In this document: positions 1-64,000 of the stretch, piece by piece | Layout: the number at the start of each line of letters is the position of its first letter | How positions within the stretch are numbered: position 1 is the stretch's first letter | Source: Poseidonia sp. | Lineage (GTDB): Archaea; Thermoplasmatota; Poseidoniia; Poseidoniales; Poseidoniaceae | NCBI GenBank assembly: GCA_023254355.1 | Contig: JALRLR010000001.1 | Coordinates: 2,100 to 66,099, forward strand | Direction of reading: 5' to 3' | DNA: 64,000 bases | Translations under genes and position numbers: made by a program | Notes under the pieces: model-generated | Seen by the model: the letters and a program-made list of their open reading frames with translations, nothing else | Database searches by the model: none | What the model was told of the DNA's origin: nothing

Positions 1-3000
1 CGCCTTCAGATCCTTGCGAGGTCCAGGTGAACACCACCTCAAACGGTACTTGAGCGGGGACATCCTCAGAGAGCAGCACATCAACGGTCCCAATACCCGT
101 CGACAGGGCCCCCATCGATTTGACGGGGTCGTAATAGGTGAACTGGACTTCGTTGTGAAGGTCTGAATCGCTGGATTGGACCGTGGCTTCGAGTGTAAAG
201 GTGTCCATCCCGTTGCCGGGGTTACTCAGGTACAGGAGAAACCGATGTTGTTCGCTCACGTTGAGTGAAATCGCCGACGCTTCGTTGTCTGGAACAGGGT
301 CAATCAAGGTCAAGTTGGCTCTAAAAATTTGCAAGACGTGGAGGCTTGCGTTGAATTCGGCGTCGCTATCGGCGGGATCGCTGCCCATGAAGGCGTGGCG
401 TTTGGGGACGGCATTCGGTGGGAGTTCGAGAAGCAAATCTCCCGTGACGGTTTCTCCGCCGACCCCTTGGGCTTCAAGGAAACTCCCGTTGAGGGTCCAG
501 TCGCCGGTGGCTCCCCATACCCAATCGGTCTCGAGCATACCCATCTCTGCCATGTTCCATTGAACGCTTCCGCTCGTGGGTAAGGTTCCGGTCAACGACC
601 AGGTCAAGTTGGCCTGGGGCAACGAGCGTTGATGGTTTGGGGTGAGGACAAATTTCTGCGAGGTGAACGTAAACGGCATGGATTCGCACAAGGTTTCGCT
701 GCCGCTTCCCATGCACATGGTCAGTGTGGTTTCGGTTGAACTTCCGTAGGCAGCGGACGCCGGTGTGGCCAGCCTCGCATACAGGGGGATGGCTTCACCA
801 GGCTGCAAGGTGATGCTGAACAGTTGGGTTCCGTCCATGGCGTGGATGGATGGCGAACCACCCCATGAGGGAGCGGTCCATGTGATCGTGGTGGTGGTTT
901 CTTGGGCGTTGCCCAAATTTTCAACCATGAACCATGCTTCTGCGGTTGAACCCGGGCGTCCAAATCCGTTTGAAGCGTTCAATCCGGTTTGTCCCGTTAA
1001 ATCCAATCCACGGGTTCGGAGGACCTCCAACGGGAGGTCGAGGGTAGCGTTGATGGTGGGGTCGTCGTCCAGAGCGAGGACGAAGGAGACCAATCCGGAC
1101 TCATCGCCCATGGCGGTTCCGGGGACGCTCGCTTCAAACGATACGGTAAAGGGTGTGTTGGGTACGAGTTCCTGCGAGAGGGATTGCCCGACCAAGGGGG
1201 CAAAATTCCAATCCTCTGGCACTTGCTCCGTTGAGTACGACAAGGTCCAGTCAGCCGTTCGTGAGCCGGTCGATACCAACTCGATGTCAATGGTTTCGCT
1301 GGTCCCTGGGAGGATCCGTGGCGGGTCGATTGGCCCCGCCAATTCAGCGACGTACGGCTCGACCACGACGAATTCGGCCATGGCGTGGTTGTTGTCTTCT
1401 CGCTGTTCGGAAATGTTTCCGTTGACATCGAGCACCAGCTCAAAGGTGTGAACGCCAAGTTGAGCGGTGAATTCCGCTGTGAAGGTCATCGGACCTCCTT
1501 CGCCTGATGGAGCGACAGGGTTGCTGGAGGTGAATCGCTCGCGGGTGAGTTCCGCACCGTTCATCACGATGCTGGCATCAACGTCATCGTCGGCTTCCGA
1601 GGTGCCAATGTTCGCGAATTGGGCCGTCACGGTTACGGTGTCTCCGGGGTCGGCTTGGGCCGGATTGAAGGACAACCCACGGTTGTCGCTTGATGGTGCG
1701 AGGTCGGGGCCGCGGTCCGAAACCAAAGTGTCGCCGTAGAGGACGTCAAGGTGGCCGTCTCCATCAACATCTGCGATAGCAGGCGCCGTCCAGACTCGAT
1801 GGGGCATGCTGAGCGGAGTTGACCATTCGTTGTTGATGTCGGCTGAGGCTCCGGTGTCGCCGTCAAAGGCCCACAATCGGCGTCCAAAGCCAATGAGAAT
1901 TTCGGGGGTGCCTTCGCCGTCAATGTCCAACCAGAACGGAGGTGAGACGGCGATTTCATCGTTATCGGTGCCGCTGCCACGTTGAAGGTCTCGAACCCAT
2001 TCATTCACTGGGTTTTCATCGCTGATGTCGGTGCATCCAACCATGCCTTTTCGGTTGGGAGTCGTGCTTGATTCGGAATACCAGGTGGCCCAACACAACC
2101 GGTCCGAAATCCCGTCATCGTCCGTGTCAAGCGGGGTGGGTTGGGTGTCGCCAAAGCCGTTGGGTGCTCTAAAATTGAACACCTCCGTGGTGGAGGTGAT
2201 TTCCATGCCAATGTAGCGGGCACCGGTTCCGGGACTTCGACCGTTTGGGTCGGTGGGCACGGTGAGGATCATTTCAGGTGCAGCATCACCGTCAAGTTGT
2301 GTAATGACCGGTCCGGGAAGCCGAAGCCGAGGCGCATCGGAATCTCCCGAATCGGTTCCTTGGACGGCCACTCTTTCCCAATCGAGTGAACCGGAATCGC
2401 CGTCGATTTTCCAAATCCACATGTTGCCGGAGTTTGAATCGATGGTGGTGAGCAACACCGAGGTGGTTGTTCCATCCAATTTGGCCCACACGGGGTCCGA
2501 TGGGTGGGTGCCCCGGTCGAGGTTGACGCTCCACTCAGCGGCTGAAGGCTGGCCGGTCGTCAAGGTGTAGGCGTGGACGAAGATTGACGGGTTGTTTTCT
2601 GGATCGTCAACCACGGCCACCACGAGTTCGGGCGTCCCGTCCAGTTCCAGATCGGCGAGCAGGGGTTGCGTAACGGCTTGATGGTCCGATTGAGCGGTCC
2701 AAAAATGGGGGGAGGGTGAACCGATTCTAACGTCGGCGTCGCTGTACGACCACACCAGTTCATTGCTGTGGCCCGACGATTGCCAGTTGGATTCCGTGCA
2801 CGTCAAACGAGGGGACCAAACATCGACATTGAACGCTCCTTGGGTGTCGTACACAACGATGATTTCGGGATGTCCATCGTCATCGATGTCGTGAATCATT
2901 GGCGTTGAACGAATCGCTTCAGTGGTTCCAAGAGATACCCTCCATGCGATTTTTGCGTCGTTGCCCGAAATGATGTTGAGGTAACTCTCCCGCGTTCCAT

Positions 3001-3451
3001 CGACCAACGTGCTGGAAATCATCACGGGAAACAGGGTACCTTGTCCACACCGCTCGAGGGCGGCCTCGGGTGCGGTGATGCTGCTGCTGAAGTCGCCGAT
3101 GACCGACCCGTAGGCATCGCTTCCGTCCCCGGTTTCAAAGGCCTGCCAGTTGACCACCGGGTGCTCGAGGGTTCCCAGCTCCACGACGTCACTCACGTTG
3201 CCTTGGCCAGGGCCGCCGTCAGGGCTGTGCAAGGGTGCGGTTTGGTTGTGGGTTGGCGTTTGGGCGTACTGCCCCCACGGTTGTTCCAGACCCGTCCAAT
3301 CGGTGTTGCCGCTTGAGGGGGAAATTGGTTGCCGTTGTGCATCAAACACCGTGCCCTGGAAGGGGAGGGCCAGGACGCCGAGCATCAACAGAACGACGGC
3401 CACGGTCAGGCCTTGTCGGCCCTTGGCTGGGTGGGCGCTGCCTGACATCAT
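1..3451 (-). CDS. Giant cell-surface protein, N-terminal part (more than 1150 aa in the window; the 3' end runs off position 1). Signal anchor, FG-GAP/VCBS-type repeats, CARDB-like Ig domains and Asp-rich Ca-binding repeats.
   Basis: I translated the minus strand by hand from ATG ATG at 3451/3448 (MMSGSAHPAKGRQGLTVAVVLLMLGVLALPF...) and found no stop down to position 2 (...FEVVFTWTSQGSEG). The ORF track omits it because it has no in-window stop; no other minus ORF shares its frame. FG-GAP-like units: IHDIDDDGHPEIIVV, LADLELDGTPELVV, LDIDGEGTPEILIGFG, IADVDGDGHLDVLYGD. CARDB-like: GDTVTVTAQFANIGTSEADDDVDASIVMNG. TSP3-like: DTDDDGISDRLCW. Confidence 0.7.
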   Translation of the reverse strand, partial: MMSGSAHPAKGRQGLTVAVVLLMLGVLALPFQGTVFDAQRQPISPSSGNTDWTGLEQPWGQYAQTPTHNQTAPLHSPDGGPGQGNVSDVVELGTLEHPVVNWQAFETGDGSDAYGSVIGDFSSSITAPEAALERCGQGTLFPVMISSTLVDGTRESYLNIISGNDAKIAWRVSLGTTEAIRSTPMIHDIDDDGHPEIIVVYDTQGAFNVDVWSPRLTCTESNWQSSGHSNELVWSYSDADVRIGSPSPHFWTAQSDHQAVTQPLLADLELDGTPELVVAVVDDPENNPSIFVHAYTLTTGQPSAAEWSVNLDRGTHPSDPVWAKLDGTTTSVLLTTIDSNSGNMWIWKIDGDSGSLDWERVAVQGTDSGDSDAPRLRLPGPVITQLDGDAAPEMILTVPTDPNGRSPGTGARYIGMEITSTTEVFNFRAPNGFGDTQPTPLDTDDDGISDRLCWATWYSESSTTPNRKGMVGCTDISDENPVNEWVRDLQRGSGTDNDEIAVSPPFWLDIDGEGTPEILIGFGRRLWAFDGDTGASADINNEWSTPLSMPHRVWTAPAIADVDGDGHLDVLYGDTLVSDRGPDLAPSSDNRGLSFNPAQADPGDTVTVTAQFANIGTSEADDDVDASIVMNGAELTRERFTSSNPVAPSGEGGPMTFTAEFTAQLGVHTFELVLDVNGNISEQREDNNHAMAEFVVVEPYVAELAGPIDPPRILPGTSETIDIELVSTGSRTADWTLSYSTEQVPEDWNFAPLVGQSLSQELVPNTPFTVSFEASVPGTAMGDESGLVSFVLALDDDPTINATLDLPLEVLRTRGLDLTGQTGLNASNGFGRPGSTAEAWFMVENLGNAQETTTTITWTAPSWGGSPSIHAMDGTQLFSITLQPGEAIPLYARLATPASAAYGSSTETTLTMCMGSGSETLCESMPFTFTSQKFVLTPNHQRSLPQANLTWSLTGTLPTSGSVQWNMAEMGMLETDWVWGATGDWTLNGSFLEAQGVGGETVTGDLLLELPPNAVPKRHAFMGSDPADSDAEFNASLHVLQIFRANLTLIDPVPDNEASAISLNVSEQHRFLLYLSNPGNGMDTFTLEATVQSSDSDLHNEVQFTYYDPVKSMGALSTGIGTVDVLLSEDVPAQVPFEVVFTWTSQGSEG

Positions 3452-3704
3452 GAATGACCGCCTTCGGGGGGTTGTTATGGGTTATGGCTCCTTCACAACC
3501 TTAAACCTCGTTTCTCGATGCATCAATTGGGCCCCATCCAGCGGTTGGGGTCGTCATGAGAATGCCCCCGTTGTCCGTTTCAATTAAATAGGGGTCGTCG
3601 GTGGAAGGAATGACTTCGGTCGCTTTCTCTCCTGAGGTAACCCGGTGAAGGACGGAATTGCTTGACAGCATCCGTGTTTCATTGACCTTTGGAAAGAACC
3701 AGAG

Positions 3705-4271
3705 GTGAAACACATGTACAAGGTCGTAACCAAAGAAGACACCATTCGCATTCCTGCTGAATACATGCGGAAAGGCCAATCCTTGGACCAGCACATCGAC
3801 CGTCTCTCCATGGACGCCTTTGAGGGTAAATTTGACTCAGAAAATCGATTCGTTCTGGTGACCAACAATCACAAGACCATCGGCCGTGGTCGAATCATTC
3901 ACGGCGACGGGGCCATTTACCAAAAAGTCCAATTTGACGCCGTGCTCTTCTGCATGGACGACCAAGAAGTCGTTGAAGGGGCCGTTTCGGAAGTCAACGA
4001 ATTCGGAGCCTTTGTCCGTATCGGCCCCATGGAGGCGTTGCTTCACAAGTCCCAAATCATGGAAGAACCCGTTGACATCAACATCGGCGCCAACAAAATC
4101 ATCGGCCGAAACACCGGGCGTGAACTGGCCATCGGTTCGTTCGTTCGTGCCCGCATCGTTTCCCTCTCTCCCGACACTTCCGACCCCCGCCGTTCAAAGA
4201 TCGGTTTGACGAGCAAGCAGGAAGGCCTCGGCTCGCCATCGTGGAACAACGCCAACGATGGAGGTGAGTGA
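3705..4271 (+). CDS. rpoE: DNA-directed RNA polymerase subunit E' (Rpo7, S1 domain)
   Basis: MYKVVTKEDTIRIPAEYM... followed by an S1-like domain; matches archaeal RpoE'. Alternative start MYK at 3714. First gene of a conserved cluster. Confidence 0.85.
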   Translation: MKHMYKVVTKEDTIRIPAEYMRKGQSLDQHIDRLSMDAFEGKFDSENRFVLVTNNHKTIGRGRIIHGDGAIYQKVQFDAVLFCMDDQEVVEGAVSEVNEFGAFVRIGPMEALLHKSQIMEEPVDINIGANKIIGRNTGRELAIGSFVRARIVSLSPDTSDPRRSKIGLTSKQEGLGSPSWNNANDGGE

Positions 4272-4477
4272 GCGTGGTGAACGTTCCCTTCGCCTGCGGT
4301 GAATGCCATTTGGTGTTGAACGATGGCGTTGACCAATGCCCTCGTCACCCCTCCGCACAAGTCTCGTCCGATTGGACCGGCTACGTCATCATCATGCAAC
4401 CCGAACGTTCGGAAATTGCCAAGCGATTGCAGGTGGACCAACCTGGGCGATATGCGCTGAAGGTCAACATTCGATGA
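4268..4477 (+). CDS. spt4: Spt4 / RNA polymerase subunit E'' (zinc ribbon)
   Basis: 69 aa, CGEC...CPRHP Zn ribbon then WTGYVIIMQPERSEIAKRLQVDQPGRYALKV, like archaeal Spt4 (EIAKK...PGKYA). Start overlaps the rpoE stop by 4 nt. Confidence 0.8.
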   Translation: MSVVNVPFACGECHLVLNDGVDQCPRHPSAQVSSDWTGYVIIMQPERSEIAKRLQVDQPGRYALKVNIR

Positions 4478-4486
4478 GGTGAGATC

Positions 4487-4816
4487 ATGGAAATCAAAGA
4501 ACGCAAAGAAAACAAAGTGCTGAATCGAGTTGAAATCTCCTTTAGCTGGAAGCACGACAAAAACGCCACTCCCTCTCGAAAAGAGGTCATGGATTTGGTG
4601 CGAACCCTTGAACCAGGCTCCAATCCTGATTGGATTGTCGTCAAAAATTGTGTCACTCGGTTTGGACAGCCCCTCACCACGGGCTTGGCCTACATCTACG
4701 GCTCCCAAGAGGCCATGGCTGTTGAGCCGGAATACATTCACAAGCGCCATGAACCGTTCCGAAGCGGTTCGGCTGCACCGGCTGATGACGCCGCCACTGA
4801 AGGAGGCGATGAGTGA
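4487..4816 (+). CDS. rps24e: 30S ribosomal protein S24e
   Basis: [38 protein letters not shown]...[23 protein letters not shown] matches the S24e pattern (MEIEI..ENPLL.RREI.F...H...TPSR..V). Confidence 0.85.
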
Positions 4817-4983
4817 TGGGTGACGGTCCGAACGCCAAGGCCAAGTGGTCAAAGTACAAGGTCGAAGACGGCAAACTCATTCGTGCTGAGAACTGCCCCG
4901 TATGCGGTCCCGGCGTGTTTTTGGCTCATCACAACAACCGTAAATCCTGCGGACGTTGCGGTCACACGGCCATGAACGAGTGA
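4816..4983 (+). CDS. rps27ae: 30S ribosomal protein S27ae (zinc ribbon); absent from the ORF track because it is only 55 aa
   Basis: ATG at 4816 shares its A with the S24e TGA (tgATGg). [55 protein letters not shown] = S27ae C4 Zn ribbon. Confidence 0.8.
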
Positions 4984-5940
4984 TCACTCTTCTTCAGTCG
5001 CGCCGCACCGTGACTCAATGGCACTGTTTTGCCATGTGCCGTCGTTCATCAAAAGCAACGCCCCACTTCGGTGAGGGTAAACATGGACGGGAATTTCAGA
5101 CGTCGCTTCTCGTTGGACCGTGTCTTTAGCCAGAACCGCCTCCTCACGCCATCCAGCGATTCTCCAACCCTGCAACTGAGTATCCCACGCAGCATGTTGA
5201 ACGGGGCCGCTCAATTGTGCTTGCGCCACGAGTTTTTGGTCGGTGAGCCAACTCACGGTGCCGTGGGATGAACACACGAGGTCATGAAGGCCCGAGGTGA
5301 AATGCCGCTCAATCGGCCCTTCAATCCCAGGAAGAAGATACTCTTCCAAAAGGACGCCCGTGTCCAGAGCACGACGCTGGACCCGTCCTCCTTTCGACGT
5401 GAGGAGGACATCTTCACCCTTGATGCGAAGGCCCACGGTTTCTTCGTTCCTTGGCCTGCGTTTACTGTATTTCCAGGATGGGGGCGGTTGCCTCCATCGC
5501 TCTTCTGCGTTGGTTTTGGTGCTGTACAATCCTCGCCGATAGAGTTCAAACACGACCACCTCACCGTTTGAGGCGAGGGCCATCGGTTCGGCGTCCAGGC
5601 TGTGCGACCAGACATGACCAGCAGGCTGGTGCGTTGTGCGGGTGCTCATGGAGGCTCGAACTTCGGCTCGGGTCGTTCCGTTTTCGGAGGCGCCAACGGG
5701 CAGGGCCGCCATGCAAGCCAGCAACAATTCACGGTCGAGCCACATTCCAATCAAAAGGTCGTTCTCGACCACGGCTCGATGAATCCGCATGGGATGAGGT
5801 TGACTCGGAGGACCGAGGGGTTGGAGGTTGGCATCCAGCCAAGCAACTTCACCGTCCATTCCGGTAATCACCACTCCTTGAGGGTGATGAACGACCAAAT
5901 CGGGCAGAAAAGGGATGCGTGGAGGCAGCCCTTCGTCCAT
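4984..5940 (-). CDS. Hypothetical protein with PQQ/WD-like beta-propeller repeats
   Basis: Track ORF is 4984..6135; I trimmed it to the internal ATG at 5940 to remove a 170-nt divergent overlap with dtdA. Repeated strand motifs: HHPQGVVITGMDGEVAWLD, SLDAEPMALASNGEVVVFEL, LHDLVCSSHGTVSWL. No long plus-strand alternative ORF exists here. Confidence 0.4.
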   Translation of the reverse strand: MDEGLPPRIPFLPDLVVHHPQGVVITGMDGEVAWLDANLQPLGPPSQPHPMRIHRAVVENDLLIGMWLDRELLLACMAALPVGASENGTTRAEVRASMSTRTTHQPAGHVWSHSLDAEPMALASNGEVVVFELYRRGLYSTKTNAEERWRQPPPSWKYSKRRPRNEETVGLRIKGEDVLLTSKGGRVQRRALDTGVLLEEYLLPGIEGPIERHFTSGLHDLVCSSHGTVSWLTDQKLVAQAQLSGPVQHAAWDTQLQGWRIAGWREEAVLAKDTVQREATSEIPVHVYPHRSGALLLMNDGTWQNSAIESRCGATEEE

Positions 5941-6015
5941 ATTGCTGGCTTGGGCTGAAAGTATGTGAACTCTCGTCTGCGTGAGTTCAAAAAAGACGCA
6001 TCTCCACGCAGGAAC

Positions 6016-6963
6016 ATGGTCAACCGCTCGGTGGTGCTGATTGCGGTGAACAGCAAGGACATTGCGAGCACGAATCAAGCCGATCTTCTTCGTAGTCTTG
6101 ACCCGTGGGTTGCCATGGATGCCTTCGAAGGCCATCCAACCTATGCCTTTGACCGATTACGTATGGTGTATTTGCCTGACGGTCTGCTCTTTGAAGACCA
6201 TCTTGACCGTCGCTGGAACCGGTTCACCGGTGAGCTCGTGCAGGAAGTGATCTTCCCCTCACGTCACGTCGCTGCGAGCGGTCAGGCTTCGCTGACCCTC
6301 CATCCCATCGGCGTCCCTCACCTTCAGCAAGGAGAAATCGGTCCCTACGGCGGCATCGGGGGAGTTGCTCCTCCCCCGTCTTCACGCCTTGCACCGTGGT
6401 GGCGGATGCTGTTGCAAGAAGCAAAAACGTCACCCGAGGTGGATGAATTCGATCTATCGCTTGAAGTCACGCACCACGGCCCCCACCTTGAAACGCCTTG
6501 TTTGTTCATCGAAGTCGGTTCCACGGAGGCCACTTGGGACCACCTCGGTGCAGCACGGGTACTAGCCAACATCATGCGCAAGGGGTTGTTGGGAGAGGAT
6601 ACAACATCGTGGGACCCCTCCAAACACGCAGGCCAGACGGTTGTGGTGACTCTGGGTGGGGGGCACTATGCTCCTCGAGCCAATCTCCTGGGTGCCCTTG
6701 AAGGGGTATGGATTGGACACATGTTAGCCACCTACGCCATGCCGTTTGAACAGGACGGCGAGCACGTAGGCGGAAACTGGCGCCAAGCCTTGGATGCCGC
6801 ATTGGAGGCCACCAAGGTGAGTTTTCCCGGCGGTGACCTTGTTTGTTCAATGGACAAAAAAGCGTTCCGTGGATGGCAGCGGCAAGCCATTCGTGCGCAT
6901 CTCGAGGCTTTGGGAATCCCGTTGTTGACAAGTCGTCAAATCAAGGAACGCCTCGAGCGTTGA
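6016..6963 (+). CDS. dtdA: D-aminoacyl-tRNA deacylase, archaeal type (DtdA)
   Basis: EVTHHGPHLETPCLFIEVGSTEATW and TLGGGHYAPRANLLGALEGVWIGHMLATYA align with Pyrococcus DtdA ([35 protein letters not shown]...GHILPKYA). The track start 5965 is GTG; the first ATG is 6016. Confidence 0.8.
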   Translation: MVNRSVVLIAVNSKDIASTNQADLLRSLDPWVAMDAFEGHPTYAFDRLRMVYLPDGLLFEDHLDRRWNRFTGELVQEVIFPSRHVAASGQASLTLHPIGVPHLQQGEIGPYGGIGGVAPPPSSRLAPWWRMLLQEAKTSPEVDEFDLSLEVTHHGPHLETPCLFIEVGSTEATWDHLGAARVLANIMRKGLLGEDTTSWDPSKHAGQTVVVTLGGGHYAPRANLLGALEGVWIGHMLATYAMPFEQDGEHVGGNWRQALDAALEATKVSFPGGDLVCSMDKKAFRGWQRQAIRAHLEALGIPLLTSRQIKERLER

Positions 6964-7005
6964 GGGGTTGTCACGCAAAGGGTCAAAGAGCGCCTTGGGA
7001 GAGTC

Positions 7006-7989
7006 ATGGCCATGGTGGGATGGTTCTCGCGACTGGTCGTTGCGATGACGGTCCGAATGCCCAAGTGGTTTGTTCGCTGGGTCAGTCGCCGCTATGTAGC
7101 AGGGGCAACGCTTGACGATGCCGTTGCCGTCATGAAACGACTCTCAGCAGAAGGGGCGTGTTTCACCGTTGATGTACTCGGTGAGGAAATCTCGTCGATG
7201 CATGAAGCCAAGTTCTTTCTTGACGAATACATTCGGGTCATGAACGCCATCAATCAACACCAGCTTGATGCCAACCTGAGCATCAAACCCACCGCCTTTG
7301 GCTTGTTGATTAACCCCGATGAGGGCTTGAAGAACATACGAACCTTGGTGGCCATGGCCGCGGAAAACGAGATGTTTGTTCGCCTTGATATGGAAGACCA
7401 TCGCGTCACGACGGATACCATCGAGGTGGTCCTCAAGCTGCATGAAGAGGGGTTGACGAACGTCGGTACCGTGCTTCAAGGACGGCTTTTCCGAACCCTC
7501 GCTGACATCGAAGAACTCGAACAACGATTGGGCATGAACGCTGATTATCGAATTTGCAAGGGCATTTACCTTGAGCCTGACTCGATCGCCCACACCCGTT
7601 ATGCCGACATTGTTGAAGCGACCAACGCCTCCGTGTCCAGAATGCTCGAGGCCGGTGCTTATGTTGGCATCGCGAGCCACGATCTTCCGGTGATCAACCA
7701 CACCCTCTCGGAACTTGAGAAACTCGGCATGGGGCCCGGAATGAGCGATCCTCGTACGAACGCCGCCCCCCAACGTCCCGCCAAGGGCCCGGGTTATGAG
7801 TTCCAGATGCTTCTTGGTGTCCGTGGCCCTCTGCGTCGAAGGCTCCTTGCCCAGGGCCATCGCACCCGAGTGTACGTCCCCTACGGTGAAAAGTGGTATG
7901 AATACAGCATTCGGAGGTTGAAAGAAAATCCAACCATCGGTGCTCAAGTCGCCAAAGCCTTCCTGATGCCGTGGACCAATCGTCCATGA
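7006..7989 (+). CDS. Proline dehydrogenase (PutA proline-oxidase domain family)
   Basis: C-terminal YEFQMLLGVRG...RVYVPYGEKWYEYSIRRLKENP matches the proline DH signature (YEFQMLYGM...VYVPYG..W.PYL.RRL.ENP). Confidence 0.75.
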   Translation: MAMVGWFSRLVVAMTVRMPKWFVRWVSRRYVAGATLDDAVAVMKRLSAEGACFTVDVLGEEISSMHEAKFFLDEYIRVMNAINQHQLDANLSIKPTAFGLLINPDEGLKNIRTLVAMAAENEMFVRLDMEDHRVTTDTIEVVLKLHEEGLTNVGTVLQGRLFRTLADIEELEQRLGMNADYRICKGIYLEPDSIAHTRYADIVEATNASVSRMLEAGAYVGIASHDLPVINHTLSELEKLGMGPGMSDPRTNAAPQRPAKGPGYEFQMLLGVRGPLRRRLLAQGHRTRVYVPYGEKWYEYSIRRLKENPTIGAQVAKAFLMPWTNRP

Positions 7990-7990
7990 A

Positions 7991-8755
7991 TCATCTTCGT
8001 TTTTTCTTGGACCGTTTGTTCTGAGCGTTGGGGTGAACCCCTTTCTTGATGTGCTCTTTTGGACGTTCGGGGTTTGGATTGTATCCCAATTTCCCTTCCT
8101 TCCAGGCTTGCCTTCGCTCACGTGGCGTTCTTGGTGCGAAGTGCTCTGACTTGGGGGGCTCGTGAAGATACATCCGCTTGATGTCAGGTGCGTTTACCGT
8201 ACCTCGTAAGGTCCGACCGGCACCGGTATGGATGGCTCGAATACGCCAGGTTTCTCCTTCGTAATCCAAAAGGTGGGATGCCGTAAAGGCGGTTTCTTGA
8301 GGCACCACGAGGACGGCAGAGGTGGAATCCTCTCCACGGGTGAGGGTGAGTTTGACCCTGACCATGTCGGTGCGCAGCGCCGTCACCCGGGCAATGTTGG
8401 TCGCCAAGGCTGAGGTCGCGTGCTGGTCATTCGCCAAGTCGATTTGATGAATTCTCCACAGTTTTTCATTCTCTTCAAACACGTCACCGACCACAAATTC
8501 TTCGTCTGCGTCAACCACCAAGACAACTCGCTCGGAATGAGGCCCGTCGGTCAAAATGAACGGGAGGTTGGTTGGAGGCGGCGGTCGAAACTGCACGATG
8601 TGGACGTGTTGGCATACTTCGCAACGGACGGTGAAATCAGCTCCATCGCCGACGCTTCGTTCCTTGAGGATCTCGTGCCCGGTCATCTCGTCGCATGAAG
8701 GGCAATGCGTTGCATTGTCCATGATGTCCTCTTCATCCCAGACATCTTCATCCAT
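7991..8755 (-). CDS. Zinc-ribbon protein with a Lys/Arg-rich C-terminal tail (likely nucleic-acid binding); function unknown
   Basis: HCPSCDEMTGHE...RCEVCQHVH forms a C4 Zn ribbon; the C-terminus is KKGVHPNAQNKRSKKKRR. Start moved to the ATG at 8755 (MDEDVWDEED...); the upstream track extension is Arg-rich low complexity that overlaps the neighbouring gene. Confidence 0.45.
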   Translation of the reverse strand: MDEDVWDEEDIMDNATHCPSCDEMTGHEILKERSVGDGADFTVRCEVCQHVHIVQFRPPPPTNLPFILTDGPHSERVVLVVDADEEFVVGDVFEENEKLWRIHQIDLANDQHATSALATNIARVTALRTDMVRVKLTLTRGEDSTSAVLVVPQETAFTASHLLDYEGETWRIRAIHTGAGRTLRGTVNAPDIKRMYLHEPPKSEHFAPRTPRERRQAWKEGKLGYNPNPERPKEHIKKGVHPNAQNKRSKKKRR

Positions 8756-8855
8756 GGACAGTCCCCCCCATGCCTCTCGCCCTCGCCGTTTGGTTTGAAA
8801 CCTCCGACGAAGCGTCCGTGCAAGCCTTGATGTTTCTCCGAGATGCCGCAGGCCC

Positions 8856-9596
8856 ATGGGAGATGTGGATGGCGTACCCGACCGTGCGTCTGTCTTGGCT
8901 CATTTGCTCTCCAAGGACAGCGACCAACCGCGTGAGGAACCGGCGGTCGCTGCGAACATTCACGAACAACTTCAACACATGGGGCTTTCAACGTGGTCCA
9001 TCTCCATCTTACGACGGTTACGTGACGCACTCGCCCGCCAACAACCCCGTCAAGTGCTCGAGATTGGATCCGGTATTGGCCATCGTTCAGCTTGGCTCTT
9101 GGATTTGAGCGAACGCTCCAAACGTCCCCTCGACCGCTTCACCCTCGTTGAACAGGGCGGGAAGTTCGGCGTGATTCTTCAGCGCTTGTTGAACCGTTAC
9201 GATGCGCTTGCATGGGCGTCGGTGGTCGTGGGCGAACCACTTCAACTCGCTGCCGAACACCACGCCTGGAATCTCGCATCGGCCACGGGGACGGAATTGA
9301 CCGATCCCCCGCTTGCTGACGCCTATGATGCGGTGGTCGTTGATGGGCCTTCGGCGGAACGCGCCGCCTTGGTGAAGAACTTCTTGCCCTTCCTCCAATC
9401 AAACGGTGTGTTGTACACGGTGGAACCGGACATGCCAACGGGCGAAGTTGATCCTGATGATGAAGCCGGGATGGCGTTGGTCAACGGCTTCAATGCCTGG
9501 ATTGAACTGGTTAGCGAAACCCAATCCACGCACCACGTGGCCTTCATGCCCTTATTTGGGGGCACGTTGGTCGCTTGGATGCCCCATCAGGATTGA
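8856..9596 (+). CDS. Class I SAM-dependent methyltransferase
   Basis: VLEIGSGIGHRSAWLLD is a glycine-rich motif I, followed by acidic motif II and a Rossmann-like layout. Substrate unknown. Confidence 0.5.
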   Translation: MGDVDGVPDRASVLAHLLSKDSDQPREEPAVAANIHEQLQHMGLSTWSISILRRLRDALARQQPRQVLEIGSGIGHRSAWLLDLSERSKRPLDRFTLVEQGGKFGVILQRLLNRYDALAWASVVVGEPLQLAAEHHAWNLASATGTELTDPPLADAYDAVVVDGPSAERAALVKNFLPFLQSNGVLYTVEPDMPTGEVDPDDEAGMALVNGFNAWIELVSETQSTHHVAFMPLFGGTLVAWMPHQD

Positions 9597-10762
9597 GGAG
9601 CGGCCAACAAGGCCTCGATGTCCAGCAGGCCATACCCGTATTGGTCGTCATGGCCAACTTGGCCTTCATCAGGTTGTGCACTCTCCATGATCCAGCGTTT
9701 GACGGCATCGACGTTGTCCGCATTTCCGTTTGTTTCGCTGGGAATCAATTCGGGTTTGCTTTGCAGAAGCAGACAAATCGCACCGGTCACGTAGACCGTG
9801 GCGGCACTGGTGCCGTCGGCGAGTCCCCACGAGCCGTCGTTGAGCAAGACGGGGACACCTTCTGCCGGTGCCACGACCTCCGGTTTCTTGTCAGGGTCTG
9901 CCCGTGGCAGTAAAATGGGCAACGGGAGCAAGCGTCCGTTGTTATCGCCTCGCGACGACCCGGACCAATGCTTGCCTTGAATCGTGACGCCACCCACCGC
10001 AATGACACCCGCCTCGCTTGATGGGTGGGCCACGTCTCCGTCGTCTTCTGCTCCTCCATCGTTACCGGCCGCCGCAACGACGAAAATGCCAGCGTCGATG
10101 GCGTCGTTCGCTGCATCACCTGACGAGCGTCCAGAACCGAAGGAAAACGGCAGGATATCCGGTGCCCCTCCAAGGGAAAGTGAAATCACGTGGGCTCCTG
10201 ATTCAACGCACCAGTCGATGGCTTCGGCAACGGTTGCATCGTTCCCGCTTCCATCCCCGCTCAACGCTTTTCCGACGAGCAACTCCACGTCCCGAGCGAC
10301 GCCTTTCAACCAACCGTTGGCGACCAAAATGCCGGCCATCGATGTTCCGTGTCCGTGGTCGTCGTAGGGGGTTGTTCGACCGTTTACAAAATCCTTCCAT
10401 CCACTGAGTGTGACATCTGCAAGGTCACCGTGGTCAAGGTCGATTCCAGAGTCAATGATGCAGGCCACAACGCCTTCCCCTTGCATGGATTCTCCGGGAT
10501 GATTCACCATGGATTGGTACGATGCGTGTCGTTCAAGCGCTACTTCGCTGGGACGAAGAAGGACGGCGCCGTCCGTGAGAACGACCGCAGCGAGGTATCC
10601 TGCAGCGAGCACGAACGTGATGCCAAGCGTCAACGAAACGAGCATCCGTACGGCCCTCAAATCACTGGTGTCCTGTTGCGGTTGCAGGACAGCAAGGTTT
10701 TGCCACGGAGGAACGGGTCCTGCATCGTCGGGGGTTTCGCCCAATGGAACGTCGTTCTCCAT
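9587..10762 (-). CDS. Subtilisin-like serine protease (S8), membrane anchored
   Basis: Catalytic triad contexts DSGIDLDHGD (Asp), HGTSMAGILVANG (His) and GTSAATVYVTG (Ser). N-terminal TM anchor LVSLTLGITFVLAAGYLAAVVL. Start at ATG 10762 (MENDVPLGET...), 4 nt after the upstream desulfurase stop. Confidence 0.85.
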   Translation of the reverse strand: MENDVPLGETPDDAGPVPPWQNLAVLQPQQDTSDLRAVRMLVSLTLGITFVLAAGYLAAVVLTDGAVLLRPSEVALERHASYQSMVNHPGESMQGEGVVACIIDSGIDLDHGDLADVTLSGWKDFVNGRTTPYDDHGHGTSMAGILVANGWLKGVARDVELLVGKALSGDGSGNDATVAEAIDWCVESGAHVISLSLGGAPDILPFSFGSGRSSGDAANDAIDAGIFVVAAAGNDGGAEDDGDVAHPSSEAGVIAVGGVTIQGKHWSGSSRGDNNGRLLPLPILLPRADPDKKPEVVAPAEGVPVLLNDGSWGLADGTSAATVYVTGAICLLLQSKPELIPSETNGNADNVDAVKRWIMESAQPDEGQVGHDDQYGYGLLDIEALLAAPQS

Positions 10763-10766
10763 GCGT

Positions 10767-11981
10767 TCACCCCAAGGTGTGGACAATCTCGGTGAGGGTG
10801 TCAACGAACCGGCGTACGTCCTCTTCGTTGTTGTAAAGATAGGCCGATGCCCGTAGAGAACCTTGTGGGTGTTGGCGGTCAGCAAACCAAGAATGAACGC
10901 AATGTTGCCCACTACGCACCATGACGCCCGCCGCTTCGTCGAGGAGCAGCGCCACTTCGTGTGCAGGAAGTCCATCCATCAGCAGTGAGCAAATGCCTCC
11001 CCGTTTTGAGGGGTCTTGAGGTCCGATGATGCTGAGGCCATGAAGATCCTTGACGCCATCGGTCATGATTCGGTTGAGCGCAATTTCATGTTCATGCACC
11101 GCACTCATGTCAAGTTTTGAGAGGTAGTCAATGGCCGCTCCCGTGGCCATCATACCGGAAAAGTTGCCAAGACCCCCCTCAAAACGTGCGGGAGGGTTCG
11201 CCCATTCAGCCTCTGTGTAGGTTGAATGGGTGACGGTTTGTCCGCCGGACTGAATGGTGCGCAGGCCGTCAAGGAGGTCGTACCTTCCCCAGAGCCCACC
11301 CATTCCTGATGGGCCGCACATTTTGTGGATTGAAAACGAGAGAAAATCAATCCCGAGAGCTTGGACATCCACGTCCATGTGCGGCGTGGATTGAGCGCCG
11401 TCCACGGCGACCAAGGCACCATGGTCGTGGGCAATTTTTGTTACTTCCGCTATGGGAATCGCCACGCCGTCGAGATTGCCGACGTGACTCATGGCTACCA
11501 TTCGAAGGCGACCGTTGGCATCATTGCACGCCTGTTCGAACGCCTCAAGGTCGAAGCTGTTGTCCTCCTGACTTCGTACGACACGGTGATCGATGCCTTG
11601 TTCTTGTTGAAGTTGGATCCACGGTACCAAGTTTGAGTTATGTTCACGGTCGGAGGTGAGGACAACGTCTCCTTTCTCCCACGACAGGCCGTGAGCGATT
11701 TGATTGATGGAGTGCGTGGCGTTACGAGTGAAGACGATTTCATTGGGGTTCTCGGCGTGAAGAAAATTGGCGACTTTGTTCCGGGCTGAACTCACACTTT
11801 TGGAAACCGCCGTCCCGTACCGGTGGACCGACCGTCCACCGCATCCTGGGGTGAGGGTATAGTAGTCGGTGATCGCTTGAATCACGCTGTTGGGTTTGAG
11901 GGTCACGCAGGCGTTGTCGAGGTAGGCAGGAGCGTCGTCGCCTGCAAGGGTTGGAAAATCGTCACGACATCGGTTTAGCAT
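10767..11981 (-). CDS. Cysteine desulfurase (class V aminotransferase, SufS/CsdA-like)
   Basis: N-terminus AYLDNACVTLKPNSVIQAITDYY; PLP-lysine motif SFSIHKMCGPSGMGGLWG; C-terminal CVHSW. Start trimmed to ATG 11981; the track's longer N-terminus is a GTG/TTG artefact. Confidence 0.8.
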   Translation of the reverse strand: MLNRCRDDFPTLAGDDAPAYLDNACVTLKPNSVIQAITDYYTLTPGCGGRSVHRYGTAVSKSVSSARNKVANFLHAENPNEIVFTRNATHSINQIAHGLSWEKGDVVLTSDREHNSNLVPWIQLQQEQGIDHRVVRSQEDNSFDLEAFEQACNDANGRLRMVAMSHVGNLDGVAIPIAEVTKIAHDHGALVAVDGAQSTPHMDVDVQALGIDFLSFSIHKMCGPSGMGGLWGRYDLLDGLRTIQSGGQTVTHSTYTEAEWANPPARFEGGLGNFSGMMATGAAIDYLSKLDMSAVHEHEIALNRIMTDGVKDLHGLSIIGPQDPSKRGGICSLLMDGLPAHEVALLLDEAAGVMVRSGQHCVHSWFADRQHPQGSLRASAYLYNNEEDVRRFVDTLTEIVHTLG

Positions 11982-11983
11982 CT

Positions 11984-13120
11984 TCACCACGCCTCCTGGT
12001 CGGGAAGATAATCCATTGCCGGAGCGTTCACGCCGCAGGACGTACAATCCAGACGGCTTGGCATGACGGCGGTGCAGGCGCTGCATGCCGTGCCGATGAT
12101 GACCTTCGCCGAACAACCATCTGCAAGACATGGATGAGTAATCGCACCTTTCTCGTTGCGAACAAGCTTGGAGGGTGCCCCACAATCGGGGCATGAGGCG
12201 CGATGATTGGGTTCATCGGAGGGGCCTTCCATTTCCAGCGCAGCGTCAACCGCTGCCCGTGTTCGAACACGAGTTTGGTTGCCGAGCATTCGCTGCGGAT
12301 ACCACAGGACGAGGAACAAAATGGGGACGGCAGGAAGGCCGGTCAGCAAATGCAGCACGAGGAATCCATAGTTGGAATCACCGTAAGCAGCCACGTGGTG
12401 CATCCCTGCCCAAGAGGAAACGGTGATCAATCCCACCCAGAGTCCAAACAAGCCGGTCCATCCTTTGAGGGAATGTTCCGCCAATTCCGCTTCCATGACT
12501 CGAACGTCTTCGTGAAGGTGGTGCACCTCAACGTGGAGGTCTCGGGTCTCGACCACCGCCTTCCAAAAGAAGAACAAGAAAAAGCAGACCACCAACAAGA
12601 TGAGCGTCCCCTCCATCATGTCCGACAGGTTCAATCCAATCGGGAACCTTGCGTTGTTTCGGTGATAGAATATTTGCGCCCCCATCATGCCGTTCCACAT
12701 GACCAGCAAGGAAATCGCATGCACCCGCATGACGGGAAAGAAGGTCCACACGCGGTAGGTAAACCAAGCCCAACACAAAATGGAAACCAAGAACTGGAAG
12801 AAGTGGAAGCCGTTGATGGCCAACAATCCTTCAAGGCCACTCGACCTTGCATCCCCTCCGTCCCAGAGTTCGGCTGAAATGGACCCAAGCGCCAACGCCA
12901 ACATACCGAACGCCATCGTCATGTAGTGCTCTTTTTTCCATTCTGCCCTGAGCAATTTGTACTGGAAATGCCACTCTCTACGGAGGGTGTTCAACGGTTC
13001 GGAAAGCGGGATGTTTGGTGGGAACGGTTTTTCCAATTTCATCATGGCCAAGCGAAATGGAAGTTTTTCATGAGGGATGAAGGCGGCCTCCTCAACCTGC
13101 CCCTCTTCGCTCATGGTCAC
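11984..13120 (-). CDS. Polytopic membrane protein with a C-terminal cysteine-rich (multi-Zn-ribbon-like) domain; hypothetical
   Basis: About six hydrophobic helices, then a soluble tail with paired cysteines: CPDCG...HPCLADGC...CSACTAV...CTSCG. Confidence 0.5.
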   Translation of the reverse strand: MTMSEEGQVEEAAFIPHEKLPFRLAMMKLEKPFPPNIPLSEPLNTLRREWHFQYKLLRAEWKKEHYMTMAFGMLALALGSISAELWDGGDARSSGLEGLLAINGFHFFQFLVSILCWAWFTYRVWTFFPVMRVHAISLLVMWNGMMGAQIFYHRNNARFPIGLNLSDMMEGTLILLVVCFFLFFFWKAVVETRDLHVEVHHLHEDVRVMEAELAEHSLKGWTGLFGLWVGLITVSSWAGMHHVAAYGDSNYGFLVLHLLTGLPAVPILFLVLWYPQRMLGNQTRVRTRAAVDAALEMEGPSDEPNHRASCPDCGAPSKLVRNEKGAITHPCLADGCSAKVIIGTACSACTAVMPSRLDCTSCGVNAPAMDYLPDQEAW

Positions 13121-13184
13121 CGCTTGAGGTCGCCCCTTTGAGTCCTTTCGCTCGGAGGTTTTCTCGTTGAGGCGAAAGCGTGAT

Positions 13185-13192
13185 GGTTAAAC
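13185..13192 (+). promoter_or_regulatory. Weak TATA-like box (GGTTAAAC) about 28 bp upstream of tRNA-Ser
   Basis: An A/T-rich hexamer in otherwise GC-rich DNA, at the canonical archaeal distance from the mature 5' end. Confidence 0.35.
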
Positions 13193-13218
13193 GAAGAACG
13201 GGGCTCGCCCGAACAAGA

Positions 13219-13305
13219 GCCGAGATCGCATAGCCTGGTAGTGCGCGCGACTGGAAATCGCGTGGGCCCGTTCCCTCGGGAGTTCAAATCTCTCTCTCGG
13301 CGCCA
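13219..13305 (+). tRNA. tRNA-Ser (anticodon GGA), type II long variable arm, genomically encoded CCA
   Basis: Hand-folded. Acceptor GCCGAGA/UCUCGGC; D-stem GCA/UGC; anticodon stem CGCGA/UCGCG with loop CUGGAAA (U33, GGA, A37); 15-nt variable arm; T-arm GGGAG-UUCAAAU-CUCUC; discriminator G then CCA; a T5 run follows immediately. Antisense ORFs 13117..13521 and 13187..13495 are artefacts. Confidence 0.8.
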
Positions 13306-13317
13306 ATTTTTCCCTCG

Positions 13318-14901
13318 TTGGCCGTAGGACACCGCAACCTCCATGACTGGACGATGGCAGGAGAATGCGTGAACGACGTTCAACGCCTTCCTTCGAGACG
13401 TTGGCTGATGTTGTTTTTGGTGGCGATAGGGCTTCAATTCTTGGGAATACTGAACAGCGACTTGGGCCTGGACTCCCACGTCCGCTTGAACGCATTGAAC
13501 GACGTGAGCAAGGAGGGACACGACTTGGCCTGGGGCCCCCTACGCGTCTCCGATTCCTCCACTCAAGGAAGCGGAAACACGGTGGTTTACGATGGATACA
13601 TACCTCCCTGGAACACCTCGCCGTTAGCGTTTCAACTTACGGCGGCCATCTCGTTGGGTGGTGTGGCACTCTTGGCTGCCGTTGGACCAAAGGACGATTC
13701 CGGTCGAGTGACCTTGGTTCCTGCGTACGCACTCGTGGTCTTGCTCAGTCCAGTCTTCCTCTTTGCAACGAGTCGAGGATACGATGAGGCCATCTTGGCC
13801 CTTTTTGGTGGCGTTGCATTGGTCGGTTTTGCCTTTGGTGATTCGCCTTCGGTTCATCGACTGAGGCTCCACGTGGCCTGGATGGCCACCAGCCTTCTTC
13901 CCATCATGGCCTGGAAGGGGTTCCCCTTGCTCATGGCGTTCGGTGTTTGGCTGGGAGCGTTGGTGCTTGGCATGGGCTGGGTGGCGTGGCACCAACACGC
14001 ATCGGCTCGTTCAGAAGCGCCATTGACGTCTCATCCATGGGTGATGGCGGCCTTGGCAAGCACGGGTTGCCTCCTCGTCTTGGTTCTTCTCTCGCTTGGA
14101 ACCCAAGGCGGGACCTTCGCCATCGTTTTCGAGGAACCCCTGAAATTTTTGTTCGCCCTTTTCTTCGCAGTGATTGATGCGGTCGGTCTTTACCTCCTCA
14201 TCGGTTTGGCACTTTGGCCGCTGATCAGTGAAAAGGGGTCATCTCTCCTCAACGCACGGTCACCCGAATTGAGCTTGTTAACGATGTACATCTCCGGACT
14301 TTTAACGGCCATTATCTTCTACATCGCCGCCCTTTGGAGCCTGGAATCGACCCTATGGGGGCGCTCGATGACCGAAATCATGGTGGTATTAGGGAACAAC
14401 GGACGCTATGCGACCTGTTTGGTGCTGCCGATTCTCATGGTTCTGAAATGGCCTCGTTCCAAGGGTGAGTCATCCAATCGTTGGCCCCAACACTTAACCG
14501 CTGCGCTCGCCGTTTTGGTGCCGTTCATCTTGTTCACCTCTCTGATTGGTCATCAATTGTGGTCCGAAGATGCAGGGGTCGCTGCCGCTGAAGCTTGGCA
14601 GGACGGTGATGAGCAATTTTTGTTAATCGCTCCCGAGACGTTGGCCATGCACCATCTGTACGTCATGAAAACCCACCTTGATTTGGACGGAACGGTGGGC
14701 ATCCAAGGCCACTGGAGAACCGAGGACACGGCCTCGACCTTTCTGCTTAATGCGTCTCCCGACCTCATCGTACTTGCCCCTCATGTCACGTACTCATTGG
14801 ACCCGTTGGAGTATGAACGGGTGGGTGATTCGAGCGTTCCCGTGACGGTTCCGGGTGGCATCCAGAGCGGTGGTTGGCAACTCTACCGTTCCTTACCCTA
14901 A
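13318..14901 (+). CDS. Polytopic membrane protein (12 or more TM helices), possibly a GT-C-type glycosyltransferase (ArnT/PMT-like); lies between the two tRNA genes
   Basis: 527 aa with continuous hydrophobic helices, short loops and a soluble C-terminal domain of about 120 aa. The family call is weak pattern recognition only. True start may be the downstream MAGECV or MLFLVAIGL. Confidence 0.35.
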   Translation: MAVGHRNLHDWTMAGECVNDVQRLPSRRWLMLFLVAIGLQFLGILNSDLGLDSHVRLNALNDVSKEGHDLAWGPLRVSDSSTQGSGNTVVYDGYIPPWNTSPLAFQLTAAISLGGVALLAAVGPKDDSGRVTLVPAYALVVLLSPVFLFATSRGYDEAILALFGGVALVGFAFGDSPSVHRLRLHVAWMATSLLPIMAWKGFPLLMAFGVWLGALVLGMGWVAWHQHASARSEAPLTSHPWVMAALASTGCLLVLVLLSLGTQGGTFAIVFEEPLKFLFALFFAVIDAVGLYLLIGLALWPLISEKGSSLLNARSPELSLLTMYISGLLTAIIFYIAALWSLESTLWGRSMTEIMVVLGNNGRYATCLVLPILMVLKWPRSKGESSNRWPQHLTAALAVLVPFILFTSLIGHQLWSEDAGVAAAEAWQDGDEQFLLIAPETLAMHHLYVMKTHLDLDGTVGIQGHWRTEDTASTFLLNASPDLIVLAPHVTYSLDPLEYERVGDSSVPVTVPGGIQSGGWQLYRSLP

Positions 14902-14921
14902 TCACCTCGTTCGCGAAGTGA

Positions 14922-14928
14922 TTATATT
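14922..14928 (+). promoter_or_regulatory. Archaeal TATA box (TTATATT) with purine-rich BRE-like GCGAAGTG upstream, for tRNA-Thr
   Basis: Its centre is about 27 bp upstream of the tRNA 5' end at 14953. Confidence 0.5.
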
Positions 14929-14952
14929 CATTTGGTGGGTGGGCAGACCACT

Positions 14953-15027
14953 GCCACCGTGGCTTAGGGGTATAGCACCTCATTGGTAATGAGGAGGTCG
15001 CGAGTTCAAATCTCGCCGGTGGCTCCA
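14953..15027 (+). tRNA. tRNA-Thr (anticodon GGU) with encoded CCA
   Basis: Acceptor GCCACCG/CGGUGGC; anticodon stem CCUCA/UGAGG with loop UUGGUAA; variable AGGUC; T-arm GCGAG-UUCAAAU-CUCGC; discriminator U then CCA. The antisense track ORF 14786..15028 carries the telltale ARFELATSSL translation seen opposite tRNA genes. Confidence 0.8.
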
Positions 15028-15138
15028 CTTCGCCTTATTCCTTGGGTTTGCAAATCCGAAGAATTCCCTTCACCCGACCTCAATCTATAAGAGGCGACTT
15101 TTGAGTTAGAGACCTGAGAAGGCAACTTCTCAGATGGG

Positions 15139-15330
15139 ATGCACATGGAGCGCAAGCAAGAACGAGAAGATGAAATGAGACAACGAGTCAAGGATTTGCA
15201 ACATCAAGTTGACGAATTGAAAGAATTGGTGAACACCCTGCTTAGCGTGATCGTTGAGGAGCCTGACGGCGTTCACAGTGGAGCTGCACCAACCTTGCCA
15301 GGGCAAGGAATGATGCAAGTCTGCATGTGA
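15139..15330 (+). CDS. Small coiled-coil protein (63 aa), hypothetical
   Basis: The charged heptad-like stretch ERKQEREDEMRQRVKDLQHQVDELKELVNTLL lies behind a TATA-like ATCTATAAGAGG about 40 bp upstream. It might not be expressed. Confidence 0.3.
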   Translation: MHMERKQEREDEMRQRVKDLQHQVDELKELVNTLLSVIVEEPDGVHSGAAPTLPGQGMMQVCM

Positions 15331-16806
15331 TCATCCCTTGATCACGGCAAGTGGATTCATTCTCGCGACCGGTCGAGCAAGGCCTGCCCTCTGGGTCAGT
15401 TTGATCACATCGTCCACGTTTTTGTAGGCATCAGGCGCCTCCTCAGAAAGTACGTTGGGCGTGGATGCATGAACGCGAATTCCTCGGTTCTCGAGGTCGC
15501 GTTTCAACGTTTTTCCATCGAGCAATTTCTTGGCCTGCGCTCGTGAGAGCGCACGACCGGCACCGTGGCACGATGAGCCAAAGGCTTGGTTGCTGCCGTT
15601 GATGGGGCCGGCCATCACCCACGACCCCGTCCCCATGTCACCTGGAACGACCACCGGTTGCCCCGTGGTTGAGAAAACGGAAGCCACCTCGGGATGGTCG
15701 CCACCAAATGCACGGGTGGCACCTTTGCGATGCACGCAACAGGTGCATCCCTTCCCGTTCACATGATGGTCTTCTACTTTGGCGATGTTGTGCGCCACGT
15801 CGTACAGTGTTCGTGCCTCACCATCAACCCCCAACTCCAAGCGCAGGACCGTTCGCAGACGTTCCGCCAATACGGCTCGGTTCGCGAAGGCAAAATTTGC
15901 AGCGGCATTCATGGCGTCAAGGTAGGCTTGACCCTCTCTGGAGTGGATGGGTGCAGCTGCCAACTGGCGGTCCGCCAAGGTGTACCCCCAGGCATCGTTG
16001 GTCCAACCTTGGTCCGTCTGTCGGTAGGTGCTTTCCAGGCTCCGCACATGGTCGGTGCAAACTTGGTGGCCTAAGCCTCGACTTCCGGAGTGAATCATGG
16101 CGACCAGTTGATGTTCGTGAAGTCCCCACGCCGTTGCCGTTCGCTCGTCCACGACCTGTCCAACGGTTTGGAGTTCAAGGAAATGGTTGCCGCTTCCAAG
16201 CGTTCCCAACGACTTGAGGCCTCGCTCTACGGCTCGTTGTGAAACATTCGCTTCCTGGGTGGGCAGGCATCCCTTCGATTCCAACATGGGTAGGTCGCTG
16301 TCAAGGCCGAAACCCAAGTCAAGGGCAGCCGAGGCGCCGCCCATCAACAATTCATTGAGGTCCTGCCTTGAAAGGTCGACCCCGCCTTTCCCCGAACCAC
16401 CAGCGGGTATTCTACCGGCTAAGCGGCCTGCGAGTTTTTTCAGGTTGGGGATGTCGTCTTTGGTGGCGTCCAACGCCAAAAAACGAACGCCGCAATTGAT
16501 GTCAAAGCCCACGCCACCGGGTGAAACCGCTCCACCCAATTCCCCTTCGTTGACATCGGTGGCCACCACGCCACCGATGGGGAATCCGTAGCCATAATGC
16601 CAATCCGCCATCGCCCATGCCTCTCCGACAATGCCGGGTAGGCTGGCCGTGTTGACGAGTTGCTCGGGGCCACGATCGTCTCCGTGACGCATCATGTGCC
16701 CCATATCCGTCACCAGGCGAGCGTCAACCCGCATCGCCCCGTGGGCTTTGATTCGCATCGTGCCGTCCCCCTCATCCACGAGGTGGTCCCGCCATGATGC
16801 ATCCAT
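15331..16806 (-). CDS. rtcB: tRNA-splicing ligase RtcB
   Basis: HYGYGFPIGGV, GVGFDINCG, GSGNHFLELQ, HGAGR: full metal- and GTP-binding RtcB signature. Confidence 0.9.
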   Translation of the reverse strand: MDASWRDHLVDEGDGTMRIKAHGAMRVDARLVTDMGHMMRHGDDRGPEQLVNTASLPGIVGEAWAMADWHYGYGFPIGGVVATDVNEGELGGAVSPGGVGFDINCGVRFLALDATKDDIPNLKKLAGRLAGRIPAGGSGKGGVDLSRQDLNELLMGGASAALDLGFGLDSDLPMLESKGCLPTQEANVSQRAVERGLKSLGTLGSGNHFLELQTVGQVVDERTATAWGLHEHQLVAMIHSGSRGLGHQVCTDHVRSLESTYRQTDQGWTNDAWGYTLADRQLAAAPIHSREGQAYLDAMNAAANFAFANRAVLAERLRTVLRLELGVDGEARTLYDVAHNIAKVEDHHVNGKGCTCCVHRKGATRAFGGDHPEVASVFSTTGQPVVVPGDMGTGSWVMAGPINGSNQAFGSSCHGAGRALSRAQAKKLLDGKTLKRDLENRGIRVHASTPNVLSEEAPDAYKNVDDVIKLTQRAGLARPVARMNPLAVIKG

Positions 16807-16932
16807 GTCAAACCGTCCCGCTCGTTGGTTTTGAGCCTTTTTGCAACGGCCAAAATTGCCTCCTTGTCATCATAGCCTTGAAAGGGGGACTCGCTTTGGA
16901 ATGAGCATCCTCCTCGGAAGGACGTTGACGGT

Positions 16933-19770
16933 ATGGCACTTCCACCCATTGACCTCGCCGTTTTCCACCACAACGGATTCGTCCGAAAACAGTGCGCGGT
17001 GACGGATCTATGGTTTTGGACGTCCGATGAACATCGAACGACCTGCGGTGACACCTCCGAGGACGAATACACGTTCATTGGTGCACCGTTGATTTCAGGA
17101 TTTGACCAACGAGGGAAAGCCCTGAAAGATGCCATGCGTGAGGCCTTTCTCTCGTTTTTTGAAAACGTCGACCACACCCGAATTGACCCCTATCCGGTGT
17201 TGGCCCGATGGCGTGATGACATTCACCTGACCATCGCCTCGATTGCAGACTTCCAACCCCATGTCACCTCGGGCTTGGTCCAACCGCCAGCCAATCCCCT
17301 GGCCGTTTCCCAACCCTGCATTCGACTGACCGATGTGGATGCTGTCGGGCGCTCTGGGCGCCACTTGACAACCTTTGAGATGATGGCCCATCACGTGTTC
17401 AATCGTCCCGCTGAAGGGGAAGAAATCTATTGGATGGAAACATGCGTCGAGCATTGCCATACCATGTTGACCGACACGTTCGGTATTGATTCATCCGAGA
17501 TCACGTATGTGGAAAACCCATGGTGCGGCGGAGGCAATGCTGGAGCAGCCGTGGAAGTGATCGTCGGTGGGCTCGAGTTGGCCACCTTGGTGTTCATGGA
17601 CATGGAAGAACATCCCGAGGGCGATGTTGAGTTGAAGGGTGATCGATACCGTAAGATGCCCTTGCAAATCATCGACACCGGGTATGGACTTGAACGATTT
17701 TGCTGGGCGGCGGCCGGCACACCAACCATTTACGAGGCCATTTACCCTGAATCCGTTGACTGGTTGAAATCACTTTCAAAGTTTGATGATGTGGCGAAGC
17801 AATGGCCTTCGATCGACCTTGATCGTCTCCTCAGTGAAATGAGTCGCCTGAACGGCATCATGAACATCGAAGCCGGGGTTGACGGTGACAAACTGGTCAG
17901 TCTCTTCCTGACCCGACTTCAGGACCGAGGCATCGAACTCACGGCCGAACAATTTACGGGCATCACGGAGCCCCTGTCCAACATCTATGCCATCCCGGAC
18001 CATTTGCATGCTCTGTGCAACATGCTTGGAGACGGTTTGGTCCCGTCAAACGCCAAAGCCGGTTACCTTGCCAGGATGCTTGCTCGTCGGGTGCTGAGAA
18101 TGCGGGATGAATTGGGACTTGATGTTCCCTTGAGCGACCTTGCTGAACATCACCTCGATGTTAACCTGGGTGGACATCTCAACAAGCAACACCGAGAAGG
18201 GTTGTTGGAAATTCTGACCCTTGAGGAGGAACGATACGTTGAGATGCTTCGGAAGGGTGTCCAAGTGTTGCAAACACAACTCAAAAGTCTGGACAAAGGT
18301 GCAGAATCCATTCCCGACGAAGATTTGTTTACGCTCAACGATTCACACGGCTTGGCCCCCGACATGGCGGTAGCCTTGGCACGAAAGGCCGGTTGGACTC
18401 AGGTCGCCTTGCGAACCGGTTTTTCGGCAGAGATGGCTGAACGCCACGCACGTTTGGCCAAAGAAGCCGCCCGTGAACCCCCCTCAACCGGAACCGAATA
18501 CATGACCGATGACCTTCCAGCGACCGTAACGGACTATTACGACGATGTCTATGCGCAGACGGCCACGTCAAAGGTGATCGCCTGTTTTGAGCGTCACGGG
18601 GCAGAGGGTGAATTTGCAGTGGTGCTGGACCGCACCCTGTTCTATCCCGAAGGCGGGGGGCAGGAGGGTGACCGAGGAACCCTTGCTCAGGGCGATTCAA
18701 TGGTTCATGTGCTTGACACTCAGAAACTGGGTGACGTGATTCTTCACTTTACCAACGGTCGGTTGACCGTTGGAGAACCGGTGGAAATCCGGCTGGATTG
18801 GCAGCGCCGAAAGCAATTGATGGACCACCACACGGCCGTCCACATCGTTGGGGGAGCGGCCAGACATTTGTTAGGCCCCCACATCTTTCAAGCAGGTTCT
18901 CACCTCTCCGTAGAAAGCGGTCGTTTGGACATCACGCACTTCCATCGACTGACACGCGATGACCTCGACGCCATGGAAACCATGGCCAATCAAGTGCTGG
19001 CATCGGTCGCCTCAACCGAAAAATCCGAACTCAATCGAAAAGATGCTGACCTTGTCCACGGATTTGATTTGTATCAGGGGGGTGCCCCGAAGGGCGATTC
19101 GATTCGAATTTTGAAAATCGCTGAACACGACACTCAGGCCTGCGGGGGAACTCACCACGATGAACCGGGTCAAATCGGGTCCATTCGCATCGTTCGTTCA
19201 ACCGCCGTTCAAGACGGTGTTGAGCGGTTGCACATTGTTGCAGGGGAAGCAGCGTTGGCCTATGCCCGTTCGCAAGACGAATTGCTGCGCTCATCGGCCG
19301 AGGTGTTTGGGGTTCATCAGGACGATTTACCAAAAGCTGCAGCTCGATTCTTCAAGGAATGGAAGGAACAGCGGAAGACGATTGAACATCTTGAATCTGA
19401 AATCGTTCGCCTTCGCACCAGCGGTGGGGGTGATGCCTCCTCTGAATTGGACGGTGTTCGGGTTGTCGTGATGGAAATTGACGGTGATTTGAAATCGATG
19501 ACCACGATGCTCAAGGAACTCACGTTGGACCAAAACCAACCCACCTTGGCCGTGCTGGGCTCCCGTGATGGTGGTGGAAAATTGATGGTCGGGATCACGG
19601 ATGGGACGGTTGCCTCCGAGCGCTACAACGCTGTCGACTTGCTTCGCTCGATTTCACCCCACATCAACGGGGGAGGCGGAGGTCGACCAACTTTCGCTCA
19701 GGGCGGCGGTTCAAACGCAGACGGCTTGCCCGATGCACTTCAGGCCGCTCGCGAGATGCTCGGTCTTTGA
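16933..19770 (+). CDS. alaS: Alanine--tRNA ligase, archaeal type
   Basis: 945 aa. IDTGYGLERF, archaeal N-terminal catalytic domain, editing domain with H..H...C, C-terminal DHHA1-like GGGGGRPTFAQGGG. Confidence 0.9.
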   Translation: MALPPIDLAVFHHNGFVRKQCAVTDLWFWTSDEHRTTCGDTSEDEYTFIGAPLISGFDQRGKALKDAMREAFLSFFENVDHTRIDPYPVLARWRDDIHLTIASIADFQPHVTSGLVQPPANPLAVSQPCIRLTDVDAVGRSGRHLTTFEMMAHHVFNRPAEGEEIYWMETCVEHCHTMLTDTFGIDSSEITYVENPWCGGGNAGAAVEVIVGGLELATLVFMDMEEHPEGDVELKGDRYRKMPLQIIDTGYGLERFCWAAAGTPTIYEAIYPESVDWLKSLSKFDDVAKQWPSIDLDRLLSEMSRLNGIMNIEAGVDGDKLVSLFLTRLQDRGIELTAEQFTGITEPLSNIYAIPDHLHALCNMLGDGLVPSNAKAGYLARMLARRVLRMRDELGLDVPLSDLAEHHLDVNLGGHLNKQHREGLLEILTLEEERYVEMLRKGVQVLQTQLKSLDKGAESIPDEDLFTLNDSHGLAPDMAVALARKAGWTQVALRTGFSAEMAERHARLAKEAAREPPSTGTEYMTDDLPATVTDYYDDVYAQTATSKVIACFERHGAEGEFAVVLDRTLFYPEGGGQEGDRGTLAQGDSMVHVLDTQKLGDVILHFTNGRLTVGEPVEIRLDWQRRKQLMDHHTAVHIVGGAARHLLGPHIFQAGSHLSVESGRLDITHFHRLTRDDLDAMETMANQVLASVASTEKSELNRKDADLVHGFDLYQGGAPKGDSIRILKIAEHDTQACGGTHHDEPGQIGSIRIVRSTAVQDGVERLHIVAGEAALAYARSQDELLRSSAEVFGVHQDDLPKAAARFFKEWKEQRKTIEHLESEIVRLRTSGGGDASSELDGVRVVVMEIDGDLKSMTTMLKELTLDQNQPTLAVLGSRDGGGKLMVGITDGTVASERYNAVDLLRSISPHINGGGGGRPTFAQGGGSNADGLPDALQAAREMLGL

Positions 19771-19773
19771 GGC

Positions 19774-20544
19774 TCAGAGTAAACTGCGAAGCGCTTCCTT
19801 GTCAAATTGGGAGACCGCTTGCTGATAGGCGTCGTTGACGCTGAACCATCGGGCTTCGGAGATTTCTTCTGTCTGCAGCGACAATTCAGAAAGGTCGCCG
19901 TTCCAAGTTGACCGATACGTCAAGGAAATGAAAGAGATGCCTTCATCGTTGAACACACGTTGCGTGATGACCGGTTCCTTGTCGTCCAAGACGATCTCTA
20001 ACCCTAACTCCTCAAGCGTTTCTCTCACGCACCCGACCGAAGGGTGTTCGTTGTGGTCCAAGTAGCCTCCTGGCAAGGTCCAAAATCCGTTAAAGTGCCC
20101 TCGCTCGACCTTTCCCATCAGCACTTCGCCTGCATCGTTTTGGATCATGACTTTCGCAACCAATCGATGCAGGGAGCGATAGATGGCTTCTCTTGCGACG
20201 GGGTGAACAGCGTTGTCAGCGATGCACGCGTCCTTCCAAGCCCAATGCTTGGGCCACTCCATTTTTGGATAGGCTTTCAGGACGGTGAATTGGGTTGGCC
20301 CGAAGGTGATGCTGAGCGTGTCCTTTTCAACGAACTCAAGGTCCATGGCCTTGACTTCATCAATCGTGGGGAAACGTAGGGGGCTGCTGTCTCTCATTCG
20401 GCCGGGTTGAGGGAGTTGGGGTCCATTTCCGTGTTCGTCCACCAACAACACCTTTCCGTCGTGTTCCAAATACACGGTGACGAAAGGGTGCATGGTTCCC
20501 GCAACTCCCCGATTCACATCAATGCTCGTATCAGGATTGGTCAC
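19774..20544 (-). CDS. NUDIX hydrolase with an N-terminal extension of about 130 aa of unknown function
   Basis: Nudix box GFWTLPGGYLDHNEHPSVGCVRETLEELGLE (GX5EX7REUXEEXGU). Its start overlaps the rmuC stop by 14 nt. Confidence 0.75.
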   Translation of the reverse strand: MTNPDTSIDVNRGVAGTMHPFVTVYLEHDGKVLLVDEHGNGPQLPQPGRMRDSSPLRFPTIDEVKAMDLEFVEKDTLSITFGPTQFTVLKAYPKMEWPKHWAWKDACIADNAVHPVAREAIYRSLHRLVAKVMIQNDAGEVLMGKVERGHFNGFWTLPGGYLDHNEHPSVGCVRETLEELGLEIVLDDKEPVITQRVFNDEGISFISLTYRSTWNGDLSELSLQTEEISEARWFSVNDAYQQAVSQFDKEALRSLL

Positions 20545-21793
20545 TGGGGAGCATCGTCACCTCAGACGGCTCTGGGAGTTCTTGCGTGAGGGTTTCCGAG
20601 ACTTTCAGTTCGTCCAATCGGCGACCTTGTGGGAGGACTCGTGATTGGTAGGACCGCATGGTGTCGTTATATGCTAGGGTTGCTTTGGCAAGGTGCCCAC
20701 CCACCTTGTTGTAGTGCTCCACCATCGTGGTAACGCGTTTGTACAACTCTCTCGAGACATCGTAAATCTCTCGTGCGCCCTCCGCAAGGGCGTGCTGTTG
20801 CCAGTACAAGGCGACGGTCCGCAACAAGCCGAGCATCGTGACCGGCGTGGTGACCAGGACCGATTTGCTCATGGCATACTCCATCAAATCCGGGTCCACG
20901 TTGAAGGCAGCGGCGGCCATGGCTTCGCTCGGTACGAACATGACCACATGGTCGAAATGACCCTCAATGGCTTCTTGATACGCCTTGGAACTGAGGTCGG
21001 TGATTCGACTTCGCATACTGCGAGCGTGACGAATGAGCAAATCGTCTTGCTGAGGTCCAGCTTCAAGCGAGACCGCTTCGAGATACGTTCCCCCAACCGC
21101 CTTGGAATCGATGGGGATGACGCCTCCCTCCGGGAGGATGACGACAAAGTCTGGACGGGTGCCGTTATCCAAGGTCGGCTGTTCTTTGAAATTCATGTGT
21201 TCGGAAAGGCCTGCCATTTCAAACAGCCGTCGAAGTTTGACTTCGCCCCAATTTCCTCGCGTCTGGCTCGAGGTGGTGAGGGCCGTCGAAAGCGCCACGG
21301 TGCGTGTGGACAAGGATTCCGTTTTCTCACCGAGTTCCTTGATGTTTCGTCGCAATCCTTCGTACGCTCCCACTCGTTCCTTTTCCATCTCGGTGTTTTG
21401 GTGTTGAAGTTTGGTCAATTCCTCCTGAAGCGGCTTGAGCAGATGCTCAACCTCGTTTTTTCGCTGTTCAAGAGCATGCTCAGCCTCAAGTTGATTCTTT
21501 GACCAACGCTCTTCAGCCAATTTTAGAAAATTGGCGGAATTTTCCTCGCTCAGGCGCTTGGAGAGGTTCTCAACCTCTGCTCGGATGCGTTGTTCGTTGA
21601 TGGCTGATGCCTCTTCGCTTGAGCGAAGACGCTCTTCAGCACGAATCAATTCACCGGCGATGGATTGCCGAGCCATCACCCATCCGATTACTCCGCCAAG
21701 GGCCAATCCAATCAACAACAGACCGTACTCTGTCACTCCCACCATGAATCGGTAACGATGGCGACCGTATTTGATGAAATCGGGTTCGGTCAA
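20531..21793 (-). CDS. rmuC: RmuC-family DNA recombination/nuclease-like protein with N-terminal TM helix and long coiled coil
   Basis: TM (GLLLIGLALGGVIGWV), about 150 aa of coiled coil, then the RmuC core GNWGEVKLRRLFEMAGL...DFVVILPEGGVIPIDSKA. An alternative start is M17. Confidence 0.7.
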   Translation of the reverse strand: MTEPDFIKYGRHRYRFMVGVTEYGLLLIGLALGGVIGWVMARQSIAGELIRAEERLRSSEEASAINEQRIRAEVENLSKRLSEENSANFLKLAEERWSKNQLEAEHALEQRKNEVEHLLKPLQEELTKLQHQNTEMEKERVGAYEGLRRNIKELGEKTESLSTRTVALSTALTTSSQTRGNWGEVKLRRLFEMAGLSEHMNFKEQPTLDNGTRPDFVVILPEGGVIPIDSKAVGGTYLEAVSLEAGPQQDDLLIRHARSMRSRITDLSSKAYQEAIEGHFDHVVMFVPSEAMAAAAFNVDPDLMEYAMSKSVLVTTPVTMLGLLRTVALYWQQHALAEGAREIYDVSRELYKRVTTMVEHYNKVGGHLAKATLAYNDTMRSYQSRVLPQGRRLDELKVSETLTQELPEPSEVTMLPSDQS

Positions 21794-21824
21794 AGTTCAT
21801 AGCAGAACGCCTCATGGGCTGGTT

Positions 21825-22535
21825 ATGCGTTTTGAGCAACTCAATGAAGGCGTTTGGGCCATGACCTACTTGGTGGTGGATGAGGCTTCCAATCAAGCCG
21901 CCCTCATCGACCCCGTCTACGATTACATCGACTCGTACCTTTCGACGCTTGAAAACGATGGCCTAACGCTGACCTACGCCATCGCGACGCACACGCACGC
22001 CGACCACATCACGGCCTGTTTTTCACTCCGAGAAGCGCTGGGTTGTGAATACATCATGTTTCACAATACGGCCAGTTTGGGTGTTTCGACGTACGTTGAA
22101 GACGGTCAAACCCTCCAACTCGGTGACGTTCCGTTTACGTTTCACGCTGCCCCCGGCCATACCAACGATTCCATGATCGTCGAAGTGCCCGGTCACATCA
22201 TGACCGGGGATTTTTTGTTCAACGGCGAAGGTGGGGTTGGTCGGGACGATTTACCGAGTGGCCGAAGCCGAATCCATTGGGAGGCATTGGCGGTCCTGGA
22301 CCGATTTGATGAACAGGTCACCGTCTGTTCCGGTCATGAACCGCCCGGAACTGAAATGCGTCCCCTCGCATGGAACCGTCTTCACAATCCAATCCTCAAG
22401 ATGACGAGTTTCGAAGATTTTGATGCTTGGCAAAACGCTACGGCAGCCGCCTTGGGCGGTGTATCTAAAATCAAAACCGCGATTCCCGCTAACTTGTTCG
22501 CCGAGGTTCCTGAGCGAATTCCATGGTTGGATTAG
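21825..22535 (+). CDS. Metallo-beta-lactamase-fold hydrolase (glyoxalase II-like)
   Basis: THTHADH metal motif, downstream His and Asp ligands (HAAPGHTNDS, GDFLF, SGHEP). The track start 21771 is TTG; ATG is at 21825. Confidence 0.65.
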   Translation: MRFEQLNEGVWAMTYLVVDEASNQAALIDPVYDYIDSYLSTLENDGLTLTYAIATHTHADHITACFSLREALGCEYIMFHNTASLGVSTYVEDGQTLQLGDVPFTFHAAPGHTNDSMIVEVPGHIMTGDFLFNGEGGVGRDDLPSGRSRIHWEALAVLDRFDEQVTVCSGHEPPGTEMRPLAWNRLHNPILKMTSFEDFDAWQNATAAALGGVSKIKTAIPANLFAEVPERIPWLD

Positions 22536-23695
22536 GTCTTTTTCAACGGATTCACCGGTGCTTGTGTTCCTGCGGGAACGGTTGGCAGGTTTTGCAATTC
22601 TTCAAAGGTTAACTGCTGGGGATTGACCGCTTCAAACGTGGTGAGTCGTTCGTTCATGCCCATTCGAACATTGAAGTCAATGCGCCCCTTCGTCCTCGTC
22701 AAATCGTAGGAAAGCGGTTCGAGATGTTCGATGACTTGCCCTTCGAAATGTTGGCGGACCTTTGCCCCGCGCCACGATGCGTATCCCCACCGGTAGGAGA
22801 TGCCGACCACGGCCGCTCCATACAGCAACGTGAGCACCACCGTTGCGAAGAGGATGGGATTGCCGTCGACGTCCCGTGCCTCTTCGAGCAAGTTCCGGCC
22901 AAGCAAGAAGACCAGCCCGATGCCAACAACGGGGTTCAACACCCCTTCCAGCCACTGGTTGACCGGGACCAAGCGCCCTTTCGAAGGGTCAACGAAGACC
23001 AAATCAGCCTCAAATGCCGTGTTGAGGACCGACAGAATGGAGAGCAGAATCATGTACAGGACGGCCGAGACAATGAATTCAACCGTCCAGGAATCGAGGT
23101 TTAACACCCAGTGGACGATGAGCCAGGCGAACAACCCCAAGAAGGCCGCTTGGGGAACATAATTGAAATGTTCAATGTGTTGTGAAAATTCCGTAAGAGA
23201 ACGTTGGCTCGTACGAGAGCCACGATGAGGTTTCGGAATATGAATGACTTGCCAGTGCATCACGCGTTCGGTTCCCTTGAGCATCCAGATCAAGAAATTC
23301 CGGCGAATGAGCAGAAATTCCATGAACAACATGAACGGAAATCCAACCAGGATCAACGGCAGCGCCATGATGGCCGAAAGGGGCAAGATGAGCAACGCTG
23401 GAAGCAACAGAAAATGCGAGAGCGTTAATGGATGCAACAACTCAGCTTCAATCAGCCGCTGTTTTGCCGGTGGAATCCTCAGGTTGCGTGCAATATCGTC
23501 GAGGTTTTGTGAAAACGAGGCGACTTGGTGCCCAGAATCAACGATTTGACGAACGATGGTTCGGTACTCGGAGACTTCGTGGCCAACACCGACCCAAAAT
23601 TGCCAAGCAAGTCGCATGGGCAGGGCGAGGAGAATGGGCAACGCAAGAATACCAGCGCCCCACAGCAACCCTTGGACATCCGTGGCCATGGTCAT
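22532..23695 (-). CDS. Hypothetical polytopic membrane protein
   Basis: 387 aa with multiple hydrophobic helices; no recognisable motif. Overlaps the MBL gene stop by 4 nt (convergent). Confidence 0.4.
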   Translation of the reverse strand: MTMATDVQGLLWGAGILALPILLALPMRLAWQFWVGVGHEVSEYRTIVRQIVDSGHQVASFSQNLDDIARNLRIPPAKQRLIEAELLHPLTLSHFLLLPALLILPLSAIMALPLILVGFPFMLFMEFLLIRRNFLIWMLKGTERVMHWQVIHIPKPHRGSRTSQRSLTEFSQHIEHFNYVPQAAFLGLFAWLIVHWVLNLDSWTVEFIVSAVLYMILLSILSVLNTAFEADLVFVDPSKGRLVPVNQWLEGVLNPVVGIGLVFLLGRNLLEEARDVDGNPILFATVVLTLLYGAAVVGISYRWGYASWRGAKVRQHFEGQVIEHLEPLSYDLTRTKGRIDFNVRMGMNERLTTFEAVNPQQLTFEELQNLPTVPAGTQAPVNPLKKT

Positions 23696-23790
23696 TCCTC
23701 ATCGTAGGCACGCCTTAGGGGTTGTTCAAAACAACGGTGAGGAACCGCCACCATCCCAAGGTTCTAACACCCTCGTGCCGGGCACGAGGC

Positions 23791-24774
23791 ATGGCTCGTA
23801 TCGCCGTAACGGACGGGATGGATAAAAAGGCGGTCATGTTGTTGGAAAAGGCCGGCCATGAAGTCGTTCTGGAGCACCTTTCACCAGAGGCATTGGCTTC
23901 CGGAGCCCTCTCAGAGTTCGATGCGATCATCATTCGGAGCGCCACCAAACTCACCGCCTCGGTGATGGCCGCTTCAGGTGACCGTTTGAAAGTCATCGGA
24001 CGGGCGGGCGTGGGCGTGGACAACATCGATTTGGAAGCAGCTGGCCAACACGGTGTTCAGGTGGTGAATGCTCCCCTGGCGAGTACCCAATCGGTCGTCG
24101 AGTTGACCCTCGGCCATCTCCTTGCCTGCATTCGACACCTTCCACGGGCCGATCGTTCCATTCGGTCCGGAAAGTGGGAAAAATCAGCCATGAAAGGTTC
24201 GGAACTTTCGGGGAAAGCCTTGGGCTTGATCGGGTACGGGCGCATCGCTCAATCGGTGGCTCGTGTGGCTCAAGCCTTTGGAATGGAGGTTCATGCTTAC
24301 GACCCTTATCTTCCCCCCAAAATCGCCAAAGCCCAGGGGACCACCCTCCACAAATCGGTGGACAACCTGTTTGCCTCATGCACGCACATCTCGATTCACT
24401 GCAACCTCACCGAAGAAACGCATCATTTGGTCAACGCTGAACGCTTGGCGTCCATGCCCCAAATTGGCGTTGACGGGACCCCTTGCGGCAACCACGTCAT
24501 CAACTGCGCCCGCGGAGGCATCGTTGACGAAACAGCGGTTGTCGAAGCCCTTGAAAACGGTCAACTCACCTCAGCGGCGCTCGATGTTTTTGAGCACGAA
24601 CCGGTTGACCCACAGCACCCTCTGCTCCAAATGGAGCATTTTCATGGAACTCCCCACATCGGGGCCTCCACGTTGGAAGCCCAAGCTCGTGTCGGGGCTG
24701 ACATCGTCACCAACGTGATGCAGGTGCTCGAAGGCCAGCCGTGCGACTTTGTCGTCAACCGTTCTTTCCTGTAG
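23791..24774 (+). CDS. serA: D-3-phosphoglycerate dehydrogenase / D-isomer-specific 2-hydroxyacid dehydrogenase
   Basis: NAD motif LGLIGYGRIAQSVARVAQAFGMEV; catalytic NCARGGIVDE...H. ATG at 23791 (MARIAVTDG); the track start 23722 is TTG. Confidence 0.7.
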   Translation: MARIAVTDGMDKKAVMLLEKAGHEVVLEHLSPEALASGALSEFDAIIIRSATKLTASVMAASGDRLKVIGRAGVGVDNIDLEAAGQHGVQVVNAPLASTQSVVELTLGHLLACIRHLPRADRSIRSGKWEKSAMKGSELSGKALGLIGYGRIAQSVARVAQAFGMEVHAYDPYLPPKIAKAQGTTLHKSVDNLFASCTHISIHCNLTEETHHLVNAERLASMPQIGVDGTPCGNHVINCARGGIVDETAVVEALENGQLTSAALDVFEHEPVDPQHPLLQMEHFHGTPHIGASTLEAQARVGADIVTNVMQVLEGQPCDFVVNRSFL

Positions 24775-24838
24775 CACTTTCACTTTCCAGCACGGGGTCT
24801 TGCCAAAGCACCTCGTCGTCCTTCGCTCTTCGTTGCTT

Positions 24839-25108
24839 ATGGGTCGAAGCGTTCCTCCATGGCGAACACGCGTTGAAGTTGAATTGAACCGTTGGCAGGC
24901 TTACCGTCGTGCCCTCTCCACCACCGATCAGGCCTCGTTTGAACACCTCCTTGACGACATTCGTCAGCGACGTGCAGCCGGCGGTATGCTTCCGTCCCTC
25001 GATGTTTGGCACCCCGCCGTCCTCAGCATGTTGGTGGGATTGATGTCGCGTCTCGGGGAACTGGAGCGGCGGCTTTGTGCACTCGAGGAAGGGCCTTCGG
25101 ATGATTGA
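24839..25108 (+). CDS. Small hypothetical protein (about 90 aa) translationally coupled to the PolB-like gene
   Basis: Its stop (25106..25108) overlaps the PolB-like ATG (25101) by 8 nt. Arg-rich and predicted helical (LGELERRLCALEE). The track start 24749 overlaps the serA 3' end, so the internal Met is preferred. Confidence 0.35.
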   Translation: MGRSVPPWRTRVEVELNRWQAYRRALSTTDQASFEHLLDDIRQRRAAGGMLPSLDVWHPAVLSMLVGLMSRLGELERRLCALEEGPSDD

Positions 25109-27605
25109 GGGTTGGCTTCTCGATGTTCATACCAACGACACCCACACCGGGATGGTGGTTTGGGTCGTTGATGATGCGGGTCGGGCCGCTCGCTGCGATG
25201 TCCCGTGGGCCCCTTCGCTTCATGTCCATGGCTCGTCGGTTGACCTCCAACGATTGGAAGATTGGCTCTTGTTGCCTGAAATTGCGGCACGGTTCGCCGT
25301 GGTTGCCTTGGAACGACGACGTCTGCATTTGGACTTGGACGGTACCGACGTGGCTTCGGTTCTCGAAGTGCGTCTCGAACCCTTTCATCATCTCAAAGCA
25401 CTGGCCGAGCACATTGAAGCCCGAGGAGATTTCCACCGCTACACCTTGTACTCGGTCGACGCCCACCTCGTTCAGCGCTTTCTCAACGACCACGGCTGCT
25501 CGCCTTTCTCAAGGGTCTGCTGGGACCCGACGACCACGCCCATGATTCGTCCCTTGCGTACGATGGACGAAAACATCCTGCCTCCGTTGTGCCTTGTTCG
25601 CCTCGTGGTTGAGTTCGCCCCCTCAGCCTTTCCCTCCGTGACCGATGCGGTGGTGGCCATGCGTCTTGAAACGGTTCAGGAACCTGGAATCCCAGCCACC
25701 CCTCGTAGCGTTCAAAGCACGACCCTGCAACGAGACGATTATCCAACGCTTTCGGCGATGTTGGTCGCCTTTGAAGCGACGCTCAAGCGCTTGGACCCCG
25801 ATCTCCTTCTCACCTACGGTGGCGACAAACGCCTGTTTCCATGGTTGGTTCATCAATCAGAGGCGTTGGGACGTCCACTCGTGCTTGGACGTTCAGTCAC
25901 GCCGCTGTCTCAGTCCACCAAGGCTCAAACGGTTCGTTCCTACGGTCATACGAGGCACAGGGACGGGGCGTTTTTCCTTGAGGGGCGGCTTCATTTGGAC
26001 CTGCGCAACAGTTTCATCGTCAAGGAAGGGGGAGTTGCGGGGTTGTTTGAGTTGGCCCAACAATCGTGCCAATCGGCCCAAGTCATTTCGCGTCTTTCGC
26101 CGGGTTCGGTCATCAGCGCCATTCAGATGCGGGTGGCGATGGACGATGGCGTGTTGGTTCCGTGGAAGAAGAACCGTCCAGAAGACACGAAATCAGCCTT
26201 GGAACTTCTGCATGCCGACCGTGGAGGTTTGTACCTTGACAGCCGGCCCGGTGTTTATGCTTCCGTCATTGAATTGGATTTTGCCAGCCTCTTTCCCAGC
26301 ATCATCGCCACGCGAAACATTTCTCCCGAGACCTTGAACTGTGCTTGCTGTCAACCGTCGGACGGTCCGAACTCGGTTGGAGTTGTGCCGCTTCATCCAG
26401 ATGAAGCCATCGCTGAGTTTCGCCAGCGAGATCATCGGTCACGGTTTGGCCACACGTTGTTCCCCCTCTCCCACGAGAAAGCGCTCAAAGTTCCTGGCCT
26501 CCAAAGCCATACTTGCGGTCGAAGGCACGGTTTTCTCGGCCGTGTGGTTGCCCCCCTCATCGAACGTCGTCGACAGCTCAAAGCGCAGCGCTGCGAAAAG
26601 GGCGATGCGTTTGACTTGCGGCAAAACGCTCTCAAATGGCTCCTCGTGACTTGTTTTGGTTACACGGGTTACCGCAACGCTCGCTTTGGCCGTATCGAGG
26701 CCCACGAAGCGATTTGTGCGTGGTCCAGGGACCTCTTGTTGACCACCATCGAAGAGGCTCAACGCGACGGGTGGGAGGTGCTCCATGCGATCGTCGATTG
26801 TGTTTGGCTCGCCGATCGTTCCAATCGGACGGAAGAACAGCAGCGTGTGGATGCCGAACGCTTCGCACGTCGCATCACGGAACGGGTTGGCATTCCTTTG
26901 GAATTTGAACAGCATTACGAGTTCATTGCGTTTCTTCCGAGTCGGGTTCACGGGGCAGGTTCGCTCACGAAGTATTGGGCGTACGGTGGAGGCGACTACA
27001 AAGTCCGAGGCATTGAACTCCGGCAACATTCCACGCCTCCGTGGATTTGTTCCCTTCAAGAGCGCGCCCTCCAGTTGTTAGCGGCGGGTGAACGGACCAA
27101 CGGTGTGCCGAATCGCAAGGCTCAGCGAGCGGTGTTTTTGCTGTATCAAGCCGAATTGCAGCGATTGAACGACGGCCAACTTCTTCCCAAGGACTTGGTC
27201 ATCTCCCGTCGAATCACCTCTTCTCTCGAGGATTATCGAGTCAAGAACCTCTCGTATGCAGCCTTGCTCCGTGCCCATCATCAAGGTCAACACGTGCCAC
27301 CCGGGGGAAAAATTCGCTACGTGGTGGTGGACGCTTCGGCAACGGAACCGCTTGACAGGGTGGTTCTCGCCGAGGAAACAGCGTTCAAGGAGGCGACGGT
27401 GACGGGCTGTGCTCATCACTACACGCGCCTCGCCGAGCGTGCCATTTGGGCGATCCTTGCCCCTTTTGGGTGGACGGACAAGGACCTTCGTTCCACGAAC
27501 CGACAACCCACGCTTCTGGATTTTGTCACCCCTCGTTCTGAAGGGCATGAGAGCGCGCTGAAGCAGGCACCGAACGCCCCTCGAATTCACGAGGCGCGAG
27601 GGTGA
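25101..27605 (+). CDS. Family B DNA polymerase-like protein with degenerate catalytic motifs (probably inactivated PolB paralog)
   Basis: N-terminus MIEGWLLDVHTNDTHTGMVVWVVDDAGRA matches the archaeal PolB N-domain. Motif A is intact (DFASLFPSIIATRNISPETL). Motif B KxxxNSxYG is replaced by KWLLVTCFGYTGY. Motif C YGDTDS is replaced by HAIVDCVWL. No recognisable Exo I DxE. Confidence 0.75.
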   Translation: MIEGWLLDVHTNDTHTGMVVWVVDDAGRAARCDVPWAPSLHVHGSSVDLQRLEDWLLLPEIAARFAVVALERRRLHLDLDGTDVASVLEVRLEPFHHLKALAEHIEARGDFHRYTLYSVDAHLVQRFLNDHGCSPFSRVCWDPTTTPMIRPLRTMDENILPPLCLVRLVVEFAPSAFPSVTDAVVAMRLETVQEPGIPATPRSVQSTTLQRDDYPTLSAMLVAFEATLKRLDPDLLLTYGGDKRLFPWLVHQSEALGRPLVLGRSVTPLSQSTKAQTVRSYGHTRHRDGAFFLEGRLHLDLRNSFIVKEGGVAGLFELAQQSCQSAQVISRLSPGSVISAIQMRVAMDDGVLVPWKKNRPEDTKSALELLHADRGGLYLDSRPGVYASVIELDFASLFPSIIATRNISPETLNCACCQPSDGPNSVGVVPLHPDEAIAEFRQRDHRSRFGHTLFPLSHEKALKVPGLQSHTCGRRHGFLGRVVAPLIERRRQLKAQRCEKGDAFDLRQNALKWLLVTCFGYTGYRNARFGRIEAHEAICAWSRDLLLTTIEEAQRDGWEVLHAIVDCVWLADRSNRTEEQQRVDAERFARRITERVGIPLEFEQHYEFIAFLPSRVHGAGSLTKYWAYGGGDYKVRGIELRQHSTPPWICSLQERALQLLAAGERTNGVPNRKAQRAVFLLYQAELQRLNDGQLLPKDLVISRRITSSLEDYRVKNLSYAALLRAHHQGQHVPPGGKIRYVVVDASATEPLDRVVLAEETAFKEATVTGCAHHYTRLAERAIWAILAPFGWTDKDLRSTNRQPTLLDFVTPRSEGHESALKQAPNAPRIHEARG

Positions 27606-28308
27606 ACCGCGTCTGCCTTGGGTCGTGGTTAGCATTCCAGAGCCCGCGCAACCCGGAACGTGGATGATTGAGGTAGAGGGTCCGTTTTCGTCGCGTCCCT
27701 CGCCAGTGACCCACGAGGTGGTGATGGGCATGTCGGTGAACCTGCTGGAGGAGGCGGCGCTGATGGACGGTCCGTCCGTGGGCTTCCGTGATCACGACGA
27801 CAGCGGCTCGATGATGTTGGGCGAGCCGGGACAGCAGGGCGATGTGGCGCCTGAGCAAGGTCCTCGATTCAAGGCGCTTGATGGCCTCGTCTTCATGCAT
27901 GGCCAGCAAACCGTCAACCACGAGCAACGGCGAACGGGTGATCTCCAATTCGTGGGGTAAACGTTCCAGTTGCCGGTCCAGTTGGTGCAAGGTGAATCCA
28001 CGACTCAAGTACAAACGAGAAAGACAGGCCTCCGTATCGGCTCCCAACGATGCGAGGGTTGGGAGGAGTCGAGCGGGGTCAATTCTGCAGGCTCCGTCCA
28101 CCCAATGAACGGTTTCACCGTGGACCAACGCTTCGGCCACCCAGTGTTCTGCGACGGGTCGCATGCTTTTCCCAGCACGACCCGGCCCGGTGAGGTGGTA
28201 AAGAAGGCCCGGCTCAGGTCGCAGCAAATCCAGGTCAAACCCCTCGTGCTGCTGCCGAAGAAGCGGGGCCAAAGGTTGTGGTTGATTTTGGGAGTCCATG
28301 TCAATCAT
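27526..28308 (-). CDS. RecA-superfamily ATPase (RadB/KaiC/ImuA-like)
   Basis: Walker A LTGPGRAGKS; Walker B LLVVDGLLAM. About 260 aa. The C-terminal 80 nt overlap the 3' end of the PolB-like gene convergently. Divergent from dinB with a 51-bp spacer. Confidence 0.55.
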   Translation of the reverse strand: MIDMDSQNQPQPLAPLLRQQHEGFDLDLLRPEPGLLYHLTGPGRAGKSMRPVAEHWVAEALVHGETVHWVDGACRIDPARLLPTLASLGADTEACLSRLYLSRGFTLHQLDRQLERLPHELEITRSPLLVVDGLLAMHEDEAIKRLESRTLLRRHIALLSRLAQHHRAAVVVITEAHGRTVHQRRLLQQVHRHAHHHLVGHWRGTRRKRTLYLNHPRSGLRGLWNANHDPRQTRFTLAPREFEGRSVPASARSHALQNEG

Positions 28309-28359
28309 TGAAGGTCCCCCTCGTCAGCCATCAATCCTTTTCAACACCCCTCGCTTGAA

Positions 28360-29538
28360 GTGAAAGCCATCAAGTTCAAACACCGCTGCCCCCGAAATTT
28401 GGGTGTGGATGATTCCGTCGCCGATGAGTTGGATGCGCCTCAACGCATCCTGGTCCACTGCGATTTGGACGCGTTTTTCGCTGCCGTTGAAACCTTGCAC
28501 CACGGGCTGGACGAAAGCGTACCGCTGATCATCGGCTCCGAACCAAAGCAGGGTCGTGGGCGAGGCATCGTTTCCACATGCAATTACGCCGCTCGCCAAT
28601 ACGGCGTCCGTTCGGCGATGCCGATTTCCGAAGCGTGGCGTCGTTGTCCGGGGGCCCCGTTTGGTCATGCCCGCTACATCCGAGGGACGCGTGGTTTGTA
28701 CACACGGGCCAGTCGGCGAGTGATGGCGATCTTGAAAGCCCATGCAACGGCCTTTGAACAGGCCAGCATCGATGAGGCCTACCTCGACGTGACCGAGGCG
28801 GTCAACGGTGATTGGGACCTGGCGTTGGCGCTGACGAAAAGCTTGCAGCGTGACATCGTTGAGGCGTTGGGCCTGACCGCCTCGTTTGGAGTGGGGCCCA
28901 CTCGAATCATTGCCAAAATGAGCAGCGAGGTGAACAAACCAAACGGCGTTCATCGCGTCCTGCCCGATGAGGTTGAGGCGTTCTTCGAAGGTCGTCCTCT
29001 ACGTGAGATTCCAGGCATCGGCCCCAAGCGGGCCACCCAACTCGCCGAATGGGGCTACTCAACCGCTGATGAGTTGCGGGCCTTGGGGGAACTGTCCCTC
29101 GCACGCTTGGCCGGTGAGCGGTTTGCCACCTGGTTCATGGAAGTGGTGGAAGGCGAAAGCAGTCGGGTCGTCAGTCCGTTGAGGAGTCGAAAGTCCATTG
29201 GCAAGGAGCATACCTTTGAGCGGGATTTGGACGACCATGAATCCGTGCTCGCTCGATTGGAGGAACTGGTTGATTTGGTCATGAACCGAGCATCTGAATT
29301 GGGCGTTTCAGGGCGACTGGCGGAGGTGAAGATTCGGTACACGGGATTCGAGACCCATGCTTCAGGCCGGAGCATACCGGTGGCCATGGACGACCCCGCC
29401 GTGTTCAAGCGACTGGCCAGAACGCTGTTTGCCAACAACATCGAAACGGAAAAATCCGTCCGCTTAATCGGGTTTCGTTTAGGTCATCTTGAAGAACCGT
29501 CTTCACGGCAAACCACCCTCTTCGACGAAGAGGAATGA
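28360..29538 (+). CDS. dinB: Y-family DNA polymerase IV (DinB/Dpo4-like)
   Basis: ILVHCDLDAFFAAVE (catalytic D.D), SIDEAYLDVT (DE), little-finger region. GTG start at 28360. Confidence 0.85.
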   Translation: MKAIKFKHRCPRNLGVDDSVADELDAPQRILVHCDLDAFFAAVETLHHGLDESVPLIIGSEPKQGRGRGIVSTCNYAARQYGVRSAMPISEAWRRCPGAPFGHARYIRGTRGLYTRASRRVMAILKAHATAFEQASIDEAYLDVTEAVNGDWDLALALTKSLQRDIVEALGLTASFGVGPTRIIAKMSSEVNKPNGVHRVLPDEVEAFFEGRPLREIPGIGPKRATQLAEWGYSTADELRALGELSLARLAGERFATWFMEVVEGESSRVVSPLRSRKSIGKEHTFERDLDDHESVLARLEELVDLVMNRASELGVSGRLAEVKIRYTGFETHASGRSIPVAMDDPAVFKRLARTLFANNIETEKSVRLIGFRLGHLEEPSSRQTTLFDEEE

Positions 29539-32040
29539 TCACTCAAGTTGGTGCATGCGCGTCAAGGTTGCTGCAAAATCGGCGAGAGAGTCGGGCACAG
29601 GAATGCCTGCGATGGGTTGGTTGAGCGAAACCCCTGCTTCCTTTTTCGCGCCCCATACGTTTCCGTTGAATTCCTGCAACGCATTGGACAATCCACACAA
29701 GGCACGACCTTCGGCCGTTTGCGCTCCCACGCTGGGGAGAGGTGGGGCGGGGAAGGCATCCACGTCAACGGAAGATTGGCCGTAGACGGTGTTCGATATG
29801 TGATGGGTGAAAAACGGACAGACCGGACTGAAGGCGGCCATGAAGTCACGCACAATGCGGTGAATGGTCCATGTTGCTGCAGGGTCATCGTCGTATAACC
29901 GTGATTTCACCATCTCGAGGTAATGACTTGGCAGCAGACCTGTACCGAAGGTCTTGAGCGCTTGCGTTGCGGTGTAGATGTCAAGGTGGCTCCAAGCTTG
30001 TTGAACGGTGTCCATGGTGGCTTGGAACTCTGCCAAAATCCAACGGTCTTCGATGGCCAAGCCTTTCGGGGCTTCCTCCAAATTGAGGGGTGTTTCGAAT
30101 TGAGAGGCGAAGCGTGCGACATTGAACAGCTTTGTGAGAACACCAAAGTACTTCTTTTCAATTTCTTCAGGATTGATTTGAAAATCGTCCCCCACTTGAG
30201 CGTCGCAAGCCTTCCAAAGGCGGAAACATTCACTGCCAATTTTGTTAGCACGAAGACTGACTGAACCGTCAGGGCCCTTGATTTTCCAAGACCCGGTTCG
30301 TCCTGATGCACCGCATTCCAACACCGAATCGGCATCAATGCCGTTGCCGATGGATTTGCTCATCTTCCGACCCCATGGGTCCATGCCCAAGCCGTCAATC
30401 CAGACATGTTGGAACCCGGGCTGGTCGAGAACAAGCGTGGATTTGAGGAGGGTGTAATACAACCAGGTACGGACGATTTCTTTCCCTTGCGGCCGAAGGG
30501 CTGTGGGGAAGGCACGCTCAAACACCTCGGGGTGGTTCAGATACCCCGAGACGAAGAGGTTGGAATTTGAGGAGTCCATCCAAGTATCGAAGACTTTCTC
30601 TTCCCCGGTCAACTCGCCAAGTTCATCCTTGAGGTCCTCGTATGCACCAAGGTCTTCTCGAGTGCTTCGGTCCAACACCCTGCTGCCAGTAGGCGGGTGG
30701 TCCTTCCAAGGTTGAACATAGGTGCCGGAGGGTGGAACGACCACAAGTTCTTCGTTTTGGCTGTACCAAATCGGTATTTCCGTGTGGTACCAACGGCGAC
30801 GACTGATGGGCCAGTCGATGCTGATGTTGTCCATCCAGTCAAGCAGGAATTGACGGTTTCGAGTTGGGTGAAATTCAATGGCCTCAATGTGGGTTTTCAT
30901 GCGTTCTTGGATGTGGGTTTGTCGGACGTACCATTCCTTGAGGAGAATGATTTCGACGGGATTTTTGCCTCGTTCCGAAACGGGGATCTCTTGCTCCCGT
31001 TCAACGACGTTCAACAGGTCACCCTGGCCTTCGAGCAGGTCAATGGCCGCTTTGCGCGCTTCAAGAACGGACAGGCCGGCGAGAGGGCCTGCAACCTCGG
31101 TCATGTTCCCGTCCAAATCAATGGCTTGGAACGGGGTTAAACCGAGCTCACGGAACACAGCGACATCGTTCTGGTCCCCAAAGGAACAGACCATCAAGAC
31201 GCCCGAACCGAAATCGGATTTTACCGAAGGATGGGCTTGAATTTCCACCGTTGTTTCCCTCCCCCGGGTTGGAAGCGGAAGGGACACGGTTTTGCCGACC
31301 AAGTGAGCGTACCGTTCGTCGTCGGGATGAACCACCACCACGCCGCAAGCACAGATCATTTCGGGGCGCGTGGTCGAAATCGTGAGGGTCTCGCCGTCAC
31401 CGCATGTCCATTTCACATCAACGAGCTTGGTTTTTCGAGGCAAGCGTTCAACTTCTGCATCGGCGATGGTGGTCCCTTCAACCGGGTCGTAGATGTTGGG
31501 TCGCAAGTCTTCAATGATGTCGCCTTTTTTGAACAACTCCACGAAAATGGATTGAGTCACGCTGCGGTAATCCGGTGCATCGGTAAGGTATTCCCGGTCG
31601 AAATCACAGGACAGCCCGACTCGACGTGCGGTGTCCCGCATCGCTTGGGTGAAGGATTCAATGGTGGTTTTGCAAAGGGCGAGAAATTCTTCCCGGTCGT
31701 ACGTTTTCATCTTTCGCTTGGTGTTCTTTTCAACCGTGAATTCGATGTTGATGCCATTGCGGTCAACTCCCCAAGGGAAGTAGACCTCTTTACCCAACAG
31801 GCGTTGGCTCCGAGCGATCACGTCGATCATGGAGTATTGGGCAACAGCGCCAATGTGCCACGTTCCCGAGGGGTAGGGTGGCGGTGTGTCGATAACGAAC
31901 ACCTCTTTGCCGCTGTCGGGCTTGAAAGCGTACCGCTGGTTGTAGGAATCTCGGTCAGCGTAATGGGCTTCTTGGATGGTCTTTTCCAAATCGATGGACC
32001 AACGTTTTTCGGGAAGTTTTGGGGCTGGCATGTGCCTCAC
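29539..32040 (-). CDS. valS: Class I aminoacyl-tRNA synthetase, most likely valyl-tRNA synthetase
   Basis: PPPYPSG.WHIGAV (HIGH region), TTRPEM, DWPISRRRWY, FDTWMDSS and KMSKS are all present; the FDTW and TTRPE patterns favour ValRS over LeuRS or IleRS. The track start 32304 is TTG; ATG at 32040 gives MPAPKLPEKRW. Confidence 0.65.
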   Translation of the reverse strand: MRHMPAPKLPEKRWSIDLEKTIQEAHYADRDSYNQRYAFKPDSGKEVFVIDTPPPYPSGTWHIGAVAQYSMIDVIARSQRLLGKEVYFPWGVDRNGINIEFTVEKNTKRKMKTYDREEFLALCKTTIESFTQAMRDTARRVGLSCDFDREYLTDAPDYRSVTQSIFVELFKKGDIIEDLRPNIYDPVEGTTIADAEVERLPRKTKLVDVKWTCGDGETLTISTTRPEMICACGVVVVHPDDERYAHLVGKTVSLPLPTRGRETTVEIQAHPSVKSDFGSGVLMVCSFGDQNDVAVFRELGLTPFQAIDLDGNMTEVAGPLAGLSVLEARKAAIDLLEGQGDLLNVVEREQEIPVSERGKNPVEIILLKEWYVRQTHIQERMKTHIEAIEFHPTRNRQFLLDWMDNISIDWPISRRRWYHTEIPIWYSQNEELVVVPPSGTYVQPWKDHPPTGSRVLDRSTREDLGAYEDLKDELGELTGEEKVFDTWMDSSNSNLFVSGYLNHPEVFERAFPTALRPQGKEIVRTWLYYTLLKSTLVLDQPGFQHVWIDGLGMDPWGRKMSKSIGNGIDADSVLECGASGRTGSWKIKGPDGSVSLRANKIGSECFRLWKACDAQVGDDFQINPEEIEKKYFGVLTKLFNVARFASQFETPLNLEEAPKGLAIEDRWILAEFQATMDTVQQAWSHLDIYTATQALKTFGTGLLPSHYLEMVKSRLYDDDPAATWTIHRIVRDFMAAFSPVCPFFTHHISNTVYGQSSVDVDAFPAPPLPSVGAQTAEGRALCGLSNALQEFNGNVWGAKKEAGVSLNQPIAGIPVPDSLADFAATLTRMHQLE

Positions 32041-32193
32041 CTGGCCCCGCCTCGGTGAATGAGGTGGGTCCAACCCGTCGGTGGAGGGAGGGCATTTGAA
32101 TCCGTCGGAAGAGGCGCAACAAATCGTTGGCTGTCGGCTGCATGCAAAAGGTAAGGCTTTGAAGGACCCACACTTCCCACGGTCAACGGTGAT

Positions 32194-35100
32194 ATGATGG
32201 ACGCTGATGCGGGTGCGAAAAATCAACCCCCTTCGGATGGCCAGTCGGTAACCAACCGTCGAATTGACGCCCTGGGCGAAAAGTCGAAAGCCGTTCGTGC
32301 CCAACTTTCAGGTCAAATCAAATCCATGGATTCGAAGAAGGCCTTGGACGCCGTCCTCGATGCTCCTAAACGGTTCAAGCGAGAGTGGCAAAAAAGCGGT
32401 GCTACGGGTGCCATCACCCGATTTCCCATTCCCACCATCATGGTGTTCCTGTTGCTTACGGTGTACTTTGTGACCCAATCGGGTTTCTTGGATGATACAC
32501 GCTTTGACGACGACCCCAACAATCCTGCTCTCAACGTGAACGGCGATTTGGAAGTCTACTTGCCTGACGGGAGTAAAGTGGCTGAGCTGATTGGCAAGGT
32601 GGAAGAAGATTGGTCAACCAACGTGATGGTGGTCTACATTGAGTCCTCCAAATACAACATCACTGACCAGCGAATTCTGCAGGAAATCAGCTTTGTTGAA
32701 AACATCCTGAACCCCTATCTCTCGGATGAATCCGATGACGTGATTTACATTCTCTCGCTCTCAACCGTTCTGAAGGAAGTCAATTCCAGTGCGCCCCGAA
32801 TTCGTGACGCCATCATCACCGAAGTGGGCGAGTTGGGCTGCTCGAGCAATCCCGAAGACGATTGCTTGTCAAGGGAGTTGGCAGAAAACATCAACGAAGC
32901 CGCCCAATCGACGGACGAACAGTTTGGGGGTTCCTACGAAATTCCAAGTCAGACCACCATTGATTTGGTGATTGGAGAAATGTACGAACAAGACGGTTCC
33001 CCCACCGCTGGACTGAACAAACTCGCAAGGGACATTGAGGGGGGAGAAAACGGTGAGCCCGATGGTTTGTTGGACCGCGCCATCATGGCGGTGGCCGTGA
33101 CCGAAAATCGTCCCGCCAAAGACATCATTTCGGATACTCAGGAGGTGTTGGACACCTTGTCAACGCTGGAGCGGGCGTGCCGCTTTGAGGCCAACGGCGA
33201 CCCCATCGAATCGGAGGGATTGTGTGACTGGGATGACTTGGGGTTGAGCATGGTCCTCACCGGGCCGGTTCCCATCACCAACGCCGTGACCGAGTTCTCC
33301 TTCCGTTTGTTTTGGGAAATTTTCCCCATGGCGGTGGTTCTCGTGGCCATGGGGTTGTTTGTGTTCCACTCGGATTTGTTGCAAACGGGCCTCACGGGCA
33401 TGCGTCCCCTTCAGGGCTTCAAGGTCGTGGTCATTGCCGGATTGCCGACCTTGTGTGCGGTTTTCTGGACCTTAGGCCTGATCGGTGCAACGAATTATGA
33501 AGTGACGATGACGGTGATTATTGTTGGTCCGATTTTGCTGGCCTTGGGTGTCTCGTACGGCTTGCACATCACGAACCGGTACGCTGAGGAAGAAGGGACG
33601 CGCAGTGAGAAAATGAAGGCTTCATTGACATCAACCGGTCGCGCCGTCTTCCTTTCAGCGGTGACGACCGTGATCGGTTTCATTTCGTTGGTGTTCACGC
33701 CCATGGCCCCCATCCAAACGGTGGGGATTGCACTTTCGGTTGGCATCGTAATCGTTTACATTTTAACCATGTTTATGGTGCCTAATCTCACGTTAATTCT
33801 TGATTTGAAGAAACCCAAACATCCGCCACTCAAGGCGTTTGACGTGCTGGTGGATGTGCCGGTGAAACACAACAAAGCCGTTATCGGTGTCTTCGTGATG
33901 CTCATCCTCTTGTCCGCCACCGTGGGTCAAGCCAACGTTGAGGAGAACATCGACTTGCTGGGAATGGCCCCTGAGGGCGAGTCGCCCGTGGTGAAGATGA
34001 AGCAATACAGTCAGGAATTCGAGGCCGGTCAGGTGGGCATGATTTTGGTCAACGCCAACGTGAGCGGGGATTTCAACGACAACGATAACTCAAACGATGA
34101 CCCGGTTGAAATCCTCGAGAAGATCAACAACTTGGAAGCCTCCCTCAATGAAGTGGAGAACACGACCGCCGTTTCGGTGGTGTTTTTGATGAAGGCCTCC
34201 GGGGTTCAAGTAACCGTGTCGGGTGAACAAGTGAACGAGTTGTTCCAACTCGTGCCTTGCGCCGGTGTTGATGGTTGTGAGGACATCAAAGCAACCGCAG
34301 AGGTCCTGTTCAATCAAAGCTTGTCGGTGGACACTTCGTTTTGGGATTTGTTGACCAATCCCGATGATTTTAATTTGCCAGGTTCTCAACAGAGCCAGAT
34401 TTTCCTCCTTGACGTGTTCTACGCTTCGCTCACGAAAGAAACCCGTGAAATTTTCGTGAGCGAGGATTTCAGCCGCTCATTGATTTACGTCGATATGCCC
34501 TTCATTCCAGTGGCCGATACGTCGAAGAGCGTTGATTCGGTGAACGAAAAGGCCGCCACGTTCCAAGGTCGGTACGGAGAAACGGCGGAAGATTTGACGG
34601 GAGTTGCAGCCACGGCTATCGAAGTGAACGAACTCATCGTTGGTTCGCAGTGGACCTCGCTGGGTTTCGCCATCATCCTCACCCTCATCACCTTGGCCGT
34701 TGTTTTCAGGGACATCCGCTACTCCATTTGGACCACTTCGCCCGTGATTGCCACGGTGGCGCTCCAATGGTTGGTGATGTGGAGAATGGACGTGCCCCTG
34801 TCCTTGGTCACGGTCATGATCGGGTCGATTTTGGTCGGCGTCGGTGTTGACTTTTCCATCCACATCGCTAATCGTATCCGTGAACTCGGTGGTGGCATTC
34901 AAGCCATTCGCAGTGCAGCGGTGGGCACGGGGATGTCCCTGTTCGAAGCGGCGGTGGTCACTTCACTCGGAATGTTCACCGCTTACAACATCCCCATTCC
35001 TGAAATTCAGCCTTTCATCACCGTCATTCTGATTTTGCTCTGGGTTGCAGCAGCCAGCGCCCTCATTTTACTCCCAGCCATTTTTGTTACCCTTGAAAAG

Positions 35101-35226
35101 ATGGGAATCGGTGCGGTGAGCGGCTCAAACAACATGGCCAAAAAGCTGGGTCTTCTGCGACTTCACGAATCAGGGATGGACGTGATGGAAGCCGCTCTGT
35201 TGGATGACGTGGTCGATGCTTGGTAG
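32194..35226 (+). CDS. MMPL/RND-superfamily membrane transporter (12 TM, two large periplasmic-type loops)
   Basis: 1010 aa; two repeats of one TM, a large hydrophilic domain, then a 5-TM bundle, with Gly-rich TM motifs typical of the SecDF/MMPL/RND architecture. Divergent from valS. Confidence 0.55.
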   Translation: MMDADAGAKNQPPSDGQSVTNRRIDALGEKSKAVRAQLSGQIKSMDSKKALDAVLDAPKRFKREWQKSGATGAITRFPIPTIMVFLLLTVYFVTQSGFLDDTRFDDDPNNPALNVNGDLEVYLPDGSKVAELIGKVEEDWSTNVMVVYIESSKYNITDQRILQEISFVENILNPYLSDESDDVIYILSLSTVLKEVNSSAPRIRDAIITEVGELGCSSNPEDDCLSRELAENINEAAQSTDEQFGGSYEIPSQTTIDLVIGEMYEQDGSPTAGLNKLARDIEGGENGEPDGLLDRAIMAVAVTENRPAKDIISDTQEVLDTLSTLERACRFEANGDPIESEGLCDWDDLGLSMVLTGPVPITNAVTEFSFRLFWEIFPMAVVLVAMGLFVFHSDLLQTGLTGMRPLQGFKVVVIAGLPTLCAVFWTLGLIGATNYEVTMTVIIVGPILLALGVSYGLHITNRYAEEEGTRSEKMKASLTSTGRAVFLSAVTTVIGFISLVFTPMAPIQTVGIALSVGIVIVYILTMFMVPNLTLILDLKKPKHPPLKAFDVLVDVPVKHNKAVIGVFVMLILLSATVGQANVEENIDLLGMAPEGESPVVKMKQYSQEFEAGQVGMILVNANVSGDFNDNDNSNDDPVEILEKINNLEASLNEVENTTAVSVVFLMKASGVQVTVSGEQVNELFQLVPCAGVDGCEDIKATAEVLFNQSLSVDTSFWDLLTNPDDFNLPGSQQSQIFLLDVFYASLTKETREIFVSEDFSRSLIYVDMPFIPVADTSKSVDSVNEKAATFQGRYGETAEDLTGVAATAIEVNELIVGSQWTSLGFAIILTLITLAVVFRDIRYSIWTTSPVIATVALQWLVMWRMDVPLSLVTVMIGSILVGVGVDFSIHIANRIRELGGGIQAIRSAAVGTGMSLFEAAVVTSLGMFTAYNIPIPEIQPFITVILILLWVAAASALILLPAIFVTLEKMGIGAVSGSNNMAKKLGLLRLHESGMDVMEAALLDDVVDAW

Positions 35227-35264
35227 GCGAGCAATCCATAGACCTCTTGCGCTTGGGACTGTTC

Positions 35265-35738
35265 ATGAAGCACTGGTTGATGAAATCCGAGTTGGATGTT
35301 TATCCCTATTCGCAGTTGGTCGCTGACGGCCAAACGCATTGGGACGGTGTCAGAAATTATCAAGCGAGAAACATGATGCGAGATGACATGAAACTCGGTG
35401 ACTTGGTCTTGTTTTACCATTCAAACACCAAACCGCCGCACGTGGCGGGCGTTGCCAAAATTGTCACTGAAGGGTATCCTGACCACACCTCTTGGGACCG
35501 TCATGGGAAATACTTCGACGAAAAATCAACGCCCGATTCCCCTCGTTGGTTCATGGTTGACATCGCACCGGTACGTGAGTTGCCCATGGTTTCCCTCGAT
35601 GCCATGAGAGAAAATCCCGCTCTCGAGGGCATGTTGCTTCTTCGACGGGGTCAACGACTTTCCGTCCAACCGGTGGAAGAACAACATTTTGCAGAGGTGC
35701 TTTCCATGGCGGGTTGCACCTTGGACGACCTGAGTTGA
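35265..35738 (+). CDS. EVE-domain (PUA-like, modified-base reader) protein
   Basis: MKHWLMKSELDVYPYSQL...WDGVRNYQARNMMRDDMKLGDLVLFYHS...IVTEGYPD fits the EVE/DUF55 consensus. Confidence 0.7.
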   Translation: MKHWLMKSELDVYPYSQLVADGQTHWDGVRNYQARNMMRDDMKLGDLVLFYHSNTKPPHVAGVAKIVTEGYPDHTSWDRHGKYFDEKSTPDSPRWFMVDIAPVRELPMVSLDAMRENPALEGMLLLRRGQRLSVQPVEEQHFAEVLSMAGCTLDDLS

Positions 35739-35739
35739 G

Positions 35740-36957
35740 GTGACCTCCATGGATGGACCGATTCCAGTCTCCTCCCGTGCGGCTTCCATTGAATACGCTA
35801 TTCGGGACGTTGTGGTGCCGGCCACCGAACTCGAGGCGCAAGGTCATCACATCCTCAAACTGAACATCGGGGACCCGATTGCGTATCCGGGTTTACCTAC
35901 GCCACCTCACATGGTCGAGGCCTATGCTGATGCTCTCCGGTCCGGTCGAAACGGGTATTCGCCTTCGTATGGATTGCCCGAACTCCGAGCAGCGTTGGCG
36001 AACGATGAGCAACGGAAGGGGTGGCCGGCTCGACCCGAGGACATCTATGTCTGCCATGGGGTTACGGAAGCCTTGCAGCTCATCTTCGCCGCCGTTTTGG
36101 AGGAAGGAAGCAAGGTTCTGGCTCCCGGTCCACATTACCCTCCCTACATGGCCTACCCCCAACTCTACGGGGGCGAGACGGTCGAGTACAACCTCCACGG
36201 TGACGATGACTGGAGGCCAGATTTTGATGACATTGAAAAGAAAATGGACCAGGATGTCCGTCTCCTGGTGTTGATTAATCCTAACAATCCTTGCGGTACC
36301 GTTTGTGGAAGCGATGACATCGACCGACTCTTGGGGATCGCCCGAGCCTATCCGAATTGCATCGTGGTTGCTGACGAGATCTACGATGGCTTGGATTTCA
36401 CCGGAAACCACGTCTCGGTGGCCAGTCGGAGCACCGATGTCCCCGTGATAGCCCTCAACGGGGTCTCAAAAGTCTACTATGCCCCTGGATGGAGAATCGG
36501 TTACATGGCTCTTCACGACCCGTTGGACCGATTGAGCCTTGTCCGAGACGGTCTTGAGCGTCTGCTTCGTTCGCGGCTTTGTGCTTCGACGCCCGCACAA
36601 TTGGGCTATTTGGCAGGTCTCACCGGAGACCGCACCTGGATGCAAACCTACAGCCAGCGCGTGAAGGCCCAACGTGATTATTGCCTCCAACGAATTTCTG
36701 AAATTGATGGCCTCGAAGTGCAAACCCCGGGTGGAGCGTTTTACATGTTTGTGAAGCTGACCGATCCAAAATGGCAGGACAACGACAAAGAGTTCGTGTT
36801 GAGCCTCTTGCATGAGGAGAAGGTGCTGCTTGTTCACGGCAGTGGATTTTCCCCTGAGCGGGGAAAGGGGCATGTTCGATTGGTGTACCTCGCAGCATTG
36901 GATGTGCTTGAGGATGCCTTTTCTCGAATCGAACGATTCCTCACGAGACACCGCTGA
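35740..36957 (+). CDS. Class I/II PLP aminotransferase (aspartate/alanine aminotransferase-like)
   Basis: Y.PS.G.PELR, the GVSKVYYAPGWRIGY Lys-PLP region, 405 aa. Confidence 0.8.
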   Translation: MTSMDGPIPVSSRAASIEYAIRDVVVPATELEAQGHHILKLNIGDPIAYPGLPTPPHMVEAYADALRSGRNGYSPSYGLPELRAALANDEQRKGWPARPEDIYVCHGVTEALQLIFAAVLEEGSKVLAPGPHYPPYMAYPQLYGGETVEYNLHGDDDWRPDFDDIEKKMDQDVRLLVLINPNNPCGTVCGSDDIDRLLGIARAYPNCIVVADEIYDGLDFTGNHVSVASRSTDVPVIALNGVSKVYYAPGWRIGYMALHDPLDRLSLVRDGLERLLRSRLCASTPAQLGYLAGLTGDRTWMQTYSQRVKAQRDYCLQRISEIDGLEVQTPGGAFYMFVKLTDPKWQDNDKEFVLSLLHEEKVLLVHGSGFSPERGKGHVRLVYLAALDVLEDAFSRIERFLTRHR

Positions 36958-36983
36958 AGGCGCTTCATGCAGACGGAGATTTC

Positions 36984-39900
36984 ATGAAGCATTATCCTCG
37001 CATCCAACCCATGCGCTGGTCAATTCGTGCATGGGTGGTTGTTCTTGCAACCACCTTTGCCTCAACTTCCGCCCGTGCATCCACCGTCTCGGCCAGCACG
37101 GGGGTCACCGTTGATTTGGTCGCTCCATTGGGCATCGCTTTGGTCATCGCCGTCATGATTCGTCGTTGGTTCATCCCTCAACAACTCAAAAATTTGCAAG
37201 TTGCGTTTGAAATTGATGACGATTTGTACGAGGTGCACCGAATCACACGAACGCTCAGAGATTCACGACGTTTGCTCAAAGAAGGTCGAACCGGATTCGG
37301 TGTGTTGCTTTACATGATGGGTCTGACCGGGGTCCTCATCATCATCGCTGAGTTGTTGTTCAATGCCGATGTCTTTTCCAGCATCAACCTCTACATTGTT
37401 GGGGTGCTGATCGGTATCCCTGTTTTTATCTCGCCATGGGAATCGTTGAGCAGCCTTCTCTCGAGCAAAAAGCGTGAAACGAAGACGTCCATCGGAGCCG
37501 ATCTTCTCCGCCGCCTGACCACCTTGGCGTTGTTGTTGGTCGCTACCGGCCTTGTTTTGGCGTACGGGATGCAAGTTGAAGGCAGTTTAACACCAACTTG
37601 GATGGCGTTTGGTCTCTTAGCCTTCATGGCTCCTACCATTTTCGCCTATGGTCGAATCATGGGTGCTTCTTGGAACATGCTTCTCATCAGCAAGTGGCGC
37701 ACCACTCGTGGTCGGAAAAATCCGATTGACCCTGAAAAGAACGGCTTCATCGGCCGTTTGTTTTCCTTCGTCTTGGTCCTGTTCCTCTTGACGATGCCCG
37801 TCACGGCCCTCAACGGAATTTTGACCGTGTTGTACGTGATGCTCAATTCGCCTCCCAATTCCGAAGAAATTCTCAATTTTGGTGGCATCATTGGCTACAC
37901 CATCTACTTGAACATTGATTTGATCGCTGAAATCCTTTTTCAACTTGAATTCATCAAATCCTTGCCAGAAATTTTGTCGCTTTACCTCACCATGAACATC
38001 GCCATCGTTGGCCTTGCGTTTATCTTCGAATTGACACGCAACTTGATTCTCGGAGGTCAAACGTTCGGCGGCATGTTCGGCGTGACCCTTGACACGCCGC
38101 GGGAGATCCGAGCGGAAAAGTCTGCTCAGGCTCGCCAATTGACCTTTGCCTTTGCCGGATTTTCAGGATACACGGTTCTCCTTTTGATTCTGGTCTGTTA
38201 CAAGGAATTCGGAGATTTGATGCCGTTGACCGATTGGCTTGAGTTGCGTGGTTTTGATGAAGAGATGCGCCTCCTCACGACCTGGCTGTTTATTGCGGTC
38301 GGCCAAGCGGTCTTCTTGATCGCTTGGCTGCTCTCCATCAGTCGCTTTGGTACCCTTCGTAAGCTACGCTTTGACCTCAATCCGGACGAGCGAAGGGAGG
38401 GTGCCGTGAAACTCGCAGGTGGCGACCGCCTTCAGAACCTGGTAGAAACCGCGGCCTTCAACGAGGACATTGACCTGCTGATTCGGATTCAAACTCATGA
38501 TTTCCCTGGAGATCAAGCGCTGATCCGTCAGGAACAATCGCGCGCCTCCATGTGGGAGAAAGCCCTGAGAGGATTGTGGCCGGAGGCCATTGAAGAGAGC
38601 CGGAAATTGTTGGCACAGACCGGTGGTGACAACGATGAGGCACGCATGATCATTGCAACAGGTTACATCGCCCTACGTCGTTTGGATGCAGCGCGTGAGG
38701 CCTTGCACGGCCTCCAGCAACCCGAAGGATATGACGAGCCCGAGATTTTGTCGTTCATTTGCGAGTGGATGGATCCCTGGCACGGATCCGTGACTGAAGA
38801 CGACCTCTGGGATTGGGAAAACAATTCGGTCATTGACCATCTCCAAATGCTGCAAAACATGATGCGTTATTGGAGTCCACAGCCAAAGGACATGATGGTT
38901 CACAACGATCGCATTTCTCAAATTGGTCAGTTGACGATGGTAGCGCTTCTTCGAGCCCAACGACTTTACGACGAAGCCCTTGAACTCTCGCTGTCACTCG
39001 TCCGGGGCGATCCAACGGGTGTTCGGCCTCGAATTGCGACCGCCCTCTGCTTGCTAGATACTGGACAATGGTTTGATGCCAAAACCGTGGTCGATGAGCT
39101 CATCAAGAGCGATGGCAAGGACCCGAGAGTGATGGCGCTCGGTGTCATCTTTGGATACGGAAAGAAAGGAAACGAGCACATGGAAGTGTCCTTGCTCGTT
39201 GACGACGCCAAAACAACCCGTCACTGGATGGACGCCGCTCCGGTCAACGCCTATGCTGCGCTGCTCCAGAAAGGGGGTCTTGACGAGGCCCTCAACGCCA
39301 ACGTGATGGTGGCCGCCCATGAGGCCACACGCAGAGCGATGCCACCGCGTTTTTCTCCAAGTGTGCTCGCCAATGTCTTCCAATATCTGGTGTTAATTCC
39401 ACTTTGGGTGGTCATCGGCATCCTGACGTACCAAGAAATTGGTCCCGCTGAAGGCCTTTCTGCCTTGGGCGGTTTGCTGTTCATGCATTTTTCCTATGTG
39501 CGGTTCTCCAGGCAGCAGGAGCATCAAATCAAGCACCGCGATCAACGAGGTTTGATCAAGTATGCAAAGCGGATGCGCCGCTTCAAAGCCACGCCGCACA
39601 TGGACAACATCCCCATTGGAAATCATCTTCTGATGAGCGGGATTTTGGTCTCCGTGAATGGGGTTGTTCTGGACGTCGGGTTCCCTGCATGGTTATTCGA
39701 ACGCTTGCCGAAGGAACCGGAAAAGAAGGTGCGTGGCCGATTGAAGAGGCGGGCGGCCAACCTCGAGAAAGGGCGGACTCCGCGGGTCAGCCCCCTCGGC
39801 AAAGCCTGGTGGCTCAAGCGTCCGAAGGAGCACAACGAAGTTGGCCCTGTGCTGGAGCGTGAAATCGGCCCCGTTGCGTATCGTGGGAGGACGAACTACG

Positions 39901-40010
39901 TTCGCAAGAAGGAACCTCAATCTCTGAACGCTGCGGCTGAAGGGAAGGATGAAATCGTTCAGAACCGGTTCATCCCAAGAAACACCATTCGAAGCGAACG
40001 CCTTGGTTGA
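36984..40010 (+). CDS. Large hypothetical membrane protein (1008 aa): N-terminal polytopic domain, central TPR-like helical domain, additional TM segment and basic C-terminal tail
   Basis: About 480 aa of TM helices; a helical-repeat region (ARMIIATGYIALRRLDAAREAL...); a later TM LVLIPLWVVIGILTY; and the C-terminus RGRLKRRAANLEKGRTPR. No catalytic motif recognised. Confidence 0.45.
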   Translation: MKHYPRIQPMRWSIRAWVVVLATTFASTSARASTVSASTGVTVDLVAPLGIALVIAVMIRRWFIPQQLKNLQVAFEIDDDLYEVHRITRTLRDSRRLLKEGRTGFGVLLYMMGLTGVLIIIAELLFNADVFSSINLYIVGVLIGIPVFISPWESLSSLLSSKKRETKTSIGADLLRRLTTLALLLVATGLVLAYGMQVEGSLTPTWMAFGLLAFMAPTIFAYGRIMGASWNMLLISKWRTTRGRKNPIDPEKNGFIGRLFSFVLVLFLLTMPVTALNGILTVLYVMLNSPPNSEEILNFGGIIGYTIYLNIDLIAEILFQLEFIKSLPEILSLYLTMNIAIVGLAFIFELTRNLILGGQTFGGMFGVTLDTPREIRAEKSAQARQLTFAFAGFSGYTVLLLILVCYKEFGDLMPLTDWLELRGFDEEMRLLTTWLFIAVGQAVFLIAWLLSISRFGTLRKLRFDLNPDERREGAVKLAGGDRLQNLVETAAFNEDIDLLIRIQTHDFPGDQALIRQEQSRASMWEKALRGLWPEAIEESRKLLAQTGGDNDEARMIIATGYIALRRLDAAREALHGLQQPEGYDEPEILSFICEWMDPWHGSVTEDDLWDWENNSVIDHLQMLQNMMRYWSPQPKDMMVHNDRISQIGQLTMVALLRAQRLYDEALELSLSLVRGDPTGVRPRIATALCLLDTGQWFDAKTVVDELIKSDGKDPRVMALGVIFGYGKKGNEHMEVSLLVDDAKTTRHWMDAAPVNAYAALLQKGGLDEALNANVMVAAHEATRRAMPPRFSPSVLANVFQYLVLIPLWVVIGILTYQEIGPAEGLSALGGLLFMHFSYVRFSRQQEHQIKHRDQRGLIKYAKRMRRFKATPHMDNIPIGNHLLMSGILVSVNGVVLDVGFPAWLFERLPKEPEKKVRGRLKRRAANLEKGRTPRVSPLGKAWWLKRPKEHNEVGPVLEREIGPVAYRGRTNYVRKKEPQSLNAAAEGKDEIVQNRFIPRNTIRSERLG

Positions 40011-40050
40011 GCATCCACTTGCCCATGAGGTAGGGTTCAAAGACCGATTG

Positions 40051-41382
40051 ATGCAGTTGTGGTTCATGGACCAAGGACCCGGGGCGTGGACCCCAAGGGA
40101 AGAAAACAGGCAACTTGGATTGACCGTCCTTGAAGCGGTTCAATCAAGCGGACGTCTCTATCGAGACGGTCTTGGCATGATCGCTTCAGAGAACATCGTG
40201 TCGCCGTTGGTTCAGGACATCGTGGCCAGCGACTTGCACGGCCGATACGCCGAAGGCCTGCCTGGCAAACGCTATTACCAAGGATGCGATGATTTTGACA
40301 CCATTGAATCGCTGGGGATTTCGTTGGCAAAAGAAGTGTTTAACGCACCGTTTGCCAACATTCAATCAACGTCCGGTACGGTCTCCAACATCGGGGCACT
40401 CAAGGCATTGGCCAAACCCGGTGACCGCATTACGGCCGTCTCCACCGCCGATGGGGGTCACATCTCGCACGCACGCATGGGTGCCGTTGGCTTGCGAGAT
40501 TTGGACTTGACCACCTATCCGTGGGACGAAGCACGTATGGAGCCCGACATCGATGCAGCTTGCGCCATGATTCGTGAAGTGGAGCCGAAGGTGGCGTTGT
40601 TTGGTCAATCGGTGTTTTTGTTTCCCACGCCGCTCAAGGAGATGGCTGAGGCTGCGAAAGAAGTGGGGGCTGCCGTCATGTACGACGGTGCACATGTGTT
40701 GGGGCTGATCGCCGGTGGACAATTCCAAGACCCCCTCCGAGAAGGGGCCGATGTCATGACGGGCTCAAGTCACAAGACGTTCCCTGGTCCACAGGGGGGT
40801 TTTTTGCTGTCCTCATCTGGGGATGAAGCCTACCAGAAGCGCCTGAACACCGCGATGTTCCCCGGAGTATGTTCTTCATATCATTTGCACCACGTCGCTG
40901 GCAAGGTCATGGCCCTCGCCGAATTCAAGGAATATGGCGAAGCCTATGCTCGAGATACGGTGGCCAACGCTCAAGCCTTTGCTCAAGCCTTGGCCGCTGA
41001 AGGCTTCGATGTGCTTGCAGAGGGGCGAGGCTACACGGCCTCTCATCAAGTGTTGACGCGGCATGGAGCGTTGGACTCAGGAGCGGGGGCCAAGGCAGCC
41101 AAGCGTTTGGAACAGGCGGGTATCATCACCAACATGAACATGCTCCCCGGTGATACCAAAGCGATGCAACCATCGGGTCTTCGCTTGGGTGTACAGGAAC
41201 TCACCCGAGTGGGTTTTGATACTGACCTGATGAAAGACGTGGCGAACTTGTATGCAAGAGTGTTGCTTCATGAGGAGGACCCCGCTTCGGTAAAGGCCGA
41301 TGTTCGAGCGCTCAAAAACGAGCATCACGTCATCCGGTACTGTTTCAATGAAGAAGGTCGCTCCGGTTATCCAGTTGCATGA
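40051..41382 (+). CDS. glyA: Serine hydroxymethyltransferase
   Basis: MIASENIVSPLV, YYQGC, the TGSSHKTFPGPQGGF PLP-lysine motif. The track start 39949 overlaps the upstream gene; ATG 40051 or 40066 is likely. Confidence 0.85.
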   Translation: MQLWFMDQGPGAWTPREENRQLGLTVLEAVQSSGRLYRDGLGMIASENIVSPLVQDIVASDLHGRYAEGLPGKRYYQGCDDFDTIESLGISLAKEVFNAPFANIQSTSGTVSNIGALKALAKPGDRITAVSTADGGHISHARMGAVGLRDLDLTTYPWDEARMEPDIDAACAMIREVEPKVALFGQSVFLFPTPLKEMAEAAKEVGAAVMYDGAHVLGLIAGGQFQDPLREGADVMTGSSHKTFPGPQGGFLLSSSGDEAYQKRLNTAMFPGVCSSYHLHHVAGKVMALAEFKEYGEAYARDTVANAQAFAQALAAEGFDVLAEGRGYTASHQVLTRHGALDSGAGAKAAKRLEQAGIITNMNMLPGDTKAMQPSGLRLGVQELTRVGFDTDLMKDVANLYARVLLHEEDPASVKADVRALKNEHHVIRYCFNEEGRSGYPVA

Positions 41383-42414
41383 GTGTTGATCTTCATGGAG
41401 GAGTTCGAGAGCCGCTTTTCGGGGTTCTCGTTTGACGGGGAGGGGGTCATTCTTGACCCCAACGGACAACGATTGTGTTTGTTTGGAATGCTGGACTTTG
41501 AACGGTTTTGGTCCGCTTTTGATGCCTTCTCGCCAGCCCCTCTCGGACGAAAATTGCTCTACGCCGTCGCTGATGCTGAAGAATTCATTCTGTTGAACGG
41601 CGGGTTTGACACAGGGTCTTGGTTGAAGCGACGAAAACTCAAACGATCGCTGGCTGAGCGCAACCTTGGGATGGGTTGGGGTTTGATGGGGGGAGGCGCC
41701 GTACGGTTCCCTGCTCACGATGTGGTTTCGGTTGGTGTGGCGTTGGCCCAACACGAGCATGTGTCCAAACAACGCTGGAAAGTCAATTGGGCACAACAAA
41801 ACAGTGATTTCATCGCCTTGGAGTTCATCCCTCAGGACCGGGTTATTCCACCGGCGAGAGCCGTGCGGCCGCCTAACTGGGGGACGGTGGACATCGGTCC
41901 CACAAGCTCAACTTCCGTGCCCTTTGATGCCGATGTTCGAGACAACGGCTTCTTTTTTGGACAACAGCGGAGTTTTTTCCTTCCTGTCTCCGTGTTCCAC
42001 CGACTGTATGTGGAGTTGAACGGGCGTCCACTTAATGTCGAGGCAAGCGACGGTGCATCGATTGAAGTGAACCTCGATGAAAACGCCCTTCTGTTCCGAT
42101 GCGTGGTTCTTGCGGCAAAACGGATGTTTGAACAAGGCGAATTTCCGGTATTCGTCCTTCAAGCAGACGATTGGATGGGCGTGTTAGGGCAACGAATTTC
42201 CAAGTTCGGGCTGGGTGCCGTTGAGGTTCTCTCCTCGAGACTGGACGGTGATTTTTCAACCTCGTTTCGAATACATTCTCCGTTGCCGGGCATCACCACT
42301 GGACTGGTGTTTGCGATGTGGGAACGTTGCTTCGGCCAGCGTGGACACACAACGGTCATGATCGGCGACCATTCGGTGGAGGTGACGGTCGCAAAACCTG
42401 CGCTAGAATATTGA
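41383..42414 (+). CDS. Hypothetical protein (343 aa), no recognisable motif
   Basis: Intact ORF abutting the glyA stop; mixed alpha/beta composition. Confidence 0.4.
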   Translation: MLIFMEEFESRFSGFSFDGEGVILDPNGQRLCLFGMLDFERFWSAFDAFSPAPLGRKLLYAVADAEEFILLNGGFDTGSWLKRRKLKRSLAERNLGMGWGLMGGGAVRFPAHDVVSVGVALAQHEHVSKQRWKVNWAQQNSDFIALEFIPQDRVIPPARAVRPPNWGTVDIGPTSSTSVPFDADVRDNGFFFGQQRSFFLPVSVFHRLYVELNGRPLNVEASDGASIEVNLDENALLFRCVVLAAKRMFEQGEFPVFVLQADDWMGVLGQRISKFGLGAVEVLSSRLDGDFSTSFRIHSPLPGITTGLVFAMWERCFGQRGHTTVMIGDHSVEVTVAKPALEY

Positions 42415-42510
42415 CAAAAATCCTACCACTCCTCGCTTGTGTGTCATGAAAACCTGCCCATGGAAGGTCAAGGTTCATAACCGAATCAACGCCTCGTCGG
42501 GAATGCACAG

Positions 42511-43656
42511 ATGTGCGGGGAATGGAACATGAGCCTAAATCACAATCAAATGGCGTATGTAGCAATTGTTTCGACCTTGATTTTCGGATCTCTTTTCGTG
42601 GGTGTTTCCGGCTTCTTTCAAACCAGCGAAAACATCGGTGGTTTTGATAGCGCTGTGGAAGAAGACATTCGTGGTCAATCCGAGTTGATGGAAACCGCCA
42701 CCGATTCCGATGGCGATGGCTTGTCGGACAAACTCGAGGAAACCCAGTACGGTACGGATCCTGATGACCCTGACACCGATAATGACGGTTTAAGCGATGG
42801 CTGGGAAGTTCAACACGGGCTGAATCCGCTCGATAACGGAGAATCTGAGGATATCGAAGTTGACCCAACCCAAAGCGAAGATACCGAAGCCGAGGGTCTT
42901 GAAAACGAAACCGAGTCGTGGCCCGATCCCAGCCAAGGTCCCAACGGGGACCCTGACCGAGATGGATTGACCAATCAGGCAGAAGCCGAACTCGGCACGG
43001 ACCCACAACGCGCTGATACCGATAATGACGGACTCAACGACCGCTGGGAATCCCTCTACACCATGGGCGTTCAAACTCCCGGTGGCGAGGTGATTCTGTT
43101 CAATCCCCTCGACGGAAACTGGGATTGCTTGCTCCTTGACCAAGCCATGGTGGACGCCCTTGAAGTTCGTTTTAACGGCGAGAACGGCATGGCGGATTGG
43201 GATGACCTGGCTTCAAACGGACGTCATTCCTGCGACATGGTGCTTGACACCGATGACGACGGCCTTGCAAACTTTGAGGAGGAAGCGTTCGGAACCAACC
43301 CCACGGCGCGAGACTCCGACAACGACTTGATTGACGATATCGTTGAGGTCGCCAACGAAACCATCGCCCTTTACATGGGCATGGGCGAACAATGCAATGA
43401 AAAGTTGCTTGACCCTGTCCCCCGTGTTGGGCCTTTCTTTGGCGTTGAACGTAGCTGGTTCATGATGGACATGGACAACGATGGATTGCTCAATGGACCA
43501 TCGGACTGGGATACTGACGGTGACGGGATGCCTGATGGCTTTGAGTACTGTTATTCGATACCCGGCATGGCACCGAACGCCGCCTACGTGCTGAACCCTT
43601 CAAACGCCTCGGACGGCTACGGTGACTGGGACGAAGACGGCATGAACAACCTCTAG
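42511..43656 (+). CDS. Membrane-anchored protein with thrombospondin type-3-like Ca-binding repeats: N-terminal fragment ending at an in-frame TAG
   Basis: Signal anchor MAYVAIVSTLIFGSLFVGVSGFF. Repeats DSDGDGLSDKLEE, DTDNDGLSDGWE, DTDNDGLNDRWE, DTDDDGLANFEEE, DTDGDGMPDGFE. It ends ...GDWDEDGMNNL-TAG. It is in the same frame as the next ORF. Confidence 0.6.
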   Translation: MCGEWNMSLNHNQMAYVAIVSTLIFGSLFVGVSGFFQTSENIGGFDSAVEEDIRGQSELMETATDSDGDGLSDKLEETQYGTDPDDPDTDNDGLSDGWEVQHGLNPLDNGESEDIEVDPTQSEDTEAEGLENETESWPDPSQGPNGDPDRDGLTNQAEAELGTDPQRADTDNDGLNDRWESLYTMGVQTPGGEVILFNPLDGNWDCLLLDQAMVDALEVRFNGENGMADWDDLASNGRHSCDMVLDTDDDGLANFEEEAFGTNPTARDSDNDLIDDIVEVANETIALYMGMGEQCNEKLLDPVPRVGPFFGVERSWFMMDMDNDGLLNGPSDWDTDGDGMPDGFEYCYSIPGMAPNAAYVLNPSNASDGYGDWDEDGMNNL

Positions 43657-43731
43657 GAGTACCAGGTTGCCCAAATTTTTGGCGAGGGTAACTTCACCTC
43701 ACCTTGGCTGGAAGACACCGATCGAGATGAC

Positions 43732-45609
43732 ATGCCCGATCAGTGGGAGGCCGCCAACGGACTCCATCCTCGCTCTGCCTTGAATCGAGACGATGACCCC
43801 GACTTTGATGGGTGGGATCTTGACGGAGACGGTGATGTGATGTACGATACCTTGGAGAACACGGCCGTCGTACACACCGTTGATGTCACGCTCGGACAAC
43901 AGGTTGAAACCAATCAGCAAGTGGCTTCGGCTCGTATCACGCTTGCCGGTGGAAACCAACAGGTCATTCCTCTGAGGTCTCCCGTCGATGGCTACGTGTA
44001 CGAACTGAACGTCGTGGTTGGTCAATCAATCGATTCTCGCTTGTTCAGTTGGATGAACATCGTTGAGGAAGAAGAGCGATTCACCAACGTGATGGAGTAC
44101 AAAGCCAACGACCGAGACCAAGACGGTATCTTGGACGGACGTAGCACGGATCCCCTCAACCCAGATACGGACAACGACGGACTGATCGACGGTATTGAAG
44201 TGATGGGTTGGGAAATCTTGGTTGTCAACCGAGGTGTTCAACCCACCTGGGTGACCTCCGACCCCGGACTCTACGATACGGACGCTGACGGTCTTTCGGA
44301 TTTTGAAGAGTTCTCCTCAACCTGCAACCTCGGTGGGTCAAACGCCTCCAATCCCGATACGGACTCTGATGGTTTGACTGACCTCGAGGAAGCCGGTGAT
44401 AATTTCATGTGGGAAGGTGAGGCTTACTCAACTTCTCCGTGTATGTTTGACACCGATAACGATGGGCTAGAAGACGGTGAAGAAGTCGTTGCGGGAGAAG
44501 ACAATTTCCTCACCCATGCCAACAACTCCGACACGGACGATGACGGTTTGGTCGACGGCCAAGAAGTTCTCTTTGTGCCACGTCCTTTCCAAAACCCCAC
44601 CAACCCCTTGTTGAACGACACGGATGCTGACGGCATGCTCGACGGATGGGAAATGCAGGTGAAATCAGCCGAAGACAACACAAATTCACACAGCCTTTGG
44701 GTGGCCACTTCAACTTGGCTTCGCCCCGGGTGTGAAGAAACCCAATCCAGTTCATGTACCATGCAACCCGGTGGTTATGTTTGGCAGAACTGGCTCGGTG
44801 GCTTTGCATTGGAGCCCAAGTTTGCCGTGAGTGAAATGAACCTCACCGGTTTCCAGATGCCGACCAATCCCCTTTGCGACGGTTGCAACGGGCGCTGGGC
44901 TTTGGACCCCTCCCTGGGTTCATTGAAGGACGATACCTACGATGTCGACAACGACACGCTCGCTAACGGGATGGAGGCACCTGACCGCTGGAACACCAAC
45001 CCTGTTGACGACGATACGGACGGCGATTTGCTCCCCGACGGCTGGGAGGTTTCGTACTCGCAACTGGCCTTTGAAAACGGCTTGGCAACCAACGAAACCG
45101 TTGGTGTTTACGGCGCACGTGGTGTGATGGACCCGTCCATGCCCGACAGTGATTTGGACGGCATTGACGATGGTTTTGAGGATCCCGACGCCGACGGTTT
45201 GAATCGAACCGGGCTCATCAAGCGTTACTGTCCCGGTTACAACGACACCACGAACTCCGAGTGCAACATCGACCCCGATTCCCCCGATGGGAAACGCTTC
45301 TACGACAATCTTGAGAACTACACCAACTACGAAGAGATGCAAAACGGTACCAATCCAATCTCGAACGACACGGACGGCGATGATTGGAACGACGGTCCAG
45401 AAGTGTACTATCAAGACCATGATGGCGACGGTATGGCCACCGGTTGGGAATATCACTTCCAGTTTGATCCGTATGACGGAGCTGACCGCATGGTCGACAC
45501 CGACGGTGATGGCCACGTCAACTTCTGTGAGTACAAGTGGGACACCAACCCAAGAAACCCCGTCTCTTACCCAGGTCAAGGTGAATTGTGCGATCCATTT
45601 AGCGACTGA
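43732..45609 (+). CDS. Thrombospondin type-3-like repeat protein: C-terminal continuation of the preceding ORF (same frame; the true coding region resumes right after the TAG at 43657)
   Basis: The 75 nt upstream of the track's first Met translate without a stop as EYQVAQIFGEGNFTSPWLEDTDRDD and continue the repeat (DTDRDDMPDQWE). More repeats follow: DTDNDGLIDGIE, DTDADGLSDFEE, DTDSDGLTDLEE, DTDNDGLEDGEE, DTDDDGLVDGQE, DTDADGMLDGWE, DTDGDLLPDGWE, DTDGDDWNDGPE. Confidence 0.6.
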   Translation: MPDQWEAANGLHPRSALNRDDDPDFDGWDLDGDGDVMYDTLENTAVVHTVDVTLGQQVETNQQVASARITLAGGNQQVIPLRSPVDGYVYELNVVVGQSIDSRLFSWMNIVEEEERFTNVMEYKANDRDQDGILDGRSTDPLNPDTDNDGLIDGIEVMGWEILVVNRGVQPTWVTSDPGLYDTDADGLSDFEEFSSTCNLGGSNASNPDTDSDGLTDLEEAGDNFMWEGEAYSTSPCMFDTDNDGLEDGEEVVAGEDNFLTHANNSDTDDDGLVDGQEVLFVPRPFQNPTNPLLNDTDADGMLDGWEMQVKSAEDNTNSHSLWVATSTWLRPGCEETQSSSCTMQPGGYVWQNWLGGFALEPKFAVSEMNLTGFQMPTNPLCDGCNGRWALDPSLGSLKDDTYDVDNDTLANGMEAPDRWNTNPVDDDTDGDLLPDGWEVSYSQLAFENGLATNETVGVYGARGVMDPSMPDSDLDGIDDGFEDPDADGLNRTGLIKRYCPGYNDTTNSECNIDPDSPDGKRFYDNLENYTNYEEMQNGTNPISNDTDGDDWNDGPEVYYQDHDGDGMATGWEYHFQFDPYDGADRMVDTDGDGHVNFCEYKWDTNPRNPVSYPGQGELCDPFSD

Positions 45610-45624
45610 GGTCCTTGATTTTCC

Positions 45625-47184
45625 ATGATATCACCTTCTCGCAATGGTCGGGTGTTCATCGCTCTGGCGTTGATGTGTTTTCTTGTGGGAACAGGCACCC
45701 CCGGAGCATCTGCTTCCCATGCGCCTTCTGAATCGTCACCGATGCAGGTATCGGTGGACCAACCATCCGGCGTGTTGTTCGCGAATAGCATCAATTTGAG
45801 TGGTTCGTCAACTCAACCCTTACGAAACACCAGTTGGACCATCGTGAACATCAGTGGGACAACACCCATCACGGTTCTCAGTGGACCGTACTTGACTTCG
45901 GTGGTTCCGTTAGCCGACGGTGTGTATCGTTGGACATTGATCGTTGATTTACAAGGTGTTGATTGCACCTGTTATGTGGAATTGTCAACCATCGATGAGC
46001 AGCATCGTCCCTTTTCGGTCCACCATGTGGTGTACCTCGGGGATCAACATCAACGACCGGTGCTGGGGGTTGACAACCCGCAATCGTACACCACCCCTCA
46101 TCTCAGCGGTGAACCCTTCATGTTACAACCCTCCACGACGGTGGAATTGCAGTTGATACAACCCGCTTTGGAAGCCACCAACATCTCCGTCTTTGGGGAA
46201 CTATGCGAAGCGCCGTTTGAGGTCTGTTTAGGCAATCCATTCTCGGTGAATATTCCCCATCGCCTGAACAATCAATCCTTGTTTCTGGATCTCAACGCCA
46301 ACCAATGGGCCATTGACGAGGGGATTTGGCGTCTTACGGTTCATGTCACCGATGATTTGCTTCGGTCATCTCACCGGATTTCGCTTCCGTTGGTTTATGA
46401 CATTACGCCGCCAGTGGCCAGCCTCAACGTCCCGATTTTGGCGCAGGAGGGTGAGGTTTTCCTCATTTTTGCAGACGTTGACGATGGCTATGAAGGCTCG
46501 ATTTCGACGTTGACATGGTTTGTGGTGGATGAAGAAGGTGGAACAAGGTCGCCCACAGCAATGGAGCGGTTGAGTGAACATCAACTCAGTCTGAACTTCA
46601 CTCGGGCGGGATCGTACATCCTCGAACTCACCGTTCGTGACCATGCTGGCAACACGGTGAAGGTTTCCGAACAAGTGTTGGTCGAGAATCTCAAACCCGT
46701 CGCTCGAATATCAGTGGACGGACTCACGGTGGCGCCTTCCACCACCTTAAAACTCGGACCCGGTGCCAACTGGTCAATAAGTGGAACCATGAGTCTCGAC
46801 AACGAACCCATTGAGTATCTCTGGGTCATTGACAACGCGACGTCCATCCGGGGAGTGCCTTCGTTGACCCAAACGAATTTTTCCGGCACAGGGCTTCATA
46901 CAGTTGAGTTGATTGTATTTGATGACGATGGTGCCACCGATTCTCAATTCATTGAGGTGATGATTCTTGAGCCCCTTCAAGACGAGGTGGCCGCCACTTC
47001 ACCCATCGCCATGACGGTGCTTGGCTTGCTTATTCTCTCCGTCCTCGTTGCTCTACCGTTCATCAAGCGCCAACGTGTTACTGAAAGTGATTTACCGAGG
47101 TGGCAACCCAACGCCAAGGCGGAAGTTGTGTTTACATCCTCCCCGATAGGCTTTGATGCAACGGTTGAAGAAGATGAACCCTGA
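45625..47184 (+). CDS. Secreted, C-terminally membrane-anchored surface protein with PKD/Ig-like domains
   Basis: Signal peptide MISPSRNGRVFIALALMCFLVGTGTPGASA. PKD-like segments (...SYILELTVRDHAGNT..., ...LHTVELIVFDDDGATD...). C-terminal TM IAMTVLGLLILSVLVALPFIKRQR plus an acidic tail. Confidence 0.6.
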   Translation: MISPSRNGRVFIALALMCFLVGTGTPGASASHAPSESSPMQVSVDQPSGVLFANSINLSGSSTQPLRNTSWTIVNISGTTPITVLSGPYLTSVVPLADGVYRWTLIVDLQGVDCTCYVELSTIDEQHRPFSVHHVVYLGDQHQRPVLGVDNPQSYTTPHLSGEPFMLQPSTTVELQLIQPALEATNISVFGELCEAPFEVCLGNPFSVNIPHRLNNQSLFLDLNANQWAIDEGIWRLTVHVTDDLLRSSHRISLPLVYDITPPVASLNVPILAQEGEVFLIFADVDDGYEGSISTLTWFVVDEEGGTRSPTAMERLSEHQLSLNFTRAGSYILELTVRDHAGNTVKVSEQVLVENLKPVARISVDGLTVAPSTTLKLGPGANWSISGTMSLDNEPIEYLWVIDNATSIRGVPSLTQTNFSGTGLHTVELIVFDDDGATDSQFIEVMILEPLQDEVAATSPIAMTVLGLLILSVLVALPFIKRQRVTESDLPRWQPNAKAEVVFTSSPIGFDATVEEDEP

Positions 47185-47193
47185 GGATGAATC

Positions 47194-48567
47194 ATGTTCG
47201 CCGAAGCCCTCGCTAAGTTGCCTCCGCAACCAGCGCCAACCGCCATCAGCGAATTTAGAGAGCGTCAGGAACGCTTGACATCGCAATTTCGTAACGACGA
47301 TGTCTTCATTCTGACCTCGCCCCCCTTTGCTGTTCATTCCAACGACGTCGAATATCGATACCGTACGTCAAGCGATCTCCTCTACCTCACAGGCTGGAGT
47401 GAACCTGAGTCCGTTTTTGTCCTCCGTTACCACCAAGGCTCGTGGGTTTCAACGTTGTTTGTACAACCTCAAGACACGCTGAAAGAAATTTGGGAAGGTC
47501 GTCGCCCCGGAACAAAAGGAGCTCTTGCTGATTATGCCGTCGATGAGGCATACAACAACGACGAATTGTCTGTTCGCTTGTCCGAGTGGTTAAACGACAC
47601 CAAGCGCGTCTTCTTGCGGGGTGGTATGAACCCTGAAGTTGACGCCATGGTGGAACACGCCATTCGGAAACGAGACCGAGCGCGCCAACATTTTGGCAGC
47701 GGACCCGTGTCCCTTGAGGACCCATCCGGATTACTGGCCGAGTTACGACTGCGTAAATCCGCTTCAGAAATTGAGCAAATGGTGTATGCGAGCAAGGTCG
47801 CCAGTCTTGCGCATGAATTGGCCATGCGTCACAGTCGAGAAGGCGTCACTGAATATCAACTCCAATCCATCATCGAGGCCTTCTTTTCCTATGCTGGGGC
47901 ATCAGGTTGGTCCTACCCCTCCATTGTTGGTTGTGGTGAAAACGCGACCATTCTTCACTACACCACCAACCAAGACACGTGCGAGATGGATGAGGTCGTG
48001 CTCATCGATGCCGGAGCAGAATATCGGGGCTACGCCAGCGACATCACACGCTCATGGCCAATTTCGGGGACCTTTTCGGAGGCGCAGCGGGAAATTTACG
48101 AACTTGTCCTTCGCGCTCAACTGGTCGCCATTGATGCCTGCCAAGTCGGAGCGCCGTACACTGCGCCGCATGAGGCAGCCCGCCGTGTGCTTGCGGAAGG
48201 GCTGATCGAACTCGGTGTGATCCAACAGTCAATTGATGAAGCCTTGGACATGGACAAAGGAGAATTGCGACACTGGTACATGCACAACACGAGTCATTGG
48301 ATTGGTCTTGACGTACATGACGCAGGCGTCTACAAACCCGGTGGTTCACCACGGCTTCTTGAGCCCGGAATGTGCCTCACGATTGAGCCCGGTCTGTATT
48401 TCGGCGCTTGGAGACCGGATGTTGAATGCCCTGAACGCTATGCAAACATCGGCATTCGAATCGAAGACGATGTGCTGATCAGCACTCAAGGGCCGGTCGT
48501 CCTCACCGAAGATTGCCCGAAGTCGATTGAAGACCTCGAAAGCATTGTCGGCGTATCCCTCGGCTGA
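47194..48567 (+). CDS. pepP: Xaa-Pro aminopeptidase (M24B, PepP-like)
   Basis: N-terminal creatinase-like domain, then the pita-bread catalytic domain with HWIGLDVHD and metal ligands (D, D, H, E, E); 457 aa. Confidence 0.8.
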   Translation: MFAEALAKLPPQPAPTAISEFRERQERLTSQFRNDDVFILTSPPFAVHSNDVEYRYRTSSDLLYLTGWSEPESVFVLRYHQGSWVSTLFVQPQDTLKEIWEGRRPGTKGALADYAVDEAYNNDELSVRLSEWLNDTKRVFLRGGMNPEVDAMVEHAIRKRDRARQHFGSGPVSLEDPSGLLAELRLRKSASEIEQMVYASKVASLAHELAMRHSREGVTEYQLQSIIEAFFSYAGASGWSYPSIVGCGENATILHYTTNQDTCEMDEVVLIDAGAEYRGYASDITRSWPISGTFSEAQREIYELVLRAQLVAIDACQVGAPYTAPHEAARRVLAEGLIELGVIQQSIDEALDMDKGELRHWYMHNTSHWIGLDVHDAGVYKPGGSPRLLEPGMCLTIEPGLYFGAWRPDVECPERYANIGIRIEDDVLISTQGPVVLTEDCPKSIEDLESIVGVSLG

Positions 48568-48576
48568 GTTGAGTCC

Positions 48577-49761
48577 ATGTCCTGGCAGTCCATCCTCGAA
48601 CGTCAAGCGTCTTGGTCAAAGGCCACAGCTGCGTCCCTCCGCCTGACGGTGGATGAAGCGGTGGTGCTCTACGATGAGGCACCTCTCCATGCATTGATGC
48701 AGGCGGCCCATCAGCGACGAATGCAGATGATTCCTGGTGGTTACGTGACCTATTTGGTCGATCGGAACATCAATTACACCAACGTTTGCACCATCAACTG
48801 CCAGTTCTGTTCCTTTTACCGGCCCCCTGGTCATGACGAGACCTACACTCAGACCTACGAAGAAATTTCCAATCGAGTCCGTGAATTGGAGGCCATCGGT
48901 GGTTCTCGAATTCTCATGCAAGGTGGGGTGAACCCCGCCTTGCCCATCACGTGGTACCTTGATCTGCTTCGATTCCTTCGTCACCATCACCCTTCCATTG
49001 CGCTCGACTGCTTCAGTCCCATTGAAATTGAAGGGGTTGCCGAAGTGTGTGGACTAACGACGCTTGAAGTGCTCTCGCGATTCAAGGAGGCGGGCATGCA
49101 CGGATTGCCGGGAGGCGGCGCTGAGATGCTGGTGGAGTCGGTGAGGAAGGATGTCTCTCCCAAGAAGGGGTCGCCTACCAATTGGCTCAAGGTCATGGAG
49201 GAAGCCCAATCCTTGGGCTTAACCACGAGTGCCACCAACGTCATCGGTTTTGGTGAAGGCAACGGAGATCGCATCGAACACATGAACCAACTTCGCATGT
49301 TGCAAGACCGTTCCCTCAATAACCACGGCCACGGCTTCACATCGTTTATTGCGTGGCCCGTTCAATTGGAAGTCAACTCTTTTGGACGCCGAAATCGAGG
49401 CCAAAACAAGCATGAACTGGGGGCCGGTTCATCCGAATACCTCCGTCATGTGGCGGTGGCTCGGCTGTTTTTTGACAACATTGACCACATCCAAGCCTCC
49501 TGGCCCACGATGGGGCTTCCCATCGCTCAAATGGCGCTTTTGGGCGGTGCTGATGATGCAGGTTCCACCATGATGGAAGAAAACGTTGTGTCCGCTTCCG
49601 GCACCACGAAAGTTGAAGCCCAAGAAGCCGAACTTCAATTGGCCATTTCCAGAGCAGGCTTCGTGCCAAAGCGGCGAAACAGTGACTATGAACTCCTTGA
49701 GACAGAACTCAACACGGCATCCGTTTCTCCGCCGGTTGCGCCAACGCCTATGCAGTCGTAG
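48577..49761 (+). CDS. Radical SAM enzyme of the MqnC/MqnE/CofH family (futalosine-pathway menaquinone biosynthesis is most likely)
   Basis: CTINCQFCSF (CxxxCxxC) near the N-terminus and a TIM-barrel-length body of about 390 aa. The family members cannot be told apart by eye. Confidence 0.55.
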   Translation: MSWQSILERQASWSKATAASLRLTVDEAVVLYDEAPLHALMQAAHQRRMQMIPGGYVTYLVDRNINYTNVCTINCQFCSFYRPPGHDETYTQTYEEISNRVRELEAIGGSRILMQGGVNPALPITWYLDLLRFLRHHHPSIALDCFSPIEIEGVAEVCGLTTLEVLSRFKEAGMHGLPGGGAEMLVESVRKDVSPKKGSPTNWLKVMEEAQSLGLTTSATNVIGFGEGNGDRIEHMNQLRMLQDRSLNNHGHGFTSFIAWPVQLEVNSFGRRNRGQNKHELGAGSSEYLRHVAVARLFFDNIDHIQASWPTMGLPIAQMALLGGADDAGSTMMEENVVSASGTTKVEAQEAELQLAISRAGFVPKRRNSDYELLETELNTASVSPPVAPTPMQS

Positions 49762-52700
49762 GGCCGTAGAAGACCACCCAAATCACGGCTCGAATGTTCC
49801 GTCCACCGTTGCCGATTCCGTCAGAGGGGACGTATTCTGCTCCGTTGTAATAGCCTCTATACACCAAGTGGTTGTTGGTCGTGTTATCGACCCATTCGGT
49901 GATATCGTATGTCCACTGTTTCACGTCTTGACCAGCGCACCAACCGGCACGGCCAAATGGCCATGACCCGAACTGATTGGCCACGACTCCGTTGTTCACC
50001 TCGTTTTCACAACCCTCGCTGCTGTACACGATGGGATGCCATTCGTAAGTTTGGTGACTTCCCATGGTGTAGTAGTGTTGGTGGTCACAAAATTCTGCAC
50101 AATTGGCCGTGTCTTGATTGAATCCGTGGCCGGTGATGGTGGCTACAATTTCAACACGAGTCGTGCCAGCGGGAACGGTAAAGTTGTGTTGACGATTGTA
50201 CTTTGACTCGTTGTTGTACGTCCCGTCAAATTGACCGCCGCTAAAGGCGTAGGTGGCGTTTATCGACCGCTCGCCGCTTCCCCAGTTGCTGAAGAGGAAG
50301 GTGACGGTGAGGTCCCCTTTGTTGGCACCTGAATACTTGAATCGCCGCTCTTCGCCATCGTTGAGCATGAACAAATACGGTGTGATGTCCGTAAGCCACA
50401 TGCCCTCCCGTCCATAGGTGGTGATCCAGCGGACCATTTCGGTGTTGCAGACCGAGCTGTTCGAAGCATCGCACACATAGAGGTAAGCGAGGTAGTCCCA
50501 TTCGTGACAACCACCGTACGTTCCATCCGATTTTTGATACCGGTTGGTACGATCGTAGCACGCATGTTCGTGGTAAACCTCGAGGGTATCGTACGAACTC
50601 AGATTTTCAGGGAGTTGGAAGGTGGCGTTCGTGAATGATGAATGACCTCCCCCCCACCCGCCAGTGTGGCGTTGGAAATCCATGACGGAGACGGCGTGAA
50701 CGCCCGGGTCTGAACTCCGAATTTTGGTTGGGAATTCGGCCACCCACTGATTGGTTTCATACGACAGGTGGTACGGGTCGTTTGATTGGCTTGTCCATGC
50801 GTAGAGGGAACCGGTTTCTCGAGCCAGTTGGAAACGATCGATGCCCATGTATAACGGATTGTTAAAGGAAGCAATCATGGAACCAAGTCCTCCACCGATG
50901 TTGCTTGCATCCATGTCAATGTAGTGAATTCGGTCGTCCCAATCCGCTTCTTCGCTTGCGGTTAAACCGGCTAAGACGGCGTTTCGCTGTTGAACCACAT
51001 CATTGTGATAGGTGGTGTCAAACGACCCGTAGAAGAGATGCGTGTTTTCAGGAAGGTTACGTATGAATTTACCTGGATTTTGTCCCCAGGTCGCTCCATT
51101 GCTGCTTCCAGCCGAGTTGGTGTATTTGAACATGAAAAAGTAGACATCATGGCCCGTCCAACGGTCTTTGAAATTGAACGAGCCGTTCAGCGTAGGGACG
51201 GAAAATTGGGGTACGATTTGCATCGGGCCGTTCAACGATGAAGCGTCGGTCCAGTTCACCGGTAGTTGAATGACGGCACAACCAACTTGATCCACGGTCC
51301 ACCGTTCGGGTGAATTTGCACAAGCGTCAACGTTGGCAAACACGCCGTCTCCATCGATGTCCGCACACCCCACGGCGTTGACCACCAAGCCCGAAGGTGT
51401 GCCTTCGCACTGGTCAATAAAGTCGTTTACGCCGTCTTGGTCGGTGTCTCGTTCCACGGCTGCGCAACCGTGTTCATTGACGTCCAAACTGCCCAACGGG
51501 GTTTGTGGGCACAGGTCCAAGGTGGAACCGGTGGCGTTGACATCGTTAACACCGTCATTGTCGTCATCATCGTCTTCCGTTGCGTCTTGGCATCCATCGT
51601 TGTCCCAATCGTTGGCGGTCGTCGAAGACCATCCAGCCACCCCTTTTGGACACCAATCAACGGTGTCGTTGTGATCGTCGTTGTCGTCGTTGTCATCCTC
51701 ATCCAAATCGGAGCAACCGTCGTTGTCCCAATCACTGTACCGGTTTGAAAACCAACCTTTGCGGCCGACGGGGCACGAATCCTCCACGTCTTCCACACCG
51801 TCGTTGTCATCATCGGTGTCTTCATCCGCATCGTGGCAACCATCGTAGTCGTAATCGGCGCTTGGTGTGCTCACCCAACCGTAGGAGTTTGGGCATCCGT
51901 CGTGAAGGTCAATGATGCCGTCATTGTCGTCGTCGTCGTCTTCGTCGTTGTCGCGACAGCCGTCTTGATCACCGTCCGTCGCGGGCGTTGATTGCCACCC
52001 ATCGTCGGCCCCGAAGCCGTTGGGGCAACGGTCGTTGGCGTTTTGGACACCATCGCCATCTTCGTCATCTCCCGCTCCTTCAATGACCACGGTGGTGGTT
52101 GCGACATCGTTGGCCACGGTGAAGCGACCGCAGGTCGCCGTCGTGGTGATCGTGTGAGACGACGTTGCCTCCGTAAAGTCAACAAGAACTTTCCATGAAC
52201 CGCGGTCGTCAAGGGTTAAGCCGCCCACCGTTCCGTCGGTAATTTCGTATTGAACGGTGCATGAATCGATGTTCGCGTGGTCTACTCGCCCCTCAAACCA
52301 CACCACATTTGGTTCTTCGAGGACCAATCGTGCGGCGGTGGTCAGCACCGGCGCCGCCTCAATGGGCGCTTGAACGGTGAGGCTGAGCACGAGCGGTTGG
52401 AACTCGGGTACCATCTCGGTGCTACCAGTGTTCGAAAATCGAATGGAGACGATGTGTTCGCCAACCGTATCCGGTACAAAGGAAAGCTGGTAGCCGTTGG
52501 ATTGCTCAATCCATTCAATGTTCATCAGGGGCGTAAAGGAGGGATTCAGAACCGAAGGCTCTGCGATGTAAGTACCCTCTCCTTCTTGATTCACGTTCAG
52601 GATGTAAACGGCTTCCTCTCCGAGAACCATCGTACCCGGAGCATTCACCCACGTTGCTTCGAGGCTGTAGGTCTCTAGGACAGGCTCCTCGATGTCGGGG

Positions 52701-52780
52701 GCGGAATCCGTCATCCCTAAACATCCCGATACGACCATCAAGGCGACAAAACAGAGAGCTGTCCAGCGTTGTGGCTGCAT
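49748..52780 (-). CDS. Large secreted lipoprotein-like surface protein: Ig-like N-terminal domains, central thrombospondin type-3 repeats, and an aromatic/Gly/Asn-rich C-terminal globular domain
   Basis: Start trimmed to ATG 52780 (MQPQRWTALCFVALMVVSGCLG, lipobox-like). TSP3 repeats with Cys: DGDQDGCRDNDED...DGCPNSYG, DYDGCHDADED...DSCPVGRKG, DTDQDGVNDFIDQCEGTPSG, DIDGDGVFANVDACANSPE. The C-terminal 450 aa have about eight Cys and many W/Y/G/N. The track start 53005 is upstream low-complexity sequence. Confidence 0.65.
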   Translation of the reverse strand: MQPQRWTALCFVALMVVSGCLGMTDSAPDIEEPVLETYSLEATWVNAPGTMVLGEEAVYILNVNQEGEGTYIAEPSVLNPSFTPLMNIEWIEQSNGYQLSFVPDTVGEHIVSIRFSNTGSTEMVPEFQPLVLSLTVQAPIEAAPVLTTAARLVLEEPNVVWFEGRVDHANIDSCTVQYEITDGTVGGLTLDDRGSWKVLVDFTEATSSHTITTTATCGRFTVANDVATTTVVIEGAGDDEDGDGVQNANDRCPNGFGADDGWQSTPATDGDQDGCRDNDEDDDDDNDGIIDLHDGCPNSYGWVSTPSADYDYDGCHDADEDTDDDNDGVEDVEDSCPVGRKGWFSNRYSDWDNDGCSDLDEDDNDDNDDHNDTVDWCPKGVAGWSSTTANDWDNDGCQDATEDDDDDNDGVNDVNATGSTLDLCPQTPLGSLDVNEHGCAAVERDTDQDGVNDFIDQCEGTPSGLVVNAVGCADIDGDGVFANVDACANSPERWTVDQVGCAVIQLPVNWTDASSLNGPMQIVPQFSVPTLNGSFNFKDRWTGHDVYFFMFKYTNSAGSSNGATWGQNPGKFIRNLPENTHLFYGSFDTTYHNDVVQQRNAVLAGLTASEEADWDDRIHYIDMDASNIGGGLGSMIASFNNPLYMGIDRFQLARETGSLYAWTSQSNDPYHLSYETNQWVAEFPTKIRSSDPGVHAVSVMDFQRHTGGWGGGHSSFTNATFQLPENLSSYDTLEVYHEHACYDRTNRYQKSDGTYGGCHEWDYLAYLYVCDASNSSVCNTEMVRWITTYGREGMWLTDITPYLFMLNDGEERRFKYSGANKGDLTVTFLFSNWGSGERSINATYAFSGGQFDGTYNNESKYNRQHNFTVPAGTTRVEIVATITGHGFNQDTANCAEFCDHQHYYTMGSHQTYEWHPIVYSSEGCENEVNNGVVANQFGSWPFGRAGWCAGQDVKQWTYDITEWVDNTTNNHLVYRGYYNGAEYVPSDGIGNGGRNIRAVIWVVFYGPTTA

Positions 52781-52817
52781 GGGTAAACCTCCTATTCGTT
52801 TGCCTTCAATGTGTTGT

Positions 52818-53963
52818 TCAAGAGATGTCCGATTCGGAACGACCGTCGAAGACCGGTAAGGATTCAACCACCACCTTGGCCGGTGAGTGGGCGACCCGGA
52901 GGGGTTCGACCCAGAGCAAAGGACCTCCTTTGCTACGGTCGATACGAAGGATGCATTCCCAATGAATGCGTACCAAGTCTGAATGAACGCTGCCTGGCCA
53001 CTCACCTTCGGGGCAGGCCAACGTCATGGCCTCGCCTTCCGTCCACCGTTTAAGTTCCCCCATGGCCATGATTCGCATCGGTCGAAGGTACAAACCGCCC
53101 TTGACCTCTTGGAGTTCCATCGGTGCGTCCTCCCCTCCGGCCGTTCCGTCGTCCAAGCCGGAAATCCAATGATGCGGGAGTTCCGTGGAGAGTCCCGGGG
53201 GTGGTTGGCGACTGACCTCCCTTTCAAGGACCTGCAACAACGTTTCACGAGCAGGGGGCAGAACACCAACTCGCCAAAACACATCCACATGGTTCCAAGT
53301 GGAGGGGCGGTTGTCAAGTTGGAGCGTGATTTCCAACGGCTTGTTGGCGATGGGATTCCCTTGTATCTCCAGCTTGGGCCGTGTTGGATGAGTGGCCAAA
53401 AACCGGTTCTGTCGTCGTAATTCGACCAAATTGGCGAGCACGCGAATGAACAGGGGTGCAAAAATGAGGGGAACCACAAAGACAGCGAGCGCTGGGTAGT
53501 CAAGCAAACCCCAACGAACCGTTTCCAAACCGTACACGGGAAGGCCAAAAAACAGCAAGACAGGAGAGATGAAGAGATAGAATAAGGCGGCCAAAAGCAC
53601 GATGACCACGCCGTTGATGAATTGACGCAGCACGTTATGGACGGGGTTGGGGACCAAGTACCAACCCCTTCGTTGGCGGTATACGGTGTCCACAAAATCC
53701 TCTTCTTCCAGAAAAGCCTGGTCCCCTTCATGCTCCAATCGTTGGCCGTCGAACCAATATTCACGTTGTATCAGCCATGAATCCTCAGTACCCAATCGGA
53801 ACGATGGAGCGAGGTTCATGAGATGGTTCATCGCCTCGTCTTGAGTTTCAAACTGACCCTTCGAAAACGTTCGCTTGCCAATGGGCAGGTGTTCTGGATT
53901 CCACCTTGACGATTCGAAAGGTGGGTAGCGGACGCTTTGGATCTCATCGAGGGACGGCATCAC
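52818..53963 (-). CDS. Hypothetical membrane protein
   Basis: Central hydrophobic helices (VVIVLLAALFYLFISPVLLFFGLPVYGL; ALAVFVVPLIFAPLFI) flanked by soluble domains; co-directional with GGR upstream and the surface lipoprotein downstream. Confidence 0.4.
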   Translation of the reverse strand: MMPSLDEIQSVRYPPFESSRWNPEHLPIGKRTFSKGQFETQDEAMNHLMNLAPSFRLGTEDSWLIQREYWFDGQRLEHEGDQAFLEEEDFVDTVYRQRRGWYLVPNPVHNVLRQFINGVVIVLLAALFYLFISPVLLFFGLPVYGLETVRWGLLDYPALAVFVVPLIFAPLFIRVLANLVELRRQNRFLATHPTRPKLEIQGNPIANKPLEITLQLDNRPSTWNHVDVFWRVGVLPPARETLLQVLEREVSRQPPPGLSTELPHHWISGLDDGTAGGEDAPMELQEVKGGLYLRPMRIMAMGELKRWTEGEAMTLACPEGEWPGSVHSDLVRIHWECILRIDRSKGGPLLWVEPLRVAHSPAKVVVESLPVFDGRSESDIS

Positions 53964-53969
53964 AAAGCC

Positions 53970-55184
53970 TCAGGTCAAAAGCAATCGCACACCCGCTTTG
54001 AGAGCGAGCGGGCGGAAGGCCGGAACTTGACGAAGCAAGGCCATTCCTAGCGGTACAGGCTTTTCGATGTCGCCAATTTCGTTGATGATCTCCAAGGTGT
54101 TGGGGTGTGCAAACGCATTGAAATGCTTGTCAAGGGTTTCGTCCGAGCAGTCGCTTACGAGGAGGTTTCTCAGGGTTCTGGCTCGGTCTTGGTCCCGCTT
54201 CATGGCTTCCCACGGTTTCTTCGTGATGCGTTTCAACTGGACCTCATCCAATTTGTCGGATTGGATGGCCTCAGTCAAGGGTTCAACGATGCATTGTATT
54301 TGATGGAATCCAGGCCCGATGCCGCCACCGGTGGTGGGTTTTGCCATTCCAGCAGCATCACCCAGCAGCATGACTCGAGATTTGACCGCCTTTTTGACCA
54401 TGCCCGAGGGAACGGGGCCGCAATATCGGGCGACCTCCTGCACGTTGGCAAAACGGTCTCGCCAAAGAGGATGGTCCACCAGTGCCTGATAGCAGGATTC
54501 GATGCTTCGACCATTCAATCGCTCGGCGGTTGACCAGAGACCAATGCGATGTGAACCGAAGCCTGAGGGAATGACCCAAGCAAAAAACCCCGGCGCGATT
54601 TCGGAGCCACTGTACATCTCCAACCAACGGTCGCGTCCTTGATAACCAACCACCTCGGTTTGGAATCCAATCATCAATTCCTTTGGGCGTCCCATGCGAA
54701 AGGTTCGGCGTGTCCAACTGTGAGCGCCGTCGGCCCCAATCAGAAGTTTACAGCGAAGTTTCACGTTCTCACCCGAACGGTTGAGAAGGAGCTCGACCCC
54801 CGCATCATCGGTTTTGGCTTCCTTGGGCGTGGTGGCCAGCCAAAGGTCCGAACCACGTTCCATTGCTTGTTGGACGACGAATTGATCAAACCGCTTTCGG
54901 CAAACAACGTATGTACGAAGAACCCCTTCCGTGCCAACGGGTACCAAGGTTCCACTTGGACCGTGAATCAAGGCGCCGTCCACTTCTTCAAGGACCGTGT
55001 GATGAGCAGCCACGGCGTCCATGGCCGAGGGCGTCACGAGGCCGGCACATTGGAACGGACGACCAATTTCATCGTGTTCCTCAATCATCAGCACCCGTAG
55101 GCCTCGTTCAGCGAGCAACCAAGCCGCTCGTCCGCCAACAGGGCCCGCACCAACAACGACCACGTCGTAGTCGTAGGGCTCCAT
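53970..55184 (-). CDS. Geranylgeranyl reductase family FAD-dependent oxidoreductase (archaeal lipid saturation)
   Basis: YDVVVVGAGPVGGRAAWLLAERG FAD dinucleotide fold, CAGLV, GDAAG...P motif; 404 aa. Confidence 0.8.
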   Translation of the reverse strand: MEPYDYDVVVVGAGPVGGRAAWLLAERGLRVLMIEEHDEIGRPFQCAGLVTPSAMDAVAAHHTVLEEVDGALIHGPSGTLVPVGTEGVLRTYVVCRKRFDQFVVQQAMERGSDLWLATTPKEAKTDDAGVELLLNRSGENVKLRCKLLIGADGAHSWTRRTFRMGRPKELMIGFQTEVVGYQGRDRWLEMYSGSEIAPGFFAWVIPSGFGSHRIGLWSTAERLNGRSIESCYQALVDHPLWRDRFANVQEVARYCGPVPSGMVKKAVKSRVMLLGDAAGMAKPTTGGGIGPGFHQIQCIVEPLTEAIQSDKLDEVQLKRITKKPWEAMKRDQDRARTLRNLLVSDCSDETLDKHFNAFAHPNTLEIINEIGDIEKPVPLGMALLRQVPAFRPLALKAGVRLLLT

Positions 55185-55234
55185 GGCAGAGGGTCAGGAG
55201 GGTTGTGTTTCAACCTTCCTTCGGTGGAGGTGCA

Positions 55235-58000
55235 TCAAGAGCGCTTTGCGAACTTGTAGGCAACGGACTCGTTTTTGCGAAGGTATAACGAAGCGGCGAA
55301 GGGATTTCCAGTCTTTTTGGAGGTGAAATCATCGAACGGTCCGAGATTTTTCGTTTCAATCAGCGTTTTTGCTTCTTCTCGGGTGATGTCCCGTTTCGAA
55401 ATGCACCGTTCAATGTGGATCTTGCAACCCGAGCCGCCTTCTTCGACGGTGTAATGCGTCTCCGTTTCGATGATGTTCGCCTTGTGGGTTGGACAAACTC
55501 CAACCACGCCCGGTTCAACCGGGAAACGCTTTGCATCCGCACTTGCGGCCCGTGGAGGGAAATCAAAGGACACCTTGTTTTTGTCGAGCACCAAAAACGC
55601 ACTGAAGGGGCGATTGCGCTTTGAAGTAAAATCCTCGAGGAGGACCGACTTCCCTTGGGTGAAGATGGGCTTCGCTTCTTCCGGTGTTACCGGACGCTTG
55701 CACATGATGTTCTGCATGCCTCTGAAGGTGCAATCGTCAAAATCGCAAACATACGCTGTCGAAGTGATACGGATGGTGCCGTGTTCACAGACAGGACAAG
55801 GACACAGCTCAGCGTCGCTTTCACTGGCTGCAGCTGCGGTGCTTCCCTTAGCAACGACCTTCCCGTCTTGTTCAAGGACAACGGAAGTCTCGTACCCCTC
55901 GCCGGCTTGAGAGAAAAAGCCGTGCAGGTCGTCCAATTGCTTGGATTCAATCAGACGAGTGGCCGTTGTACGGTCAAACCAGCGTCCTGATGTGTCTTTC
56001 CAGAACACGAAAGGACACCCCTTATCGCGTCCTTCATTCAATTCACACTGGTAGGAAAGGGTCGTTTCGATGACGTTTGCGGAGCAGGTCGGACATGCCC
56101 CGAGGGGCGGTTCGTTGGCGTAGAGCTGGCTCCGGTCATGGTCGCGAATTTTGGTGACCAGCGTGGTGGTTTGGTCAATGATTTTGGCCATGTAGGATTC
56201 CATGGCTTCCTCGCCCCTTTGGACCGCTAGCAGGGACGCCTCCATGTCGCCCGTGAGTTCAGGTGAAGTGATCCATTCGACGGGGATCCTTCGCAAAATG
56301 TCAATCATCCGAATGCCGTGTGGAGCCGCGCTGATGGTCCCGTTGCGTGAACGGCGAATGTAATTCCTATCGATCAACTTCTCGATGGTGTCGGCACGCG
56401 TGGCGGGGGTGCCAAGTCCCTTGTCTTTCATGGCTTCAGCCAACTCATCGTCATCGATGTGCTTGCCAGCGTGTTCCATCAATTGCAACAGGCTCGCCTC
56501 TTTGAGTCGGTTCTTGGGTTTGGAGAATTCCTCGGAGAACTCGTGTTCTTCAAGGGTCGATTCCGCTGGATTTGAGGGCAACTGACCCCATCCCTCCGGT
56601 ACATTATCCTTCTTTGGAACAACCGCTCGCCATCCGGGTTGGTCAAGAGCCTCAACTTCTTTGATGAATTGCTGGCCTTCTTTGCTGGTGGTTCGCTTGG
56701 TGACCGTCCACGCCGATGGTGGGTGCCAGGAGGCGAGGAAGTTGCGAACGATGAGATCGTACAACTTTGCATGATCACCGCTGAGATTGTTCGGTGGTTG
56801 TTGTCCCGTGGGTACAATGGCGTAGTGATCAGAGACTTTGCTGTTGTCAAAGTTTCTGCCTGCATTGGCCAGGCCATCGCTTTGCAAGCGTGCGACATGT
56901 TCGCTGTACTCTCCTTGCGACTTGATTTGCTCAAGGGTCTTTGCAACCGTTTCATGCATGTCTTCGGGAAGATGTTTTGAATCGGTACGAGGATAGGTCG
57001 TCAGTTTGAACTTGTCATACAGGTCTTGGGCCACGCCCAAGGTTCGCTTTGCCGACCACGACCACAGGCTGTTGGCACGTTTCTGGAGCGTGGTAAGGTC
57101 GAAATTCAAGGGCGGCTGCTCACGCTTGGTCCGATGCGTTTCCTCAGTTGAAAACGGTGAGGCACTGTTCAACACGGCCTCAATGGCTTCTTTTTCAGCC
57201 AATTCAACAATCCGATGTGCTTTCAGTTCAGGACGTTCATCGTCGTCTTTGTGGTCCATTCGTTCCCATCGGGCGGTCCACTTGGCCTCCCCTGACTGGA
57301 ACGTGGCGTTGAGTTGCCAATAGGGAAGGGGAACATGGGAAAGAACTTCCAATTCGTGGTCCACGACCAAGGCCAAAGTGGCGGTTTGAACACGGCCCAA
57401 GGAATTGGACGACCGATCGCGGCGATTTTGAGGCAGGAAGGTGTTGGCCACGCGAGAACCGTTCATACCGATGATCCAGTCGGCATGAGAACGAGCGTAA
57501 GCCGCATCGCTCAACGCCTTGTATTCATCGCCACTTTTTCGATTTTCGAAAGCCGAGAGCATGGCATCGAAGGTCATTGACTGCATCCACATTCGTGATA
57601 GGGGTGTGTTCACCTTGGCGTGTGCAACGATGGTTCTGAAGATCAGTTCACCTTCCCTAGCAGCATCGCAGGCGTTGACAATTTCCGTGACGGCTTTGTC
57701 CTTCAGCAACTTTTTGATGGCGTTGAGTTGGGTTTTGTTCCGTCCGCCTTTGGGTTTGTATTCAAAGGTGGGTGGAATGTAGGGTAAGCGGTCGATGGTT
57801 TTTCGCCAGTTTTTGAAGGCTTCATCGTACTCGTCCATGAATTTGAGTTCGAGCAAATGACCCACGGCCCACGTGATGATGATGTCATCGCTATGCCAGT
57901 GGGTGTCCAATTTTTTCCCTACCCCGAGGACGTTTGCAAGGTCCTCGGCAACACTGGGTTTCTCAGCAATGATGACGATGGACATGTTGTTGAACCGCAA
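55235..58000 (-). CDS. topA: Type IA DNA topoisomerase (Topo I/III) with three C-terminal zinc ribbons
   Basis: MSIVIIAEKPSVAEDLANVLG Toprim start, active-site Tyr region, C-terminal CPTCS...C, CPCPVC...C, CPTH...C ribbons; 921 aa. Confidence 0.85.
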   Translation of the reverse strand: MRFNNMSIVIIAEKPSVAEDLANVLGVGKKLDTHWHSDDIIITWAVGHLLELKFMDEYDEAFKNWRKTIDRLPYIPPTFEYKPKGGRNKTQLNAIKKLLKDKAVTEIVNACDAAREGELIFRTIVAHAKVNTPLSRMWMQSMTFDAMLSAFENRKSGDEYKALSDAAYARSHADWIIGMNGSRVANTFLPQNRRDRSSNSLGRVQTATLALVVDHELEVLSHVPLPYWQLNATFQSGEAKWTARWERMDHKDDDERPELKAHRIVELAEKEAIEAVLNSASPFSTEETHRTKREQPPLNFDLTTLQKRANSLWSWSAKRTLGVAQDLYDKFKLTTYPRTDSKHLPEDMHETVAKTLEQIKSQGEYSEHVARLQSDGLANAGRNFDNSKVSDHYAIVPTGQQPPNNLSGDHAKLYDLIVRNFLASWHPPSAWTVTKRTTSKEGQQFIKEVEALDQPGWRAVVPKKDNVPEGWGQLPSNPAESTLEEHEFSEEFSKPKNRLKEASLLQLMEHAGKHIDDDELAEAMKDKGLGTPATRADTIEKLIDRNYIRRSRNGTISAAPHGIRMIDILRRIPVEWITSPELTGDMEASLLAVQRGEEAMESYMAKIIDQTTTLVTKIRDHDRSQLYANEPPLGACPTCSANVIETTLSYQCELNEGRDKGCPFVFWKDTSGRWFDRTTATRLIESKQLDDLHGFFSQAGEGYETSVVLEQDGKVVAKGSTAAAASESDAELCPCPVCEHGTIRITSTAYVCDFDDCTFRGMQNIMCKRPVTPEEAKPIFTQGKSVLLEDFTSKRNRPFSAFLVLDKNKVSFDFPPRAASADAKRFPVEPGVVGVCPTHKANIIETETHYTVEEGGSGCKIHIERCISKRDITREEAKTLIETKNLGPFDDFTSKKTGNPFAASLYLRKNESVAYKFAKRS

Positions 58001-58067
58001 CGACGACCATACTTGAACCCTCCTTCAACTTCGGTTCGCCTCGTGTGCGTGCATGAAATGTTTCATT

Positions 58068-58505
58068 TCATGGACCAAAAACATCCGATTGAACAAGCCG
58101 CTTCCGGTTGGCCTCCTCGTCCCAAGGCTGTTCCGCCTCTTTCCCTGCGCATCCCACGCATCCGGGGTAACCGGCATCCAGTAAATCAATCGCCGTCGCT
58201 TTGATGGCCTCCCATGCCTCCTTTGCCTCAAGTGGAATCCAAACCACGCCGAGGGGGGGTTCGCTATCGTTGCATTGGACCAGCACTTCCAAAGTGGATG
58301 GACGAAGGAGAGTCAGCGGTTCATCGAAGTTGGGTAAACAGGTCGGAAAGTGTAACCTCGACGGGAGACGGTCTCCCATCAACACCCCGAGGGAGTGGAG
58401 TTCAGGTTCAATCCAATCGGGTCCTTGGACCATGATGTGTTCTTCCCGTAACAACAGCCGAGCAGCCTCACGTACGGCCGGCCAACGCGGGTCCGTGATT
58501 CGCAT
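58068..58505 (-). CDS. Hypothetical protein, divergent from pyrD
   Basis: The track ORF 58068..58625 overlaps the pyrD 5' end, so I trimmed it to ATG 58505 (MRITDPRW...). It contains CPLFPC and CVGCAG cysteine pairs. Low confidence that it is expressed. Confidence 0.3.
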   Translation of the reverse strand: MRITDPRWPAVREAARLLLREEHIMVQGPDWIEPELHSLGVLMGDRLPSRLHFPTCLPNFDEPLTLLRPSTLEVLVQCNDSEPPLGVVWIPLEAKEAWEAIKATAIDLLDAGYPGCVGCAGKEAEQPWDEEANRKRLVQSDVFGP

Positions 58506-58559
58506 GTTGCAAGGGAAAAGGGGGCAAGTCTTGAAGGATGGCTTTGCCGACCCTCTTGC

Positions 58560-59696
58560 ATGGGCGTGGGCTACAAGTTGTTTGCACGTCCCGCGCTCGC
58601 ACTGCAAGATTCCGAACGGGCCCACAAGCGAAGTCTGCGGATGCTGCGATGGATGGCGGCGACTGCTCCCGGACGTCTGATGCTACGCTCGCTCTACGCA
58701 CCCCGTCGCACGGTTCCGGTCAACTTGTTCGGGCATGAATACAAACACCCGTTCGGACTTGCTGCTGGGATGGACAAAAACGCAGAAGCATTGCGAGGAT
58801 GGGATGCCATCGGCCTCGCCTTCATTGAAATTGGCGGGGTGACCATGCTGGGCCAAGAAGGCAACCCAAAACCTCGGATGTTTCGAGCCGACGCCTCGAA
58901 AGCTCTGGTCAACCGCATGGGGTTCAACAACCAAGGCAGTGAAGCGATTCAACGCCACCTCGAGGCTCATGTTCGTCGCTACGGTCGGCCCAAGGCCCCG
59001 CTCTGGGTGAATTTAGGAAAATCGAAGGTGACCTCCTTGGAAGATGCGCACACCGATTACGCCACCACCATGGAACGTCTTTGGAAGCACACGGACGTTT
59101 TTGTTATCAACGTCTCATCGCCAAACACCCCTCATTTGCGGACCCTTCAAAACGATGAGGGTCTCCAACGGATTCTCGACGCATGCCACGAAGTCAACCA
59201 ACGCCTTTCAGCCTCAACCACCAAAGATGAAATCCCGTTATTGGTCAAGATCGCTCCCGACGTCGCCGATGAACAATTGGAACTGATCGTTCGAACGGCA
59301 CAAGCCAACGGCGCAGCAGGGATGGTGGTCAGCAACACCACCCTCGCTCGTCCAGAACCCCGTTCTTCCAAAGAAAAACACCTCTTCGAAGAACAAGGTG
59401 GGTTGAGCGGCCAACCCCTGAAGAACCGCTCCACTGAATTGATACGCCAAGTTCGCTCGCTGGCAGGTCCAGATTGGCCCATTGTTGGCGTGGGTGGCGT
59501 CGCGAATGCGGATGATGCATGGGAAAAAATTCGTGCAGGGGCCAGCTTGGTCCAAGCCTACAGTGCCTTTGTCTTTGAAGGCCCAGCACTGGTAAAATCG
59601 GTCGTCCACGGCTTGGATAAACGACGCCGATCTGCTGGATTTGAGACGCTTCAGCAGGCGGTCGGAATGGATGACGTGCCCGCCGAGGATTGTTAA
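58560..59696 (+). CDS. pyrD: Dihydroorotate dehydrogenase (class 2-like)
   Basis: N-terminus YKLFARPALALQDSERAH matches PyrD (YPFVRKALFQLDPERAHE). GFNNQG, LWVNLGKSK and the active-site loop are present. ATG at 58560. Confidence 0.85.
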   Translation: MGVGYKLFARPALALQDSERAHKRSLRMLRWMAATAPGRLMLRSLYAPRRTVPVNLFGHEYKHPFGLAAGMDKNAEALRGWDAIGLAFIEIGGVTMLGQEGNPKPRMFRADASKALVNRMGFNNQGSEAIQRHLEAHVRRYGRPKAPLWVNLGKSKVTSLEDAHTDYATTMERLWKHTDVFVINVSSPNTPHLRTLQNDEGLQRILDACHEVNQRLSASTTKDEIPLLVKIAPDVADEQLELIVRTAQANGAAGMVVSNTTLARPEPRSSKEKHLFEEQGGLSGQPLKNRSTELIRQVRSLAGPDWPIVGVGGVANADDAWEKIRAGASLVQAYSAFVFEGPALVKSVVHGLDKRRRSAGFETLQQAVGMDDVPAEDC

Positions 59697-59720
59697 AGGT
59701 GCATCGATTGAGGGTAGGCA

Positions 59721-60113
59721 ATGTGGGCCCGTCGAACCCGTGTCTTGGTCATCGGGGCGGTCCTCATGGTCGGCCTCTTGGCGACGGTGCTGCTTCAAGC
59801 CCCGACGCCAACACAGACGGTTGATGAGGTGATGAAGTCCCCAAATAATTTGGTTGATCAGGACATCGCCGTGCGTGGTGAAGTACGGGATGGAACCATC
59901 GATAACGGCACCATGACCTTCATTCTTGAAGGGGCCACCTCGACGCTGCTGGTGAGTTTCAACGATGCGTCGGTATCGAACGGATTGGATGACAATCGGA
60001 CCGTGTATGCTGAAGGTGTGCTTCGATTTGACGGCGAAAACTACCGGCTTGATGCGAACGTGATCAAGACCTCGTGCCCCTCAAAATACGAGGAAGGGGA
60101 GAACAACGGCTGA
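59721..60113 (+). CDS. ccmE: CcmE-like heme chaperone, archaeal variant (CxxxY in place of HxxxY)
   Basis: N-terminal TM (VLVIGAVLMVGLLATVLL), an OB-fold body of about 90 aa (AVRGEVRDG...TMTFILEGATSTLLVSF...VYAEGVLRFDG) and the C-terminal SCPSKY = C-P-S-K-Y. 130 aa. Confidence 0.45.
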   Translation: MWARRTRVLVIGAVLMVGLLATVLLQAPTPTQTVDEVMKSPNNLVDQDIAVRGEVRDGTIDNGTMTFILEGATSTLLVSFNDASVSNGLDDNRTVYAEGVLRFDGENYRLDANVIKTSCPSKYEEGENNG

Positions 60114-60130
60114 GGTTTGGCTTCGTTGCC

Positions 60131-60138
60131 TTCATATA
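60131..60138 (+). promoter_or_regulatory. TATA-like box (TTCATATAGG) upstream of the SRP RNA
   Basis: An A/T-rich element about 25 bp upstream of the predicted 5' terminal helix of the 7S RNA. Confidence 0.4.
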
Positions 60139-60160
60139 GGCTGAAGTGGACCGTTGAACG

Positions 60161-60457
60161 GGATAGGTGGGGAGCTCGGCGTACCCTGTACCACAAAGCG
60201 TCGTTATGGTGGACTGAACGCCTTGGGGCGGCGAAAGCGGTCTCGTGGTTCCCGTAGGCGGACGTTGATGTCTCGCCCCCACATGACTCGGGTGTCATGA
60301 ACCGTCTCCGGAAGGAAACGGGAATTGGATAACCGGGGGACTAGGTCAGGCCGGGAACGGAGCAGCCCTACCTGGGGCCATGGGTGCTGTGGGGATCCGG
60401 GATGGAGGAAGCTTGCGGATTTGGCTGCGCGAAGCGCACGTCCACCCTCGGCCCTCC
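60161..60457 (+). ncRNA. ffs: Signal recognition particle RNA (archaeal 7S RNA), about 295 nt; ends approximate
   Basis: The helix-8 (domain IV) core AGGUCAGGCCGGGAACGGAGCAGCC at 60342..60366 closely matches the universal SRP motif (E. coli 4.5S GGUCAGGUCCGGAAGGAAGCAGCC). The 5' GGUGGGGAG (60167..60175) pairs with the 3' CUCCCACC (60448..60455). Internal hairpins: CCAC...GGUGG, GGCGAAAGC. All overlapping track ORFs are short and mutually overlapping. Confidence 0.6.
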
Positions 60458-60460
60458 CAC

Positions 60461-60847
60461 CTAAATGTCAAACACGACTTGAGCGTACCAACAGGGGCCA
60501 ACAAATTCAGGAACACCGTCATACGGGCTGAGAACGCTTTCATCCGGCTCGATGAATTTGAGTTCGAAGTCGTGGGTCGTGATGGCTTTGATTTCAATTT
60601 CACGCTCAATCAGGGTGGCATCCACCCATGCCACCTGGGCGATGAGTTCCATACCTTGCTCAATGGATACGATTCGCAATTGGGACTCCACCAACCATTG
60701 CTGATGGACCTCGGCCCGGTACAAGATTTCGTCAAGCCAAGCGAGAAACAGAAAACCGAGGTCTTGGGGGTTGTGTGGGGAACGCACTCGCCATTCACCG
60801 CTGTGGCGCAGATGTGAATTGACCTCCTTGGCCGCCTGGGATGACAT
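60461..60847 (-). CDS. Archease-like protein (RtcB activator)
   Basis: WLDEILY (compare archease WLEELLY) and the C-terminal IKAITTHDFELKFIE are archease-like. The N-terminal HSGEW is diverged from EHTAD. Start chosen at ATG 60847. Confidence 0.45.
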   Translation of the reverse strand: MSSQAAKEVNSHLRHSGEWRVRSPHNPQDLGFLFLAWLDEILYRAEVHQQWLVESQLRIVSIEQGMELIAQVAWVDATLIEREIEIKAITTHDFELKFIEPDESVLSPYDGVPEFVGPCWYAQVVFDI

Positions 60848-60964
60848 CAGATAGGTTTGCACGCCATGAGCAGCGTCTTGGAGCAGGGTTGCCGGTGATG
60901 GGGCCACGACGGCCATGCCAGCGTCGGCCGTCGTGGGAAACAACCAGGAACTCACCAAGCCACC

Positions 60965-62026
60965 TCAACGTTTTGAGACTTGGAGGTTCCACACGTGTTC
61001 ACCGACTCGATGAATCATTGCATCCCGATTGAGGACGAACGCATCGGTCTGCTCGGCGGCCAAGATGCATTCGCAAGCTGCGTTGGCTAAGAGCGCCGTG
61101 GACCTGACATCGAGATTTCTGGAAAGGGCGAAGGCAATGGCAACGGCCGCAGCATCGATCAGACCAATCATTTGACGCAGATCCAACAAGCCGCAGGGAG
61201 CGTGAACGGTTTCTTCATCGGCGGAATAAATGGTCACGCCAGCCTCACCGGAAAGCACAACAAGATGTTTCCATCGATATTGCTTGAGAAGTTTTTCAGC
61301 CGCCTCTGCTCCGGTGGATGCGGCTAATCGCCTTCGCATCAACTCCAAGCCTTGGCTTTGAAAGAGAATCCAATCAACCCCCTCGGTACGGTGAAGTCCA
61401 GTGAGTTTCGGGTCCGCAATCACAGGAATGTTTCGCTCTTTGGCGGCGGTAAACAACGCTTCAGCCCCTTGGTCCGTGATGACCCCTTGGCCGTAATCCG
61501 AAGCGATCAAGGCCGCTGCACCTTCCAAATCATGGACGGCTTGCTCGTAGAGAGCCGTGGAGGCTTCTTCAGGAACGGGGTCGTCGTCCTCAATGTCCCA
61601 ACGCAACAACAACTGTTCTTCTCGAATCAGACTTTCCCGGGAAGCGAGCATGCGTGTTTTGACCGTCGTGGTCCGGTCTTCAATGATGGCAATGCCGTGC
61701 GTGGTCACGCCCTCATTTTCAAGCGATTCAATGATGCTGAGGCCAGCCGCGTCGTCCCCGACCACACCGAAGAGATGACTTTCCATGCCCATGGAACGGA
61801 GGCCACGAGCCACGTGAGCGGCCGCACCCACGTCTTCTTCACGGGCCGTTTCTCGAAGAACGGGAACCGGGGCACGTGAATTGAGATTGTTGGCGTAGCC
61901 GTGAATGTAACAATCCATCATTACATCGCCGATAAGCACAATCTTGGCTGATTCGTTTGAACGCAGGTGGAATTTCAGTTCGGACAAGGTGTCGTGGAGT
62001 CGTGCTTCTTCATCCGTCATTCCCAT
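60965..62026 (-). CDS. PfkB-family sugar kinase, RfaE domain I-like (heptose or nucleotide-sugar precursor kinase)
   Basis: IVLIGDVMMDCYIHG N-terminal motif (RfaE VLVVGD.M.D.Y). Ribokinase-fold GG...D region. C-terminal anion hole DAAAVAIAF. Start at ATG 62026, which is 5 nt after the upstream stop. Confidence 0.6.
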   Translation of the reverse strand: MGMTDEEARLHDTLSELKFHLRSNESAKIVLIGDVMMDCYIHGYANNLNSRAPVPVLRETAREEDVGAAAHVARGLRSMGMESHLFGVVGDDAAGLSIIESLENEGVTTHGIAIIEDRTTTVKTRMLASRESLIREEQLLLRWDIEDDDPVPEEASTALYEQAVHDLEGAAALIASDYGQGVITDQGAEALFTAAKERNIPVIADPKLTGLHRTEGVDWILFQSQGLELMRRRLAASTGAEAAEKLLKQYRWKHLVVLSGEAGVTIYSADEETVHAPCGLLDLRQMIGLIDAAAVAIAFALSRNLDVRSTALLANAACECILAAEQTDAFVLNRDAMIHRVGEHVWNLQVSKR

Positions 62027-62030
62027 GGTG

Positions 62031-62993
62031 TTACCCCCTTGTGTGTTCTGACAGTTCACGCATGATTCGTTCGTGCTCTTCTTGCGTGATGCCCAATTCT
62101 TGGCGAAGCGTACGGAGCATGGCGTGCTCGTCGGCGGTGATGACGTTATCTTGTAGGGCGGTCTTGACGGTCGCTGCATAGGCAGAGTAATTTTCGGATT
62201 GAACGGGCTGCTCTCGTGCACGGTCAAGCAAGGCGTTGTGGGTCACTTGGTCAATGCCAAAGGCCACACGGAAGGTTTCGAGCAGGTCGATTTCGTCCTG
62301 CATGATTTGACCGTCGTCCAATGCCTGTACAATCATGTCGTAGTACACCTCTTCCGGCGGAGGAATTTTGAGTTCTTTTCTGGCCTCGTTGGACAACCTC
62401 CGTGCCCGCTCAGGGTGCATTCCCAAAAATTCAACCACTTCGTTCAGAAGAGATTGTTCGTCTTTGGTGATCTTTCCGTCTTCCCATGCACGGGCAAACA
62501 TCCGTCGCACCAATTCCTCTCCGTACTGAGCATCGATGGAAGCCATGCCTTCAGGATTCGAGACGGGTGAGACGAGGGGGCCTTCGTGGTAGTTCATCCC
62601 CTCATCAACGTGAGAAAGCAATTCCAAAATGGGCTGAGGCGATGTCCAGAGGTCCCCAAGGGGAACCGATTTTTCGCCCTTCACCACCGATTTCGCAAAA
62701 ATTTTGTCCTTGAGTTCGTTGGCCAAGGTCGCCCCAATTTCGGTGAGGGTGTAGACGCGTTTGCGTTGCTTCCCACCGGGGATGTGTCGTTGAGTGACTT
62801 GAATGTGGCCGTTTTTTTCCATACGCTTGAGGGTGCGAGGGATGTGTTTTCGCTGAACATGGACGGCCGCCGAGATGCCTGCTTGTGTGAGGGTGGCGGG
62901 TGCTTCCCAGCCTCCAGAAGGCAGTTGTTGGTTGTGGAGGTGCAACAGGGTTCTCTCCTCGGTCGTCAGGCTTCCAAGGTATCCCTCAACCAC
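62031..62993 (-). CDS. Winged-helix transcription regulator with three C-terminal helical repeats of about 35 aa
   Basis: N-terminal wHTH (HIPRTLKRMEKNGHIQ...KRKRVYTLTEIG). The repeats are KITKDEQSLLNEVVEFLGM, QIMQDEIDLLETFRVAFGI, VITADEHAMLRTLRQELGIT. Confidence 0.5.
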   Translation of the reverse strand: MVEGYLGSLTTEERTLLHLHNQQLPSGGWEAPATLTQAGISAAVHVQRKHIPRTLKRMEKNGHIQVTQRHIPGGKQRKRVYTLTEIGATLANELKDKIFAKSVVKGEKSVPLGDLWTSPQPILELLSHVDEGMNYHEGPLVSPVSNPEGMASIDAQYGEELVRRMFARAWEDGKITKDEQSLLNEVVEFLGMHPERARRLSNEARKELKIPPPEEVYYDMIVQALDDGQIMQDEIDLLETFRVAFGIDQVTHNALLDRAREQPVQSENYSAYAATVKTALQDNVITADEHAMLRTLRQELGITQEEHERIMRELSEHTRG

Positions 62994-63146
62994 AACACCG
63001 CCCCAACGCTTTGGACCTCATGGTAGCACATAGCCCAATCGGTTGTGCGGCGAACTCAAATGTGGCTCGTCCTTCGCGACATCATGGCAGGGCGTGAACG
63101 GAAATACACGCCGCGTGCTCGAACCCAGCGTCCACTCGGCACTTCC

Positions 63147-64000
63147 ATGACGACCAACACGCCTCCTGCACACCCGCTTCCTGAACCGCACAAACTTGAC
63201 GGGGGGTGGTTTCTCCCCGCGCCTCTTGCTCAACGCCTGTACGAAAAGAGCGCCTTGGGCGTTCCATCCGAGGACGGCGGGATCGTCCTCACCTCTGAGG
63301 AGCTGATGTTTTGCCACTGGTACCGGCACGTGCCGTTGCCCGAACACGATACGGCATGGTTCGGGCGTGAACTCAAACATCGCTCTGAACTTGCTCTCCG
63401 TTGCATTGCCATGGATGTGCTTCGCAACGGTGGCGAATTGGTCGTTCCAAGCGTGAACTTGGTGACGCGTTTCCCAAGGCTGCCATCGGTCACCTGGGCC
63501 GTCCGCTGGGAGCGTCACGAAACATGGACCAAACACCATGGATTTAGTCAGATTCGTGTTCATCACGCCCAAGAATCGCTTGATTGGGATGAATTGCACG
63601 GGTGGGTGAATGAGGTGGTTTCCTTTGGCCATCGAGCCGAACTCTGTGTGATTGACGATGAATTTGACGCCACGGTGTACGAACTTTGCTTTGAGAACCC
63701 ATTGGGTGACCAAACCACCCTGTCGTCCCTGTCCTTGGAACAGCGCAAGCTCGTCACGAGGATGTGCAAGGAGGCGGTCCCCCTTGAAGGCGGATTTTTT
63801 GTTCAAAACGCCGATGAATGGCCGCTTCCGGCGGTAGGATTGAACCACTTCTCGGGTCGTTTTCTGCGTCAGGAAGAACACGACCACCTCCTTGAAAACC
63901 AACATTCACCCCACGCCGCACTCTATTCAGCGTTGGTGAACCGAGGTTTGTTGCTTCGTCCAGGGTTCAAGTATGGATGCCGTTGGCGTGTTTACGAAAC
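63147..64000 (+). CDS. endA: tRNA-splicing endonuclease (EndA), 5' portion; runs off the window end
   Basis: I translated it by hand: MTTNTPPAHPLPEPHKLDGGWFLPAPLAQRLYEKSALGVPSEDGGIVLTSEELMFCHWYRH...GLLLRPGFKYGCRWRVYE. It contains the catalytic-domain signature GFKYG.(D/R)(F/W)RVY. The track lacks it because there is no in-window stop. Confidence 0.7.
   Translation, partial: MTTNTPPAHPLPEPHKLDGGWFLPAPLAQRLYEKSALGVPSEDGGIVLTSEELMFCHWYRHVPLPEHDTAWFGRELKHRSELALRCIAMDVLRNGGELVVPSVNLVTRFPRLPSVTWAVRWERHETWTKHHGFSQIRVHHAQESLDWDELHGWVNEVVSFGHRAELCVIDDEFDATVYELCFENPLGDQTTLSSLSLEQRKLVTRMCKEAVPLEGGFFVQNADEWPLPAVGLNHFSGRFLRQEEHDHLLENQHSPHAALYSALVNRGLLLRPGFKYGCRWRVYE

Follow-up and report, generated by a model that had tools for sequence, protein, structure and literature searches.

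Closest described systems

The association of PolB2 with PPB2 (arCOG07300, DUF8156) and iRadA was first noted by Makarova et al. in 2014 (PMC4104785), and it was modelled as the "PolB2 mutasome" by Timinskas, Timinskas and Venclovas in 2025, whose operon group 3b takes in Poseidoniales and whose model for it is a heteropentamer (MBN29951, AF ranking 0.81). The characterised polymerase of this family, Dpo2 of S. islandicus, is a robust, damage-induced extender polymerase without exonuclease, on which alone targeted mutagenesis in that species depends (PMC8764526, PMC7390963). Furthermore, the induction of dpo2 in Sulfolobus depends on Orc1-2, and Dpo4 and Dpo2 cooperate there on abasic sites.

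Here, a window of 64 kb (the whole stretch of DNA analysed) from a Poseidonia (Marine Group II) archaeon was studied. The cluster is real but not new as a system: it is the PolB2–PPB2–iRadA polymerase module for damage tolerance that is in the literature already, and there is good reason to believe that the archaeon carries at this locus a three-gene module for translesion synthesis. An earlier note on this DNA had proposed a damage-tolerance or mutagenesis module in which a B-family polymerase is joined by a protein of RecA fold and by a small protein from a coupled gene; this was borne out, and the mutasome analogy for the family is itself published (PMC11791011). Its view that such a module was functionally undescribed does not hold, as the operon was described in 2014 (PMC4104785) and Poseidoniales orthologues were catalogued and modelled in 2025. 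To that description are added here a conserved upstream element, a DinB start at 28405, a PIP-like box in PolB2 and, in another clade, a photolyase neighbour.

The S. islandicus PolB2 mutasome and group 3b share with the Poseidonia locus an IxD motif C, the D(K/R) motif and the lost exonuclease site, together with an MGR[TS] arm on a helical protein of ~90 aa and a RadA core that lacks the N-terminal domain. The gene order PPB2-PolB2-iRadA is also that of Poseidonia, and the published PolB2 family set already holds Poseidoniales orthologues. In contrast, the Poseidonia iRadA lies on the opposite strand, convergent with PolB2 and with overlapping 3′ ends; its PolB2 is much longer (834 aa vs. 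~555), has 53 residues inserted between motif A and motif B, and conserves a PIP-like box in its C-terminal part; the window iRadA keeps the Walker A Lys, and no orc1/cdc6 gene is adjacent. What ties the locus to the characterised system is the similarity of PolB2, the signature motifs, the order of the genes and the family assignment already in print.

Two bacterial systems are also comparable. The E. coli Pol V mutasome (UmuD′2C-RecA-ATP), with which an analogy was argued for the PolB2 family in PMC11791011, likewise binds the clamp and joins a polymerase for translesion synthesis to a small accessory protein that oligomerises and to a single subunit of RecA fold. However, PolB2 belongs to family B and Pol V to family Y, PPB2 is unrelated to UmuD′, and iRadA is a dedicated inactivated paralogue, not the recombinase of the cell. 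The ImuA-ImuB-DnaE2 (ImuC) cassette resembles the locus in having a RecA-like gene beside specialised polymerases and in its tie to damage-induced mutagenesis, although the Poseidonia locus has neither a C-family polymerase nor an inactive Y-family subunit and its DinB has all catalytic residues, so that only the RecA fold is in common.

Gene content and layout

The four genes of the region are the following:

24839..25108, + strand: PPB2 (arCOG07300 / DUF8156), 89 aa, beginning MGRSVPPWR
25101..27605, + strand: PolB2-group family-B DNA polymerase, 834 aa, its start overlapping the PPB2 stop
27526..28308, − strand: iRadA, 260 aa, homologous to the RadA/Rad51 ATPase core and lacking the N-terminal domain
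28405..29538, + strand: DinB, Y-family DNA polymerase IV, 377 aa from GTG 28405

The four open reading frames, their overlaps and the motifs quoted in the earlier note were all recovered where it had placed them, and the domain matches and ~80 conserved loci identify real genes rather than chance reading frames. PPB2 and PolB2, which overlap by 8 nt (25101-25108), make up a single unit coupled in translation. The second unit, iRadA, is convergent with it, and the 3′ ends of iRadA and PolB2 overlap by 80 nt in the window (27526-27605) and usually by 62 nt across loci. All three module genes were kept in ~80 Poseidoniales loci, with the order PPB2(+) PolB2(+) iRadA(−) in every locus with enough flank (n~83), and this layout was unchanged after relocation into unrelated contexts. 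In another clade, a photolyase gene adjoins the module, 79-92 nt upstream of PPB2. Longer frames exist for two of the genes, from TTG at 24749 for PPB2 and from GTG at 25077 for PolB2 (842 aa).

PPB2 carries an N-terminal MGRS arm (R3, R9), its MGRSVPPWR start being nearly invariant, and a 99%-identical homologue carries PF26485. A profile search returned 624 cluster representatives; among the 146 best relatives, 89 had an MGR start, 80 of these being MGRT. The N-termini of PPB2 and its S. islandicus counterpart were aligned by hhalign with marginal significance (E 3.5e-4, probability 37%). Moreover, the AF2 model was helical (pLDDT 77), and PPB2 is predicted to be a small helical partner of PolB2.

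Upstream elements and the position of DinB

Throughout the order, PPB2 and iRadA are each preceded, at a distance of ~60 nt, by a conserved TTCACTTT element, and the sites in the window were arranged as follows:

24775..24787, + strand: upstream element CACTTTCACTTTC, immediately following the stop codon of 2-Hacid_dh, with the ATG of PPB2 ~60 nt downstream
24794..24812, + strand: GGGGTC and TTGCCAAAGCACC block, putative BRE/TATA-like core promoter of the PPB2-PolB2 unit
28332..28350, − strand: GGGGTG and TTGAAAAGGATTG, putative iRadA core promoter, its layout matching the PPB2 promoter
28356..28364, − strand: upstream element TTCACTTCA in iRadA orientation, flanked by the promoters of iRadA and DinB, with the ATG of iRadA ~56 nt downstream
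28367..28384, + strand: CCATCAAGTTCAAACACC block, putative TATA/BRE of DinB, whose transcript would be leaderless

The core TT[CT]A[CGT]TT[TC] appeared at −75..−52 in 76 out of 81 PPB2 upstream regions, involving all clades, and in 66 out of 80 iRadA upstream regions, against a background chance of 0.8% per such interval, the element having been found and counted on one and the same set of loci. In the 64-kb window, CACTTTCACTTTC was the only exact 13-mer, and it is a candidate regulatory site common to PPB2 and iRadA; most likely, TTCACTTT binds one regulator that co-induces both units, presumably in response to damage. Furthermore, GGGTC..AAAGCA was semi-conserved in the PPB2 upstream alignments. 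The element may also be compared with the Orc1-2 / ANTTTC damage-response element of Sulfolobales (Sun et al. 2018), which is likewise short, rich in T and located upstream of where the PolB2 operon begins, since the PPB2 copy in the window (ACTTTCACTTTC) reads as two tandem ANTTTC hexamers. However, the Poseidoniales core is TTCA[CG]TT[TC], many iRadA copies misfit ANTTTC, and the position differs (~−60 vs. −23 to −55). The resemblance is best taken as a lead.

DinB matched the NCBIfam Pol IV model NF002677 (276.6 bits, cutoff 256) and presented the domains IMS, IMS_HHH and IMS_C. In agreement with the earlier note, it is intact, with the catalytic DxD and IDE residues aligned to PDB Pol IV (E 3e-47). 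Its longest frame spans 28360..29538 (+, 392 aa), and the 51-bp spacer reported before is correct for that frame, lying 51 nt from the iRadA start. Nevertheless, GTG 28405 is the more likely start, because in nearly all DinB-bearing loci the start codon falls exactly 21 nt past a conserved AARCACY block and because the PDB Pol IV alignments begin at residue 29 of the frame; the real iRadA–DinB spacer is then more likely ~96 nt.

The neighbourhood was described before as a four-gene module, of which only the three-gene part was upheld in relatives, as DinB is not carried along with the remaining genes. It adjoins the module in 54 of the 73 evaluable loci and is missing from the other 19, occurring only alongside ValRS and 2-Hacid_dh (51 loci), both of which are absent from the 19 as well. 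This adjacency was already tabulated in the supplement of the 2025 study, with IMS in 46/95 group 3b operons versus 10/1728 elsewhere and with 2-Hacid_dh_C, tRNA-synt_1 and Lactamase_B listed beside it in group 3b. DinB is, then, an ordinary intact Pol IV outside the mobile three-gene unit, a neighbour by lineage-specific synteny.

The possibility that DinB is instead a functional fourth member, co-regulated with iRadA through a shared bidirectional control region and acting as dedicated inserter for a PolB2 extender, was considered rather doubtful, though the best of the alternatives. The divergent iRadA/DinB pair persists in lineages separated by the deepest divergences in the sample (PolB2 identity as low as 47%), the TTCACTTT element lies 3-27 nt from a DinB promoter block (CCATCAAGTTCAAACACC) that is kept in all DinB-bearing clades, and the photolyase neighbour indicates that the module repeatedly adjoins damage-repair genes. 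However, the unrelated ValRS and 2-Hacid_dh are kept exactly as often, so the retention is not specific to DinB; the module relocates without it; and the element keeps a fixed spacing to the iRadA promoter, in contrast to the variable spacing to the DinB block between clades. An intact Pol IV encoded beside a B-family extender type without exonuclease does recall two-polymerase translesion synthesis (eukaryotic Pol zeta with Rev1/Pol eta, or Sulfolobus Dpo4 with Dpo2), and the biochemical cooperation of the Sulfolobus pair favours such a role, but Sulfolobus dpo4 is not damage-induced, and the Poseidoniales adjacency follows locus synteny. As a synteny neighbour, DinB may still cooperate as a lesion "inserter", by analogy with Dpo4 and Dpo2, and may share regulation with the module through the intergenic region.

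PolB2, iRadA and the proposed complex

The signature motifs of PolB2 were located as follows:

26217..26222, + strand: D(K/R) motif, D373-R374, 20 residues before motif A, aligning with Dpo2 D253-K254
26277..26306, + strand: motif A, DFASLFPSII (residues 393-402), catalytic Asp393 kept
26634..26660, + strand: motif B, KWLLVTCFG (512-520), Lys512 kept, N-to-V and Y-to-F as in Dpo2 KWILVASFG
26784..26804, + strand: motif C, HAIVDCV (562-568), first Asp of DTD replaced by Ile, second Asp D566 kept
27504..27527, + strand: C-terminal PIP-like box, QPTLLDFV (802-809), ending exactly where the iRadA overlap begins

PolB2 matched Pfam PF00136 (E 1.4e-19), and its best NCBIfam models were NF004418 and NF004416 ("type B DNA-directed DNA polymerase"), with scores under the curated cutoffs (388 vs. 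692 and 355 vs. 516, respectively). Its 579 homologues belonged to Poseidoniales wherever the source names the organism. Against S. islandicus Dpo2, 31% identity was found (E 1e-30), with all signature motifs aligned. In the PolB2 alignment (A5), D373-R374 was invariant, this motif being specific to PolB2 (PMC11791011), as were the catalytic D393, K512 and D566. The earlier statement that exonuclease motifs are lacking was correct, as the catalytic Asp of Exo II is replaced by Leu and no acidic position is conserved in the region of Exo I. Taken together, motif B K..VxxFG, motif C IxD (IID in Dpo2, PMC11791011) and the lost exonuclease site represent the PolB2 family signature.

For iRadA, the match to PF08423 (Rad51) was weak, although above the gathering score (E 1.1e-5), the RadB/RadA NCBIfam matches were also weak, and hhalign against the S. 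islandicus iRadA was not significant. The placement of the RecA-like protein was supported by its AF2 model (pLDDT 82), for which the top Foldseek matches in the PDB were RAD51/RadA cores (E ~7e-12), and by 57% identity to MBN29950, an iRadA of the 2025 study. The intact Walker A and B motifs claimed for it are present in the window (GPGRAGKS and LLVVD), but among orthologues the Walker A Lys (K47) varies (K/R/S/A/T/G/D/Q) and the position of the RadA catalytic Glu (IDTE) is an invariant Ala (A73, in W[VI]DGACR), which fits an inactivated RadA. Nucleotide binding by the window protein may nonetheless occur, because its canonical Walker A is kept.

These features bear on the scheme put forward originally, a four-gene ImuA-ImuB-DnaE2 counterpart with swapped roles, in which a dead PolB2 scaffold presents active DinB to DNA and the RecA-like ATPase is the loader. 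The lost first Asp of motif C and exonuclease residues, the intact and often adjacent DinB and the canonical Walker A in the window would suit it, but it is very improbable: the substitutions align residue for residue with those of the active Dpo2, which leaves the inactive scaffold unsupported; the catalytic residues of PolB2 are invariant; a loader with intact ATPase is at odds with the unconserved P-loop Lys and the catalytic Glu missing from all orthologues; and the three-gene module stands without DinB in the 19 evaluable loci and in nearly all other lineages. Equally remote is the alternative raised by Makarova et al. (2014), in which the module would serve the initiation or regulation of replication, or the processing of stalled forks, instead of translesion synthesis. 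In its favour, the operon adjoins an orc1/cdc6 gene in many euryarchaea (PMC4104785); against it, such a neighbour is found in 0/145 cases in groups 3a and 3b, Sulfolobus genetics and biochemistry favour translesion synthesis, and Orc1-2 has since been recognised as regulating the damage response.

For the three-gene translesion module, a mechanism was proposed from homology with the Dpo2 system of Sulfolobus and from published AlphaFold models of orthologues. PolB2 would be an active, exonuclease-free polymerase complexed with one iRadA, a non-hydrolysing RadA core to which PolB2 is predicted to attach by an oligomerisation motif like that of Rad51, and with a PPB2 trimer, whose MGRS N-terminal arm would insert between PolB2 and iRadA. 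By analogy, the complex would extend primer termini opposite or just past lesions, and one regulator at TTCACTTT would co-induce the PPB2-PolB2 and iRadA units. Finally, the PIP-like box of PolB2 probably binds PCNA and would recruit the complex to it; its L805 was invariant and F808 nearly invariant in the alignment (A5), and the variants QPxLLxF, TTLLDF and RLDQWM occurred in all clades.

Published status of the PPB2-PolB2-iRadA module

The ORF table of the cluster comprised four genes, which were as follows:

24839-25108, plus strand: PPB2, the small ORF (start ATG 24839; 89 aa; N-terminus MGRSVPPWR)
25101..27605, plus strand: PolB2, the family-B polymerase homologue (834 aa)
27526..28308, minus strand: iRadA, the RecA-like protein (260 aa)
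28360..29538, plus strand: DinB, as the longest ORF

The coordinates and overlaps in the earlier note were accurate, with the 3′ end of PPB2 overlapping the start of PolB2 by 8 nt, a convergent overlap of 80 nt between PolB2 and iRadA, and a gap of 51 nt between iRadA and the longest DinB ORF. That note had also read the cluster as a mutasome-like damage-tolerance module not yet described functionally. The first part of this reading was borne out, since PolB2-PPB2-iRadA has been modelled and likened to the Pol V mutasome (PMC11791011), but its novelty was not, as the operon had been reported (PMC4104785) and Poseidoniales representatives appear in the supplement of PMC11791011. In particular, Makarova, Krupovic and Koonin were the first to report the operon, in 2014 (PMC4104785), while PolB2 and its operon partners PPB2 and iRadA were treated by Timinskas, Timinskas and Venclovas in 2025 (PMC11791011). 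In the latter work, PPB2 (formerly arCOG07300) is small and helical and carries a conserved 'MGRT' arm at its N-terminus, with Arg as residues 3 and 9, iRadA is a RadA homologue devoid of the N-terminal domain and of the ATPase residues, and a PolB2-iRadA-3xPPB2 heteropentamer was modelled and explicitly compared with the Pol V mutasome (PMC11791011). Poseidoniales are placed in operon group '3b (PPB2-PolB2-iRadA)' of its supplement, with EHR76801, a Poseidonia sp. and MBN29951/50/52 among the members, the pentamer model of the last having an AF ranking of 0.81; moreover, the published PolB2 set holds the Poseidoniales sequences EHR76801 and MBL6742771 (PMC11791011). We infer that EHR76801 corresponds to L043, which was the sole locus fetched from the CM001443 genome. 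The literature already contains the module together with its three components, its likely complex and its Poseidoniales representatives. The main finding has no novelty value for a module known down to the level of the order Poseidoniales. The residual value of the present analysis is modest, and the remaining interest lies in a conserved upstream element and a possible regulatory coupling to DinB, both of them putative.

The homologues for which the source gave a name were Poseidoniales, and the closest genome match was Poseidonia sp. BS301-5m-G57 (L006), with 95% identity across the whole PolB, which assigns the window to a Marine Group II archaeon. The AF2 model of PPB2 was helical (H7-17, H20-25, H28-46 and H58-83; pLDDT 77), and in the PPB2 alignment residues M1-V5 were nearly invariant, while W8 and R9 were invariant. 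No domain match was found for this small ORF in a Pfam set lacking PF26485, in which the other three ORFs matched; the PF26485 (DUF8156) label was precomputed for a 99%-identical homologue (P0186) and for all 48 homologues. Searched with a profile, 1.84 billion representatives yielded 624 PPB2 relatives. Among the best 146 of them, 89 started with MGR (80 as MGRT), 59 of these 89 having Arg at position 9. Similarity to the S. islandicus PPB2 was marginal with hhalign (E 3.5e-4, probability 37%). Furthermore, the classical order, namely an iRadA-like protein, an MGRT protein and a 'type B DNA-directed DNA polymerase', was found on a haloarchaeal plasmid. Public gene calls were erroneous in places: PPB2 of L001 (5740-5910) was missed in favour of an annotated 56-aa antisense ORF, and the PPB2 entry behind the published modelling, MBN29952, begins at an internal Met (MRVEAEL...), so that the conserved MGRSVPxWR arm is missing from it.

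Catalytic residues of PolB2 and iRadA

PolB2 matched PF00136 (E 1.4e-19; 70.7 bits against a cutoff of 23) and Thermococcales PolB structures in the PDB (E 1.6e-34), and its best NCBIfam models were the PolB2-type NF004418 and NF004416, with scores below the model cutoffs. Encoded beside PPB2 and iRadA in the window and in the comparison loci, it shared 31% identity (E 1e-30) with Dpo2, the PolB2 of S. islandicus, whose sequence was taken from the 2025 supplement.

Polymerase motifs in the pairwise alignment of the window PolB2 with Dpo2
D(K/R) motif: window HADRGGLYLD; Dpo2 MADKGGLILF
Motif A: window LDFASLFPSII; Dpo2 VDFSSMYPSLI
Motif B: window KWLLVTCFGYTGYRN; Dpo2 KWILVASFGYLGYRN
Motif C: window LHAIVDCV; Dpo2 LHSIIDSL

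The pair D373-R374 aligned with D253-K254 of Dpo2, about 20 residues before motif A, both residues being invariant in the alignment of Poseidoniales PolB2 (n = 23). Motif C (IVD, 564-566) was aligned to IID of Dpo2 and to DTD of the Thermococcus PolB; relative to the latter, the first Asp is replaced by Ile, while D393, K512 and D566 are retained. Among the 23 Poseidoniales sequences, D393, K512, V565 and D566 were invariant and I564 nearly so. Substitutions of this kind had been taken as degenerate motifs of an inactive scaffold, a reading that fails because the same substitutions occur in the active Dpo2 and represent a signature of the family; for the PolB2 family, inactivity has been overturned by experiment. 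Dpo2 incorporates nucleotides robustly, has no exonuclease and is efficient at extending termini that are mismatched or paired with a lesion (PMC8764526). Among the polymerases of S. islandicus, it alone is induced by damage, and it is the sole source of targeted mutagenesis in this organism (PMC7390963); at abasic sites the Y-family Dpo4 acts as the inserter and Dpo2 subsequently as the extender (PMC8721586). Judged by homology, the PolB2 of Poseidonia most probably functions as an active extender polymerase, the demonstration of polymerase activity without proofreading being that of the Sulfolobus Dpo2 only (PMC8764526). Regarding the exonuclease, the Exo II motif YNGDNFDF of the Thermococcus PolB reads YGGDKRLF in PolB2, where Leu takes the place of the catalytic Asp, and no invariant acidic residue was found between positions 141 and 221 in the 23-sequence alignment. 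The 3′-5′ exonuclease active site is lost from PolB2, and the segment matching the Thermococcus Exo III region appears to be about 45 residues shorter. As a separate observation, the 'steric gate' Tyr of family-B motif A (SLYPS), which the Sulfolobus Dpo2 retains, is an invariant Phe in Poseidoniales PolB2 (SLFPS; F398 in the window, 26292-26294).

Domain searches with iRadA returned a weak Rad51 match above the threshold, together with RadB and RadA matches. Its AF2 model (pLDDT 81.8) had RAD51, RadA and DMC1 as the best Foldseek hits in the PDB (E ~7e-12, TM ≤0.74). [quoted passage not shown] Identity to the published group 3b protein MBN29950 was 57% (E 2e-87), while the iRadA profile gave no significant similarity with hhalign to the iRadA of S. 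islandicus, which is very divergent (E 0.87). The protein had been described as an ATPase with intact Walker motifs, and the ATPase part of this reading is probably wrong: the position of the catalytic Glu in IDTE of RadA is an invariant Ala73 (W[VI]DGACR), and the Walker A Lys, although present in the window (K47 in GPGRAGKS), varies among the orthologues (K, R, S, A, T, G, D or Q). ATP hydrolysis by iRadA is very unlikely judging from these residues, while the K47-bearing window protein could still bind a nucleotide.

The convergent overlap between PolB2 and iRadA was conserved and most often 62 nt long (ranging from ~4 to 83 nt), with small gaps in some clades, and within it the PolB2 tail was the less conserved frame (mean pairwise identity of 30% vs. 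45%). In L032 (10498-12443), and at the same position in L082, genes for a ceramidase-like protein (PF05875) and a CDP-alcohol phosphatidyltransferase (PF01066) lie between PolB2 and iRadA, and the overlap is dispensable because these two loci carry such membrane-enzyme genes there. The 21 PolB2 residues preceding the overlap were 71% conserved and contain a PIP-like box in the window (QPTLLDFV), in which L805 is invariant and F808 nearly so, with the variants TTLLDF, QRRLSEF and RLDQWM in other clades. The conservation of this box suggests that the PCNA-binding subunit in Poseidoniales is PolB2 and not iRadA. Within the overlap, the C-terminal tail of iRadA (27529-27585, minus strand) shows a semi-conserved [VI]G[VAI]LxL[HQ]H in the closest clades, while the tails of distant clades end in an LTLxxF type, PIP-like in look.

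DinB as a syntenic neighbour

DinB matched PF00817, PF11798 and PF11799, as well as NF002677 (276.6 bits against a cutoff of 256), being a complete Pol IV whose catalytic segments hcDlDaff and sIDEayldv align with those of Pol IV 7yll. The proposed likeness to the bacterial ImuA-ImuB-DnaE2 cassette broke down in the domain searches, since the Y-family protein of the cluster is a complete Pol IV with its catalytic residues intact and the cluster has no C-family polymerase.

Nine window proteins were mapped onto 80 genome loci and 5 metagenome loci. Wherever a locus had enough flanking sequence, PPB2 (plus), PolB2 (plus) and the convergent iRadA (minus) were found together. DinB was present in 54 of the 73 evaluable loci, always with ValRS downstream and 2-Hacid_dh upstream (all three seen in 51), while the 19 evaluable loci without DinB also lacked ValRS and 2-Hacid_dh and had the module in unrelated contexts. 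Consequently, the claim of a four-gene module fails, DinB being absent from 19 of 73 loci in which the three-gene module persists. Because the presence of DinB tracks ValRS and 2-Hacid_dh, the functional and mobile unit consists of the three genes PPB2, PolB2 and iRadA, and DinB is a lineage-specific syntenic neighbour. In the published Table S1, IMS occurs in 46 out of 95 group 3b operons vs. 10 out of 1728 elsewhere, and the group 3b neighbours beside IMS are 2-Hacid_dh_C (45), tRNA-synt_1 (42) and Lactamase_B (32), the IMS neighbour never being discussed in the main text (PMC11791011). A functional link between DinB as inserter and PolB2 as extender is plausible, although gene order gives no demonstration of it. 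A mobile-element or foreign origin was rejected, as the G+C content of the 24-30 kb region (0.58 vs. 0.54 in the flanks) is no outlier, with values of 0.57-0.58 elsewhere in the window.

The block CCATCAAGTTCAAACACC (28367-28384) was conserved in all DinB-bearing clades, nearly all of which had an in-frame GTG or ATG exactly 21 nt past AARCACY, with a varying N-terminal length, and the alignments to Pol IV structures in the PDB start at residue 29 of the DinB ORF. Given this fixed spacing and alignment start, translation of DinB likely begins at GTG 28405, giving 377 aa, which is the length of the DinB gene call in L001, and the longest ORF (GTG 28360) would be over-extended. This placement suggests a leaderless DinB transcript and an intergenic region of 96 nt. 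The corrected DinB start and the errors in public gene calls affect the modelling of these proteins; in L002 (8406-10454), iRadA was missed and the DinB call was stretched to 612 aa over the strand antisense to iRadA.

Other neighbours were also observed. Upstream of the module (19774-21793), a conserved syntenic block also encodes RmuC (PF02646) and a NUDIX protein whose N-terminal extension is long, both related to DNA metabolism and retained in closer clades only. Moreover, a photolyase homologue (PF00875, 665 aa) is found on the same strand upstream of PPB2 in L045, L053 (3308-5305), L055, L056, L059, L062, L064 and L066, as well as in L054. Its distance to PPB2 was 79-92 nt, and 1049 nt in L060; the module of this clade occurs without DinB. 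With this photolyase, the module lies beside a UV-damage repair gene for the second time.

A conserved element upstream of PPB2 and iRadA

An element of the type TTCACTTT, first described in this analysis, was found ~60 nt upstream of the PPB2 and iRadA starts in nearly all Poseidoniales loci (L001-L085), and the window contains the following copies:

24775-24787, plus strand: CACTTTCACTTTC, upstream of PPB2 and directly after the 2-Hacid_dh stop codon
28356-28364, minus strand: TTCACTTCA, in the iRadA-DinB spacer, in iRadA orientation

The former is the sole exact copy of CACTTTCACTTTC within the 64 kb. With the loci that served to define the motif also serving for the count, the core TT[CT]A[CGT]TT[TC] starting at -75..-52 was detected in 76 of 81 PPB2 promoters and in 66 of 80 iRadA promoters (median distances to the start of 60 and 59 nt, respectively), the background rate being 0.00033 per nt, or 0.8% per interval. 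The element was retained in relocated loci despite their otherwise unrelated flanks, and both promoters had a GGGT and an A-rich block 6-8 nt after it. A PWM scan of ~1.3 Mb of Poseidoniales loci plus the window revealed no recurrent third target, and the 80 scattered matches outside the two promoters were about the chance level; those in the window (10173, 18738 and 42060) fall in coding regions. In one clade, a recurrent match ~350 nt before PPB2 was discarded for lying inside a photolyase ORF.

The PPB2 copy in the window reads as two tandem ANTTTC hexamers. In Sulfolobus promoters, ANTTTC is the damage-response element bound by Orc1-2, and the induction of dpo2 depends on it (PMC6061795). 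This copy resembles the Sulfolobus element, but ANTTTC is not matched by many of the iRadA copies, and the resemblance is taken as a lead only. It is possible, albeit rather doubtful, that a regulator of the DNA-damage (UV) response in Marine Group II uses as its operator the TTCACTTT element, which lies inside the divergent iRadA/DinB control region of DinB-bearing lineages and would coordinate the DinB inserter with the PolB2 extender. If so, it would be the first candidate for a cis-element of the damage response beyond Sulfolobales, in hosts that are abundant, uncultured archaea of the sunlit ocean, and could define a damage regulon in these Marine Group II archaea.

The element was absent upstream of the haloarchaeal plasmid operon (L086, Halorussus vallis plasmid NZ_CP100004.1), where tandem TCTGGAA repeats were found instead. 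Two tandem pairs of TCTGGAA(A/G)C lie at 2850-2945, upstream of the iRadA-PPB2-PolB2 operon, and may be a different, lineage-specific control element. Furthermore, PolB2 is closely followed by a TIR-domain gene in this locus.

Follow-up and report, generated by a model that had tools for sequence, protein, structure and literature searches.

The window (the whole 64,000-nt stretch of Poseidonia sp. DNA analyzed here) carries, on the plus strand at 42529..45609, a gene of 1026 codons and a TGA that is orthologous to a conserved Poseidoniaceae TSP3-repeat surface protein of ~1020-1080 aa, and that is interrupted by one in-frame TAG. Homologs of this gene come from Candidatus Poseidonia and the Poseidoniaceae, which are Marine Group II archaea, and an archaeal SRP RNA is found in the window at 60155-60463. 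A search with the fused conceptual protein recovered more than 120 full-length, single-ORF orthologs of ~1020-1080 aa, with 61-91% identity and 99-100% query coverage. The Pfam profile TSP3_bac (PF18884) matches P0125, the intact allele of a sister strain (99.6% identity to the conceptual product of the window), in four stretches with 61.3 bits against a cut-off of 25. The conceptual product itself features 19 DxDxD[GDNE]xx[DN] motifs. Gene order is also kept in relatives, comprising MMPL, EVE, aminotransferase, TPR, SHMT and a 339-aa hypothetical protein ahead of this TSP3 gene, then a PKD protein, M24 aminopeptidase, CofH, an N-glycanase-like gene and others beyond it. Profile match, collinear full-length similarity and neighborhood all place the gene within the Poseidoniaceae TSP3_bac group (P0001-P0120), and it shares with Poseidoniales TSP3_bac proteins the domain match, the 19 motifs and synteny across Poseidoniaceae. 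Where the group features an uninterrupted frame of ~1020-1080 codons, the window copy bears a private premature stop after codon 375, in the form of a single in-frame TAG at codon 376. Thrombospondin-type genes are described as widespread in Ca. Poseidoniales and tied to cell adhesion (Rinke et al. 2018, PMC6461757).

The frame running from 42511 to 45609 contains one internal stop, in the context ...DWDEDGMNNL-stop-EYQVAQIFGEGNFTSPWLEDTDRDDMPDQWE..., so that the flanks in the conceptual protein read ...DEDGMNNL-X-EYQVAQIFGEGN... A prior sequence-only reading of this DNA described an ORF at 42511..43656 that ends in the TAG at 43654..43656 (plus strand) and a second ORF at 43732..45609 in the same frame, a layout that our analysis reproduced. 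It also took the two ORFs to be a single 1030-aa protein split by the TAG; the single split gene stands, and the length is corrected to 1026 aa, because most ortholog calls begin at ATG 42529 (MSLNHNQ...). The publicly annotated N-terminal fragment (P0121; 42529..43656, plus strand) comprises 375 aa, stops at the TAG, and features a hydrophobic anchor and, by motif count, eight DxDxDGxxD-type motifs. The hydrophobic segment, MAYVAIVSTLIFGSLFVGVSGFF by translation of 42550..42618 (plus strand), is near-invariant among orthologs, likely serves as a signal or membrane anchor as predicted from its sequence, and is found in the upstream fragment only. Downstream of the TAG, positions 43657..45609 (plus strand) comprise 650 codons and a TGA. 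These are open throughout, yield the same protein sequence as the intact allele, and include a beta domain, a Cys-rich region and 11 further TSP3-type motifs. Translation of the 75 nt between the two ORFs confirmed that they are free of stops and that the repeat protein carries on through them as EYQVAQIFGEGNFTSPWLEDTDRDD. The ATG at 43732..43734 (plus strand), from which gene callers begin the second ORF of 625 aa (P0124), encodes the internal Met of an MPD(Q/G)WE motif. As this Met is present in 120/120 aligned orthologs, the ATG is not a genuine start. With 650 sense codons beyond the TAG, and one continuous ORF in all orthologs, the open frame extends far beyond what chance would provide. 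Moreover, both fragments are already present in the deposited NCBI record, and the TAG is therefore not an artifact of our analysis.

The identity of codon 376 in related genomes is unambiguous. In the alignment of 120 orthologs, the column occupied by the TAG is Glu in 119 and Asp in one. Across 86 related loci the codon is GAA in 56 and GAG in 30, with no stops, and once later loci are added the 95 that carry the junction all feature GAA or GAG. These data bear out the expectation that the TAG occupies the place of a Glu, and they answer a check proposed alongside it, namely whether orthologs are also two genes with a spacer: all are single genes. Of the 94 other loci that are not cut by a locus end, 92 have an open frame of 1000 codons or more. 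One exception (L025) is cut short where a Nextera adapter ends the contig. The other, L016, is a long-read, Pilon-polished MAG contig with its own in-frame TGA elsewhere in the gene, which indicates that one-off stops do occur in MAGs and may be artifacts.

Closer relatives narrow the change to a single base. The sister strain (P0125), represented by two NCBI MAGs and five Logan assemblies, has DNA 97-98% identical to that of the window without indels, and its seven contigs all feature GAG at the site with identical flanks. Two ENA contigs, L094 and L095, align with 21 kb of the window at 99.6-99.7% identity, again without indels, and carry G at 43654. Nine same-species contigs thus read CTC GAG GAG TAC where the window reads CTC TAG GAG TAC, as the sequence-only reading had supposed from the repeat consensus. 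Position 43654 is therefore a window-private G>T substitution that converts GAG (Glu376) to TAG. L094 and L095 both encode P0138, an intact protein of 1026 aa that is recorded from three contigs. It shares 1025 of its 1026 residues with the conceptual product of the window, and differs only by having Glu376 where the window has the stop. The other differences of the gene from these contigs amount to 9-10 nucleotides per contig, all synonymous. The near-identical contigs stem from the samples ERZ27267703, ERZ27267699, ERZ27267698, SRR14560396, SRR26337549, SRR26337550, SRR26337560, SRR26337570 and SRR26337571. The intact allele has been assembled at least 10 times from the same or a near-identical haplotype, and the truncated 375-aa and 625-aa products are matched exactly, in the NCBI record, from a single 72,571-bp contig only. 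Two pattern scans of JGI metagenomes found neither the T nor the G allele, and no genome identical to the window was found among GTDB representatives.

Comparison with the sister strain revealed ~57 synonymous and ~5 nonsynonymous differences in the gene, with a dN/dS of 0.014 upstream of the TAG and 0.024 downstream; the latter value indicates that constraint on the 650 downstream codons is not relaxed. Within the gene, two changes are private to the window: the nonsense substitution and, 290 nt downstream at 43944, a synonymous one. Either the stop arose extremely recently or it is not real. An old, decayed pseudogene is rejected on these dN/dS values, the lack of indels, and the stop being the only protein difference from P0138. 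The suggestion that the gene is becoming a pseudogene accordingly holds in its weakest sense, that of a nascent pseudogene at most, given a single lesion and unrelaxed constraint. The locus resembles the segregating nonsense alleles and nascent pseudogenes of prokaryotic populations, with which it shares a single disabling substitution in an otherwise intact frame, constraint that is not relaxed, and intact alleles within the same population. The change is unexceptional: either a private nonsense substitution or an assembly error of a single base, in a gene of a known type.

Which of these two it is depends on the trustworthiness of one base. The reading that we consider probable is that the TAG is a real and very recent nonsense substitution of GAG in the strain or sub-population captured by the assembly. 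To assess the wider quality of the sequence, private substitutions were polarized with four relatives, which revealed 15 that are private to the window between 38577 and 55609. Ten of these cluster in the upstream gene for the 339-aa protein (41517-42241), apparently a tract that is divergent or recombinant, and the remaining five comprise four synonymous third-position changes and the nonsense change. The private substitutions therefore look like real evolution. There are no indels relative to relatives over 27 kb, and no other split genes were seen in the window when same-frame ORF pairs and gene lengths were compared with those of relatives; the other same-frame pairs, such as PfkB/archease and D-aminoacyl-tRNA deacylase/proline dehydrogenase, are distinct complete genes. 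A generally error-prone assembly is rejected on the lack of indels, the mostly synonymous private SNPs, and these distinct gene pairs. The lack of any general error signature modestly favors a real variant.

The main competing explanation, a genuine possibility albeit the lesser one, is that the organism has GAG and that the T at 43654 arose by sequencing, polishing, amplification or consensus calling, in which case the gene is intact and its two ORFs are an artifact of annotation. The distribution of alleles is consistent with such an error, as the T is confined to one contig, all other assemblies of the population or species (at least 10 contigs) feature G, and the conceptual product is otherwise 100% identical to the intact protein. 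Oxidative damage typically gives rise to G>T artifacts, the class to which this change belongs, and the isolated in-frame stop of L016 lies in the same gene of another MAG. The surrounding sequence argues in the other direction: the 27 kb compared have no indels, and outside the variable tract the other private substitutions are synonymous in four cases out of four, whereas random errors would be mostly nonsynonymous. Moreover, an error in a short-read consensus would require an identical miscall in most of the covering reads. On balance we infer that the base is real.

In contrast, decoding of the UAG as pyrrolysine or another amino acid, or leaky termination, such that the full-length protein is made, is highly improbable. 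The likeness of this locus to the pyrrolysine recoding of Methanosarcinales and Methanomassiliicoccales is limited to an in-frame UAG within an archaeal reading frame that is open elsewhere. Pyrrolysine is encoded by Methanomassiliicoccales, whose lineage is placed near Marine Group II (PMC4153887). The 650 open downstream codons and their unrelaxed constraint would suit readthrough, but a very young mutation accounts for them equally well. Unlike in pyrrolysine recoding, the UAG here is unconserved, with a stop at the column in none of 120 proteins and none of 95 loci, including contigs 99.7% identical to the window. TAG is also freely used as a terminator: with the same +4 G, it ends the neighboring conserved genes for MMPL (35226), CofH (49761) and the N-glycanase-like protein (49748, minus strand), all three at conserved lengths that match the calls in relatives, which indicates that TAG is not avoided. 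Among the 16 other genes listed in the 32-60 kb interval three end in TAG, as do six of the 56 long open frames of the whole window. No tRNA(CUA), and thus no pylT, nor any relevant Rfam family was found in the window, where the tRNAs present are tRNA-Ser(GGA) and tRNA-Thr(GGT), and the 120-nt stretch that starts with the TAG folds no more stably than shuffled sequences (z = -0.83), offering no sign of a stimulatory structure. Furthermore, the ancestral residue is an ordinary invariant Glu within a repeat, rather than part of a catalytic site. The unconserved stop, the TAG terminators, the lack of pylT in the window and the unremarkable downstream RNA together argue strongly against recoding or readthrough, and the locus provides no evidence for an altered genetic code or stop reassignment in Marine Group II. 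The sequence-only reading was right to favor a recent nonsense mutation or a sequencing error over recoding, given GAG in contigs of the same population and TAG as a normal terminator nearby.

That reading had also raised a phase-variable surface gene. Surface proteins are commonly subject to on/off switching, and gene callers did annotate two ORFs, yet we give very little credence to a contingency gene or to a functional split with both halves expressed separately: the lesion is a substitution, and neither a homopolymer nor a short tandem repeat nor any inverted repeat of note lies at the site, which makes slipped-strand or inversion switching inapplicable and argues against phase variation; the split is absent in all relatives; and a functional two-gene arrangement is unlikely because the ATG at 43732 encodes a Met that is internal to a motif in all aligned orthologs, and because the downstream ORF itself encodes no N-terminal anchor.

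If the nonsense substitution is real, translation would be expected to stop at the UAG as normal, after residue 375. The predicted product is a 375-aa N-terminal stub that would keep the membrane or signal anchor and eight repeats, and would lose the C-terminal 650 residues, comprising 11 repeats, a barrel-sandwich beta domain and the Cys-rich region. Such a loss would make this effectively a loss-of-function or truncation allele of an otherwise intact core gene, which is predicted to encode a large calcium-binding TSP3-repeat surface protein of the adhesion type. The 375-aa and 625-aa ORFs in the public record should therefore not be taken for two proteins, but read as a single gene with an interruption or flagged as a possible sequencing error. 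Should the T allele prove frequent in reads, the locus would provide a small example of a conserved surface protein with a loss-of-function polymorphism in an abundant uncultured marine archaeon. A further reading, which seems improbable, is that a real knockout or truncation allele of a core adhesin segregates at appreciable frequency in a Poseidonia population because cells that lack the exposed C-terminal 650 residues fare better under some conditions, for instance by evading a virus or grazer for which the protein is a receptor, or by changing from a particle-attached to a free-living state.

The beta domain within the lost portion lies between TSP3 repeats at 43774..44106 (plus strand) and is predicted to adopt a barrel-sandwich-hybrid (biotinyl/lipoyl-like) fold. 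When the whole 650-aa C-terminal part was modeled with AlphaFold, the prediction was too poor for use (pLDDT 47); the isolated domain gave a usable model (pLDDT 88.9, pTM 0.78). A PDB sequence search returned no match. The available portions of PMC6461757 contain no description of such a barrel-sandwich-hybrid domain in this family. A Foldseek search of the PDB with the modeled domain identified BesA, BCCP and lipoyl domains, with a best E of 5.8e-4 and TM values of ~0.55 (query) and at most 0.84 (target). The modeled domain thus resembles the barrel-sandwich-hybrid domains of biotinyl/lipoyl and membrane-fusion proteins. Its hairpin, LAGGNQQ, occupies the position that we take to be the cofactor site, and features no Lys there.

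Structural modeling yields a confident model of a barrel-sandwich-hybrid (biotinyl/lipoyl-like) β-domain at approximately residues 416-526 of the 1026-residue protein encoded by the TSP3 gene (window 43774-44106); the domain is flanked on both sides by TSP3 repeats and was missed by the Pfam search. The hairpin of this domain reads LAGGNQQ, with no Lys at what we take to be the cofactor site, as placed by our own reading.

At the 3' end of the TSP3 gene, the window differs from L094, one of two nearly identical public contigs, by nine synonymous changes within 127 nt (window 45471-45597), with zero differences in the 1.5 kb just before. The second such contig, L095, is the same as the window across these positions. 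The clustering of the L094 differences, together with the agreement of L095 with the window, suggests that co-occurring strains have recombined over a short stretch here. Immediately 5' of the TSP3 gene, a hypothetical gene of 339 aa (41395..42414), whose product has no match in the Pfam search, carries ten window-private substitutions (polarized with four relatives) within 725 bp (window 41517-42241), six of them nonsynonymous; the 16 kb around this cluster contain only five. From this distribution, 41517-42241 appears to be a tract that has diverged or recombined, within a gene of unknown function.

Orthologs of the TSP3 gene also revealed anomalies in public contigs. A Poseidoniales MAG contig from a Pilon-polished long-read assembly (L016; JAYQOB010000005.1, contig_7005_pilon) features its own in-frame TGA at residue 883 (about locus 11515), reading DGIDD*LEDPD where orthologs read DGIDDGFEDPD. 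A 92% identical copy of the Poseidonia gene lies on NZEQ01000045.1, labeled 'Verrucomicrobiales bacterium isolate ARS100', which is probably an archaeal contig mis-binned into a bacterial MAG. Finally, CAXHCG010000101.1 is a public MAG contig with an untrimmed adapter: the Nextera transposase sequence TCGTCGGCAGCGTCAGATGTGTATAAGAGACAG occupies its start (locus 1-40, locus orientation) and is joined directly to the middle of the TSP3 gene.

Elsewhere in the window, the forward strand encodes tRNA-Ser(GGA) and tRNA-Thr(GGT) (13219-13305 and 14953-15027, respectively) and an archaeal SRP RNA (60155-60463). TGA is the commonest stop codon, closing 44 of the 56 long open frames.
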